A stretch of DNA of 63,420 nt, the filler included, from Folioceros fuciformis (Eukaryota): assembly GCA_049999805.1 (NCBI GenBank). It is 10 parts of 10 records of this genome, joined end to end, with 100 filler letters (N's around TTAATTAATTAA, not from the genome) between each part and the next. Parts side by side here need not be neighbours in the genome. Positions count along the whole stretch, not along the records: positions 34,058 to 39,723 come from JBNGIO010000949.1; 9 more parts are not named here. One strand, 5' to 3'. A model generated the notes under the pieces. It worked only from the letters and a program-made list of their open reading frames with translations, was not told the DNA's origin and did not search any database. Positions 1-63,420 of the stretch are shown piece after piece (the stretch's first letter is position 1; every line of letters starts with the position of its first letter). Position numbers and translations under genes: made by a program.

Positions 1-431
1 GGGGGGGGCGCCCGACTTAGCGGGGGGACCAGACTCGCCCGCCAGAGCGCCAAAGGCAGGGACGCCCGGCCGCGCCAGGCCTTAACGCCCAGGGCACAAG
101 TGCCGTGCCTAAGCAGACGTCGTTGACCAGGCCATCGGCGCCATGTCGCGTCCAGGCCAAAGAGCGTCGCGAACGCCGGAGGACGGACACCGTGGGTGAC
201 GAGAGGGACACGAGCGCGGGCGACGCGAGCGTGGGCATCAAGGTACGAACAACGCGAGCGCAAGCTAGCTGAATCCCGGCCACGGGGCGGCGAGATCTCA
301 GTCGGAGGATTGAGGCCCGTCGAGTCGACTTGTTGACAATCGATTCAAAACGAGAGTGAGGGCAACTGAATCTACATTACATTTCAACAGTTTCTAACTA
401 ACATTTTGCTTGATGTGCATCTAGTTGAAAC

Positions 432-2720
432 ATGGCATCCTCAGAAAACGTCATGTTCAATATCGAGAAGTTAGATGGTACTAACTTCCCGTTCTGGAAA
501 GAACAAGTGTATAATGTCTAGTGCAAAAGAAGACGTGTTCTTCAATGAGACCAAGATGCACAAGAAGCCTACTCCAACTGTGGAAGTGCGACAGGTGGTC
601 TTTCAAGAAGATGGATTTGACCGTCCCGCACAGGTTAAACGTCGTGATGTGCAGGAACAAGTTTCTCCACTTGTATAAGAGGAGAGAGTGCAACCAGCTC
701 TGGTCGAGGCACCAGTGCTTCGTAGGTCAGGAAGGATCTCACGTTTTCCTGACAAGTATATTGCATCTCTTGATTATGTCATGCTGACGGATTGTGAGGA
801 GCCCTCTTGTTACCAAGAGGCCATGTCAGTGACTGACAAGTGGGAGAAGGCAATGCAGTCGCAGATGGATTCGCTCCACAAGAACCAAACTTAGGAGTCG
901 GTTCGGTTGCCTAAGGGCAAGAAGGCGTTGCCATGCAAATGGGTGTATAAGATGAAGGACATACCCCATTATGGCAAACCCAAGTACAAGGCACGATTGG
1001 TTGCTAAGGGTTTTAAGCAATAGCAAGGTATTGACTTTGATGACATTTTCTCGCCAGTTGTTAAAATGACCACCTTGCGATGTGTCCTTGGTCTGGTTGC
1101 GAGGCACGATATGGAACTTATCCAGATGGATGTGAAGTCGATATTTCTGCATAGTAATCTCCAGGAAGAGGTATACATGCAGCAAGCAGAGGGTTTCATT
1201 GAGAAGGGCAAAGAGAGTCTGGTGTGCAGGTTAAAGAAGAGCCTTTATGGTTGAAGCAGGCACCCAAGGAGTGGCATTTCAAATTCCACTCGTTTATGCT
1301 TTCTCAAGGCTACAAACGTAGAAATGAGGATCATTGCCTCTATACAAAGCAAGCTAAGGATGAAAGCTTGCTCATTCTGGTCCTCTATGTGGATGATATG
1401 CTAATTGCTAGGACTAATAGTGATGAGATTTCAGCGTTGAAGTCAAAGTTGAATGGTCGCTTTGACATGACAAACTTGGGAGAGGCAAGCCATATTCTTG
1501 GCATGCGTATTCGTCGAGACAGACAAAAGCATTTGCTTTACTTGTCTCAAACTGAATACATAAACAAGGTGCTTCAACGTTTCAATATGGAGAAGGGGAA
1601 GGTATTGAGTACTCCGTTGCCTCCATATGTGAAACTTTCGAGCAAAGATTGCCCAAGCTCTACGGAGGACAAAGCTGAAATGGAGAAGGTTCCATACTCA
1701 TTTGCTATGGGGAGTTTGATGTATGCAATGATTGCTACGCGTCCTGACATTGCATTTGCAGTGGGAGTGGTTAGCAGGTTTATGTCAAACCCTGGCAGGA
1801 AGCATTGGGAGGCAGTGAAAGGAGTTATGAGGTACTTGAATGGTACAAAAGCTTTGTGCATATGTTTTGGTGGTGAAGATGCGTTTGTCATGGGAGATAT
1901 GGATGCTGATTATGCAGGGGATACAGACAAAAGGAGGTCCACATCAGGTTATGTCTTCATGTGCACTGGAGGGGCAGTCTCATGGCGATCGCGTTTGCAA
2001 TCGTGCATAACTCTATCTACCACAAAGGCCGAGTATGTTGCAGCGACTGAGGCATGCAAGGAAGCCATGGGGCTTGCTCGTCTAGTGAGAGATTTGGGAA
2101 TCAAGGTTAAGCTGCCAGTGTTGCACTATGATAGCCAGAGTGCTATCCAATTGGCGAAGAATGCAGTGTTTCATGCAAAGACCAAACATGTGGAAGTGAA
2201 GTATCACTTCATTCGAGAGATGTTGGAAGACAAGAGGGTACAACTTGTCAAAGTTTACACCAGTCAGAACCCTGTCGAAATTCTTACCAAGGAGCTCTGT
2301 ACGGAGCAATTCGCACAAGCTTGGACACCCATGGGCCTCAAGTAGACCACTCTCCTATAAAGGTAAATTGTCCTTTAGGTGGGAGATTGTAGGGTATTAA
2401 AGCCCAATGTGCTTAGACTAATGTGTTTAGTGTAAGATTAGTGTCTAGTTAAGTATCATTTGTTTAGATTAGCTTAAGCTAATCTGTAGGAAGCTTCTTG
2501 CGTAGCTTCTTATGCGCTTCTTGTGAAGCTTCCTAGAGAGCTCTTATAGAGGGTATAAATACCCCCTTGAGCTCCCTTGCATATTGAGACCTTTTGTGAG
2601 AGCGTGAATCTCTTTCTCTTCTCCTCCTTGCCTCATCCTCTCCTTTCCTTTACCATGCAGCTCCTTTAGCGATCCTTCACCTTCCCTCCATCTCATAAGC
2701 CTTGCACAAATCCACTCACA
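432..2720 (+). mobile_element. Degenerate, internally deleted Ty1/copia LTR retrotransposon (gag N-terminus, integrase tail, RT, RNase H, PPT, 3' LTR)
   Basis: ATG at 432 gives MASSENVMFNIEKLDGTNFPFWKEQ (copia gag N-terminus). RT motifs CKWVYKMK, YKARLVAKGF, LYVDDML, TRPDIAFAV and RNase H motifs DADYAGD, STT(K)AEY, KTKHVEVKYHFIRE follow. In-frame stops at 892 and 1021 and a frameshift near 1250. PPT AGGTGGGAGAT at 2377-2387 is followed by TGT. Right end approximate. Confidence 0.92.
2388..2720 (+). repeat. Probable 3' LTR of the copia element
   Basis: Starts TG immediately after the PPT and has TATAAATA near 2554. The ...CACA end near 2720 is a guess; no 5' LTR is available for comparison. 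Confidence 0.55.
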
Positions 2721-2789
2721 CTATATCTTGAGATAGAAGAGCATGCTTGACTTCTTTGTCCATGCCTTTCTATAACCAACTAAAAATCA

Positions 2790-4420
2790 TTATAACATGG
2801 AAATTGGTAATCAAACTCCTTCTTAAATGCGTCCACCCCCTTCTAACCACACTCAACATTACTCCATTAGTGACCGTCTTATAACATACCTTATCTGCTG
2901 GTTTTGGTAAAGATTTACAACTGCTAGACCACGAGATATAGTTTAAAGTGAGATATAATCTAAGACCAAAAGCCGGCCAAACCTTGCAATGGTAAGCAAA
3001 GCACATCATCTACACAAAAAGGCTTGGTTGAACAAAGGAAAATTTTCATCTCCAAGTAAAAACCACATAGACTAAAAGAGCGGAGAGCAGTTATTTGTGT
3101 CTAGCTGAGGACTATTAGGCAAGATATTGTCCAAAGACCTTCCTTGCAAGACTATGTGTGTGTGCTCCAAGAGTTAAGTGACAAAGCTTTTCCAAGGATA
3201 AATAGAAGGATCTATTGCTCTAATAATCTATTGTGGATAAAGAGCCTTCGTCTTTTCTAAGAGGATCAACATATGTAAGCCCCCTAGCTGCTTGGGTTGT
3301 GTTATTTGAAGTCAAGAAACGTTCTCCACTATGGCTGTTCCCTCGATATTGTGGTTCCACAAGAAGTTGAGTAGAACCCGCTAGAATCTATGGTAGTCCA
3401 ACTTTGACTGGGCCTAGAGTAAGAGGAAGTACCAAAAGGAGGGCGTTAGAATGTAGTTTATCTCCATCAATTTGCTGACAAGGTTGAGCTAAAGAAGTTA
3501 TAGGCTTTTTGCTTTTTGAATAAGCTTGCGGAAGATGTATTTGCCTATCTCTTAATTCTTCTCGATCTCCTAAAATAGAACTCTTAAGTACTTGTGGGAA
3601 GAGCCACGGTGTACTCATGTAATGTGCCTGATGCAATGCGGAATCTCATCCCCCATGTTCAAGCATAAAATCCAAGTCAACCTAGTTGACCTTACATTAT
3701 GAGAGTTTTTTAAAGGTATGAACCTATTATAACATTTCCTTCAGAGGGGTCTTTGCGGATGTTGAGAAGAGCATAGTGTTGTGTGCAAAAGCTAAAATGC
3801 AAAGTTGAGACCCTGGAGCTTTAATCCCTTTAATGTTTGTGTCATGCTTAGAAGAAAATTAGTGACAATAATAAATAAAGAGGGAGGAAGAGGGCAACCT
3901 TGCCGGATGGATGGGGTGATGTTAGACTCCTCATTAAAGGAGCTGTTAAGAGTGACCTTTGCGCCAACCTCCTAGCAAAGAATGATCCATTTGCAAAAGG
4001 AATTGCCCAACGTCAAACTACGAAGACATTGCTATAGAAAGTGCCGATTCACTAAGTCATAGGCCTCGAAGAAGTCAGGGGATGTGAGGACTACCATTTT
4101 TTGCTACTTAAGAACGTTGTACTTGGTTTCTTCCAGTAAAATTTGGTTGTCTACAATACACTTATTCTCGATGAAACCCCTTTGCTCATGCTCAATCCAA
4201 TCATCAAGAAAAGGCTTGAGGCGGTTTGCCAAGACCTTTGTGATCACTTTGCACATGGTCATCACCAAGATGATGGATCTCTAGTTGGAAATAAAGAGGC
4301 TTATGTCCTACTTAAGGCAACAAAGAAATAATGCCCAAGTCGGACGAGCTCTCCATGTTGCCTTCCTTCCATAGCCTATTCACTACTTCCATAAACAAAT
4401 GCGGTCATAAACTCGCAACC
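2790..4420 (-). mobile_element. Decayed L1-type LINE ORF2 (reverse transcriptase and downstream region)
   Basis: Manual minus-strand translation gives GIISLLP, CKVITKVLANRLKPFLDDWIEHEQRGFI, DFFEAYD, SIRQGCPLPPSLF (about 3870-3915), LAFAHNTML (FADD equivalent) and QPKQLGGLH (about 3270-3300). Many stops and frameshifts. Confidence 0.85.
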
Positions 4421-4689
4421 GAGAGGAATTTTCCTCGATCACAAATTAAATTGTCTTCCTTCTTCTCACTTTGAGCGACTGGTGAGCAACCTGCTTTTAC
4501 TTAAAGAAGCCAAGTACAACAACATGCATCTACACAATCAAGTAGGTTGTTTGCAGTAAAAGCAAGCCCTTTCGGGTTGTTCCTCCTTTCTTTTGAGGTA
4601 GATGGGGACCTCCATATCGTTTACAATGAAATATATAATTTCTTAATATGCACATCATACAAACCTACAACGTTAAAGTGCAACATCTT

Positions 4690-4955
4690 GAAGAGGTAGC
4701 TTGAGAGTTGTCAATAGATGTTGGGCTTGAGTGACGTGCTTTCTTGAGGATGTAAGTTAGTAATTGTCCATGGACGTCGGGCTAAGATTGGGTTCCCGAG
4801 GAGGTAGTTTGCTAATTATCCATGGACATGGGGCTAAGCTTGGGTTCCCGAGGAGGTAGTTTGCTAATTGTCCATGGACTTTGGGCTAAGCTTGGGTTCC
4901 CGAGGAGGTAGTTTGCTAATAGTCCATGGACGTTGGGCTAAGGTTGAGTTCTCGT
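4690..4955. repeat. 52-bp tandem minisatellite, about 5 copies (outer copies degenerate)
   Basis: Unit GAGGAGGTAGTTTGCTAATTGTCCATGGACNTNGGGCTAAGCTTGGGTTCCC starts at 4798, 4850 and 4902. Confidence 0.9.
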
Positions 4956-5536
4956 GTTGTCTCAACTGCCTTACAAACTATCATGTCACGTAAAAGGACA
5001 AAGGGCATACATTGCTATATATAGCTTGCAAAGTTGTATATGGGGCTTCAGAAACTATGGTTTTAGGTACACTCAAAGATGCTTGGATTTTTAATGACAG
5101 ATGCCATGTTAGTCTCTGACTATTTTTCTTATGATGTGATAATGCAACATAACATGAGAAAACATGAAGTGGGAAAACACCCTTGAAGTGCTGGTCAAGT
5201 TTTAAGGTGCCTTAGAACATATGCAAATATCATATTACTTTTATATAGGCTTAAAGGTTGGAGGTAGGTTGGCATGCATGGGAACCCACTCCAAGTGGTG
5301 CTGAGTGTAGTGTTGTGAGAGGTTGTGGAGGTAGGGGAAACTTTCACGGAATGATTTCTTTTATGATCTTATGATTAGTCTAAAATTAATTAAAATTCCA
5401 CTTCTCATATAAGAATAACCAGAGACCCTACTCAGGTAGTGATCACGGATGAGTCGTCTCTCCTAGGCCTTTGGTTTTAAATATGTAGTTCCTTACCCAA
5501 GTTTCAGCCTTATTCAGTGTAGGTACTTCAAAGTTA

Positions 5537-5579
5537 TGGGCCATAAGAGGACCGAAGCTGTGAGAAGAGCTAAACCCTA
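5537..5579 (+). promoter_or_regulatory. Site II (TGGGCC) plus telo-box (AAACCCTA) upstream of the cyclophilin gene
   Basis: TGGGCC at 5537-5542 and AAACCCTA at 5572-5579. This pair is common in plant promoters of RNA-processing and translation genes. Both motifs are short and could be chance. Confidence 0.4.
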
Positions 5580-5936
5580 GCGACGGAACAACATAAGTTG
5601 TGGAGTGAGAAGGGGTTTGAGCGATGGTCATGGCCACTGTCCGTGGTCTGGCGTCTTCATGAGAGCCCAGAACACGGCGTTCCAATCTTTCTTGTAGCTC
5701 GCTGTGCCGCTCAGGAGCTCAGTGTCCCGGCTGCCGCTGAGCTACGGTCTGGCCTGGTGGGATTTATCTTGCAGGGCCACGGTGAACACGGGTAGGTTCT
5801 AGGGGCTATGCTAGTTGGTCCGGGCCTCCTCAATGGATTAGAGCTTTCAGGCGCGCCGGTGTAAGCCACTGTGCGCTTTTGGCGTTTGGAGGTCGAGTTG
5901 ACTGAGGTGGACTGCAGGTGCTGGGTGGCTGCGAAG

Positions 5937-8900
5937 ATGGCGGACACCAAACCCAATCCGAGGGTCTTTTTTGATATTGCTGTGGGCAAGAGTCCTATCG
6001 GAAGGATAGTCATGGAGGTGAGTCTTCTGCCTTGTGCCCTATACCTAGGATGTGGAGCTGAATCCTCATGCCAGCCCAGTTGAGTCGCTAGTTGGTTGTT
6101 GCTTACTGACCTTGATGAGTGTGTCGCAGCTGTACGCTGACATTGTTCCGAAGACTGCGGAGAATTTCCGAGCTCTCTGCACCGGTGAGTGGAAGGGCGA
6201 GGGGTTTTATTTTTCCGTAGGTTGAGTGCCTTCTGTGTTTTTTGTTTTCTGAGCGGTTGGGAATGTGCTTCCATCTGGATGCCAATTGTCGCAGTTCTGT
6301 CACTGGTTTCGCCTGCAGCTGGGTTCGGATGTGACCTTCCAAGTGTTTTTTCTTGTTTACCTGGAAGTTTTTCTCGCTACACTGTGCCCTGGCACACAGT
6401 GCGTGTATTCTTGAAGCTTTTTGTATGCGGTACAGGTGAAAAAGGCACAGGGCGTCAATCCGGAAAACCCTTACACTACAAAGGGACGATTTTCCATCGA
6501 GTGATTAAAGGGTTTATGGCCCAAGTAATTGACATTCATATCTCCTTTTCCTTCTCTTGATTTTGTTCTTTGATATGCTGTGACATTTGTCTTAATCTCA
6601 CCACGTTATGCTGGTGCTGCAGGGTGGTGACTTTGTCAAAGGAGACGGTAGGGTCGGCTTTCTATGTTCATATTGGTTATGACAGTCTGCCACGTACAGT
6701 ATGTTCTCTGAGCTAGCCTGATGGGTTATGTGCTTTTCAATGTAGGCACTGGTGGAGAGAGCATTTATGGCGGGAAGTTTCCAGGTATGTCAATCTTTTG
6801 GGTGTACAAGTTTCCTGAGATTGAGGTTTTAGTGTGCACGGTTGTACCTTAGTGCCGAGATGTACGGTTTATCAGTGTACTATGTCCTTATCTCCATTTT
6901 ACGTTTTCTGCAGATGAAAATTTCAAGTTGAAGCACAATGGACCTGGAATTGTCTCCATGGCAAACGCCGGACCTGATACGAATGGCTCCCAATTCTTTT
7001 TGACTTTCACCGAATCGCCTCATCTTGATAGGTATTGCTCTCTCTCCATGGCTCTTAACGATCTTGCCTGGTGTCATACCCTAGTCGCCAGCCATCAATC
7101 TGGCTGCCCCTGTTGCCTGTTCCCGCCAGTTAGATGGATGGCAACGCGCTATGGAGTTATTTCTCCGAATTGCCCAATACTGACACATGCTTGAGGAGTG
7201 GGGGTGCAGGCGTGGGTTCTTGTCTTGGCGGATTGACATGGCGTAAGTGATGTGCTGTCTGCTTTGTACTTTATTGACAAAAGCTTCATTGTTTATAATT
7301 TTTTGTAGGACTGCAAGCTACCTTTACACTCGTCATTGTACAGTACGCATTACCCTGTGTTTACACAGTGACGGGGTGAGGCAAAGTTTGGTTTGTGCCT
7401 GTGCAACTGTCTGAACGTCTATAATCTGTCTTCCTCTCCGTCGGAGCTGTTTCTGAAAAAAAGAAAAGGTCAGCAGCAGGCATTAATGAACACGTCAATG
7501 TTTCTGTGTTTGCAGGGTACATGTTGCATTTGGGAAGGTTGTGGAGGGCTTTGAAGTTCTGAAGAAGATTGAAGCACAACCTGTAGTGAAAGCAAGGCCT
7601 GAAATACCTGTCAAGATTGTTGATTGTGGCGAAATTTTCGTTGAGGACACTGACAATGGTGCACCTGCTAGTCGTAAGTTTTTACTTAGTTACGTTCTTG
7701 TCCGTAGCTTTTTGGCCCTTAGGATTTGATGTCCATTCCCTGGAATCATTCAGTGTGACCCGCTGGGAATTGCAGCAGTGACTGAGGACAATGCGCTTTT
7801 GCTGTCTCCATACAGGGAAAAAAAAGGCCAAGTCCTCCAAGGCGGTCAAGGCTGATTCCTCGAGTGAAGAAGAGCGGACTAAGAAAAAGCGCAAGCGACC
7901 TTCTAAGGATAAGCGTCGGAAGAAACGGAAGCGGCACTATTCTGAGTCAGAGACGGACAGCTCCTCGGTCTCTGACTACTCCTCTGACTCTGACTCCTCG
8001 GAGACATCTTCAAATTCGCAATCCTCTTCAGAAGTAAGTTCATCAAGTGAAGAGAGGAAGCGGCGGCGGAAGAAGAAAACCAAAAAGCATCAGTCAAAGA
8101 GAAAGCGAGACAAGAGAAAGGACAAAAAGCGGAGCCGGAAAGACAAAAAGTCGAAGAAGAAGAAAGTGTACGAGTAAGTGGCACACGTTGGTTGTCCATG
8201 TCCTGTTGTCATGTTGGTCACTCTTTGAGTATTGCAGCTGAAACTCGGGCGGTTTGCAGAAGCTCAGAGAGTGATGACAGCGATACAGAAAGTGATAGTG
8301 TGAGTGACAGTGAGAGTGATTCGAGCTCTGAGAGTGAAAGGGAAGCCAAGAGTGCTGCCCACAAAGCCAAGGCTGCTTCGAAGTCTCTGCCTCGAGTTAT
8401 GAAAGATAGTGGTAATTCTAATCTGACATTTCTTTCTTTTGTCTGTCTGTGGTTTGCTATCATTTCTGCTGGTACTTTTGATTTCCTTGACAATTGGCTT
8501 TTAACAGGTAAGGCTCTGGCACGATCTGATCTAGTTACTCCTCTTCCAAAATCTGACGTAGACAAGGTGAAGGAGAAGCAGGATGTTATAAGCGAAGATG
8601 ATCACGAGGAGGATGTGGATTTGCAAAATGGCACAACAGCTAAAGAAGATGTCATGAAAGAAATGTTGGTTGTGAAGGAAAAAGGCTTATCACCGCCACC
8701 AGTAGAACGGCGCAGTCGTTCAAGGTGTGACAACGCCTGGCTTGTTACAGTCGTATGGCATGACTGTTCTCTGCTGCATCAGTTGCCTTGCCTTGGTGTG
8801 CAGAGGCTTGCCTGTGTAGGAATGAACCAAGTCTGAATGGATGTGAACCTTCTGCAGGAGCCCGCGTGTGAGTGTGAGTCGGAGCCCAAGGAAGAGTGCC

Positions 8901-10013
8901 AGTCCAAGTTTGAGCAGGAGTCCTAGTGCGAGCCCAAGAGGTTTGGTCACCAAGGATGTTAGTAGGTCACCAAGCGCAGCGAAGAGGCCTAGCCCAAGGG
9001 GTTTACCGGCAAAGGATGTAAGTAGGTCACCTAGCCCGGTGAACAGGGAAAAGGCCAAGAGTGCTCCCCCTCCTCCACGCTCTCCTAGTCATTCTCCTCC
9101 CAGATCTCGGAGCCCAGAGGGAACCCCTAAACGGATAAGAAGAGGTCGTGGCTTCAGCCAGCAGTATGCTTACGCGAGGCGCTACAGGACCCCCTCCCCA
9201 GACCGCTCTCCTCCTCGTCCTTACCGATATGGCGGCAGGGGAGCAAATGACCGCGACCGGGACAGACTTGATCGAGGAAGGTATGGTTAACCTCAGTCCT
9301 TTTTGTCTGGTGGTAGTTCGTACGGTTGTGCAATTCTAAACCTTGTGTTTCCTCTATGGTCTGAAGGTATGGTGGCTATCGCGGATACAGGGATCGTTCT
9401 CCCCCAAGGCGGTACAGGAGCCCCCACAGGGGCAGAACACCTCCAAGGTCTGTGATTTTTACCATACGCCATACTGGTCGGAGTTCTTGTCTTTTCTGTA
9501 CGGTGTATCTGTTCTTTTTTCTCGGGGAGTTCTACTTAGTCACATCTGGTGCACAGATATCGCAGGAGTAAGAGCAGAAGTCTCAGTAGAAGTAGAAGTC
9601 CAATGGGTCGTCGGGACAGGGGCAGACCAAACTACAGCCGCAGTCCAAGCCGCAGTCGAAGTCCTGCAGAGGGTCATCCGCGCATCAGTGACAATCTTCG
9701 GGCTCGTCTGGGGCCACGAGCGACACAGGTTAAGGATGCAGATAGCAACGGAGCCGGTAAAGTCAGGAAGAGTGCCTCTGCAAGCAGGAGTTCATCTGAA
9801 ACCAGGTCTCCTAGGAGGTCAGCATCCGAGAGCCCACCACCTCGGGGTAGAGGGCTAGTGTCTTATGGGAAGGAAAAGGTAGACGCAAGTTCTCGGAAGG
9901 TTAGATCACGTTCGGGATCCTCCAGTAGGTCCCCCTCGAGAAGCAGATCTCCTCCTGGGAATGCTGGGCTGGTATCCTACGGTGATGGAAGCCCGGATTC
10001 GCGGTCCAAGTGA
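5937..10013 (+). CDS. CYP63: Multi-exon cyclophilin-type PPIase with Arg/Ser-rich C-terminus (CYP63/CYP95-like nuclear splicing cyclophilin)
   Basis: Exons read [86 protein letters not shown] Lys/Ser-rich region and RS domain follow, with [22 protein letters not shown] and terminal [15 protein letters not shown] junctions are consistent. Confidence 0.93.
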
Positions 10014-10996
10014 GGTTGCTCGGGATTTCATAAGGACAGGAAGGTTCCTATAGTTGTGGGGTTTCAGGCCTTAGATGAACTCCTGAATCTCTGCTGTAGA
10101 CGCTGTTCTCTGCTCTACCCGCCAATGTTGCCATCGGCTGTCGTGCTCCCGTGTTTTTTGTTCAAAAAGCTGAACTACGTTAGAAGTGTTCATGTGGTAC
10201 AGTTGAATGTTTGAACTGTTAGCTCCTTGGGAGTTTTTGGTTTTACTGTAATTGCCATGTACTGTTTCAGAAGAAAGCTCTTCATAGACCGGCATTTCAG
10301 ATAACCGGAAGCAGAAGACTAAATTTTTTCCTGCTTCAGCTTCCAGAAAGCTATCTATATATAGAGCTGCGTCAATTTAGACTGGTTACCAATTCGATTT
10401 CTGTTGCCAGCTATCAATTGATTAAACTGATACACAAGATACATATTACCTCATATTATATATACTTTCTTTGTTTAAGGTTGCCATTCCTTTTAACTTC
10501 TCACTTCCTAATCGTTGGACGGGTGTTCACCTAAACGCAAGTTTAGATCAAGCGCTGAGACCTTTGACTAATCTTTGCAAGTTGACAATATGAATCCAAA
10601 GCTAGAAGTATGCTGATCAAGACAGTATTGAGGAAGTACGATTGCTCACCTTCCATACAGAAAATCAAAGTAGAACAAAGAATATGCTATTCATTTCCAA
10701 AGGTATAAAGGCATCTTAGTACTTCTCTCAAGTCGCCTTTGGTATTATATCAGGGTAAGGTGAGACATCCTCAGCGCAAGGTTATAACCTTTGAAATAAA
10801 ACCCATGTCATTCACCCGCCTCCCGATCCACAGATCTAAGATCGTAGCGCTTAACCACTTCCGATTGCTTAATGCTGCGCTTAATGCTGCAGCTCTATTC
10901 TGGTACCAGCACTTGAATCATGACGACGTTCGGGACTGTGCACCAGGCGGAAGCAATTGTTAGCTTCTCCGCCTGTTTTGTACGACTGTGATCACC

Positions 10997-13900
10997 CTAA
11001 TATTGCTTCCCTAATTCCACTTTCTTCATTATCCGCATAGCACCATGCAACATCGAATCCACGATACCTGCAACCTGCGTTTAAGCACCATTCTGCGATC
11101 AAAAACACACCGAATAAAGCAAAAGAGAGAACGGCTGGCATCCACGTAGCACTTCTTTGCACTGCGGTTTCATGCAGGCGTTATTTGACAAACCGTGAAT
11201 ACTCCTCCAATGATGGCACAAAGGTTGACGACGAAGTGAGCAAACGATTTCCCTTTTTCTCTGACCGTCACCTGGCGCGAGATTGACCACCGCACAAGCA
11301 AACCTTATACTGAGAACGAGACCCGCAAGTATACATCATACGCACACTTAAGAACTAGACTCCCAATTCATTCGCTGCCTCAGATGCTTGCAAAGGTAAA
11401 TGTGGCACCTACATTGCAGCCATGGTGCATCACTCACAAAACCCTTTCTGCAACGAGTGTGACCAGACCTGCATTGGCGATAACTCATAGTGAAATTTGA
11501 CCTCAGGCACACCCTCAGTCTGGATGGGGTTGCTGTGTGCCGTGTATTCATAACGATCCAGCAACTTTCGCTCCTGCAGTTTTCGTAGAGATACCACTTC
11601 CGTCTTCACGACTTGCAAATAATGGTCATACTGGAATGCACATGATTAACACCAAAATGGTGAGTTGAGACAATCAGAGCTGGAGCGACCAGTAACTGCT
11701 GTAGATGCCTTCCATCTCCAACACTAGATAAGATGATGTGCCATGCATTCAGTACGTGAAGACCATGTACGGGGCATTACTGTGATATTTGACGCCTCTG
11801 ACAAGAAAAATCTTCCAGTTAGCCTGTCTTCCCCATGTGGCCCGAGATGCGGGGACAGACGGTTCACTTCCTTCATCCCCAGAGCAGATAGATGCTGGCC
11901 AAATGAAAATGAGCTGACATAATGTGTCAAATTCATCGTTGCTGCATCAAATGAGTGTGACTCAGAGCGTGCAGACACCATAAGATTCCCGGGGACCTGA
12001 AGATGGTAAGCAAAAGCAGTGAGACAGACGGGAGGATAAACATCAAGTAGGAGAGCAGATCCAGATGTCTGCATACCTTCTTAACTTTCACAAAGCCTTC
12101 AACTCTACACCCTCCAGCACGAGGCGCAGGTAAATTGACTACAGTATTGTTGACCTGTTCATCCTTGTTCTCCAGATCCTCCCGTTTGCCCATAACCACA
12201 GGTGGTGGCACCAGCCCTGTCAGGTACTACGATACAGCAAAAATGCTCCCAGTAAGATACGACACTGAAGCGCCAAGTGGGAAGTGTTCACTGGAACGGA
12301 AGATGCACACCTCAACCAATGAGGATGTATCTCGGTTCCCATAATATGTCTCATGTTCATGGCCACCAGGCGCTCCCCTGAACCAAAAGCACTTTTCAAG
12401 CTTAAGACTAGGAACCAGTAATTCTTACTTGACCATAAGAGAAAATAGTTCACTTCTGCAAAGTGAAACATATCCTCTGCATGTAAGGTTGAATCAAGGA
12501 ATCATGCACAAGAACATACATGAGAAAGCTGTAAGTCTATAAACCAACTGAACCACTTAATTGATAGAGACAGACAAGAATGCAAAGGCTTGAGATAAGT
12601 CCCAATTAATATTAAGTTCCCTGTACAATGAATCACCTCACGTCCTGGCCCTTGCGGAAGATCCTGATGGATGGGTATCCCTGAATATGGTGCCTGAGGA
12701 GACAAAATGATGTGACTCAATCTCAAAGATATTTCAGTCATTTATCCTTTCAAAAACACCGATTGAACAATCCAAAATTCGTTCGTTCAGCTAGTGAGAG
12801 GGCATTAAACCCACAACCAGTTCAAGAGATAGGCAGAAAAAAACGAACTCTCCACATAGTGTGCCTTGCTGGGTGCAGTCAACCTTCCCAATCAAGATTC
12901 TACCATCTGTTTCCGGACTGTATCTGTAAACACAAATCAAGTTCCACGTGATTAAAACTACTGAACACTTCAACACAAAAACGGAGCAAACTGAGAGAAA
13001 AAGAGAAGGAAAATGCCGGCAGGAAATGACACATAATTTATCGGAATTGAATTCTTGCCTCTCAGCCATAGCACGTGCCGCTCTTTCCCAAGCAGGAGCC
13101 TACAAAAACATCATAACCACGCGAAACCTGGTGGTGAAAATTCAAAGATAACACAAGGACAATTTACACAGTTCAAGTACAAAAAAAGTTTACATGCGAA
13201 TGATCCAGAAACCAACTGCATGCATCAACTCCACTTGCCAAAGATGTGGCAGCTGACCAACTATACCATACAAGAGAACAGTATCATAGTCAATTGAATC
13301 AGAGAAAGATTAAACTTACCAGACGAGTACTCCATGGACACCATGGAGCATAAAAATTGACAACCAATATAGGAAACCTGAAATGGCATAAGGGTGTTAC
13401 CACAAGGCCCACGATGAGTCTCCGAATATCTACAGTGGGTAGACACATCAAACACGACCTACTCATTTGCATAATGCTTGAAATTGGCCGCAGTCAGTGG
13501 CAACGCTCCATCCCCTGAATTTGCGGAGAGCCATTGTTCATCATCCTCATGGTCTCCATGCATGGTCAGCTTTGGTACGGATCCAGGATAGAATTCTTCT
13601 CCCATGATCCTCATCTTCGAATCTATGGAGAACTTTTTTACAGTCTTTGTCAGATTGAACCTATGCTGCATACCCCCCATCATTGTGTAAGTACTGATTT
13701 CCTGCGATAATGATTTTATCCTTCACAATTACCCATCTGTTCCAAGCAGCACAGAGCAGGTCTGCAAGTGCGCCTTCTTGAGCGCAGCGCATCTTTCAGT
13801 GCAAGGAAAATGATTCTGTGCAAAAATGTTCACTGGACAAGATATAAGCCACACAGAAACAGATTTGAGAGAGAGTCACGTACCGTTCCTAAGACATCAC

Positions 13901-14700
13901 TCACGTCTACAGAAGCGAATTCACAGGACAGTGAAGGAAAGCTGCAGGACAAGTTCAGGCTAAGATCATTCTCTCAGCAGCAGATAGATATGCAACCGTA
14001 AGTCAGGCAGAGGTAACAACTGCTGGTTTGAACAACTGAACGTTGTACACAATGGGCAGACCTCAAATTAAAATCGATCCTCAAAAATTCACCATCTCGA
14101 CTTCTGTCAATCTCCACTGTCGTGATTGTTTCCAGCCTCAAGTAGCTGCGTAGCTCCTGACACCACAATATCCACCGTGAGAGAGCCACAATCTTAATCA
14201 GAAAAGTCCTTGAAAGAATTTGAGGATGGAGTTCTCGGTTACCATAGTGAACAAAAGCAGCATAATAAAGGCGGCCAGAAGTGACAATCCAGCCCCAGAT
14301 AGAGAGGCTTCTGTTAGATCCCTTGGTATCTTCCTGCAACCAATGATAATGGGTTAGCATGAAAGACCACGCAGACGTGAGTGTAGTAGCCTCGCAGACC
14401 CTTTCAGAAATATAGCGAACGTCACAACATTTCTACAGGAACAGGTGCCTGCATTACTACTCAAGCGCAGGCATTGTCCAGAATTTTGTGAAATAAGTGC
14501 ACATCGCTCTAAAAAAAACACGATGCTCAGGCGGATGGATCTACTTAAACACGTCTTTCAACCTTTTGAACCTGGAGCTCAAAAGTAGGAGTCACTTCAG
14601 AAAACCGTCAAATCACAAGCAATGCAATAGAGCAGCAGCACAGAGACAGATGGCATTACCTGTAAAAATCCAGGGACTTGATCTTGCTGGCGGTCGTCAT
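10997..14700 (-). CDS. PDIL5-4: PDI-C protein disulfide isomerase-like 5-3/5-4 (ERGIC_N, thioredoxin, COPII-coated ERV domain)
   Basis: Exons read MTTASKIKSLDFYR, KIPRDLTEASLSGAGLS, DGEFLRIDFNL, SFPSLSCEFASVDVSDVLGT, VVNFYAPWCPWSTRL, HHIQGYPSIRIFRKG, GCRVEGFVKVKKVPGNL, KFHYELSPMQ, CAIIGGVFT, MKKVELGKQY*. Confidence 0.93.
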
Positions 14701-15096
14701 GAAGCTCGGAAGCCGTTGCCGGCAAGGCTCTCAGCAATTGCAGGAAACGAATTTTACACGCGCCGATTGCAGATGGCTAGCCGATCCATCACCACGAGCT
14801 GTCCAAATAGGTGACAATAGCCCGGCGTCGCCTGTATCCACGCGTCACAGGCAGAAGAACATATGAGAACCGCAAGACGACCTCAAGGAAACCACACTCC
14901 CTCGTTAACCCTCGTGAAACGCACCAACGACTCAGCAGGCATAACAGGAGGCGGCAGTTCAGTGGAGCGAACACTACACTGCTATTTGAAACGAACACAC
15001 TGTGCAGCTCCATGGCATGCTAGCATTTGGTTCCAACACTGACCAAATCAGACCGCGACTTAAGCCACATACTTTTGTTCCATAGTAGCTTACGCC

Positions 15097-15196
15097 NNNN
15101 NNNNNNNNNNNNNNNNNNNNNNNNNNNNNNNNNNNNNNNNTTAATTAATTAANNNNNNNNNNNNNNNNNNNNNNNNNNNNNNNNNNNNNNNNNNNN
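15097..15196. other. Artificial contig linker
   Basis: N44-TTAATTAATTAA-N44. Confidence 0.98.
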
Positions 15197-17840
15197 AGGT
15201 CCACGCCTACTGCCACTGAGTATTGATGGTACCCGTGCTCGGGATATTGCATGTTCTGGACTGCTTAGATTTGATGGAAGAACAGGCATGAGTGCGTGAT
15301 CACCAGAAAAAACATGAGTTCTACGACCAGAGACATCTGGATAAATACCTTGACACACTTCCTTCTTCTGAGCCTACACGCTTCACCGACCTGAAGCGCG
15401 CTTGAGGATGCTCAGGACTGCCACAAGATGACTAGGTGAATCTATTTGTGCATCAAGAAAAGCTCCAAGGCAAGGACAGCAGATACTTGCAGAAGATTCA
15501 ATATGTGTTGACTCCGCTGGTTATTGCACTTGCCAGCCAGGATGACAAAACACAAGATAGAAACTCAATTCACCTTGAGGGAAAACTGTGAACACCATCT
15601 GAGTTTGGTTTCCCATGAGGCAGCTGCGACTCATAAGTGTGTTCTGGGCTGTTGAACAGAAACTTGATTTTCAGCAACTAAGGATTCATACAAAGACCAA
15701 GCTACGAAAACAGAGTACACACACGAAAAAACTGTGAGCGACGCATCAATAAGTAAGCATTCAGACCTGAAAACCATGGGATGATCATCAGGTCCGGCTT
15801 TACGCCGATGCCGACGACGATATGAGTTCACAAGGTCTGGCTCACTCTGTGATGGGCTGCACGAAGAGTCATCTTAACTTTCCTCAGGCACCCAAATGAA
15901 TAAAGAAATGACAGAACACGTTCATACGAGAAGTTGATGAATAATTCAAGTGTGAGACAGTACAAACTTTTGAAACGCTGGACCAGACAGCTCAACATCA
16001 AGCTCAAAGACACCAGTAATCACCTCAACTTCCCCTCAGAACCTGAAGGGGGCCGTAAGGACGGATGAATTATCACCATGGCCCCAGCAACAGGCGAGGA
16101 CTGCCCTTTTCTCAGGTACTGTAGTTGACTGTCAAGGTCATGCTCTGGACTGGAAGTCAATTACAGTGAGGTCATTTCAAATCAGATATTAGTTACACTG
16201 AAGCTTACCTCGACAAGATTCCAATGTTCACACACCGGAAGACCTTGCATACACTAGTCAATCAAGGCTCTGAGAAGAATTGAAGCAGTTAGACCACTAC
16301 AAATTTCTTCGGCAAGTGCACAGATATGTTGAGCCAAGATGCATTTTGAGGTCACCGCATCCATTTTGTATTGCAGAGAGAAAGCCTAATCCTACTCATG
16401 CACGGGAGCACTGAGGAAGACTTGCAGAAGAGGCACCCAATTTGAGTATTGTGGAGGATGATTTCTACATTACAGATACGTTGTACCGTAAACATCAGAC
16501 TTGCAGGAGGGGTGCATAGATGTATACCTCTCACTCTCTGGTCTGTCTGAACATCCAAAAAGAGGGCTGTTCGGCTCCAAAGGCGAGTCGCAGGAATCAT
16601 AGTCAGCAGAGTCGCTGTCTCCAGCACCTGCAATGTGATACATCACCAAAACCTTCCTGGAAAATGGCCGCAAGTGACCAGGATGTCGCAGGACATCAAT
16701 GATGAACTCCACACCATTCAATGTCACAATGTTTGACAGGTGCTTGTTTGGAATGGCACATATGAGAGAGCTGCTGGGAACAGATTCAAGCTGCAAACCC
16801 TGTGATTGAAAAAGTGCAATATGTCAGGGCGTGGCAGGGCACCAAAGACATCAAACAGCACGAGCCTCCCTATAAGGCATTCTCACGCCTGAATCTCTTT
16901 ACCATGAAAAGACGGCTGGAAAGCCCCACATGATCTGCAAGAACTTTGAAAAGCAGTGCCCGTGGCCTACAGAAACCCTTTTGGATCTGCCCCAGAACCT
17001 TGTAGTCCCTGGCCATAACAACCGGCAAGTTCTCCTCAGGATGTGTCTTTATGTTGCCACCTTCGAAAACTGGACCTCCATAAAAATCAGCTACCTGTGC
17101 AGCCCCCGAAACTGAGAGTGAACACAAACACGAGATGAATTTGAAAGAGAAGTGCAATGAGGGCCAAGGCATCAGCCGCAGTTGGCATCAAGTAGCAGGG
17201 AAGAAGAAAACCCCACCACTTCCGCTATTTTTTTGGTCGTAAGAGAAACATTCGCTCCTAAATCTTTCACTAGTTCTGAGACAAGCTCCTTCAATCCAGC
17301 AAGAACAAGATCTTCCTTGGTATCTACAAGTAGCACATCTGAGGAGGGTGCATCAGCACCCAATTCTTGGAGCTCTTTAAGTGTTGGAAGCCCACTGGAG
17401 AACCGAACTTTCAAGCTTGCGCTCTGCAATATCAAAAAAATACCATAAACTGTGAGAAAAAAACAGAGCAAAGCCCAGAGTGTCAAAGAGGTCGTTGCAC
17501 ACAAATCAGAATGATATGACCAACAAGCGAAACAATGCATACATCAGAAAGCAAAGAGGCTGTACCGGCACAACTGAGTAGAAGCCATCCGGGATCCTCG
17601 ATCTTAAACTGCCTGTCTCCCAAAGTTCTTGAGAGGCCGTCCGAGGAGATACATCCTCAGGAGGACACAAAACTGACCCTCCTGCTCTACCTACATCCTG
17701 GGAGACAATCGCTATATTGCTCATCTTCCCAACCAAGCTTTCTACACCCGATGACTGCCCATCTGTTTGGATAATGGCGTGGTCTCTTTCCTGAGTAGAT
17801 ACAAAAGGAACAAGAATTTCAATCACGGGTGTGTAGGACC
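15197..17840 (-). CDS. Partial B1-subgroup Raf-like MAPKKK (EDR1/CTR1-type N-terminal domain, At3g58640-like); kinase domain lies beyond the contig end and the start exon is unresolved
   Basis: Exons read ASQELWETGSLRSRIPDGFYSVVP, LPTLKEL, LGQIQKGFCRPRALLFKVLADHVGL, GDSDSADYDSCDSPLEPNSPL, QSEPDLVNSYRRRHRRK, SSPEHAISRAR. Confidence 0.85.
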
Positions 17841-19355
17841 CTGTCAACGGGAAACAGACAACGTGAAATCATGGCCATGTGTTGCCAGCCCTGCAAAAGA
17901 CGTAAACCAGAGAGACGTAGTGCATTTAAAATAGCCTCTACAATTCCATGACAGCCTCGTCCTTGGGGCCAACAGAGCAAATGCACACGAGGAAGGAGCG
18001 ACCTACTTTGTTGATGCTTGCCAGGGCTGCTCGGACCCATCCTAGGGATAAGACAAGCCAGAACAAAGCCAGAGATTAGGGACAGTTGGTAGCACAAACC
18101 GAAATGCTCGGTGACACTCCACGCAGGAATCATGTCAGCGTGCAGAAAGGCTCATAAAAGTCTGACCCGCAACGTACAGTTGAAGGAAGGTGACCCCACA
18201 GACCTTCTGGCAAGAAAATGTTTCAGCGGCTGAGAGCATTTTCCTTTTCCCTGGACGAGTGTATCATACTAAAGCCGCACCAAAGGCATACACCTACAAA
18301 TGTGACTACAGGTATCCACATGCGCCTCCGTTAACCATAAATGCCAATTGCATCTCGTACAGGACTAGAGCCATATGAGCACGTGCGTTGAACTTCTGCC
18401 AGCTTTGTGCCGACAGTTACGCGCACAGCAGCAGCTCAAACTATATGCAAGCAGGAAAGTTTCATCACAGTCTAGGACACGACAGAGGACGCTGACGCCC
18501 AAAGAAAGAAACCTACAAAGCAGTCCCAAGCCCGGTGGACGGCGGTTCTGAGTAATTCGACACCTTATCCTCCGACAAGATCTACTCCTTCCCTTCCCTC
18601 CTCGACAATGAGAAGCGAAACATCCAGATTCCTCCAGCACCACCATCCATGTCCAGGCAGCGACCTAACCACCAAAAAATGAGGCGCAGATGCGCAAGCA
18701 ATTCATCCACAAAGAACAAAGCAGGAAAAAAAATTGCCAAGCTTGGAAAGCCGCAAAGCCGCGGATCATGCAAATCTCAGTCATAATTTCAGCAAGCAGG
18801 CAGCGTGTCCCGCCGGGACGGAAGACGTGGCAGCACTCCACCTACCTGTGTCATCACAGGCGGGCGCGTTGCTGTGCTGGCCGGGTTCAAGGCGAGCCTT
18901 GATTCGGGAAAGAAACTCTGACATTCAGGGAAGCTCGCAATTTCTGGCGTGCGCGCGTGCCCTCATGGGTGGACCGGAGTGGCAGCAGTCGCCAAGGCGC
19001 AGGTTTCCGGCTGCGAGAGCCGCTCCAGAAGCCAATGTGGGCGCAGCCAGGCCGTCCGTCCCGCTCCCGGCGGAGACGCAGCCCACGCCAGCACGGGCCA
19101 CATCTCAGGTCTGTCCTGCCACCACTCCCTGCGCTCCCGCCATCCTCCCGATCGCCATCACACGCCCCAGCCAGCAATTCCCGATCTGCAGGCCGGCGCA
19201 CTCTCGCGCCGCCCCCCGTGGCCCCGGTGCACGCACAGCACGAAATGCAGTGGCCAGTGCGTCTCACAACGTCTCGGAACGTCTCAGCGCGCCTCAGCCC
19301 GACTCAGCGTCTCATCCGGCTCCAGGCTCATCAGAGTCTCAGGCTCTCGGTCGCC

Positions 19356-19435
19356 TGGGCTGGGCCGGGCCGGGCTGGGCTGGGCTGGGCTGGGCTGGTC
19401 GGGACTGGACTGGACTGGCCTGGGCTGATCTGGGC
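19356..19435. repeat. (GGGCT/GGACT)n pentanucleotide microsatellite
   Basis: gggctgggccgggccgggctgggctgggctgggctgggctggtcgggactggactggactgg. Confidence 0.85.
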
Positions 19436-20570
19436 TCGCAGTGAATGAGTGTGATGAGAGAGGGGGCCCCCAGCCGGCAGCAACTCCAGGCGAAATGGTC
19501 ATATAAAATGGATGCCTGACGAGAGGTCCCGCCCAGAGCGCCACGCCTAAAGCTACCCCAAGACTACGTCCGAGGGCAGAGCGATCCCACGGAAGCGCCA
19601 GCCCGGTGGGCGGGGGCTCCGGGTTAGGTGCAGCCCGCTTGACGTGGTCACCCTGCTTGACGGGCAGTCGACGGAGCCAACGGGCCCGGGCAGTATAAAG
19701 TGCGGCCTCTGGTGGGATCACGGCTGTGGGGGCTTTGTCGGTGATGAAAGGCAGAAGGGAAGGCGAGACAAAGGAAAGCAAGGGAAGGGTATGGAACGTT
19801 CCCATGGTCATTATCGGCCCCTGAGTGAGGCGCATGGGACCCATGGGGACCATGGCGGGAAGGGGCTGAATTAAATCGGTCCAGGGGGGAGGGCAGCCTG
19901 ACGTCCGTGTCATATCCTTACCATTCAACTTGAACGCTTGCGCTTGCCGCTGCGCTGTTGCTATCGAGCCAACCAACACATGGCACGTCCGACGGAACAG
20001 TAACACTCTGACGGAATTGCGTGACAAGTAACGGGCCCGAGGCGAAGTCCAGGGGTTGCTGATTGATCACATTGTTGCTGTTGCGATCCTTTCCTGCCGC
20101 TGCTTCTTTGCGCTGTGTGGTGAGCCGGTGGAAGCATCTGCATCATTCAGGTAGACTGTGACTGTGAGCAAGACGGGACGGTGTGCCCTAAGTCACACTG
20201 GCCCGTACGCAGCCCCGAAGCATGGCAGCCACACAGGCCTAGCTCTCGCCCACGGAGCGATGTGAACTTTCTCCTCCTATGCTTATCTGACGGGACAGGG
20301 TGTCATGCAGTGCTTGCAAGCTTGGGTTCAATGCATCCACGCAAGGATGACGACGCAAATCCGTTCACCGGCCTCGGTTTCTCGCTTTGCTCCGCGGTGT
20401 CGAGCGAGATTAGTACCGGTTCGGGAGGCCGGATTTGGTGCATTCAAGGCACACATTTGTTACACATCTTTCTCAGCCCCTGTGTGCGAATGCGGCACTC
20501 AGCTCTGCATCCCCGACAGACATACGCAACATAAAGCAGAGGTTCGTCGTGTGAGATAGTCCGCTCACAA

Positions 20571-20735
20571 TCAGCGTAGATAGATGCAACACTTCATTTC
20601 TAGGAACTGACCAATGTCGGACACCACCTTGTTCATCGGGGGCCTATCGTCGCTGGAGGCAGCCACGCACGACATGGCCACTTCCGCGTATTTCCACAAT
20701 GCCTCCTCCTTGAAGTCGCCTCGGAGAGCGGGATC
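20571..20735 (-). CDS. C-terminal end of a receptor-like kinase (subdomain XI), truncated by the contig end
   Basis: Not in the ORF track. Reads DPALRGDFKEEALWKYAEVAMSCVAASSDDRPPMNKVVSDIGQFLEMKCCIYLR*. Confidence 0.8.
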   Translation of the reverse strand, partial: DPALRGDFKEEALWKYAEVAMSCVAASSDDRPPMNKVVSDIGQFLEMKCCIYLR

Positions 20736-20736
20736 C

Positions 20737-20836
20737 NNNNNNNNNNNNNNNNNNNNNNNNNNNNNNNNNNNNNNNNNNNNTTAATTAATTAANNNNNNNN
20801 NNNNNNNNNNNNNNNNNNNNNNNNNNNNNNNNNNNN
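20737..20836. other. Artificial contig linker
   Basis: N44-TTAATTAATTAA-N44. Confidence 0.98.
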
Positions 20837-21400
20837 ATTCTAAACCTCATTGCGTTATGTCTTAGCAGTAGGGTAGATCAAACTTTTGTTCACAAAGTTT
20901 GTTTCATGGACATTGTGTTCATTGCTTTGTAACCTATCATTTGAAAAGGTGTATAGGCTGTAGAGCTAAGTACCATGTTCCTTTTGGATTTTGTTTACTC
21001 TCTTTGTTGATCCAAATGTATGAAGGTGATATATTGTGCTCAAACATAATTGCACGTCTAAGGTCTTTATAAATTGTTGCCAAAATTCCCTTGTGAATCT
21101 GGGATCAATCTATCACTCACAATTTGTGTGGGCAATCGATATAACACATAGATATCCTTAGTAAACAACTCAGCAACTTTTGAAGCCTTACCTTGCTTCT
21201 TTGTGAAGATGAAGTGTGCTTACTTGTTGAACTTATTAACATTTAACATGATTGCTATGTATCCATTACTCGCCGATAATGGCATAACAAAATCTATTGA
21301 TATACTCTTTCAAGACCCACTTGGAATAGGCAAGGGTCGCGAAAAACCTCACAAATTTGTCCTTCTATTGCTAAGGGTTGCAGGAAATAGTCTAATGAGC
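20837..21400 (-). mobile_element. Decayed Ty3/gypsy integrase fragment
   Basis: Minus strand reads RPLPIPSGS*KSISIDFVMPLSASNGY...AHFI...KVAELF...LPTQIVSDR/DPRFTREFWQQ...LSTIYH, matching the gypsy integrase core. Contains stops and frameshifts. Confidence 0.8.
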
Positions 21401-22033
21401 AAGTGGTCTATCTTGTAACACATGGGAGATCCCCTCTAATGAAAAATGATGAAGTTCAACCGGTCATCAATGATATATGAATTCAAATTGTTTTTAAAAA
21501 GAAATAACCAATGAAGAAAACTTCACTATACTCACAAGTTTATGTTGTTACAACCATATAGAATGCAATTTTCCTTGATACATTGACAACCATAGAAACA
21601 TATAATGTCGCCCAACTCGTTAATGTGACAAGCAACATATGTTTATGAGGCTGGGTGTGGGATCGAAAACCTTGGGGTTTTAGGAAAAAATAATTGACCT
21701 TGCCTCACAGAAAAAAAACATTTAAAACGTGTGACAACATTAATTTTTTTTATCAAGTTTTATCATATGTGCAGTAATTTTACCATACTCTACGATGCAT
21801 AATTGTCCAAATTATAGGTTTTGAAAATGTAAAGCTTAGTGTCTTTTTGTTTGCCACATTTTAAAGAAATATCTTTGTGGGTTGTTTTTGCCCAAATTGA
21901 AATATCACATTTAACCTTAGTATCCAAGATGAGGAGTATGTCTCCATTTCTTAAGAGACCTTATTCATCGCTGCATTCTCCCTCTACAGCAACTCCACTT
22001 CTCTTCACCCTCCATTGGTTTTTCCTCCTGCTA

Positions 22034-22125
22034 AGAGTTTCCGTTCCTTTTTGCACTAATGTCTCTTGGTAAGCTTGAGAGTTTCCGTTCCCTTTTGCAC
22101 TAATGTCTCTTGGTAAGCTTGAGAG
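22034..22125. repeat. About 45-bp tandem duplication
   Basis: Two copies of AGAGTTTCCGTTCCYTTTTGCACTAATGTCTCTTGGTAAGCTTG. Confidence 0.8.
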
Positions 22126-22511
22126 CTGTGCAAGAAAAGAGAAAGATAGTTGGGCTTGGCTTTTCTTTCTTGTGCGCATTATAGCTACCACTCATGTAGC
22201 TAGAAAATTGCCTAAGGCCATAAGGGTGTTAGATACCTCTTTGGAGCACTCTTTCTACGCATCACAACTATTGCCACTCCTCTGCCTAGAAGTTGGCTAA
22301 GTCCCTAAGGTGAAGCTACTAATTATCTAATTGTCTTGCTGCTACTCCTTCATCTACTCATTGCAAAAATGGCGAAGTTCATGGACTTCCTCATGCACAT
22401 CTTCTTCCCATGACCTTTACTTGTGCATGGTTCTTGCAGCAAGTATAATACAATGTAAACAATATAGCCCTTAATATAGCCAAACTGAGTCGTACAATAC
22501 GTAGCAATATG

Positions 22512-22612
22512 CCCCTTTCATAACAGAAGAATGAACAAAACAAGAAAAGAAAAAGGTTTGTTACCCTTTCATAACAGAAGAATGACCAAAACAAAAAATG
22601 AAAAAGGTTTGT
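22512..22612. repeat. About 51-bp tandem duplication
   Basis: Two copies of CCCTTTCATAACAGAAGAATGAMCAAAACAA...AAAAAGGTTTGT. Confidence 0.75.
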
Positions 22613-23121
22613 GTAACAATATGCTTTAGAGAAAGGAGATGTTTTCTAATAGTGAGGCTTGTCAATAAGAACCTTGATGATTTCTCAAGGGGTCACTTGG
22701 TGTACAAGATTTATTATCTCCATGCTCGAACTAATGGATCAATTTGAAAAGAATAAGAGGATTTCAAATGATTTAAATTATAGTGAAAAACATCTCGGTT
22801 TGCCAAGCAATATATGCACATTCCTTTACATTGACCTCTTACTCATAGGAAGATGTGTATCACTTCTTGACTATACACATGTCCTTCTTACAAAAAGTAC
22901 AAAAGGTACAAAACATACAAAACGTACAACCTTTATATGTTTTGTAAAACGACACTGGAGTCAATATGTAAATAATTCGAAATTTTATTATAAAATTGAG
23001 TTGATGGATAAAATATTCTATTATGTCTATCTTGAAACTCTTGTTTATGTACGATTTTATGTGTGTGCTATAACTTGATGCTTGGCACCATCTTTGTTCA
23101 TAGAGGGATCCACGGATGGAT

Positions 23122-23221
23122 NNNNNNNNNNNNNNNNNNNNNNNNNNNNNNNNNNNNNNNNNNNNTTAATTAATTAANNNNNNNNNNNNNNNNNNNNNNN
23201 NNNNNNNNNNNNNNNNNNNNN
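23122..23221. other. Artificial contig linker
   Basis: N44-TTAATTAATTAA-N44. Confidence 0.98.
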
Positions 23222-24260
23222 TGTCACTTGAGATTTTCGCCTTTGCCTTGGACAACTAGAGAGCAGCACCCCCTATGTCACTTGAGATTTCCGTTTGAGG
23301 TTTTTGTTACATTCCGCTTGAGTTCTCTATTACACTGACCTACAGCCAGTTGCTTAGATTGCATCTATAGGTCATTCAAGTGACCACTATTCTTTTGTTT
23401 TGATCAAAGGTGTGTCAACATTTCTAGCACATCAAGAGTGGTAACAGTAGCTTTGGGCATCAGATTCCAGTGTCATGTGTACCACGGGACGTAGGAGTCC
23501 CACCACCGAGTTGAGACATTGATCACCGAGCCGGAGGCCACAACTTCACGAAGGCCACGAGTTGAGCAGTAACAACATTCTGTGTCTTGAACCCTGTGCA
23601 TTTGCCAGCATCAGTTTTGATCATTTACGTATCGATTATGAATTAGGACAAGGAACGTTGATACTGGTCAGTATCCTGTTACAACTTCTGAAGACAGTGC
23701 CAGAGACAGGCCACTGCCGAAGACGTAACCCCTACTTCACAGATCTCAATAATATAAACCCAAATCCCAAAACCCAGGGATATGGAAGTCTTGTAGACGG
23801 AGTTTGCGAGGTTGCCAAATCTGGCGAGGGTACAGATACGCCTGCACATTGCAAACCCCTAAGACATCTGCATCTGCACTGAAACTCACGCACCTGAAAA
23901 GTGGCAGAGAAGCAAAGGCAGCACCTGCACCGAAGTCTGACTCGGTGGAGCCTCACCGGGAAAGAGAATCCTGGAATCTAAGCTCACTGGCCGCATTGCG
24001 AAAATTCGTCATTGATATTCCAATGCACGGGAATTAGCAGCGTCACGGAACAACGTCATAGCCTCGGCTAGTAACAAACCAACCACGCGTGAGCTTTTGA
24101 CTCTAGTCTTGAATGGTCGTCTGTTTCCACACAGGCTCTGTTCCCCAGCGCCTCCGGCCCATCCTAACCCCAGCCTCAACATGCATGCCTTCTCTGCCCC
24201 GGGACGTGAATGCCAGTTGCCTTGGCAACATTGCAGGCTGTTCCTCCTTCGCCTGCAACG

Positions 24261-27200
24261 ATGTGGCAGCTAATTCTGCTTCTTGCTGGCCTCCTGGCTC
24301 ACCAAACACGAGGTTTGCCCCATGCTCTTCCCATGCAAAGTTCATTTCTGCTCCAAGACTTGAAACCTGGGAGCAAGCGTTTTGAAAATGCTTGAATGTC
24401 TCCCTATCCAGGGGGGCCAGAGAGTTTCATCAACATCGACTGCGGCGCTGTGGCCAACTCCTCGTCCAGTGACTCTAACACAACCCTCGTCTACACCAGC
24501 GACGAGCGCTACATCTCCACGGGGTTCAGAGCATCTGTCGCCCGCCAGGCTGCAAACCGGACCCGCCACTTGCTTACCTTGCGCCACTTCCCGGCGTCGT
24601 CCACTCCCAGGAAGAATTGCTTCCAAATTCAGGTGCTTCCGGCTACCGTCTACCTGGTGCGCGCCTGGTTCTACTTCGGCAACTACACGAATCATACCAA
24701 TCCCGCGGATGACTTCATCCGATTTCAGGTGCTGTGTTCTCTCAAACATTTGGCACTATTGTCCAGAGTTCCAGCTCCGGGCACCAAAGCTGAGAAATGC
24801 CGAATCCTGCTGCCTGCAGCTGAGCGTGGACAGCACGGTCTGGACGGAAGTGAGCATCGACACGAGAATGGATGACCCCGTCTGGACTGAGGCTGTCGTC
24901 GGAACGGAAGCATCCAGGAGTGGGATGAGCGTTTGCCTGATCAGGACACACGGCAGCAGCACTCCTTTCATCAGCGCATTGGAGCTTCGGCCGCAGGCGA
25001 ATGGGAGTTACGTGGATCATTTCAAGAACCCCGCCGCCGTGCTGCTCAGGACGCTGGCTAGGGAGAATTTTGGAGCCAGGGAACGAGGCCCTCTCAGGTA
25101 CTTGCTCGCAATGTCCAACAGTCATTCCAGATAGCTGACAAGCTGTGACAGGGTGATGAACCTGATGGCTGCTGCTCACATCAATCCAGGTTCCCGCACG
25201 ATTACTACGATCGAATGTGGAACCCTGTAGGTGCAATCCCTGGCTCCCACACCAGGAGCATCTACGCACCACGGTATCCGAACGAGAAGATTGACAACAA
25301 CCTTGCAGCCGACTTGCCTCCAACCCGTGTCATGCAGTCTGCGCTCACAGGTCCTCGAATAAGCTATTCCAAACGGATTCTTGAGGGTGTCAAGCGAGTC
25401 TATGGCTACGCTTATGTTTGCGAGCTGAACGCCAGTCTCCCAGCAGGAACCAAGTACAATGCAGTAGCGCACCCCTGAAGTTTGGTTGGCATTTTCGTTT
25501 GAAATGTTTCGGATTTTGGCGAGATCTGACGGGTGATCTGAGCTTGTGTGAGGCAGGCGCAGAATCGACGTGACACCGAATACTGTGCGGCCGCCCGATG
25601 TTGAGGCATATTACGTCTGGAACATCACCGAATCAGCACACCCCTTCACTTCCCTCCCTTTCGGAGTGTACGACTACGAAATTGTGGAACATAACCTAAC
25701 GACCTTTCAGTTCAACCTCTCCCGAGACAAGACCTCCGACTATGACCCGCTCATCAATGCTTTTGAGTCGTTTGAGGTTCGAGATATGGTTCCTGGGACC
25801 AACTTTGGGGACGGTACGAGAATCATGGTCTTTCAACAACAGTTCCAGGGCCTGAGGCTAACTGATCAGCTTTTGAGTTAAGTGTTGATATTTTCTGTGT
25901 TTGCTCCTGCAGTCTCTGCCTTAGCAGGTTTGAGTTCTGCTCTTGGCTTCAACAATGAATGGAGTGGTGATCCTTGCTTTCCTGTCCCTTGGACTGAGCT
26001 TGACTGCAACAACGACCGCGTCACTTCTTTGTGAGTTGCCTTCCTGCAAGTTCTTTACAAGTTGCCCCTGTGCCTACGGACACATGTATGTTACTCATAA
26101 CAGGCTGCCGAAAGTTCGTAAGATTTTCATCATTCAATACATGCTTACTCCTAGGAATATCTCTGGAAAGGGTTACAGCGGCGAGATTCCTGCATCCATT
26201 GGGAGCTTCACTTATTTGGAAATCCTGTGAGTATAAGAAAGTCTTCCGTCAACATTTGTTGCGTGTCCATGGGATCTTGTGTGCGCTAAGGAAAGTGGCC
26301 GGTCCCAGGGACCTGTCCAACAACCACTTCTACGGCACAATCCCTACGTGGTTGGCAAATTTGACATCCTTACAAGTACTGTAAGTTGTTGCTGAAACGA
26401 AATTTATGTGTTTTCAACGTTCTTTTTTGAATCTGAACAAGCAATGGACGGCGTGGCTGATGTCTCCCATGATCCTGACAAGAATATCTGGACCAGAGAT
26501 GTTTCCAACAACGAACTGAATGGCACATTCCCGGCCTCGTTTATCACTAATATACGTGAATTCAGGTTGAGCTTGCTTTGGGCCGTGGAAGTGAGTGCAC
26601 TCGTCTTAAGTTCTGACTTCATAGGCTCGCACTCGATCTCACGACACTCCAGCAAATCGTTTGCAGGTACTCAGGGAACCCTGGCCTCCAATGTATTGGA
26701 CAAGACAACCCTGTATGCTCTCCAGCCCCTCCCTCGACGGGGGGAGTTTCGACCCCTTCAACACACAGGGCAGGAAGTTCGAGCTCGGTCGCAACTTACG
26801 TAGGCTGCGCGACTGGAGTCACTTTGGTCCTGTTTCTCGTTGGTGGCCTGGTTATCTGGTGGTGGCGTTCAGGACAGACCGAATCTCAACCGATTCTGAA
26901 AGTGCATTCAAGAACTGGTACAATCTTACGGACTGGAGAAATTGGTGCCATTTCGAATATATCTGTCATTTGGGCTGCCTGTGGAAACCGCATTGGGCTT
27001 GGCAGGATTTTCCACACCCAGTCCAAGAAGTTCGAGCGCGCATCCTCTTCAAGGAGAAAATCAGGCATACTCCTTGAACGCTATCAAACAGGCCACGGGC
27101 GATTTCGCAAACAAACTAGGCGAAGGTACGTTTGGGCCAGTATACTACGGCATCCTGCAACACGATCAAGAAATTGCTGTCAAAGTTCTGACTGGGAAGG

Positions 27201-28513
27201 CCCATGTGGGCATCAAGGCGGTATGTAGGTCAAGGCACTTACAGCAATCCAAGTCCCCCTTCGTGCTTAGTGCACAAGCCTAAACCCAGGATGTTAACCT
27301 TTTGCAGGTTCACCACCTCTCCACAGTGCACTACAAGCACCTGGTGTCCCTGGTGGGTTACAGCAAGCTGGGGAAAGACCTCATACTTGCGTATGAATAC
27401 ATGGCAGGAGGAGACTTGAAAACTCACCTCCACGGTCAGGCTCGACAACTCGCTTCTGTGGTTGATGTGACTTGCTAGCTAGTAAATGGTAGCACAGAAC
27501 TCAAACCAACCTGGATGTGCTCCCACAGGACCAGCCCAAGTACCGCTGACTTGGAGACAGAGACTGCAAATAGCATGCGATGCTGCCAAAGGTACACCGC
27601 CAGAGACCTTCCTTCACCTCTTCCCCGGACAAACCATTGTATAACACCCACCATCCGTGTGCAGGACTGGAATACCTGCACCACGGATGCAGCCCACCCA
27701 TCATCCACGGAGACGTGAGGAGTAGCAACATCCTGCTCACCCCCAAGCTGAAGGCCAAAGTGGCAGACTTCGGGGTGTCCAACCTCTTCGACGAGCGGGG
27801 AACGAACGTGGTCGCCATGGACAGAGGCAGGATGGCATACCTGGCCCCAGAGTAGGCACCACCCACACCCCACACTCCTCCATTCTTCCACCACGGTCCA
27901 GTAACCAACCCCTCCCTCCTGCCCTCCTGCTGCTGCAGGTGCACCACCAGCGGCATCCTCACCGTCAAAAGCGACGTCTTCAGCTTCGGCGTCGTCATGC
28001 TGGAAACTCTGTGCGGCCAGCCCCCCATCGCGGCAACAGGACCCACAAAATTCCTGGTCCACAGAGTACGTAATCCACCATCTCCCACCACTTACTCCTG
28101 GGCTCAAGCAAATCCCCCAGTTGACGCCCTCTTCCTTCTCCTCCCAGGTTCGCAACGCCATGCGCGCAGGAAGCATGGAGTCAATAGTCGACCCAACGCT
28201 CCTGAGGCAATACAACGTGGAGGCCGTATGGGGATTCGCAGAATGCGCCATCAGCTGCGTGGCCATCTCAGCCGCCGCCCGGCCCACCATGACCCAGGTG
28301 GTGCACGCCATCACCCAGACCCTGGAAACGGAGTTCACGACACAGGAAGAAGAGGCCTGGCAGCTGAGCGAGCCGGGCAGCCCCGTGCCGCCCGCCGTCA
28401 TCAACATCAGCTATACCTCCACCACAGACTCCAACGTACTTCCGTCCCAAGACCCCGTCCCCGATGAGCAGTCCAGAATATTCTACTCTCAAGAGCTTCC
28501 CCGTGCTAGGTAG
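24261..28513 (+). CDS. Malectin-like-domain LRR receptor-like kinase (LRR-I type) with a degenerate kinase domain
   Basis: Signal peptide MWQLILLLAGLL. Malectin-like motifs FINIDCG, LTLRHFP...NCF, TPFISALELRP, PTRVMQSA, PLINAFE. Then WSGDPCFPVPWTELDC, LRR exons (GYSGEIP, DLSNNHFYGTIP, DVSNNELNGTFP), a TM segment (TLVLFLVGGLVIWWW), and kinase motifs LGEGTFGPVYYG, AVKVL, HGDVRSSN, ADFG, YLAPE, SDVFSFG, RPTM. Confidence 0.9.
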
Positions 28514-28959
28514 CTGGTGCCGTGAAAAATTTCCAATCGAGCTTGAGCCGTGTTCTTCCTTTCTTCCAGGGAGGAAAAGTCCGAATATTGAGGCACAGGG
28601 AGTCCCTGTGCCTCAATGTTCGGGAATTTCCTTGTACAGTACTGTCCTTCCTCCCTCGTCCTTCCTCCCTCCCTCTCCCTGTGCTTCGATGTTGTTCTTT
28701 CCTTCGTTGGCTGTAAAACTATTTCTTGACTTTTGAGCACGTTGGCTGGTGTGGTTTGAGGTGACCGCGACCCAACCAACGTGCTTCTTTACTGCTGCCG
28801 ATTCTTCAGCCGATTGATTCCTCAAGGGCGTATTGTATTCTATGTTGGGTAGTTGTCAAAACCCGACACTAGGTTCTTCAGCCGATTGATTCCTCAAGGG
28901 TTTGATTAGGAATCGTCACGTCTCTCGGACATGACGTTGGTGCTCTAGGTTTCGAGACG

Positions 28960-29055
28960 AGTATGTTCATCCATGCAGTTGAGAAGAATACGTTCATCCA
29001 TGGGGTTGAGAAGAGTATGTCCATCCATGGGGTTGAGAAGAGTATGTCCATCCAT
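28960..29055. repeat. 27-bp tandem repeat, about 3.5 copies
   Basis: Unit GTATGTCCATCCATGGGGTTGAGAAGA. Confidence 0.8.
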
Positions 29056-29144
29056 TGGTGATGCTAAATGAAGATGTGTTGCATACCCAGATGTGATGAA
29101 GACTTGGGGAGTTGAGGAGTGTGGAGTGGTGCAGTGAGCAGTGT

Positions 29145-30012
29145 GTGGAACAATGGAGTGGTGTGGGCATAAAGTAGAGGAGTGTTGGGCGTGGAACAAT
29201 GGAGTGGTGTGGGCATAGAGTAGAGAATTGTCGAGCGGCGTGGAACAATGGAGTGGTGTGGGCATAGAGTAGAGAAATGTCGAGTAATAGGCACAATGGA
29301 GTGGTGCGGGTGTAGAGTACAGGAATGTGGAGTGATGAGTACAATGAAGTGGTGTGGGTGTAGAGTAGAGGAATGTGGAGCGATGAGCACAATGGAGTGG
29401 TGTGGGGCGAAGAATAGAGGAATGTGGAGTAATGGGCACAATGAAGTGGTATGGGCATAGAGTAGGGGAATGTGGAGCGACGGCCACAATGGAGTGGTAT
29501 GGGGCATAGAATAGAGGAATGTGGAGCGATGAGCACAATAAAGTGGTGTGGGCGTAGAGTAGAGGAATGTGGAGCGACGAGCACAATGGAGTGGTGTGAG
29601 GCGAAGAATAGAGAAATGTGGAGTGATGGGCACAATGAAGTGTGGGCGTAGAGTAGGGGAATATGGAGCGACGGCCACAATGGAGTGGTATGGGGTGTAG
29701 AATAGAGGAATGTGGAGCTATGGGCACAATGAATTGGTGTGGGCGTAGAGTAGAGGAATGTGGAGCGATGGACACAATGGAGTGGTGTGGGGCGTAGAAC
29801 AAAGGAATGTGGAGCGATGGGCATAATCAAGTGGAGTGGGCATAGAGTAGAGGAATGTGGAGCACTAGACACAATAGAGTAGTGTGGGGCGTAGACTAGA
29901 GAAATGTGGAGCAACGGGCATAATGAAGTGGTGTGGGGCGTAGAATAGAGAAATGTGGAACGACGAGCATAGTGGAGTGGTGTTGGGCGTAAAATAGAGG
30001 GATGTGGAGCAA
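29145..30012. repeat. Purine-rich 48/49-bp satellite, about 18 copies, with a 97-bp dimeric higher-order structure
   Basis: Unit approximately GCACAATG(A/G)AGTGGTGTGG(G)GCGTAGA(G/A)TAGAGGAATGTGGAGCGAYG. Copies start at 29342, 29390, 29439, 29487, 29536, 29584, 29633 and onward. Confidence 0.95.
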
Positions 30013-30239
30013 CATTGTGTAAGAGTAATATAAAGTAACAACGTGGTGTAGGAGTAATATAAGGTAACATGATTGAGCACAGGTAAGAGGGATGTGAGAG
30101 ATCTAGGGGTGATGTGATAGTGTGATGTAGGAGCAGTATAAATCAACAATATGAGTACTATAAGGGCGAGGCAAGACGGCTATAGGAATGGTATAGTAAA
30201 GTGGCATCAGAATGGTATAGTAACATAATGGAGCAAGTA

Positions 30240-30465
30240 ATTAGGGCTAAGGTTTAGCGACATGGCGGAATCATCTTAGGATTTAGCGTCATGGCAGAGT
30301 AGTGGAGATTTACAGTTTGGCGGTATAGCAGAGCAAAATGGGTTTAGGGTCATGGCAAATGACAATGGGTTTAGGGTCATGGCAAATGACAATGGGTTAG
30401 GGTTTAACGACATGCTAGAGCAAAATGGATATACCAGGTAGATTACAATGGTTTTAGGGTCAAGT
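30240..30465. repeat. Degenerate 27-bp repeats containing plant telomere-like GGGTTTA motifs
   Basis: aatgggtttagggtcatggcaaatgac occurs twice, plus gggttagggtttaa and ggttttagggt. Confidence 0.55.
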
Positions 30466-30756
30466 GGCATATCAAAGCATAATGGTATAGAGCGGAGCAC
30501 ATGGAGAGCATTGTAGGGTTACATATTACACCGAGGAGGGCATAGAGTGGAGCATACAAAGAGGAGCATAGGGTTATGGATTACAATAAGGAGTACTAAC
30601 TAACTATATTATGGTTTTCTACATTTCTAGAATTTCATCAACTATCAATTCACATAATAGGCTTTTTGAAGGTTTTTCACTTATTAATAATATTATTATT
30701 ATTGCAAGGTCTCTATATCTTTTTACAAGGCTTTTTTATGCCTCTATCATATGGCG

Positions 30757-31270
30757 CATGCCGCCCAACTCAACCTTTATCGGTTACGGACACCCTTGCC
30801 CAATGTATTCTCAACTTTATTCCGAGGTTAAGGAAGTGGATTGCCAGATTGGTCCAAAGCATAAGGACTTCAACAGGAACACTTGGATGGCACAAGTGCG
30901 ACTTGCTTCTTCTTCCAAACCATTTGCCATTCCTCTTCTAACAAATCCCCAAGGGCCACCCCCAGAGGCTTGGTTGTGGATTCAAGCGCAATCTAATCAC
31001 TTGCTTGCTCTTTTCCATGCTCATTTTTCATGTCTTCGCCCCTTTCAATGTTTACCTAGCCGCCTACATGATGATATTCGTCTTGCTTATCAACTTCCCT
31101 TCGATTGCCTTGATGGGAACTTGAGGGATAAAGATGCTTGGATTTTGTTCATTTTTCTCCCTAGATAGTGCCTTTGGCGCTCTAAAGGTGGTCTTTTAGG
31201 TCATAGGCAGGTGGCCTCTCAACTTTGTCATTTTTTATCTGGAGATTGGCAAGCTCTTCGAAAGGAGGAT
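30757..31270 (+). mobile_element. Possible N-terminal fragment of a CRE/R2-like non-LTR retrotransposon ORF
   Basis: Reads AWILFIFLPR*CLWRSKGGLLGHRQVASQLCHFLSGDWQAL, resembling the LLPRxxL...RGG...RF.xG.W motif I recall upstream of the RT in such elements. Has an internal stop. Confidence 0.35.
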
Positions 31271-31498
31271 TGTGGAGTTAAAATATGGTACCCGGGGGTA
31301 CCGCGAGGTCCACACAAGCCCTCTATGTCGTTGTAGCTCTGGGATTCGATCTCAAGGGAATGATTTGTGTTAAACTACACAGGTTAGCTTCTAAATTCAA
31401 TTAACACCTAAAGCTCGACTGACCCACACATATACGTCCAGTGCTCGGACCTTACCAAGCCCCCTTACTTCTCCCACCAGACGACCCCTCAACCACCC

Positions 31499-31598
31499 NN
31501 NNNNNNNNNNNNNNNNNNNNNNNNNNNNNNNNNNNNNNNNNNTTAATTAATTAANNNNNNNNNNNNNNNNNNNNNNNNNNNNNNNNNNNNNNNNNNNN
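31499..31598. other. Artificial contig linker
   Basis: N44-TTAATTAATTAA-N44. Confidence 0.98.
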
Positions 31599-31859
31599 GA
31601 TGGCCATGCCAAGGTATGGTTGTTGTAATTTCTGGAGTCTATGTGGGAGGATGTTTGGGGAATTGGGGGAAACACGTTCTCTTTCACAGACCTCTTGCAT
31701 GGTCTGTGGCAGAGCTTGGGTTTGTGTAGTGAATTGGGTAGTGTTGCATTGTAATCATTCTTTGCTGGATAGCGCAACTAATACATTTGGTTCCTACCAA
31801 GGTTTCACTTCACTTGCTTCTTGTTCTTCTTGGGGGGTGAGAAAAAGGGTGCCACTCTC

Positions 31860-32620
31860 TTCATCTTGTTGTCCCCCATCTTGCTTTGCAAGGAGAAGAG
31901 AGATGGCTGCTCGCCACCTATGAGCTGCAAATCTTGTGCAATGACCTGTTTCAAAGATAATAGAGTTTGTTCTAAGAGAATCGACGCATGGGATTGCAGC
32001 TAAGGATACTGTTTGGTGAGGTCAGATATCTCATCCATAATGGTCTTCACAGACCTCATGTTGCCTTTTAGTGTGTAACCAGCCAGGCACGTCTCCCCTT
32101 TTTCAGCAGTCTTAGAGCTTGTAACCTGCACTTGCTCAACAATATTCTCAGGCATCATGGTAGGTGCTTCTTGGCTCAATTGTTCTTATGTCTCATACAT
32201 TGCAGAGCATATGTTCAATGTAGTATTTGGCTCTCGTATGATAATTCCGTTTGTTGCCACATATTGTCAATTCATGGCAGATGTAGTTGAAAATACTCCC
32301 ATCAATTGTTGAACCTTGACAACATGTTTGCAAAGGAATCTTTCTTGACCTTGAGGACATGTGAAAGTTGCCCACATGCTTCCTGGATTGTCAATGTGAT
32401 AAGACTTGAGTGCATTTGTACATGAGACACAATAAGCAGCATCATAGGGACCCAAAGGCAATGTAACTTGAGAATCTAAAATTCCCGCCGCATGCTCTAC
32501 AACATGTGTGTGCATCAGCTCCTGCTTTTTGTTCACAACGTACCACAATGATTGCGATACCAAAAATGATTTGCCACTAGAAAGCACAATTGGTGAAGTA
32601 ACCAATCAATTCTTCAACCT
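31860..32620 (-). mobile_element. Decayed MULE/Mutator-type transposase C-terminal region with SWIM zinc finger
   Basis: RIDWLLHQL...HFWY followed, after a frameshift, by ATFTCPQGQERFLCKHVVKV (SWIM CxC...CxH with the first Cys mutated). Confidence 0.6.
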
Positions 32621-32989
32621 CTAAGGCTCAACTTTGAAGAAGCTAATCCGACCCTCGCTTGCAAAGGAAGCGCTTACCCGACCTTAGGCTCTATTCGGAT
32701 GATGGGGTTGAGGTCGGATGAGCGGCCACCGATGAAGGTGGTGCTGCCAAGGGCCTAGCTTGGGGGCTCAATGGAGGCGATGAGCCCCCACGGGTGGCTC
32801 AACAGTTGGCACATGGGCGGCCGTGGTCGGTACGTGCTCTAATAAACGGTGGTGAAGGATCCTAATCTATCTGACGCTAGCCGAACAAAAGTTGAGGCAA
32901 AGACAGACTCGCAGGTACGGGTACCTGAGGTGGATTATGCTCAAGAATAGGCACAGGCAGACGCTCCTCAAGAATATGCCTTGGTTTCG

Positions 32990-33420
32990 GCAAAAGAGGG
33001 TCCAGGTCTTGAGCTGGGTCCTCTGGCGGATGTTCTCACTGAAGCGAGGTACTTTCAACAGCTCTGTTGTGGGGCGGCTGCTGTCCGGAGGCCCTCCTAC
33101 CGTGGAGGAGCTAGAGGACTGGGTGGCTCAAGTAACGGGGTGCCCTCCAGCATAGGTGCCCTCCAGCATAGGTTTTCCTGAGGGCCGATGGTTCTTTCCA
33201 GATTAATTGTGACGAGGCAGCGGGAGCGGAGGCAATCTTACACACAATGCTGTCATTCCGAGGTTCCATCCCGGTGCTGGTGGAGGCCTGGTCTCCTGGG
33301 AATACAATCGATGGGCATCTCAGAGGCGATACTGGGTGCTCGAAGTGAGCCTCCCACTCAGTTAGGTTTCTCTTGTGTTTCCCTGGACACTGTTCCTGAG
33401 GGGGTGGAAGCCCGGTCTGT
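32990..33420 (+). mobile_element. Possible L1 LINE ORF1 remnant (DUF4283-like)
   Basis: NSSVVGRLLSGGPPTVEELEDWV, then after a 16-bp duplication (GGTGCCCTCCAGCATA twice, about 33139-33170) VFLRADGSFQINC...PVLVEAWSPG. Confidence 0.4.
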
Positions 33421-33957
33421 ACCCTCTGGTAAGCATGCGGAGTGTGGGAATCTTCTGGCAGATGGTAAGGAAGCAGTTCAGCGAGTATGGAGACAGGCGC
33501 GCAAGCCTGAAGTCCTGAGTCCGAGGAAAACATCTGGGACATGCCTTCATGGGGATTTTTTACGGGACGGTCAGAGCTTTAAGGTCGGTGAGCCCACAGG
33601 GCCTGACACTAGGCTGGAGTCGGGGGACTCGGTGTCGCACTAGGGGGAGGTTGAGGTCTGCCGGAATACCACGAATCGACAACAGGAGCCAGGGCTAGGC
33701 AGTGGTCTTGATCACTGTAAAGGACTGGGGGCTAGCGCTGCTTTTCTGGCCAAGCAAGGAGAGGAGAATCCTGAATCGGACAAAACGCATACAAGGGGAA
33801 GGGTGGCGCAGGAAAGGGACACTGGGGAGTCACTGGGTGTAGGGAGAAGAGCGGGATCTTTGGCCCAGGAGGGACCCTTGGCTTAGGCTTTGGACACTCG
33901 TCACTCTGGCCTTCCGGCGGTGGGTTCTGGATTCCTCTCCTTGCCGACAAGGGGGGA

Positions 33958-34057
33958 NNNNNNNNNNNNNNNNNNNNNNNNNNNNNNNNNNNNNNNNNNN
34001 NTTAATTAATTAANNNNNNNNNNNNNNNNNNNNNNNNNNNNNNNNNNNNNNNNNNNN
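33958..34057. other. Artificial contig linker
   Basis: N44-TTAATTAATTAA-N44. Confidence 0.98.
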
Positions 34058-36015
34058 CTCAAATACTCATAGCAGCCCAAGACCTAGGTGAACCAACATC
34101 CTACAAAGAAGCCATAAACTCACCAGAGAAGGAGCAATGGCAAGCAGCGATCAAATCAGAATTTGATTCCCTCATTGAGAACGAGACTTGGGAATTAGTT
34201 GATTTACCCCAAGGAAGGAGGCCGATTTCAAACAAATGGGTGTTCAAGAGGAAACTCAACCTTGATGGCAGCACAGCTAGGTTCAAAGCTAGACTAGTGG
34301 TGCGTGGATTCTCACAAAGAGAAGGGATAGACTACAATGAGACTTTCTCTCCTCTTGTACGTGCGTCATCATTAAGGACACTCATGGTTGTTGCTGCTCA
34401 CAAAGGTTACCACATCCACCAGATGGATGTACAAATAGCTTTCCTTAATGGCCTCCTTGAAGAAGAGGTATACATGATGCAGCCTGAAGGCTATATTGAT
34501 GCCAAGCACCCAAGCAAGGTTTGTAGGCTGAAGAAAACCCAGTATGGCCTCAAACAATCAAATCGTGGGTGGAACTTGAGGTTGCACACATACCTTGTAA
34601 GGAGAGGGTTTAAGCAATCAGATGCTGATGGCAGTGTCTATGTATACAAGAAGCAAGGGCAGACTGCCTACCTAGCGGTGTACGTTGATGACACAATCAT
34701 TTTTGGATCCGATGATGGCATGATAAAAGAGGTAAAAGGCATCCTGTCATCGGAATTCAAAATGACAGATTTGGGCCCTTGCAAATTCTTCCTAGGTGTC
34801 CAAGCATTCATGAACCGAGTGACGGGAAGCATATTTCTCCACTAGCAGCATTATGTGAACAGGTTACTTGAGAAGCTCAACATGCAAAATGCGAAACCAG
34901 CAGCAACTCCAGCTGTAGTGGGGGCTACCTTGACACAAGATCAATGTCCCAAGACAATTGCTGAGCAGAAGGAGATGGAGAATATACCATACAGAGTTCT
35001 TGTAGGGTGTCTGCTATGGCTGAGTGGCTGGACCAGACCAGATATTGCCCATGCAACATCAATTGCCTCACAATTCTTAGCTAACCCTGGACAGCAGCAT
35101 TGGATAGCTGCTAAGCGTGTCCTTAGGTACTTGAAAGGCACATCTGACCTAGGACTTTTGTATAGCAAGAAAGGGGTTGATGGAAGGACCTGGATGGAGT
35201 GCAAGACGGACTTTGATTGGGCTGGTGATAAGGACTCACGTAGGTCCATATCTGCATATTGTATTAAGGTGTGTGGTGGCCTCGTTAGCTGGTTTTCAAA
35301 GAAGCAAACAATGGTTGCACTATCGTCTACGGAGGCCGAATATGCAGCAGCCACAACTGCAGCTCAAGAAGTTATGCACTTACGGAATTTCCTGGAAACT
35401 CTAGGTTACCAGCAACAGGAGCCAACACCAATGTATTGCGACAATCAGTCTGCCATTGCCATAGCCAGGAATCCTATCTCGCATGCTCGTACGAGACATG
35501 TGGAGGTGAAACAGCATTTCATAAGAAATGCGATTGCCATCAAGATAATCAGTCTCAGTTACATCCCCACAAATGACAATACAGTTGATTTATTGACCAA
35601 GGCTCTAGCAAAAGAAAAACATAACTTGCATGTTGTTGGACTTGGCTTGAGACACAGGTCTGACATTGAAGCCGAGAAGAAGGAAGATGAAGTGATCAAA
35701 TAAATCGGTGGCGGCTGACGGCTACGACTAAGTGGGGGTGTGAAGTGAAGCCTAGGAATAGTCTAGCATCAGCTAGTCAACAATTAGGTTAAGCTAAATG
35801 AGCTTTAGCTAGGGCTAGATAGCCTAATGTGAAAAGACACATAAACACAAAAAATACCTAACCGCCATGGCGTATGGCACAAGACACAAGACCTTGCTTT
35901 GTTATTACTACTACTACACACGATCATTCTCAATGCAAAAAGATGGCTCTGATTTTTGTATAGCAGAACTTCGTCAACTACATGGATTGTCTTCATCACC
36001 AACAGCCTATTAACA
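34058..36015 (+). mobile_element. Ty1/copia retrotransposon 3' part (RT, RNase H, PPT, 3' LTR), nearly intact
   Basis: Motifs EPTSYKEA, NETWELVDLP, KWVFKRK, FKARLVVRGF, AFLNG, VYVDD, TRPDIA, D(F)DWAGD, SSTEAEY, RTRHVEVKQHFIR. One in-frame TAG at 34843. PPT AAGTGGGGG near 35730, then TG...TAACA at about 35739-36015. Confidence 0.93.
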
Positions 36016-36949
36016 ATTCAGCGGGCCACTGCTTTGATTTGTGGGTTCACGATGTCATGAATCAACTACCCGTTGGTAGTTTTGGTGGAGTCTGCCGCCA
36101 GGAGCGCTGCTGCCGCTTCACTAGCTCCATGTTGTGCTGTGAATAGAGGTAGAGTCTGCCACGCTCTTCTGTTAGACATCGATATACCTCTCGCATCATT
36201 TGGACAGTCCACAACGTGGGATTGTCCCGGATTTTTGCCGAGGCAGCCTTGCCCCGAGCGCACTGCAGATGGGTCACCCAAAGTCTCGGATGATTGCCGT
36301 GGAGTTGATGGTCCAGGGAAACTAAAAAATTCCTAATTCCTAATTCCCACAACTCCAGAGGTCCCTTGCTACTGCTATCCATGGTGCAAAGTTGGGGTAG
36401 GAGCGTGTTTGAATTTGCTTTGCTTTGAGCCTCCATGTGTTGCCGACCTCAAGAAACTACCCTAGCGGAGGAGTCCTATGGGTTGAAGACAAGGGAGAAG
36501 TCCCTGAAGGCTTCAACGCACCGACTTTCGCATGAAGCATGGAGAGCATCGAGGTTGTGGAGAAAGCTAGAAAGTCACAAGGTTTTGGAAGACGGAGTGG
36601 AGCAAGAGATGAACAGAGGGAAAGCAAAGAGTCGAAATGAGGTTCTAGAGTGATGGCGGGAGGGAGAAAAAGTCGGGTGGAGCCTATTGGCTAGCGTACA
36701 CTAGCATAAAAATTTACACTTGAACGCACAATTACACCTACAACCATCCGGGACAGTTACGCCCCTGCCTTTTGCATGATGTCAAGGTACTGGATCTTGC
36801 ATGGATCATCCTTACTATCAGTCAGTTCATCCAGTGAGCGACCAGCAGTCTGACATGCCTTCTACTTCGAAGATCCTAGGCTGCCAAAAAAAGCCATTTA
36901 TTAGAAAAACCAAATTTTGTACTTACTCCGGATACGAGTCCAGTGGATC

Positions 36950-38300
36950 ATCGGAGTAATACTTCAATGATTACTTTTGGACTTGACACATGAAATCCTG
37001 CAAACCAGGTTTCGGGATCTTACATCAGTGTTTGTTCCAAGTAGTCCAAGGCCGCATTGTTTGTTGACAATCTAGCCCAGTGGTAATTATTGTCAATGGA
37101 AAGAAAGGCAAATGGCTCCATCAGTTGTATAGAAAACTTCCCCTTGCTTGAGTAGTACATTCTGAATGGCTCGACTACTCTGTACCAAAACGCCATAGCA
37201 CATGCATATTCTTCACAAGATAGTGGGGGAGCATGTTCCCATTGCCAACATGAATGTGTAGGGAGCCTTGCATTCAACATCTGGGCATGTGTCTTTGCTA
37301 GGTCCCTAAGAACAAAGCCGCCACCTCCGGATCACCGGGGGAGTCATTAGGGTGATGATTGGGGACTGCTTTCCCTCCTGACTCTGATCCAGTGAATTTT
37401 GAGGGAGTGAGGTTAGAAGAGGCATCCACGAATGCCAGCGATTGTGGCGTGTTGCTCTTTGGAAGTTGCTATCTGGGGATTGAACAAGGATGCCTGTAAG
37501 GCCAATCGTGTGTTCATCTTGTCTATCAATTAAAGCCATTGGTGATTGGCAAACTAGTTTGAAGAAATGGTGACACAAAGTGCTTCATGTCCACCAGTGG
37601 GTTGGTTTTATGTTCAAGTTGTCCACCTAGGGGAGTAACTTGAATAGTGGAGCATAATGCAACTAGCAATCCATTGCGATGAGATTCATTTAGGGCTTAG
37701 GTTTGGCCCACCCCTTAGCTTTTTCTCTCTCTACATGCAGTTGTGGGGTTGCTATTGTTAATACAAGTTCCCATCTAGCACGTTGTCCTGTCGGGGGGCA
37801 CCGCATTGACACCCATGATGTTGTTTGAAATGTTATGTTCTTAATGGCTAGGAAGTGTAGGTTTCTTCTGTATAAGGATCATCCATATACTTCACTTAGA
37901 GCCAACCTTATTTTCACTAGGAGGGAATAGGTTTGTGTCGCTAATGTGGTTGTTGCGGATCCCACTAGGGTTTTGATTTCCAAGCACGTTGTCATCAACC
38001 TCCCTAGATGGACGGCGAAGGGTTGTGCAAGCGCCAAAGTCCATAAGTATTCTCATGTGTAAGACAGGGATATTTTCATTCCCCTTGCTCTTGAGACTCA
38101 TAGGGCCATGCACTAGGCCCATGAGGGCAACCTTGGTATCAAGGGACTTTTCAAGGTTCATCAAGGAGTGTGCCAAGGTTTATCAAAGTCATAGAAATGA
38201 TGTTCTCCCTCTTTCATATGTGGTGGTCTTCTTTCGACAATTTGTATCCATTACTTTGCAAAGAGCATTGACTAACATGGTTTTTAGAACAACAACAAGC
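36950..38300 (-). mobile_element. Highly decayed L1-type LINE ORF2 remnant
   Basis: In order on the minus strand: YQGCPHGP (about 38115-38140), VKYMDD (about 37875-37895), LIDKMNTRL, KIHW, GGGGFVLRDLAKTHAQMLNAR. Many stops. Confidence 0.55.
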
Positions 38301-38705
38301 GTAAATCAAGCCACTTCTTCGGTACTGGTGGTAGGTAGGCCTTTTGTTATTCCACATCATCACATTTTGGGAACAGTAGGTAGTTTTTGAGCAAGATGTT
38401 CAAAGGGGCTAGTACCCTTTTTCGTCTTTGGCCCTGATCTAGTTGTTCTTACAATCTTTGAAGTAGATGGGACTTTGCATCTCTTTTTCAATGATAAAAA
38501 ATAATCCTTATAAAATACAACATGGGTGTAACAATAATGTGAATTGATGACCCTTGGGTTTTTTTTCGGTTGTTACCATTTAGTGGGGCTTTTTTTATCA
38601 TTTTAATTCTCAATATATGTGACATTGCTAATTTCAATAAAAAAATATCATATCATAGTTTTAATACCTATTATATTTATGTATCCCAATTTAATATTAT
38701 CATAC

Positions 38706-38916
38706 CCAAATGGTTAAAAACGTTGTTGAAGCATGATGATTCTCTAAAATAGATATATCATTGTATCGTAATGCGAGTGGGTCATAAGTTGTAATAAGAA
38801 ATGAATTTGTTAATCCTGGATGATCAACGTCATGGCACAATGCAGCAAGCACAGTAGAAAATATTTCAACAGAATTAAGCATGTGTCGAGCATCACAAAT
38901 TGTTAATAGCATGTAC
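38706..38916 (-). CDS. Single internal exon of a class I 3',5'-cyclic nucleotide phosphodiesterase (PDEase_I; CAPE-like)
   Basis: Open frame YMLLTICDARHMLNSVEIFSTVLAALCHDVDHPGLTNSFLITTYDPLALRYNDISILENHHASTTFLTIW contains the HDxDHPGxxN and YND.S.LENHH signatures. Flanked by acceptor tttctaaaccAG and donor GTatga. Confidence 0.88.
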
Positions 38917-39723
38917 CTGGTTTAGAAAATATCAATGTTTAATGAACATATCAACTCTTCTTTTGGCTTAATTATATCATACTTGGATGCAAAGTAGTAT
39001 TCAAAATTCATCACGGTAGTATGCTAATATTATGGAGGAGGAGAAAAAGATTGAAACACTTATAATGAAGAAATGCAAGGAATGTACAACATTGAGTTCT
39101 ACGCTTGTGTTACGTAGGAAAGGTCATTTTTTCCCCTGATTTGTTACATGACCATGTGTGGGTGTACTAGGGAAGAGGTGGGGGGAGGAAACCCGACCCG
39201 ATGAAGAACTTGGGTAAAAGGCCGATAAATAGGTTGGTGGGTAGGGGACGAGCCTTCTAGGAAGAACTCCATTGGTGGGGTGTAGCGAAGACACACAACC
39301 CCTCCACAATGCCACTCTTGCCTTGCTTGTTCTTTTTCCCCTGGTTAGAGACTAAGTCATATAGGCCTCTCTTCCTTATATTTTGCTAGGGTTTTCAGCT
39401 AGATCACCACCAAAGTCTAAGGAGAATTAGGTAGCTAGGTGTCCAAACACCAAGAACAAGAACCATATGTGAATCACCTCTTAAGACGAAGGAAAAATTA
39501 GGGCCTTCCCATAGAAATTGAAGGTCAAAGTGTGGCTAGTTCTAGAGCCTAGAAAATAAAATAGAGATAGACTGACTCCCAAAGTGAATGGCTCCCTCCT
39601 CCTACAGGCTCACCTAATCTTATAGGAGCCTCTCTCTCTCTCTGACTTCACCTCTCTCTAACTTGAGAAATATTATTTTAATAGGACCACTGGCCTAGCC
39701 GGCTATCACCAGCCACTTATTTA

Positions 39724-39823
39724 NNNNNNNNNNNNNNNNNNNNNNNNNNNNNNNNNNNNNNNNNNNNTTAATTAATTAANNNNNNNNNNNNNNNNNNNNN
39801 NNNNNNNNNNNNNNNNNNNNNNN
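39724..39823. other. Artificial contig linker
   Basis: N44-TTAATTAATTAA-N44. Confidence 0.98.
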
Positions 39824-40014
39824 TTAGTCTAGTGACTCTTGCCGGGTAGGAGGAGTCAGTAGGGAAGTGTAGGAGGTAGTGGTGTCATGGTTAGTTGCTG
39901 GTGTTGGTGCTGGAGTAAGAGAGTGAGTGAAGTGAGTGAGGGAAGTTGCAGATCTGAGAGGTAAGGGTCGTTGTAGTGACTGGAGTGAGTTTGTGGGCAC
40001 GGAGAGAGGTGCAG

Positions 40015-40168
40015 CCGACCGCCGGACAGCGAGGCCTGTCCTACGCCTGATGGGAGCTGGAGGGGAGCCCTCGAATCCATCATCGAGTTGATCAAGTCCG
40101 ACCCTCCATCCACAGCAGCAAGGAACGCCATCGCTCCTTCGTGGGAACGAAACCCAATGTCTCAATGA
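40015..40168 (+). CDS. Possible last exon of an unidentified gene converging on FAX1
   Basis: After tgcag the frame reads PPDSEACPTPDGSWRGALESIIELIKSDPPSTAARNAIAPSWERNPMSQ*. Protein-like but not recognised. Confidence 0.25.
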
Positions 40169-40668
40169 CAGTGGGATAAGTGTGGCCACTAAGGTGGAAC
40201 CCATTGGCAATCAGTGTCCGGGGTTTTGCCTCCACATCTGGTCTCAAGCATGGCAAGAAGATAACGCATTTGCACACTAATTACTTCTCCAACTCGGTTT
40301 ATGGGACTGCAAGGTTGCATAAGCATTGACCAATGTGCTTTGTAGAACAACATAATTTACAAAACATCAAAGAACACTAGCCAAAAATGATAGTGATTTG
40401 TGCGGGCTCGAAACAGCAATAGGCACACACCTTGAAAATGCTCGGTAGCTATAGAAATAAGCAGTTATGAAAATAATATTCCATTGACAATACTTAGCTT
40501 CCTCATTTTGGCCTTAGACAGGTACATAGATTTATATTTATATAGTTCAGACAAACATATGTATGAAGGTACCAAGGCTCGCCACCGAAGTGGCAGGATA
40601 GAATAGAGGGAACAAAATTTTTATTTTCCACTATTAACACATTAAAACAGAATTGCCTGTACATACAT

Positions 40669-41328
40669 TTAGGCTGCTACAGGTTTGGCCTTCTTCGGTG
40701 GATTTCCTCCGGCAAGGAGCACGTGAGCGTAAAACAGAAGCATGGCGGCACTGATTGCAGACACAAAAGCACCTGGAAAAATGGCGATGGTTTTGCAGTG
40801 GGAGAAGATGTACCCTTCCCTCACCAATATGGCAGCAGCTACTGCCGCCTGACTCCCGATCTGAAGAAACGAGGCCTCTCCCTTCTTCCACACCTGCAGG
40901 CTTGTGGCACTGAAGCCGAGGATCAGCGCACCTGCCAAAACCAAAACTCCAAGACCAGATCTGCTGGCCGCGGTTGCCAATCCGGCCACACCGGTGGCAA
41001 CCAACACGCCGCCGTAAGGCAAGCCGAGGCAAAAATCGTGCAAAGCGGCTCTAGATTTCGGTGCGGGAGGAGATTCCGCCAAGCTGCGGTGATCTGAATC
41101 CGCCTTCCCCTTCATTCCACGGACCGGTGGCCGAGTCCTCTTCAGGAATTCGCAGCGTCGGTGCCGACTTCTGCCGGGAAGTGCAAGCTTGCCACTCAAT
41201 TTCACGGTACATCCAGCAGCCAGCAGCGGTATACGCTCCAAACCGCGCAGATCCGAGCGTAGGTCTGGCCCTTGCCGCAAGCACGAACTCCCGGTGTAGA
41301 CAAGCTGCGAAGAAAGGATCCTCGACAT
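40669..41328 (-). CDS. FAX1: Fatty acid export protein (Tmemb_14 family), plastid FAX1-like, intronless
   Basis: N-terminal Arg/Ser-rich transit-like peptide, then HDFCLGLPYGG, SLQVWKKGEAS, SAAMLLFYAHVLLAGGNPPKK. True ATG at 41328. Confidence 0.9.
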   Translation of the reverse strand: MSRILSSQLVYTGSSCLRQGPDLRSDLRGLERIPLLAAGCTVKLSGKLALPGRSRHRRCEFLKRTRPPVRGMKGKADSDHRSLAESPPAPKSRAALHDFCLGLPYGGVLVATGVAGLATAASRSGLGVLVLAGALILGFSATSLQVWKKGEASFLQIGSQAAVAAAILVREGYIFSHCKTIAIFPGAFVSAISAAMLLFYAHVLLAGGNPPKKAKPVAA

Positions 41329-41696
41329 CTTGGATGCCTTGACGACCCTGTGCTTTCAGTCTGAGCGTTCCAAGTGCAATACTACCCCCTGTTCACCAGT
41401 CTGCTGCCGAGATCTTGCGAGAAGCGAAAGCAGGCCAGAGATGCAATTTGGGGATGCTGCAAGTCGCCACGGCGACGCAAAACGCTTTTGATGAGCCAGC
41501 ACGCAAGTCGACGCCGGTACTCTTAGTCCAAAATCGAGAGGAAAGCGCGGCCAGGCCGGGAAGCAGCGCAGCACCAACACCATGGTGGCGCTGGCTCACG
41601 TCAAGGTAATACGGAGACTTGTACGTATTTGTTCTCCAACTGGCTGTTATTATGACAATGTAGTCAAATTCGGTAGCACCTTCCAGTGTGCGTGCA

Positions 41697-43703
41697 ATGG
41701 CTCGCTCTGGGTGGCGGGTTGGCCGCCTCCTGCCTCTTTCCTCCCGCGTCGCGAGCCTCTTGCGAACTTTCAATTCATCTTCGTCCATCGAAGAAGTTGT
41801 ATCCCACCAGCCGTGCGTGGGGAGTGAAAGGCATTCTGGAATTGGCACCTTTCGCATTTCGATTTCGGAGTACCTCGACTCCGGCAGGGCCACCTTGATT
41901 GAGCGAATTCGCTCTTGTGCTGGCAGCGTCCGCGGGATTCACTGTACTTCGCTCAGAACAGGGTCATGTCCATCTTCCATTGTGCTGTTAAACCCTAAAC
42001 TCTGCCGTCTTGTCCTCTCGTGCATTGGCAGATTTGCTGCATGGGTTCCGAGTTCTCATTTGCCCGAGATTTTTCACTACAGGGATGCGGATCCAGACTC
42101 CAGGGCTGAAGGGGGAGAAGGCACTCTCAAAATTGACAAGGTTCTGGAGCTTCTTCGATCTCAGCCCGTTGTGCCTAGGTCTGGCACCCCGGGGCCAGTC
42201 CCTCGCCCTAGAAAGAACCAAGCTTTTCAAAGGTCGAAGCACATAGGAGCTGTCTCCAATCTGGTGTTGATGCTGGAAGGCGCAAATACAACTGGTGACA
42301 TCGAGAGAATTCTCAACGATAAGGCCCTTGAGTTGCTCGGGCAGTCGGATTGGCCATGGTTTCCTTTGTTCGACGCTTTGCAGAAGGGTCCGAAACCACA
42401 TTTGGTGATGGAGGTACTTTGAAGGCTGTGTGTCGTATTCATGATTTGGTTTCAGTTTTAGGGTACGTGTCTGCAATTAGGAGCATCTGTCTCACCATGT
42501 CACTTCTCCCCGCAGGTCTTCAACTGGAGGAGGAGTCAGCTGAACAGGAAACCTGATGCCAAGGAATATTCCAAGATGATTTCCTGTGCTGGAAAATTGA
42601 ACCAGCTGGACACTGCTGAACTGTTGTTCGAAGAACTTAAGAAGCATGACATCCCGCATACAGCTGCCACCTACAATTCTCTTATATCTGCGTATGGGAG
42701 AAATGATAAGCCGGAAAAGGCTGTTGCTTTGTTCAAGGAGATGATGGGAACAGAGAATGCTCAACCGACGCTCGTCACATACAACACCCTCATCTCCATG
42801 TACAGCAGAGTCAGCGTTGTAGACGAGATGGATAAAGTATTCCAGGCATGTAAGGCTGCAGGTTTCAGTCCAGACAAACATACCTATAATGCTCTAATCT
42901 GGGGTTTCATGAGGGCTGGGCAGTATGCCAAGATGGAAGCAGTGTACCAAGAGTTGGTCGACGGTGAATTCAGACCTGACGTCATCACGTTCAATGCCCT
43001 CTTCTTAGCTTATTCCAGGATGGAGGCTGTGGACAAGCTGGAGGAGACATTTAAGTCTATGCAAAAGACGGGAATTCCCATAAATGCTATGGTCGGAGAG
43101 CTGTTGGTAGAGGCGTACGGTAAGAAAGGGGACTACGCAAAGATGGAAGGAATAATTAGGATTATGGATGACACCCCAAATGTGGAGTACGGTGCCCGAG
43201 TGTACAGTCTACAGATAGAGGCTTATGCAGCAGGGGGGCGTTTGGATGACATGGAAAGATCGCTTGACAAAATGCTTTTAGCAAGAAAGCTCTTCGCCGG
43301 AGCCAAAACGCTGGACGCCGTTATCACGGCTTTTTCAAATAATCGTTCCTATGACAGACTGCAAAAGGCAGTAGACAGAGTGAAGGTAACTGGGTGGGTC
43401 ATGTCCAGCACAACCTTCAATACATTGATATTTGAGTTTGGCAGGGGTGGCCTGCTCAGCAAGATGGAGGATGCCTTTGAGCAGATGAAAGCCTCAGGTG
43501 TTGAGCTCCACCCTAAAACCTTCCAGATTATGTACGACGCCTTCGAAAGAGTGAAGGATGGAAGTGGAATGGAAAGGACTCGACAGAGGATGACAGAAGC
43601 AGGATTCGATCCTTCGTCAGACTTAGACTTACAAGTGGTCCGTGCTTACAGCGATGAGGAAATATTTGGAGGTTGGCAGAGGCCTATTAGGACCACCAGC
43701 TGA
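41697..43703 (+). CDS. P-class pentatricopeptide repeat protein with probable organellar (mitochondrial-like) targeting peptide
   Basis: N-terminus MARSGWRVGRLLPLSSRVASLLRTF. An intron at about 42415-42516 joins LVME|VFNWRR. Tandem 35-aa PPR motifs TYNSLISAYGR, TYNTLISMYSR, TYNALIWGFMR, TFNALFLAYSR, TFNTLIFEFGR. No E/DYW domain. Start codon not certain. Confidence 0.88.
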
Positions 43704-43950
43704 CGGGTGCACAAGTTGAGATCCCAAATTTTGCTAGAATGAACCTGATCGAATTAGCGTAATCGAAATAGACGTGTAAGAATCTCACCAAAACGGACGG
43801 TACGCTTCGTTGACTAACGTTAACGAAGTCTTAAGAGGCGCGTTGCGGGTCACCTCACGCCCTCGCAGCAGTTGCCAGGTAATGTGGCTGGCCCTGCTTT
43901 TCACGTAGAGCAAAGACGCGGCTGGTCCTGCCTTCACGATAGAGCAAAGT

Positions 43951-44050
43951 NNNNNNNNNNNNNNNNNNNNNNNNNNNNNNNNNNNNNNNNNNNNTTAATT
44001 AATTAANNNNNNNNNNNNNNNNNNNNNNNNNNNNNNNNNNNNNNNNNNNN
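43951..44050. other. Artificial contig linker
   Basis: N44-TTAATTAATTAA-N44. Confidence 0.98.
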
Positions 44051-44229
44051 CTGCTAGGGAGGGGAAGGTGTGAAGGAGGGGAGGGGGACTGGACGCTGGC
44101 CCACTCTGCGCATGCACGTACTGTACACAAGGCGCAAGAGGACAAGCCTGCTTTCCTTCTCTCAAACAAGCAAAGCTTTTTACACGAGGAGTCGGGGGAC
44201 GTCATGGACATGGGATTGGCAGCCGCGCT

Positions 44230-46097
44230 GTATGTACATACTGTATGTACGCCGGATCCGTGCTGTTGCCAAGACATTCGAGGCGGTGGCCCAGCCCTCG
44301 CTCTCCTCCCGCCTCCACGTACGCTGCCGTGGCCAGCGCCAGCTGGAGCACTTGCACCAGGAGTTGGAGTCCAGGCTGCAGATTCTGAGCCTGCCGGTGG
44401 ACATGTGCCTGCACTATGTGCTGCACGGGAACACGGTACATATCGCACGCAGGTAAGGGGAGGGGGGCCTAGGGCGGGGGGCGCATGGCTCTGCACTTCC
44501 CGCAACCGCTGGCCCGCAGGAGGTTCTGTTCATGGCCGCCTCCTCCGTGCTGGCTTCCGGCAGGTCGCGCTGGGCACGGGCCTCCGGATCATCAATGACA
44601 TCGCCCCCCTCCAACAAGCGGTGGAGGCGCAGGCGTGCAATGATGTGCGTACAATGATGTGTAATTTTTCTGAGGATGGCTTTTCTAGGGCTCGTGCTTT
44701 CTTGGTTAGGGGAGAGGATGGGAGGGAAGCGGGGAAGAATTCACTGAATTGGATCGCGTGCGCTTCTGCAGAGCGTTTCCAAGGTGTCGCAGGCGGATGC
44801 GGCTGTGACAGCAAGCAATAGTACAAGTGCAGGGTGAGACAGCAAGCGAAATATGCTATCCTGCTAACGTTCACTGGAGTGTACTGCACATGCTTGGCCC
44901 TTGCTTACGCCTGTTGAAGAGCATGTGGTGATCATTTATTGCGGACGCTTGCGAGCAGAGGCTGGCGCTCCTCTGCGCTGCGCTGGGTTGGGCTGGGCTA
45001 CGCCAGGACGGACAGCAGCACAAGCAGCAGGTGTGTGAGGTTATGAAGCCCCTGCCTCTTGCTCCCCGCCACTCAATGCCTTCGCGTCTTCCCCTGCCTG
45101 ATGCGCGCCTGCCAGTGCTCTCCTCGCTTCTCGTTCCTCAATTGTCCCCTGCGCTCTCCCACCCCGTTTGTGAATTATGTCCGGACTGGGTCTGAGCTGG
45201 CTGGCTTGGTTGAGAAATTGCTCAGATTCGCAGTGCAGGAAGAGGTGGACTTGTCAATAGCACCCGAGGAAAGCTTGGCAAGTACGAAACACAACTCCGG
45301 CCTCACGCTGCCGTGCTGGTGAGAGAACCTCATGTCGCGGAATGTGTTCGAGTGTTCGTTGTTCGTTGGTCAGGTTTGAACTGGACTGAGCAACTAGAGA
45401 GTGGGTTTCTACCGATTGTTGACCTCAATGGCGTGGTTGCTCACAGTTACGTCTTTATCCTCTCACTCTCCCTACCTGGGCGGTTCTCAGGTCAAGCAGC
45501 CAAGCTGTTTTCGCTTGGATACAGTTGGATCTCTCATTGGCACTCGCCATAGCTGGATCTCTTATCGGTACTCATCAATCAGGCGATCCGATGTGAATAA
45601 TTCGCAATGGTTTAGATTCTACCTGTTGTAGTCGTCGTGCTGCAGAGTGTTCAACGCTACATGTTCTTGGGCTGTTTTTGGACTCAATGAACATCACCTA
45701 GAGCGATGCTACATGGCTCCTGGGCACTTGGAGCCATTTGTTTTTGTGAGGACAGTGTATCTGTCTGCATCAATGTCACAGGGGCTGTAAAAGCTCTAGT
45801 TCGTGTTCATTCACCCAAGTCCATGAACATATAGCGTGTAGCTCTTGCAGCATGATGACGTAGCAACAGGTAACAGTTGAGAGTTCGAATCTAAGCTATT
45901 GCCAATTCATCAGTTTGGGGCCGCCTGTCTGCTCGATGAGATTGAATGGGAGATGCAGTTACGCCCTAGAGCAAAGCCTGCTTGATGCGTGTCGATGCGA
46001 GGTGGAGCTGCGCCCCAGGGAAAAACCTGCTTCATCAGTACCGAGATGGGAGATGGAGCTACCCCTGAAGAAAAGAAGGCCCCTCAGGTCCATCTGA
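44230..46097 (+). CDS. Possible 3' exons of an unidentified spliced gene
   Basis: Protein-like segments bounded by splice-like sites: LEHLHQELESRLQILSLPVDMCLHYVLHGNTVHIAR|gtaag, GRLLRAGFRQVALGTGLRIINDIAPLQQAVEAQ, RLALLCAALGWAGL. Family not recognised. Confidence 0.3.
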
Positions 46098-47949
46098 GAA
46101 CACACCTAGAGGGGAAACAATGAGGACAGAAATACATTTATGCCGAGGGACATACGGTATATACATACACATGTACTGGACACAGTATCCACCAATGTAC
46201 ATATATATGTATGGCGACTAGGTCTCCAGTCTGTAGAGACAGACGCTCGTTGGTCCCGTGCTGTCCGAACCTTGCTCATCCATACCACCAACCAACAATT
46301 AAATAAGGGAAACTTCCAGAGCAGTTGTTGTGGCATGAATGTGGCTGGGCAGGATGCACTTTACACCGCTCTCTTTTTCAGCGCTTCACGGAACCATAAA
46401 TCAACGGGCAGAAAAGGTAAAGGTTCGGCAGAAAAGGTACTTTGACAGTGGCCGGTGAGATTCTATGTTCGGAACATTCGCGTGTGGCAACACGTCAGGT
46501 TGTTACATCAGTGATGGAGAGTTGAAAGTACTGTACAGATGCATTTTCCTCGATAATTGGCTCCTCTCCTCTTTTCGATTAACTGATGACGTTTCCTCTC
46601 GACCTTGTCACACAAGCAAAGGCGGTCACTTCAGCATTACGTTCTCGTAGGTCAAGCTCTGGAACAGAACTGGGACTGTTATTCGAGCCTCCGAGTTGCC
46701 ACCGCAAAATACTCTCTGGGACGTTGCACTGTCTGACTTCGATCGGAAAACGCTGCAGGATTTTTCTGGGAAGCCGGTACACTATGTCGTTCGGGTTACT
46801 AAATTCCACTGTAACACACTTTTGTGGAACTTGTGGTCTGCTAGTGCATCACCAACAGACCCACAGTAGAAGCTCTTCTCTTCTCCTTTCTTTGTAAAAG
46901 TCCAAGTGAACATTAGCAGACATGCCATTGGGCAATGCGGTGAAGATGATGGCCCCGCTGAAGACATAAACTTTCATCAAGCAGCACTTCACCAGAATGA
47001 GAAGTGATACGACCAAAAATTTGGCCCCGCCTTAACCTCGTTTCTCTTTATGGTCAGTAGCTGATTTCTAACCCACATAATTTGCCATTTGTGGATCATA
47101 GTATGCTCTTTTGCAATGTATGCTGCAAGTGCGGGAAGACGAGGAACACTGGTGTCTGCCAGATGACCGTATCAGCTCGGTTTTCAACAATGTCAGGTAG
47201 TCACGTAACCTCTAACGAACGGTGGAAATGTTTGTGCATACTCTTTGCCGACTTTGTAGAATCCAGATGTCTTCGTGGCAGGAATGTAAGTGGGCCGGTT
47301 GTCAGTATTCAAAATCCCGCTACTGTAGGCAGTGGTTTCGAGTGTTCGACTCCTATATACCCAAAGCATCAGACAAATCGCAAACCGGCAGCTTCAGTTC
47401 ATCAAGTGCTTCAAGTAGCAGGTCTGACGTTGTCGACCAACGTTGATCGAGCTGAATGTAGCGAGCCCTACGAAAAGGGCATGGAGTTGTGTTGTTCCTA
47501 TGTAAATTCTTGAATAAAAGAAGTTTGTCTTCCAATTAGATTGGCATTAATCCCAGAAGGCCGGAGTGACTCAATCTGAATTGTTTCTGTTCCTTGTGCA
47601 GTTGATCTTGCCACCCGCAGCAAAGCATCCTGTAGGACTTTTGTAGATAATCTGTAAGAATCGAAATAACCTCGTCCCATGTACATAATGCGAATAAACC
47701 CAAATGTTTATCACTACCTACCTGATGCTAGACAAAAATACAATGGTCACCTTCATCCTGAACAATCGATCTGATGGCCAGCGCCGTCCTATGCACTGTC
47801 AGAGCCAATCCTGATCTATTTCGCTTATACTCCCAAGCAGGCTTCGCCCACACACTCCAGAACGAACACCATCCTCGTTCTCGCGAAGAGTCGAGGTAAA
47901 CCCCTTCCTTGGATGTATACTCCAGTGTACTTCCCGGACTAGTGACGTC

Positions 47950-48879
47950 CTAGTGAATGTTAGGAGGATAACATTTCGCTTGCTGTCTCACCCTCCTCTT
48001 GTACTCCTCGGGATCCTGTTACGATGGTAACACCAAGAAAGGAAAGTGAACGACCAATACTCCAAAGGTGGTGCGTTGGACACACAGCCTTGCGGTCAGG
48101 AGAAGGCCAGCTCTTCCAGGGCACGAGGGTCTGCTCACGTACCTGAATAAACAGATGATAGGCCTCTGTTTGAGCAGGATCTGCCGGGTTAGGAGCGTCA
48201 AGAAGCTCTTGAATTCCAACCAGAATCTGCTTCACGGTGATTGCCGGTCTCCAACCCTACCAGGCACGCAAGTACAACAGGTCAACACGAGACCTGGTGG
48301 CATCATGAGCGAAGGAAATCCCATGAGTTTAGGGTACTCACAGCATCCTCGTTCAGTATAGATAGGCACACGGTTCCCGAAGGGTAGACGTTGGGGTGGA
48401 AGAAGGACGGGGGGAACTTGCACTTTGGTGGCTTGCTGGGGTAGTCCTCGCTAAAATGAATCGCTATCGGATAATAGCCACCTTCCCAGTCAGTCTGGGA
48501 GACATACTCAAACAATCAGAAGGCGTCAGCTACCGCCCGTCAATCTACCAATTCGCCAGCTAGGTGCAAGCATCAACTGTCCAGCTCCTTCAGCAACTGT
48601 GGAGCTTCGCTTACCCCGACTTTGCCTGGCAGACTGCACTGCCATACCATCAAGTTGAGCGACCCATCTGACAATGACTCTGGCCTGGCCACAAAACCCT
48701 GCAACATGTCCCCTCCGTCAAACAGAGAGAAAGCTACAACACCACTCCTGGTGCCAATGGTTCCTATCCAAACCGTGTGACACAAGACGAGCGAAAAGAG
48801 ACAGTCCCACATGCGGATGGTTCTTGCGCCACGCCTTCCGCTCCTCTGCAAGGCGGCCCCGAGCAATCCCTCCCGACAT
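47950..48879 (-). CDS. SCE1: SUMO-conjugating enzyme E2 (UBC9/SCE1), 5 exons
   Basis: [30 protein letters not shown]...[18 protein letters not shown]...[49 protein letters not shown]...|[21 protein letters not shown]. Confidence 0.96.
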
Positions 48880-49035
48880 GGTCACAAGTCTTCGCGAACA
48901 GGGTTCTCCGTGAGCATAAATGGCCCAAAAAAACAACCATTTCTTCCAATCACTCTACTATAGCCGTTGGTTCTGGAGTTGGTTGTGGTACCCGCGTGAA
49001 AGGCTAGGGCTGTGGCAGTGCTGGGCGTGTGAACG
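48880..49035. promoter_or_regulatory. Compact bidirectional promoter between SCE1 and ORN
   Basis: Only 156 nt separate the divergent ATGs. Contains site II GGCCCA (48922-48927) and CCAAT (near 48946). Confidence 0.6.
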
Positions 49036-49830
49036 ATGAGGGCTGCCACAGCCGAAGGCGATCTCGGAACCTTGACTGAGTCTCTGAAGCACTTGAATGT
49101 GTTCGAATTGCTCTCCGGCGGTGAGGACGTGGATGTGGAGATCGCCAAAGAGCTGAACAAAGCTACTGCCCCTCCTTCCGACAGCAGGAAGATGACTCGT
49201 AAAAAGAAGAATCGGCCCACACCCGAGCTCAACGAAGCGAAGCGTCCGCCATCAGCAGGCGATAAAGTTGTCTCTCTGATGCTGCCACTTGTGTGGATTG
49301 ATTTGGAAATGACAGGACTAGACCCTGACAAGGATAGAATTCTGGAAATAGCGTGCATTGTCACGGACGGCAAGCTGGAACGCATACAGGAGGGTCCGAA
49401 CCTGGTCATCAATCAGCCAGAAGGGCTCATTGCAGGCATGGGGGAGTGGTGCACGAGACAACATTCCGCCAGTGGCCTGGTGGAAGAAGTGCGTAACAGC
49501 TCCGTGACGGAGGAGGTGGCAGAACGTATGGTGCTGGAATTCGTGCGCCGGCATTGCCCTAGTAGTGGACCTCGTGCAACACTGGCAGGGAATTGCGTGT
49601 ATGTCGACCTTATCTTTCTCAAGAAGTACATGCCCACTCTAGCAGCCTGTTTCTCTCACATTTTGGTGGATGTCAGCTCTGTTCGTGCTCTTTGTGCTCG
49701 CTGGTATCCCAGAGACTCGCGCGCTGCACCAGGGAAGATGCAAAGTCACCGAGCTTTAGATGACATTAAGGAGAGCATTGCTGAGCTCCGGTACCTGTGG
49801 CAGTCCATATTCAAAGGTTCGTCTCGGTGA
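49036..49830 (+). CDS. ORN: Oligoribonuclease (DEDDh exonuclease, ORN/REXO2 family), intronless
   Basis: LVWIDLEMTGLD, ILEIACIVTDG, MGEWCTRQHSASGL, LAGNCVYVDLIFLKKYMP, VDVSS, HRALDDIKESIAEL. Confidence 0.95.
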   Translation: MRAATAEGDLGTLTESLKHLNVFELLSGGEDVDVEIAKELNKATAPPSDSRKMTRKKKNRPTPELNEAKRPPSAGDKVVSLMLPLVWIDLEMTGLDPDKDRILEIACIVTDGKLERIQEGPNLVINQPEGLIAGMGEWCTRQHSASGLVEEVRNSSVTEEVAERMVLEFVRRHCPSSGPRATLAGNCVYVDLIFLKKYMPTLAACFSHILVDVSSVRALCARWYPRDSRAAPGKMQSHRALDDIKESIAELRYLWQSIFKGSSR

Positions 49831-50509
49831 TCTTCAGGGTCCGCTCCATGCCCGACAAATTGATCAATCTGTGCAGTAGCCTTGCAATGAATCTGCACTT
49901 CTTTGAGATGCCTTGCATGTTACAACCTGATATGCAACGAAATTCCCCTCTAGAGACATACAGGGAATTGCGTTTGGCAAACTGTAGCTGTAGAAGGCGA
50001 GCGACAACTTGTTGGGATCCTCACTCCAGAATGACAAAGAGCCATCTTGGTCTCTAAAGTAGCAGAGCATGAAGTGGAGTAGCTGTGCACCATCACTATT
50101 CTGCAACATGCAGAGAATCCTGCAGACGAGAAAAAGTTCTACGTTCTCGAACACAGGATCCTCATCTTATTCAAATCAAAAGGCGTCCCCTCCCTTCTGC
50201 GTATTGCACGTTGGCAACCAGCTGGACAGTGCTGTAGTCCTCCTTTTTGAATTACTTGAAACGATTTATCACTTCCTGTCTTGGTTTGGTGTTCGGCTCC
50301 ACATTCCCCTAGACATGAGGGTAACATGATAAATGGGTGTATACTGCCCGAGCGTTGGCTACCCCATGTGAATTAGACTGGAAACACCCGGATGGAGAAG
50401 ATCGTGGATTAGTCATTTGTTGCTAGCACCAGGAAATGTATCTCAAGCTCTGGGATTCTTTTTCTTCTTTTTGTAATCTGGAGGCCGCCGCTGCTTCTAA
50501 GCAGCAAAG

Positions 50510-53500
50510 ATGCTGTTCCCACAGCTGCCTGGCAGGCGTCTCCTTGTTGCTGTTGCTGTTTTCATACTGGCAGGTGTGCCCCTGCTTTTCATCGCTACAC
50601 CGTTATTTAGCTTGAATGCTTCTGCGCCGTGCCAGTGCCTGGCAACGCCATTCGAGGAGGTGAAGGATTCCAACTCAAGTGGTAACACCTGGCGAGAGGG
50701 TGCAGCAGATTGTGAAGGTGCTGAGCTAGGAAAGTGTGCAAACGGAAGCGGCGAAGTGTCATCATCCTTCTCCTCGGAAGCCGCTTTCTTTGAAAATACT
50801 CCATGGAAGCCTGAAATCGGACGTTGGTTGTGGCGCTGTTCGACGGCGTCGCCCGTTTCCATCACCGAGGTTTGCACGTGGCACATTCTTGTAAATTCAA
50901 GTTCTTATGAAAACTGTCCAGTCAGGAGTCGTGTGATTGTCCAGGTCCTCTCTTCCAAGGCCTGTCCGCAAGACTGCAGTGGCAGAGGAGTGTGCAACCA
51001 TGAGCTTGGAGAGTGTAGATGCCTCCACGGTTATGAAGGTTTGTCCGTAGGCCCTGCCTCTGTCCGGGCATCCTAGTCGGTTTCAAATTTGGATCATTCT
51101 CATCTAAGTTGAAATCTTCTTAGCACCTATGTGGCATCCAGCCCAGAATCTGCTTGTAAAAGTCTGAAATTTGCTTTCGTAGGAGAGGCATGCGAGACAG
51201 AACGTGTTTTCGAGTGCAACGATCCTAGCACTGTATCGGAAGCTGTGCCCTATGGACGCTGGCTAGTTTCCATGTGCGGTGGTTACTGTGATAAAAAGCT
51301 GAGTTTCTGCTTCTGTGGAGAGGGCACCAGCTATCCCGAGCGTCCTCTTGCCGAGTCTTGTGGTTTTGTCCAACAGTGAGCATCTTTTGTCATGCGATTG
51401 TTGCCTTCCTCACAAGTTTTTAGTGTTGGTTCATGCTCGTAATATGCTTCTTACGTATGATTCGGTTGCAGTCTCCCGGAAGTCGATTGGACAAAAGCAG
51501 ATGCAAATGTTTTCTCCAACGACAGTGATCATTTAGGCTGGTGTAACATTAGCCCTGAAGATGGATACTCGGGAAAATATGAAGTCAAGCCCTACTGTGA
51601 TTGCAAGTACGATTGCACCGATGGTCTATTTTGTGAGAAGGTCATTGAGTGCAGCTGCATCAACCAGTGTTCAGGCCATGGAGTTTGCAAACATGGATTT
51701 TGTAAGGCAAGTCAGTTATCCTCAAACTTCTGATGTGGGAAACGGATGTTATCTTTTTACCCCTTTGCTGGTCTGAGCCGTAAGTGGTCTGCAAGCTTAT
51801 GGGGATCGTGGGTATTTGCAGTGTGCTGATGGATGGTATGGAATAGACTGTAGCCTTCCTTCCGCTAAAGGCTGGCCCAGCTGGCTGCCGTCTAAAATAT
51901 TGAGTTCATCTTCTCAAACCAGTCCAAAGGACGTTGTAGTAAGCCTGGAAGTTGAAAAGGTCCGGCCTCTTATCTACGTTTATGACTTGCCAGCCGAGTT
52001 TAATGCTCATATGTTGCAGGTAACTACTCTCTTGCAATTTCAACCTTGTTCTCTTGTTTTGGGGAATCTTTTTAATCAAGAGCTATTCCGCATGCTCTGC
52101 CTGTGAACAAAGCAATACTGATTACCCGTCTATCGTGGTTGCAGGGACGCCACTATAGGTATGAATGTGTCAATCGCATTTACGGATCCATTAATGAAAC
52201 TTTGTGGACTAGTCAGCTATATGGTGCTGAGGTCTGTCCCTGAGCCAGTTGGTTTTCTGGCTGAAGCAAATAGCGTAAAAAAATGGTTGTAGATTTGTGG
52301 CTGGGGAGCTTTTCCTCTCTTTCCAGTTTCAGCAGCAGCGCAGGGTCTTGACAAATTGATGTTGGCAGATTGCTCTGTATGAAAGTTTGTTGGCAAGCCC
52401 TCACCGAACTATGAATGGAGATGAGGCGGACTTCTTCTATGTACCAGTCCTTGGTGCTTGTGCTATCACTCGTGCAGATGATGCCCCACATTATAATATG
52501 CAGGTGAAGATTCTCGTGCTCGTTTCTGCGTCCCTTGACAAGCAATATCTAGCAAATGCATGCTGACAAAGGTATGCCTGGGCTTGGTAGGGTACTTGTC
52601 TGCCATTGGCGCTGCTGTACCTTAACTCTTGAAAGGTTCAGAAGAGCGGGTTGCTGTCTTGATTTGGCATATACGTCTACGTGGTGTGTCCAATAACCTG
52701 GTCAACTTGCTGGTTGATTATAGGTAGGTCACTTAGGCCTGCGTGGCTACTTCTCTGGTGACTTTTACAAGCGAGCATATCAGCATATCAGAGAGCAGTA
52801 CCCTTTCTGGAACCGGACTGATGGTCGTGATCATATGTGGGTATGTTGCTTTGCTCAAAGATTCTTTTGCAGTCCTCTTGATACACAGTCAACTGCTCAC
52901 GTGATGTTTGTGGCAACCCGCAACCCTTGTAGTTTTTCTCATGGGATGAAGGAGCCTGCTCTGCCCCAAAAGACATTTGGAATAGCATGATGCTCGTACA
53001 TTGGGGTAATACCATGGAGAAATATAATCATTCAACAACACAATACCTGGCAGACAATTGGGATTCCATTCCCTCGTCATGGAGGGGGAATCACCCTTGC
53101 TACGACCCTAAGAAGGATCTTGTTCTTCCTGCGTGGAAGGCTCCAGAACCTCAGAACATCATGACAAAGCTGTGGGCCAGGTATTACACTCATGCCTGGT
53201 GCCACAGGATGTTGTTATCTGGATTCTCATCATCATATCGTCCAGTCTTGTAATGCAGGCCGCTAGAGGACAGGCACATTCTGTTCTATTTCAATGGGAA
53301 CTTGGGTCCAGCATTTGGTGGACGGCCTGAAGACCGGTACGTCTAACTTTTTCCCATGTTTCGTAGCAGAATCACAGTAAATCCAGCTATATCAATTGAA
53401 AGTGATCGTGTAGCGTGTGATTGCAGGTATAGCATGGGCATCCGCCAGAAGCTGGCTGAGGAGTTTGCCTCAGAACCAAACAAGAAAGGAGATCTAGGAC

Positions 53501-54342
53501 GACAAACTAGCCCAGACGTGGTGGTACTGGCCACCAGAGTCGGTCATTACAGTTCAGATCTATCCCACTCACGTTTCTGTGGAGTTTTGCCTGGTGATGG
53601 CTGGAGTGGCCGCATGGAGGACAGTGTTCTGAGAGGTTGTATTCCTGTGATCATACAGGTGGGTCGAGGGCCTTCTCAAGGTTTTGCAGATGTTATATTG
53701 CTTTGCCTCTCACACCCGGCGTTTTTTTATTGGTGTGAAGGACGGAATCCACCTGCCTTACGAAAACATTCTGGACTACACAAAGTTTGCGGTCCGCATT
53801 GCTGAAGACGACATCCCGAAAATGGTGTCTATCTTACGGGTGCTTGCATTCACCTTAAAGCCTCTCACGATGGGAAATGGGAGTTCCATGAACTTCAAAC
53901 AAGATTAGTTTGTGCTATGGTGATATACACATGGTGAGAAGCCGGTGGTTGTTGGCAAATGCAGGCCGTGAGCGAAAGAGAGGTAAGGGCGAAGTTAAGG
54001 GCAGTGCAAGGCCTGTGGCAGCGATTCATCTGGAGCTACGCCGTCAAACTGGAGGCAGAGCGACAACTGTCGTCAGTTCACGACAAGGAAGCAGAGCCGG
54101 AGTGGTCAAGTGCATACAGGGAACTTACCGGACACGATGCGTATGCGACTCTATTACAGGTGCGACAGTCGTTCCTTGTTGAGCAGCAGTGTCGCAGTTT
54201 TCCTCTCCTGTCCAGCTTGCTGAATCTAGGATGGGTCGACTGTTTGTCACAGGTTCTCCACTACAAGTTGCACCATGACGAGTGGCGCGCGGCAGATATG
54301 AAAAAACAGTTTGGCGTGCCAGACCGTTGCAAAAGGCATTGA
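50510..54342 (+). CDS. GT47/exostosin-family glycosyltransferase with N-terminal membrane anchor and EGF-like repeats (At3g57630-like)
   Basis: Type II TM segment, CPQDCSGRGVCNHELGECRCLHG, CINQCSGHG, RPLIYVYDLP, EADFFYVP, YPFWNR.DGRDH, FFSWDEGAC, DLVLPAWK, YSMGIRQKLAEEF, GDGWSGRMEDSVLRGCIPVIIQ, LHYKLHHDEWR. Confidence 0.93.
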
Positions 54343-54727
54343 TGAGGCACGCTTTTGGGTGCCCTGTCTTGTCCGCCGAGATGCACCAAGGTCAAGGTTG
54401 CTATCATCTACACTTGCAACTCTGGCTTATTAAGCTCTACTCACACAACACAACATTGTTCACCCCCGAGCTTGAATTGTAGTTCAAACACAATGCTCTT
54501 TTCTTTATTCAAATGCTTACCACGCCCTCGATTCTACAGGAGCGTGAGGCGCATGCCAAGCCACCCAAATTGGATTTATAGTTTCATGACTATCACACAG
54601 GTCCTGATGTGCCGTGCTAGTCCATCATTGAAAGTTTTTACTTGCCAGTCATCATTGAAAACTCTTCTTTTTATCATCTCAAGTTTAACAAATCAAGTGG
54701 AAATCGTGTTAGAAGGCAATTAATACT

Positions 54728-54827
54728 NNNNNNNNNNNNNNNNNNNNNNNNNNNNNNNNNNNNNNNNNNNNTTAATTAATTAANNNNNNNNNNNNNNNNN
54801 NNNNNNNNNNNNNNNNNNNNNNNNNNN
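54728..54827. other. Artificial contig linker
   Basis: N44-TTAATTAATTAA-N44. Confidence 0.98.
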
Positions 54828-55159
54828 GAGACGCAGGCCCCCCAAAGGGTTGGAGATTGTGACGCAGGCTCCCCAGGTACTTGATTTCCTGTCAGATCCA
54901 GGTGCGAACCTTTCTCGAATGAGGGAAATTCGTTTGAAGATCGTAAATGTAATATAGATTGCCGTGCACAGTCCGATTGGTGTTCCTCTATTTTGCACAC
55001 GCGCTGTTGTCTAGATGAGGAGAAAATGATGCACTTCGCCTGAAAAATGTCAAACACATTTTGAGAGACTTGAACTTCAGCAAGTGAGGAAAATTCGTTT
55101 CCTCTCAAAAAATTTTGTACAGGTTGCTGGGTCCTACAACCGTTAGAAGGCAGGGCGAA

Positions 55160-58100
55160 CTACATCTCCTGGTTCTCTTGGCTGTGAATATGTCCAACCG
55201 CGCCGTTTGTCGGGGTGCCATTACCATGCCTCTCTCCTGCTCCAAACAAACTCTGAATAATGTTGATCAGGTGCTTTATTTGGAATGGCTTGCAAGCATA
55301 GGCATCCATACCAGCTTCAAAGCACTTGTCCTTGTACCCTTGAATAGCATGGGCCGTGAGGCCAATTATAGGCATACGCACGCAGCCAGCGGCACTCTCT
55401 GCGTCTCGGATCATTCTCGTTGCTTGCAGGCCGTCAAGCACAGGCATCTGCCAACTTAAGCAGTCAGCTCTTCGTGCGAATGAAGCCCATCTGCATTCAG
55501 TGTTTCATCCACTGCCTAACCGCATCAACAAACTGAATCGAGGGGAAAAGAAACATACCTGGACGTCCATGAGTATCAAACTGTAGTCTGTCCTTCGTGT
55601 GTTCCAAACGTTAAGGCACTGTTGCCCATCAGCGACAACATCCACGATGATCCCAAACTTCTTCAACTGCTGACATGCAACTCTTTGGTTAACCAGATTG
55701 TCTTCAGCAAGAAGGACTTTCATACCCTTGAGCAGGCCTTGAGAGTCTAATTCCTCAGGCGTTTGACTCTGATGTTGCTTGAACCTGCGAGCAACTGGAG
55801 AGCCCTTTACCCCTGCCTCTGTTTGGCATTCTTTGACAACTTCGCATTCCTTGCTGGAAGAATCTCCATAGGCGTCCGGCGGCTGAGTACCCAAGACATG
55901 GTCCTGTCCTTTTCCTTCAGGTTCACTCCCCTTGTAATGTTCCTGAGCTGGTTGACTTTCAAAAGTCACTTTAGTCCTGCCTTCCGGTGGGGATATTGCC
56001 TCCACAGGAACAACTGATGCAGTGTGCGGTGACCCTGCAACTTCTTTCACAATAAGTTCCAGAGGAGGATATCCTTCTTCACAAGGGGGCAGCTCGATGG
56101 CTTCAACAAGCTCACTTTGCTCTCGTTCAAACAAATGGCCTTCCCCCTTCTCAAATCTAGCAAGAAAATGAAAGGTGCTACCCTCCCCTGGTTCACTTTC
56201 CAGCCAAATTCGTCCCCCCATCATGTCCACCAACCTGTGAGGGAAGGGCATTAGGATAAAGGATTTCCCATCTCAGTGGCGAGGTCGATACAACCTGACA
56301 TAACATAACTGTAGCAAACAGACAGAGACACGTACCTTTCCACAATGCTGAGGCCCAAACCAGTTCCCCCATACAGGCGTGTCGTTGAGCTGTCTGCCTG
56401 AGAAAATGCTTTGAATACGTCCTTCTGTTTCTCTTTACTTATGCCAATTCCAGTGTCTTTGACAGAGAATAGTAGGCATATCTTCTCTTCACCTTCAGAT
56501 ATCTCAACCGATTCCCTCTCTGGTCTATGAAAATCAAAGTTTGTCCCCAAACTCTTCGAACGATGAGAAGCCCTCCTACTGCCCCTGGGTTCATCTCTGT
56601 CGGGAGTCATGAAGGGGCTGCAACTCCAGATATCCTTCGTTATGGACCTGTCTGATCTCTTCTTCTCAAGCGAAACACCTCCTGGAGGTCTATCTGACGA
56701 GCCGCTGACTGGCAGGATTCCCCCACTAAAAGGAACAGGCCCACTCAAAGGAACAGGCCCGCTGTAGAGGACAGACCCGCTGTAAGGGACATTTATTTTC
56801 TTTACGGCGTCATCTCTGGCCTCCTCAACATACACGTTAACTGATAAATAGACCGATCCCTGCTGAGTGAACTTTATAGCATTCCCCACTGCCAACAGTT
56901 CCGAGCTGTGAGAAGCTGAATTTTGTTGAAAAATACTGAAGTAGGGAATTGGAGGAAAAGGTCATACAATGAATCCATACTCAGTCCTACTTCGATACAA
57001 AACGACACAAAACGAAGAGGACCTGCAGGAGGTGATACCTAGGTTCAGGATGCACTGCTGCAGTCTTGCGGCATCTCCTATGAGATGATCTGGAACATCG
57101 GGGGAAATGTTCCAGGACAGATCCAACCTCTTTTGATTTGCTCTTACCTGAGAAAGTCAGCATGTTGCTCATGGTATGGTCCCGGAACCGAAGGAAGTCG
57201 TGGCAAAGAAATGCGTGGAGCCACGAGAGCTGAAGAGGAGAATGGAGAAAGCTGATGAGCTCACCTTCAACATCTTCATGGTAGAATCTATTGTCTCTGA
57301 AATGCTGAAGGAGACCCGCTCAAGCTCAAGGCGTCCAGCTTCGATTTTGGCGAGGTCAAGAATAGCATTAACAATGTTCAGGAGACAATCTGCCGACTGT
57401 GACACGGTCTCAAGGTGTTCACGTTGCTCTGAAGTGAGCTCTGTGTCCAATGCCAATGAGGCCATACCGATAATACCGTGAATCGGGGTCCTGCAAGAGA
57501 AAGTTCAGTGCTTGTCAAAACACATATCAACGCGCCGAAAAACATTGCGGCACCTACTGGCAGCAATGGTTACCGAATTTCATGGCTCATATTAGCCAAG
57601 AATTCTGACTTTGCCCGACTAGCTTCCTCTGCAGCAGCCTGGGATCGCTGCAGCTCAAGATTGGCACTTTCTAGCTCCTTTGTCCGAGCCCTTACCTGCA
57701 CTTATGAGGGAGAGAAGGAGGCGCATCAGAGAGAACTCAAAATTGAAGACTGGACATATTTTCGGAAATCACGTCTTCGGGCTGAAGAAGAATTGAGTAC
57801 CTGCTCCTCAAGAGTAAAGTTCATTTCATTGAGCTCCTGTTCCATGTTCATCCGATCATGTACGATTGCTCCAAGTGTCATCGCAACCATAGCTAGGACA
57901 CAGATGAAAAGCTGAACCTGGTGACATGACAGAAGTTCACAGAGGATGAGCTATGTTGTTAAAGTTCGTCCTTTGACATCCAGCGCCCTTAGGACAAAGC
58001 TGTCAACAGAAGCAGCTCAAATAATTGATAGCGTGTTCCTCAATGATTTGAGGCCAGCACCTGCAGCAGAGAGTGACTGTCGTTCGGACGATACAAGGGA

Positions 58101-59700
58101 CCCTTGTGTTTTGCAGTTCCTGCACTGGAAATGATGGCCACTATCAACACCGATAACGGTAGACCCGACCTGTTGGAGCGGAAGGCTCCCCAGATGACAA
58201 CTGGGAACAACAAATACGTGAGGCGTTGGATGAAGTGACTGTCTTTGACCCCCAGATTGAAGAAGATGATAAGCGACAATATCGTTGTGAAGCTACACAA
58301 CAAGAGAAACTCTCCAGCCTTGGAGACGAGGTGCTTGATCAGGTACCAGTCCAGACCCCGTGCCATATCCAGATTGGTAGGCACTGGATCCATGATACCC
58401 ACGTCCACGGCGACATGGGCTTGTCCCTTGCCAAGAGCTGTCCTTTCTGGTGGCACCTCCTTGGGAAGGGTGACCAGAGGACTTTCCGGGTAGAGGTCCA
58501 CTAGCGGGCTCCCTTGGGACATGTCAAACAAAGGACTCCCTTGGTACGAGAGGAACCTGTCGGACTGACTGGAAGGCTCCTGGGTGGGTCTCACCTTCCT
58601 GTAACAGAAGAGGCTGGAGAGGCCACTCCCACAGCGAGTTCTGATGGGAGGTTCTTGCATGGGAGTCTGAGTTAAGCGACATTCGGAATTCACTACACTC
58701 TCATCCACCGAAGGACGTGCCGGGAAGTCCAAAGGAGAAGAGCTCCCAGGCTCCCATCTGCTCCTAGGAAACCTGTCCACTGAAGGGGGGGCAAAAATCA
58801 TGGGAGAAGCGCTTCCCATGCCCCACCTGCTAGCGTGCAACCTTTCCTGACTCGACCCCTCCCCATCTTCCAGAGGCCCGAGCGGTTGTTTCCCATTCCC
58901 GGCATCTACCTCAAGGAAGGCTTCAGGAACCAGACCGCACTTGTCACAATGCTCCTCGTGGTACCTGATGAAGGCCGTGCTGGACTTACGGGCGAAGGCT
59001 CGGAAACCATAGGGCTCGAACAGGAGGTTGTAGAAGTGCAGAATGCAGGGAGTGAAGCACAGAAACGCTGCCAAGTCTGCCAATACCCATGTGGGCCACA
59101 CGTCTACGAAGCTGCTCCAGGGAAAAAAGGAGAGAGAAGAGAGCAGAACAGCGCTAAGCGATCCGAACACAAGGACCACGAAGGTGACGACAACGAAAAA
59201 CCACAATGCATCCCGCAAGGTGTCGATAGTGAGAGAGCCCCGTCTGTTTTCCTGCACCCACAAGGCCGCCGGATCTCCCAGGTCAGCAGGTGAAGCCGAT
59301 CACGGAGGACGGAGGCAGGCAAGGAGACAGCAACGCCAAGAGACGTTACCTGAGCACTGAAGCACATCCGTCCGTGTCTCATCTCAGGAGGGTGGTTCAA
59401 AAACCACGCCACGAGCAGCACCTCCAGAGTGGCGAAAAACGCACTCACAAGGGACGACGGTACAGCAGTCTTCCGCGGAAGGTGATGAAATCTGAGCAGG
59501 TCGACGGCCAGCGTGCCCAGAAACACCCCAGGCCAGAGCTTGTAGCCAGAGAGAAGCACAAAGGCGCCCATGATCCCCGACGGCGCCCATAACGGAACCG
59601 CCTGGCTCTTGGCGATGTTCACAGCGTCGGACAACTTCCCCGTGGCCACCACCAGCCCTACGGAAACGAGGTTGAGCAGCAGCACCTTGCACGTCTTCAT
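55160..59700 (-). CDS. Hybrid sensor histidine kinase: MASE1 membrane sensor, HisKA, HATPase_c, receiver
   Basis: MASE1-like PLWAPSGI...[39 protein letters not shown]-box [17 protein letters not shown]-box GNAIKFT, G-boxes DTGIGI and [10 protein letters not shown]. Receiver [27 protein letters not shown]. Spliceosomal introns present. A possible short upstream exon from ATG 59839 would join via a 58-nt intron. Confidence 0.92.
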
Positions 59701-60987
59701 GTTAAGGCGGGTGCAGGCGCCTGTGGCGGCAGGCGCAAGGGCAGGGGCAGGCGCAGCTCGTCCCTACGGGTGCATCAGCAGCAAGGAGAGTCAACACCAC
59801 CCCCGCCACCATAGCTCTCACCTGTCTCCTCCTCCCCATACCGCTCCCATCGGAGAGCTCAATCTCGCCTCTGCCTTTGCCACTCCCAGTGCTCACGTCC
59901 ACGCCGAACCCAACTCTCGTCCCTGACCCAAGAGATGAAAGCCGCACAATCCATCATCCCCACCTTCCATATCCACAGGATGCACACCTCCACCACCACC
60001 ACCACCACGGGCAGAAGGCAGGTTGGACACGAGGCCGAGCTGCATTGCGATCACATTGCTCTGACCTCAAACACAAATTCTCCAATCCCCGGCTCGGCAC
60101 CGGCATCCCCGAGGAATCCCCCCACTCCCGCTCCAGGTGGAGTGCAAGGATTAAGAGCAGAGGGGTGGCAGGCCACACGGCATTCACAAAAGGTGGAGGC
60201 GGGCGCACACTTGATATAGTACCAGCAAAACGCCCAAAATTGTAGCGAACATGGTATGGTAGGCCCTGATGAGCCCCGAGCCCCGGGCCCCGGGCCCCGA
60301 GCTCCCTGCTCCAGCCTCCCGGCGGCTTGCCTCTTCCAGCAACACGGAATCCTGGAATCCAATCCCAGCAACAAAAAGTTGGGCGGTCCGCGGTCCGCGG
60401 GCCCCCGTCCCCATTATTGCCAACCGCAGCCCGCTGCGGGCGACCGGTAGCCGCGGCCCATGTGGGCCCCGCCCTGCAAGCAGAAGCGCCGACGGCCTGC
60501 CAGGGCCAGTTGCCCGCAGCATGGATGGGGCCTATGGCTGGCCCTTGCGCGGCGGCACAAAAATCTGACCTGCCTGCCGCCAGTTGCCATATACATTCGC
60601 GTGTGGAACTGGCTTTTTACTGGAACGGGCTGGCCAAGTGGGAAACGATTCGGGCCATGGGCCCCGCCCCGCCCCGGCCTCGATGCCGTTGCCCTGCCCT
60701 CGCCTGCTGCCCCTTTTTCCCGCCTCGCCCTCGCGGCGTCGCTTTGGACTGCGTTCCTGTTTAGCTTCTTTGTGTCAGAGCTCCGACCTCCCTGACCCGG
60801 GTGGTCGACGCGAGCGCGAGCGCAAGCTCCTGGGGCTCGAGACGCGACTCGCTCGCCACCCGATTCGTCCCGGTCGTGAATCGTGCGAGGTGCTGTGATT
60901 CGCGAATCGTGATGGCCCGCCGAATCCAGCATTCCATCTCTGGAGTTTGGAGGCGGGCGCTGGTGAGAGTGATGAGTGCTGCTAGGG

Positions 60988-61087
60988 NNNNNNNNNNNNN
61001 NNNNNNNNNNNNNNNNNNNNNNNNNNNNNNNTTAATTAATTAANNNNNNNNNNNNNNNNNNNNNNNNNNNNNNNNNNNNNNNNNNNN
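60988..61087. other. Artificial contig linker
   Basis: N44-TTAATTAATTAA-N44. Confidence 0.98.
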
Positions 61088-62538
61088 CCTTTACCGCCGC
61101 CGGCGCAAAATGCAGGACGAAGCTGACCTCCTCCGCCACCTTCCCCAAGAGCCCGCCTGACGCGACAGTAACCCCTTCTCCGTGAGCTGCAGCCAACCAA
61201 TCGCCACAACCGCTAACACTCAGCTGCACAGGCTACGAGACCACGGTGCGGATGCGGATGCGGAAGGCAGCAGGGCAGGCCGGATCAAGGGAGAGCCGTG
61301 GAGCGGGACGCAAGAAAGAGGAGCGAACGAGTTTGGCAGCAAGCGTGAGAGATAGTGCGCGGCCCGCTGCTGGCGTGGCCCCGCGGACTCGACTCGACTC
61401 GGCTCCGGCCCTCACCTCGTCGTCTCACTGTGCCTGAGGAGAAGGAGAGTCTCCTCCTTGTTGCTTTTCCTCGGCTTGCATATCTCGCCTGTCCTTTCCT
61501 TTCCTTTCCTTCTCTTCCGTAGGCCTGCAGATGCTGCTTTCTCGTCCTCACAGCCTGTAGCTGCTGGCAAGTCGCAGACTCCCGACTCGTAGCCAGCAGG
61601 CTAGCAACAGTGGCGCCTGGCCTGGCAGATCACAGGCCGGATGGGAACGGGCTGTAAGTCGCGTCACGACCTACTTCCCCTCGGGGAGGGGGCACTGGCA
61701 GCGTGAGAGACGGCGGCTCCATCGCCGCCGTCTCTGCCACCGGCCTAGCGCTTCCCTCACTCGCACACCGCTGTGCAACGCCTCACGAGGGACGTATAGC
61801 CATGTGGCCGGAGTGGGCCCTCCGCACCGTTCGTGTTGGGGCCTAACAAACACTAGTCGTGCTGGCCTCCGTTTTCCTAGCTTTGCTGTGCTATGCCAAC
61901 GTTAAAATTGACGCCGGTTAACGGCATCTGTCCTTTGGCGACAAGCTCGGATTCCGGCTTCCCACGATGTGTTCGGGTTATTTGTGGCACACCACACACA
62001 CAGCCATGGATATGTACATATTATTCACACTGCTACATACATACATGTACAGGACGGTGGGTAAGGAGAGGAGGTTGCCTACCGACACAGCGCGCAGCGG
62101 GGCCCTTTTCCATTAATGAACGGCTCTGGCCCGTGTGGGCCTCTCCTCCAACCTGGCAACACGGACGCCAGCTCCAAACGCGGGCACCATGTACTAGGTC
62201 CCCGCATGCTGTAAAGTTATCGTGATATTTAACGGCACTTTCAAGATTTTATATATCTATAAATATATTTATATTAAATTATACAAACGGAGAGGGAGTT
62301 TGGCAGAAAACTTTTTCTAAAGAGTGAGTTTGGCCGGTTTGGGCTAGAGCACGAATGTTTGTTTAGCTTATTGACTCTTTTGGGGTAGAACATGAATGTT
62401 TAGCTTATGAAGAAAAAAAAAGTCCAAACGATGTGCGATGCAGTAGGCTATGTGTGTGATGTCTAGTGTATGGAATATTGATAAGGACAGGGCTTCTTTC
62501 AAATTTTAGGGCACAAGGGACAAAGTCAATGATAGGGC

Positions 62539-62574
62539 ACAAAGTAGGTGTCCCAATCGAGACACCTACTTTGT
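62539..62574. repeat. Perfect 14-bp inverted repeat with 8-nt loop
   Basis: ACAAAGTAGGTGTC-ccaatcga-GACACCTACTTTGT. Confidence 0.85.
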
Positions 62575-63179
62575 TTTATCCCTCACGTCCTTGTCCGTCT
62601 CCTCTACTCACACTCATTCTTTTTTCATAGTTAGTTAGGGTTAGGGCCGCATCCACGATTCAGAGCCTTCCTTCGGACCTCAGCGTTCACCGCCTCTATG
62701 CACACCTCTAAACCAACCTCTCCATTTCCATTCGGAGTGTATCCCCACATCACGTTGAGGCACCCCTGTGGAACACCCAGGAGTTCTAGAATGCAGAAAC
62801 GAAACCCTATGCCACGTGGAACACCTGTAAATGAATCTTAATACACTCTGTCCAATGGGACGATTCTTTAAAGACACTCTTTATGAAGCGAAATGAAGAA
62901 AAACGTTGTGTCCCTTTGGATCCACAACGAGGTTAGAGGTATTTAAAGAAAATTGCTATACATTATATACGTAGGGTTAAAGGACGTGACGAGGTAAAGT
63001 AGAGGAATATTCCTCAGATGCCACAAAATATGTATTCCAAAAAAACATGAGTGTAGTCCTTGTCCGCATCGGCATTTCATATTAGTGTGGCGAGCTCTTG
63101 CAAAAAAGAATGGTATAGTTTCCACAACGTTTGTTGATATTGATCATGAAGCGAGGCTTCGATGCCAGCACATTTACGC

Positions 63180-63350
63180 ATTGCAAGTTTACAATTCTTT
63201 TACCCAGTGATGATTGGTTCTTACTAAATTTTGCGTCCATTGCAAGATTACAATTCTTACAATTCTCTTACCTAGTGATGATTGGTTCTTACTAAATAAA
63301 TTTTGCGTCCTATGTGTAGAGTTAGTGATGATTGGCTCTAATTGAATTTT
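63180..63350. repeat. Degenerate tandem repeat, about 3 copies of about 50-70 bp
   Basis: AGTGATGATTGGTTCTTACTAAAT...TTTTGCGTCC recurs near 63207, 63275 and 63324. Confidence 0.65.
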
Positions 63351-63420
63351 GTGTTCTGTTTTGTGTTTTGTGTATGGAGTTAACGTTCCGAAGCAATGGC
63401 AAGCTGCTGCAAACCCTAAC

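Follow-up and report, generated by a model that had tools for sequence, protein, structure and literature searches.

In this work we identified an exon of CAPE (COMBINED adenylyl cyclase with phosphodiesterase) in a 63,420-nucleotide stretch of DNA from the hornwort Folioceros fuciformis, hereafter the window. On homology and splice structure it is a genuine CAPE exon, orthologous in this hornwort, and it probably belongs to a live CAPE gene with very long introns filled with transposable elements (TEs), where repeats have broken the assembly. What is new is one further hornwort copy of a known gene: as hornwort CAPE has already been published for A. agrestis, another hornwort ortholog adds little. 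CAPE carries an N-terminal phosphodiesterase (PDE) domain that degrades the cAMP made by a C-terminal class III cyclase domain. To our knowledge, no other land-plant enzyme for the synthesis and degradation of cAMP has been established, and the occurrence of CAPE follows that of motile sperm.

The window is divided into ten segments by nine identical spacers, whose central 12-mer, TTAATTAATTAA, is its own reverse complement and contains a stop in every frame (all six). This structure indicates that the joints are artificial and thus that the window consists of ten separate contigs of about 2–15 kb each. Because it is a chain of unlinked contigs, gene-neighbourhood arguments drawn across the spacers are invalid. 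The layout of the window and of the exon is as follows.

15097-15196, 20737-20836, 23122-23221, 31499-31598, 33958-34057, 39724-39823, 43951-44050, 54728-54827 and 60988-61087: artificial spacers, N44-TTAATTAATTAA-N44
34058-39723: contig carrying the exon, 5666 bp, between the left spacer at 33958..34057 and the right spacer at 39724..39823
38706..38916, minus strand: CAPE exon, coding for a portion of the class I PDE catalytic core in which the HDVDHPG metal-binding motif lies (profile, homology, splice sites)
38917..38918, minus strand: acceptor AG, after the pyrimidine-rich TTTTCTAAACC (same intron position and phase in relatives)
38704..38705, minus strand: donor GT, in TGG/GTATGA (same position in relatives)
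38917..39723, minus strand: 5' flank, putative intron, 807 nt to the contig end, free of CAPE exons
34058..38705, minus strand: 3' flank, putative intron, 4648 nt to the contig end, free of CAPE exons

The initial annotation had reported that no PDE exon lies in the 0.8 kb upstream or the 4.6 kb downstream of this one; we found none either, but these distances (807 and 4648 nt) are those to the contig ends. The genes of the other contigs encode a PPR protein, a MASE1 hybrid histidine kinase, a malectin-like kinase, an EDR1/CTR1-like protein, an RNase_T exonuclease and a GT47 protein. For EDR1/CTR1 and Malectin_like, consecutive Pfam coordinates are found in abutting or overlapping ORF pieces (ORF pieces, not gene models), an arrangement consistent with the short introns previously described for the other genes of the window; the contrast that had been drawn between these introns and the surroundings of the exon nevertheless compares unlinked contigs. 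The PPR ORF (42462-43700, plus strand) is intronless and encodes a P-type protein of 413 aa, the best annotated relatives of which are 44–49% identical and come from mosses and Riccia, with Ceratodon at the top. No hornwort protein was among the matches in the protein search with this ORF, which tells us no more than that protein databases contain hardly any hornwort proteomes. Positions 29150-30010 of the window are occupied by a strongly G-skewed minisatellite (49-nt unit, 97-nt higher-order unit, ~18 copies, ~80% match), which contains long open frames on the minus strand with no Pfam match.

The CAPE exon is read on the minus strand from 38916 to 38706, and its 211 nt are made of one base, the G that finishes a codon interrupted by the intron, and then 70 stop-free codons. 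The frame that surrounds it extends from stop to stop over 38700..38921 (73 aa). Its translation, YMLLTICDARHMLNSVEIFSTVLAALCHDVDHPGLTNSFLITTYDPLALRYNDISILENHHASTTFLTIW, includes HDVDHPGLTN and YNDISILENHH, and corresponds to residues 85-154 of the A. agrestis CAPE (AaCAPE) plus the last base of codon 84. The intact 211-nt exon with AG/GT ends, no stops and both motifs complete that had been described from the sequence was thus seen in full. A six-residue extension of the homology beyond the acceptor, proposed by tblastn (DIF*TR against DVLHAT), was rejected as a chance match, as it holds a stop and, in the relatives, an intron occupies precisely this position.

The assignment to class I PDEs is secure. 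The exon matches the Pfam PDEase_I profile (PF00233) with an E-value of 1.9e-24 and 87.1 bits, for a cutoff of 24.8, which is far beyond chance, and the match spans profile positions 15-80 of 238 because a single exon is present. Among solved PDE structures, 151 distinct sequences match the exon (best E 4.8e-15), and HDVDHPG and NDxSxLENHH align without gaps with the PDE4 and PDE9 cores of these structures. The HD motif (H-D-x-x-H), in the form of HDVDHPG, and the downstream E-N-H-H segment, in the form of LENHH, are thus present in the exon and aligned to the motifs of the solved enzymes; that they act as metal ligands is established knowledge and is also stated in the available text of PMC8115329. 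Neither the upstream H-N-x-x-H motif nor the C-terminal two thirds of the PDE catalytic domain was found in the window by tblastn or with a CAPE profile; in relatives these parts are encoded by other exons, so that their absence reflects the limits of the contig and not a loss.

Within class I PDEs, the closest sequences are land-plant CAPEs. Searching longer proteins by word index, we obtained 42 matches among 52 candidates, the best relative being the A. agrestis CAPE (1240 aa, named "bifunctional..." or Phosphodiesterase), which is 91% identical to the exon. Such an identity, in a very conserved exon, would by itself most likely point to a hornwort other than A. agrestis. It is followed by P0303 (77%), Ceratopteris (71%), Cryptomeria (67%), the Marchantia CAPE (MpCAPE) and Riccia (both 64%), and Ginkgo models (61%). 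The CAPE domain set, PF00233 with PF00211 and PF26726, is present in the best matches, from A. agrestis, Marchantia and Riccia. P0303 was found among short ORFs: it is a 91-aa ORF that reads through the exon, from a 4.2-kb contig. An exhaustive HMMER search of 1.84 billion representatives yielded 8184 proteins at E<=1e-3, among which we found a single close relative, the protein of A. agrestis (E 2.4e-35, 90%). The top-scoring row of this search, P0043, was discarded as a close relative: it is a 3580-aa multi-repeat protein, with a score summed over 32 stretches at 33% identity. A maximum-likelihood tree built on the 70 columns has 4/29 well-supported inner branches and places the exon in no supported clade; along the tree path the nearest sequence is AaCAPE (0.094, with weak clade support), then P0303 (0.32). 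These identities, together with the intron positions and phase described below, bear out the earlier proposal of a CAPE-like gene.

The exon is also conserved where CAPE is conserved. Eleven other CAPE sequences share 27 invariant columns, and the exon keeps 27/27 of them, so that its earlier description as intact extends to residues that look constrained. It is identical to AaCAPE at 64/70 residues, including all motif residues, and the six substitutions (T/I, A/D, A/S, I/V, I/T and V/I) all fall in variable columns. The chance that six random changes would all miss the 27 invariant columns is (43/70)^6, or ~0.05. At positions 8 (D) and 56 (I), the exon shares its residue with other CAPEs where AaCAPE differs. 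Judged from 70 residues alone, these observations suggest that the exon is under constraint.

The exon architecture points in the same direction. The arrangement of ag, one base, 70 codons and gt is present in 5/5 related genomic loci (L001, L003, L004, L008 and L009, all metagenome contigs), so that every relative examined shares the length of the exon, its phase and the positions of its two introns. The read-through ORFs of our alignment (A1), predicted on genomic contigs from other plants, agree with this, losing their similarity to CAPE at these two points: 6/6 fragments read V, that is, the GT donor, right past the last exon residue, and the three that reach upstream (P0002, P0004 and P0005; 3/3) read R, that is, AG plus one base, just ahead of the first Y. 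One of these, P0002, is a genomic ORF identical to MpCAPE within the exon. As judged from this splice structure, the exon is native and is neither a processed copy nor a chance ORF. The 211-nt, same-phase architecture, found at 5/5 loci, makes the exon a usable marker for CAPE in fragmented assemblies.

No neighbouring exon accompanies it. With AaCAPE and MpCAPE as tblastn queries, the window contains no other CAPE or PDE exon: two of the ten HSPs obtained at E<=10 lie on the exon, and the other eight have E-values of at least 1.1. Likewise, when 2882 six-frame pieces were scanned with a profile built from 8 CAPE sequences, one matched (E 4e-43), the next best having an E-value of 1.2, and within the window neither tblastn nor the CAPE profile detected a cyclase exon. 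About 18 CAPE coding segments are expected, and one is present, on the exon contig as in the window. In the CAPE gene of L001, the preceding exon ends ~260 nt upstream of the homologous exon and the next one starts ~560 nt downstream. In CAPE, the upstream neighbour encodes ...YHNFRHACDVLHA and the downstream one SDENVDIL... The preceding exon of L001 is 96% identical to residues 62-84 of AaCAPE (23 aa), and with such conservation it would have been detected here if present. The exon-free flanks are thus at least 3 times (5') and at least 8 times (3') the length of the L001 introns.

These flanks contain repeats. Depth was taken from two DNA runs, X1 and X2, whose contigs were aligned to the exon contig; both come from a single sample, probably the source of the assembly. 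Together with the profile searches it gives the following picture.

34060..35700, plus strand (antisense to the exon): Ty1/copia pol fragment, RVT_2 and, in frame with it, a further ORF downstream; truncated at the end of the contig
36600-37650: unique part, depth ~11 (X1) and 9 (X2)
37650..38594: high-copy repeat with no Pfam match, summed depth in the hundreds to thousands
38595-39539: exon and its surroundings, single-copy, depth ~11 (X1) and 8-9 (X2)
39540-39723: very abundant repeat including a CT run, at the right end of the contig, summed depth ~1.2e5

The exon is therefore single-copy and boxed in by repeats. The repeat at 39540-39723 is also found in X6, a small unrelated run under the same species label. 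In the copia fragment, the RVT_2 match (34060-34842, plus strand, E 1.2e-68) covers positions 1-208 of the 244 of the profile; an in-frame stop lies at 34843-34845, after which the frame continues to 35700. Since the contig begins at position 1 of the reverse transcriptase profile, the gag-to-integrase part of the element must lie past the contig end, and the 3' flank, if it is an intron, would be several kilobases longer still. A second copia-type reverse transcriptase fragment is present on a different contig (window positions 1203-2342, plus strand); the two fragments are dissimilar in nucleotides, which implies at least two copia families in this genome. The flanks had been described as L1 and copia debris. 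The copia part of this description holds, on the strength of the RVT_2 match, but L1 was not confirmed: 0/44 ORF pieces of the contig (of at least 45 aa) match any retroelement family at E<=1, and four of the 44 have weak matches to unrelated families, below cutoffs (E 0.0045-0.1). The exon contig contains no structured RNA (0 Rfam matches at E<=0.1) and no noteworthy tandem repeats. The exon is not flanked by terminal repeats, whether inverted or direct, the sole inverted pair being 33 nt long at 73%, and neither the exon nor any other sequence of its contig has a second copy in the window. The presumed RNA run X4, which carries the same species label, gave two short pieces, 90–95% alike, on the repeat at 38083-38503 and none on the exon; this is no evidence on expression either way. 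In Marchantia, CAPE is antheridium-specific.

The base composition of the exon is unusual. Its GC content is 0.341 overall and 0.429, 0.371 and 0.214 at the three codon positions. The AT-rich third positions noted in the initial annotation are thus real, as GC3 ranges from 0.388 to 0.667 in the 15 other ORF pieces measured in the window. The surrounding contig is ordinary for the window, with values of 0.423, 0.445, 0.482, 0.453, 0.355 and 0.404 in 1-kb bins, and in the near flanks GC is 18% at 38595-38705 and 41% at 38917-39539. The AT-richness is confined to the exon and its near flank and does not extend across the region. In the homologous exon of the bryophyte-like loci GC3 is 0.371. The AaCAPE protein contains 0.307 of FYMINK and 0.179 of GARP residues, versus 0.229 and 0.248 in MpCAPE. 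Because AaCAPE is thus also rich in residues with AT-rich codons, the low GC seems to belong to hornwort CAPE as a gene and not to signal a special chromosome. The MASE1 hybrid histidine kinase gene of another contig (window 55163-59763, minus strand) is made of closely spaced ORF pieces for MASE1, HisKA, HATPase_c and Response_reg; unlike the CAPE exon, it is compact and has a high GC3 (0.64 in the MASE1 piece).

The model that we favour is that of a live CAPE gene. In this model, the orthologous exon encodes those helices of the class I PDE core on which the HD(V)DH metal-binding motif lies, and it would be bounded by introns much longer than those of its relative L001. The introns would have taken up repeats, including the copia element in antisense orientation, and these repeats would have broken the assembly and left the exon alone on a 5.7-kb contig. 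The remaining CAPE exons would then lie on other contigs, and the gene would be expressed and spliced; in the intact protein, the part encoded here would help to hydrolyse the cAMP made by the C-terminal cyclase. The identity of the exon, its intactness, the position and phase of its splice sites, its single-copy depth and its repeat-bearing flanks are direct observations. A live gene with TE-filled introns had been proposed from the start, and in this respect the proposal is partly supported, by an intact exon and by repeat-bearing flanks that extend well beyond the introns of the relative; its use of low GC3 as a chromosomal signature is weakened.

The exon could instead be a relic or pseudo-exon, the last recognisable piece of a TE-disrupted CAPE copy, or a partial duplicate, left intact by chance or by youth, while any functional gene would lie elsewhere. 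It stands alone on its contig, the flanking repeats and copia pol occupy the places where, by analogy with L001, neighbouring exons are expected within ~0.3–0.6 kb, and its identity to the known hornwort CAPE is only 91%, so that it could be a paralog if the organism were Anthoceros itself. We nevertheless regard this explanation as rather unlikely, since 70 AT-rich codons contain no stop or frameshift, both splice sites are kept along with the 27/27 invariant residues, positions 8 and 56 match other CAPEs, and the depth is that of a single copy. As for the 91% identity, genes on other contigs are also without close annotated relatives (49% at best for the PPR protein), which fits a proteome absent from databases. 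The single-copy depth bears equally on a gene fragment captured by a transposon, in the style of a Pack-MULE or a Helitron. Such a capture could account for an exon lying between two high-copy repeats, but the exon and the ~0.9 kb around it are not multi-copy, no terminal inverted or direct repeats were found apart from the 33-nt, 73% inverted pair, and the homology stops exactly at conserved splice sites with native intron signals, all of which makes it very improbable. Contamination by the PDE of a fungus, an animal or a protist can be practically dismissed. All that speaks for it is that class I PDEs are widespread in these groups; the exon has CAPE-specific intron positions, common to bryophyte genomic loci, and its nearest sequences are land-plant CAPEs (91%, 77% and 71%), while the non-plant PDEs compared are 42–66% identical over shorter spans. 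With the A. agrestis CAPE at 91% and other land-plant CAPEs at 77% or less, the grouping with fungal or animal PDEs envisaged as a check of the first assignment does not apply, and the exon is not a contaminant.

Sex and accessory chromosomes rich in repeats have been reported from hornworts, and a live CAPE on a non-recombining U/V sex chromosome or accessory chromosome, as the initial annotation had proposed, would explain both TE-filled introns and low GC3. This hypothesis is compatible with the model of a live gene in long introns, and both could hold together. It is in line with the GC3 of the exon (0.21 versus 0.39–0.67 elsewhere), with the repeat-laden flanks, and with the description of CAPE as specific to the male organ in Marchantia (PMC5159850). 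Set against these are the ordinary GC content of the whole contig and the bias of the AaCAPE protein towards AT-coded residues. A. agrestis, moreover, is monoicous. In Marchantia, Riccia and Ceratopteris, CAPE lies on contigs of 24.6, 54.8 and 181.7 Mb, which are large records, and the available text of a study of hornwort sex and accessory chromosomes (PMC12409103) contains no mention of CAPE, sperm or phosphodiesterase, nor of GC content, intron or transposable. That the AT-richness is only local, and that AaCAPE shares the AT bias, takes some weight from the hypothesis, and we consider it improbable. Equally doubtful is a broader scenario in which the sperm-motility gene CAPE of this hornwort would have ended up, by relocation or by engulfment, in a region rich in repeats and poor in recombination (a sex-linked or accessory chromosome, for instance), its introns growing ~10-fold by TE insertion and its GC3 drifting very low while its catalytic residues remained under selection. 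The gene that we favour, a live CAPE, appears to have unusually repeat-filled introns and a very low GC3, and in a completed assembly it would offer a locus at which to ask whether hornwort genes for male function gather in regions of low recombination.

In the available text of PMC8115329 (Yamamoto et al. 2021), CAPE is described from streptophytes with motile sperm, hornworts included, and the AaCAPE cDNA was cloned from A. agrestis, so that hornworts have an expressed CAPE. This protein (P0001, 1240 aa; UniRef A0A8D5GBY9) is the closest to our exon, with 64/70 identical residues and an AT-biased composition in line with the low GC3 of the exon; it is known from a complete cDNA that comprises the PDE, the membrane-spanning and the cyclase parts, whereas here we have one exon. 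MpCAPE (P0006, 1610 aa) shares with the exon the same boundaries, as seen in P0002, and the same catalytic motif, at 64% identity. According to Kasahara et al. 2016 (PMC5159850), MpCAPE is active both as an adenylyl cyclase and as a PDE and is expressed specifically in the antheridium, and in Marchantia CAPE and PKA regulatory subunits are described as controlling sperm motility (2024 PNAS, PMC11032487); these activities and this expression are those of MpCAPE. The animal class I PDEs (PDE4B/4D and PDE9A; e.g. 3o0j and 3n3z), compared by sequence, align without gaps over the HDVDHPG...YND.S.LENHH core (E ~1e-14), but they lack the fusion to a cyclase and are far more remote in sequence. For gene structure, the useful references are the complete CAPE genes carried by long bryophyte-like contigs from environmental metagenomes (L001, L002, L007 and L008), in which the homologous exon has 211 nt with the same phase and splice positions. 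The L001 gene (9054-18907), like the three others, extends over ~9.9 kb with 18 tblastn segments to MpCAPE, covers PDE and cyclase, and has no gap larger than ~1.2 kb. Compared with loci of this type, the F. fuciformis exon differs in its GC3 (0.214 versus 0.371) and in its surroundings, with at least 807 and at least 4648 exon-free nucleotides where the neighbouring exons of L001 lie at ~260 and ~560 nt.
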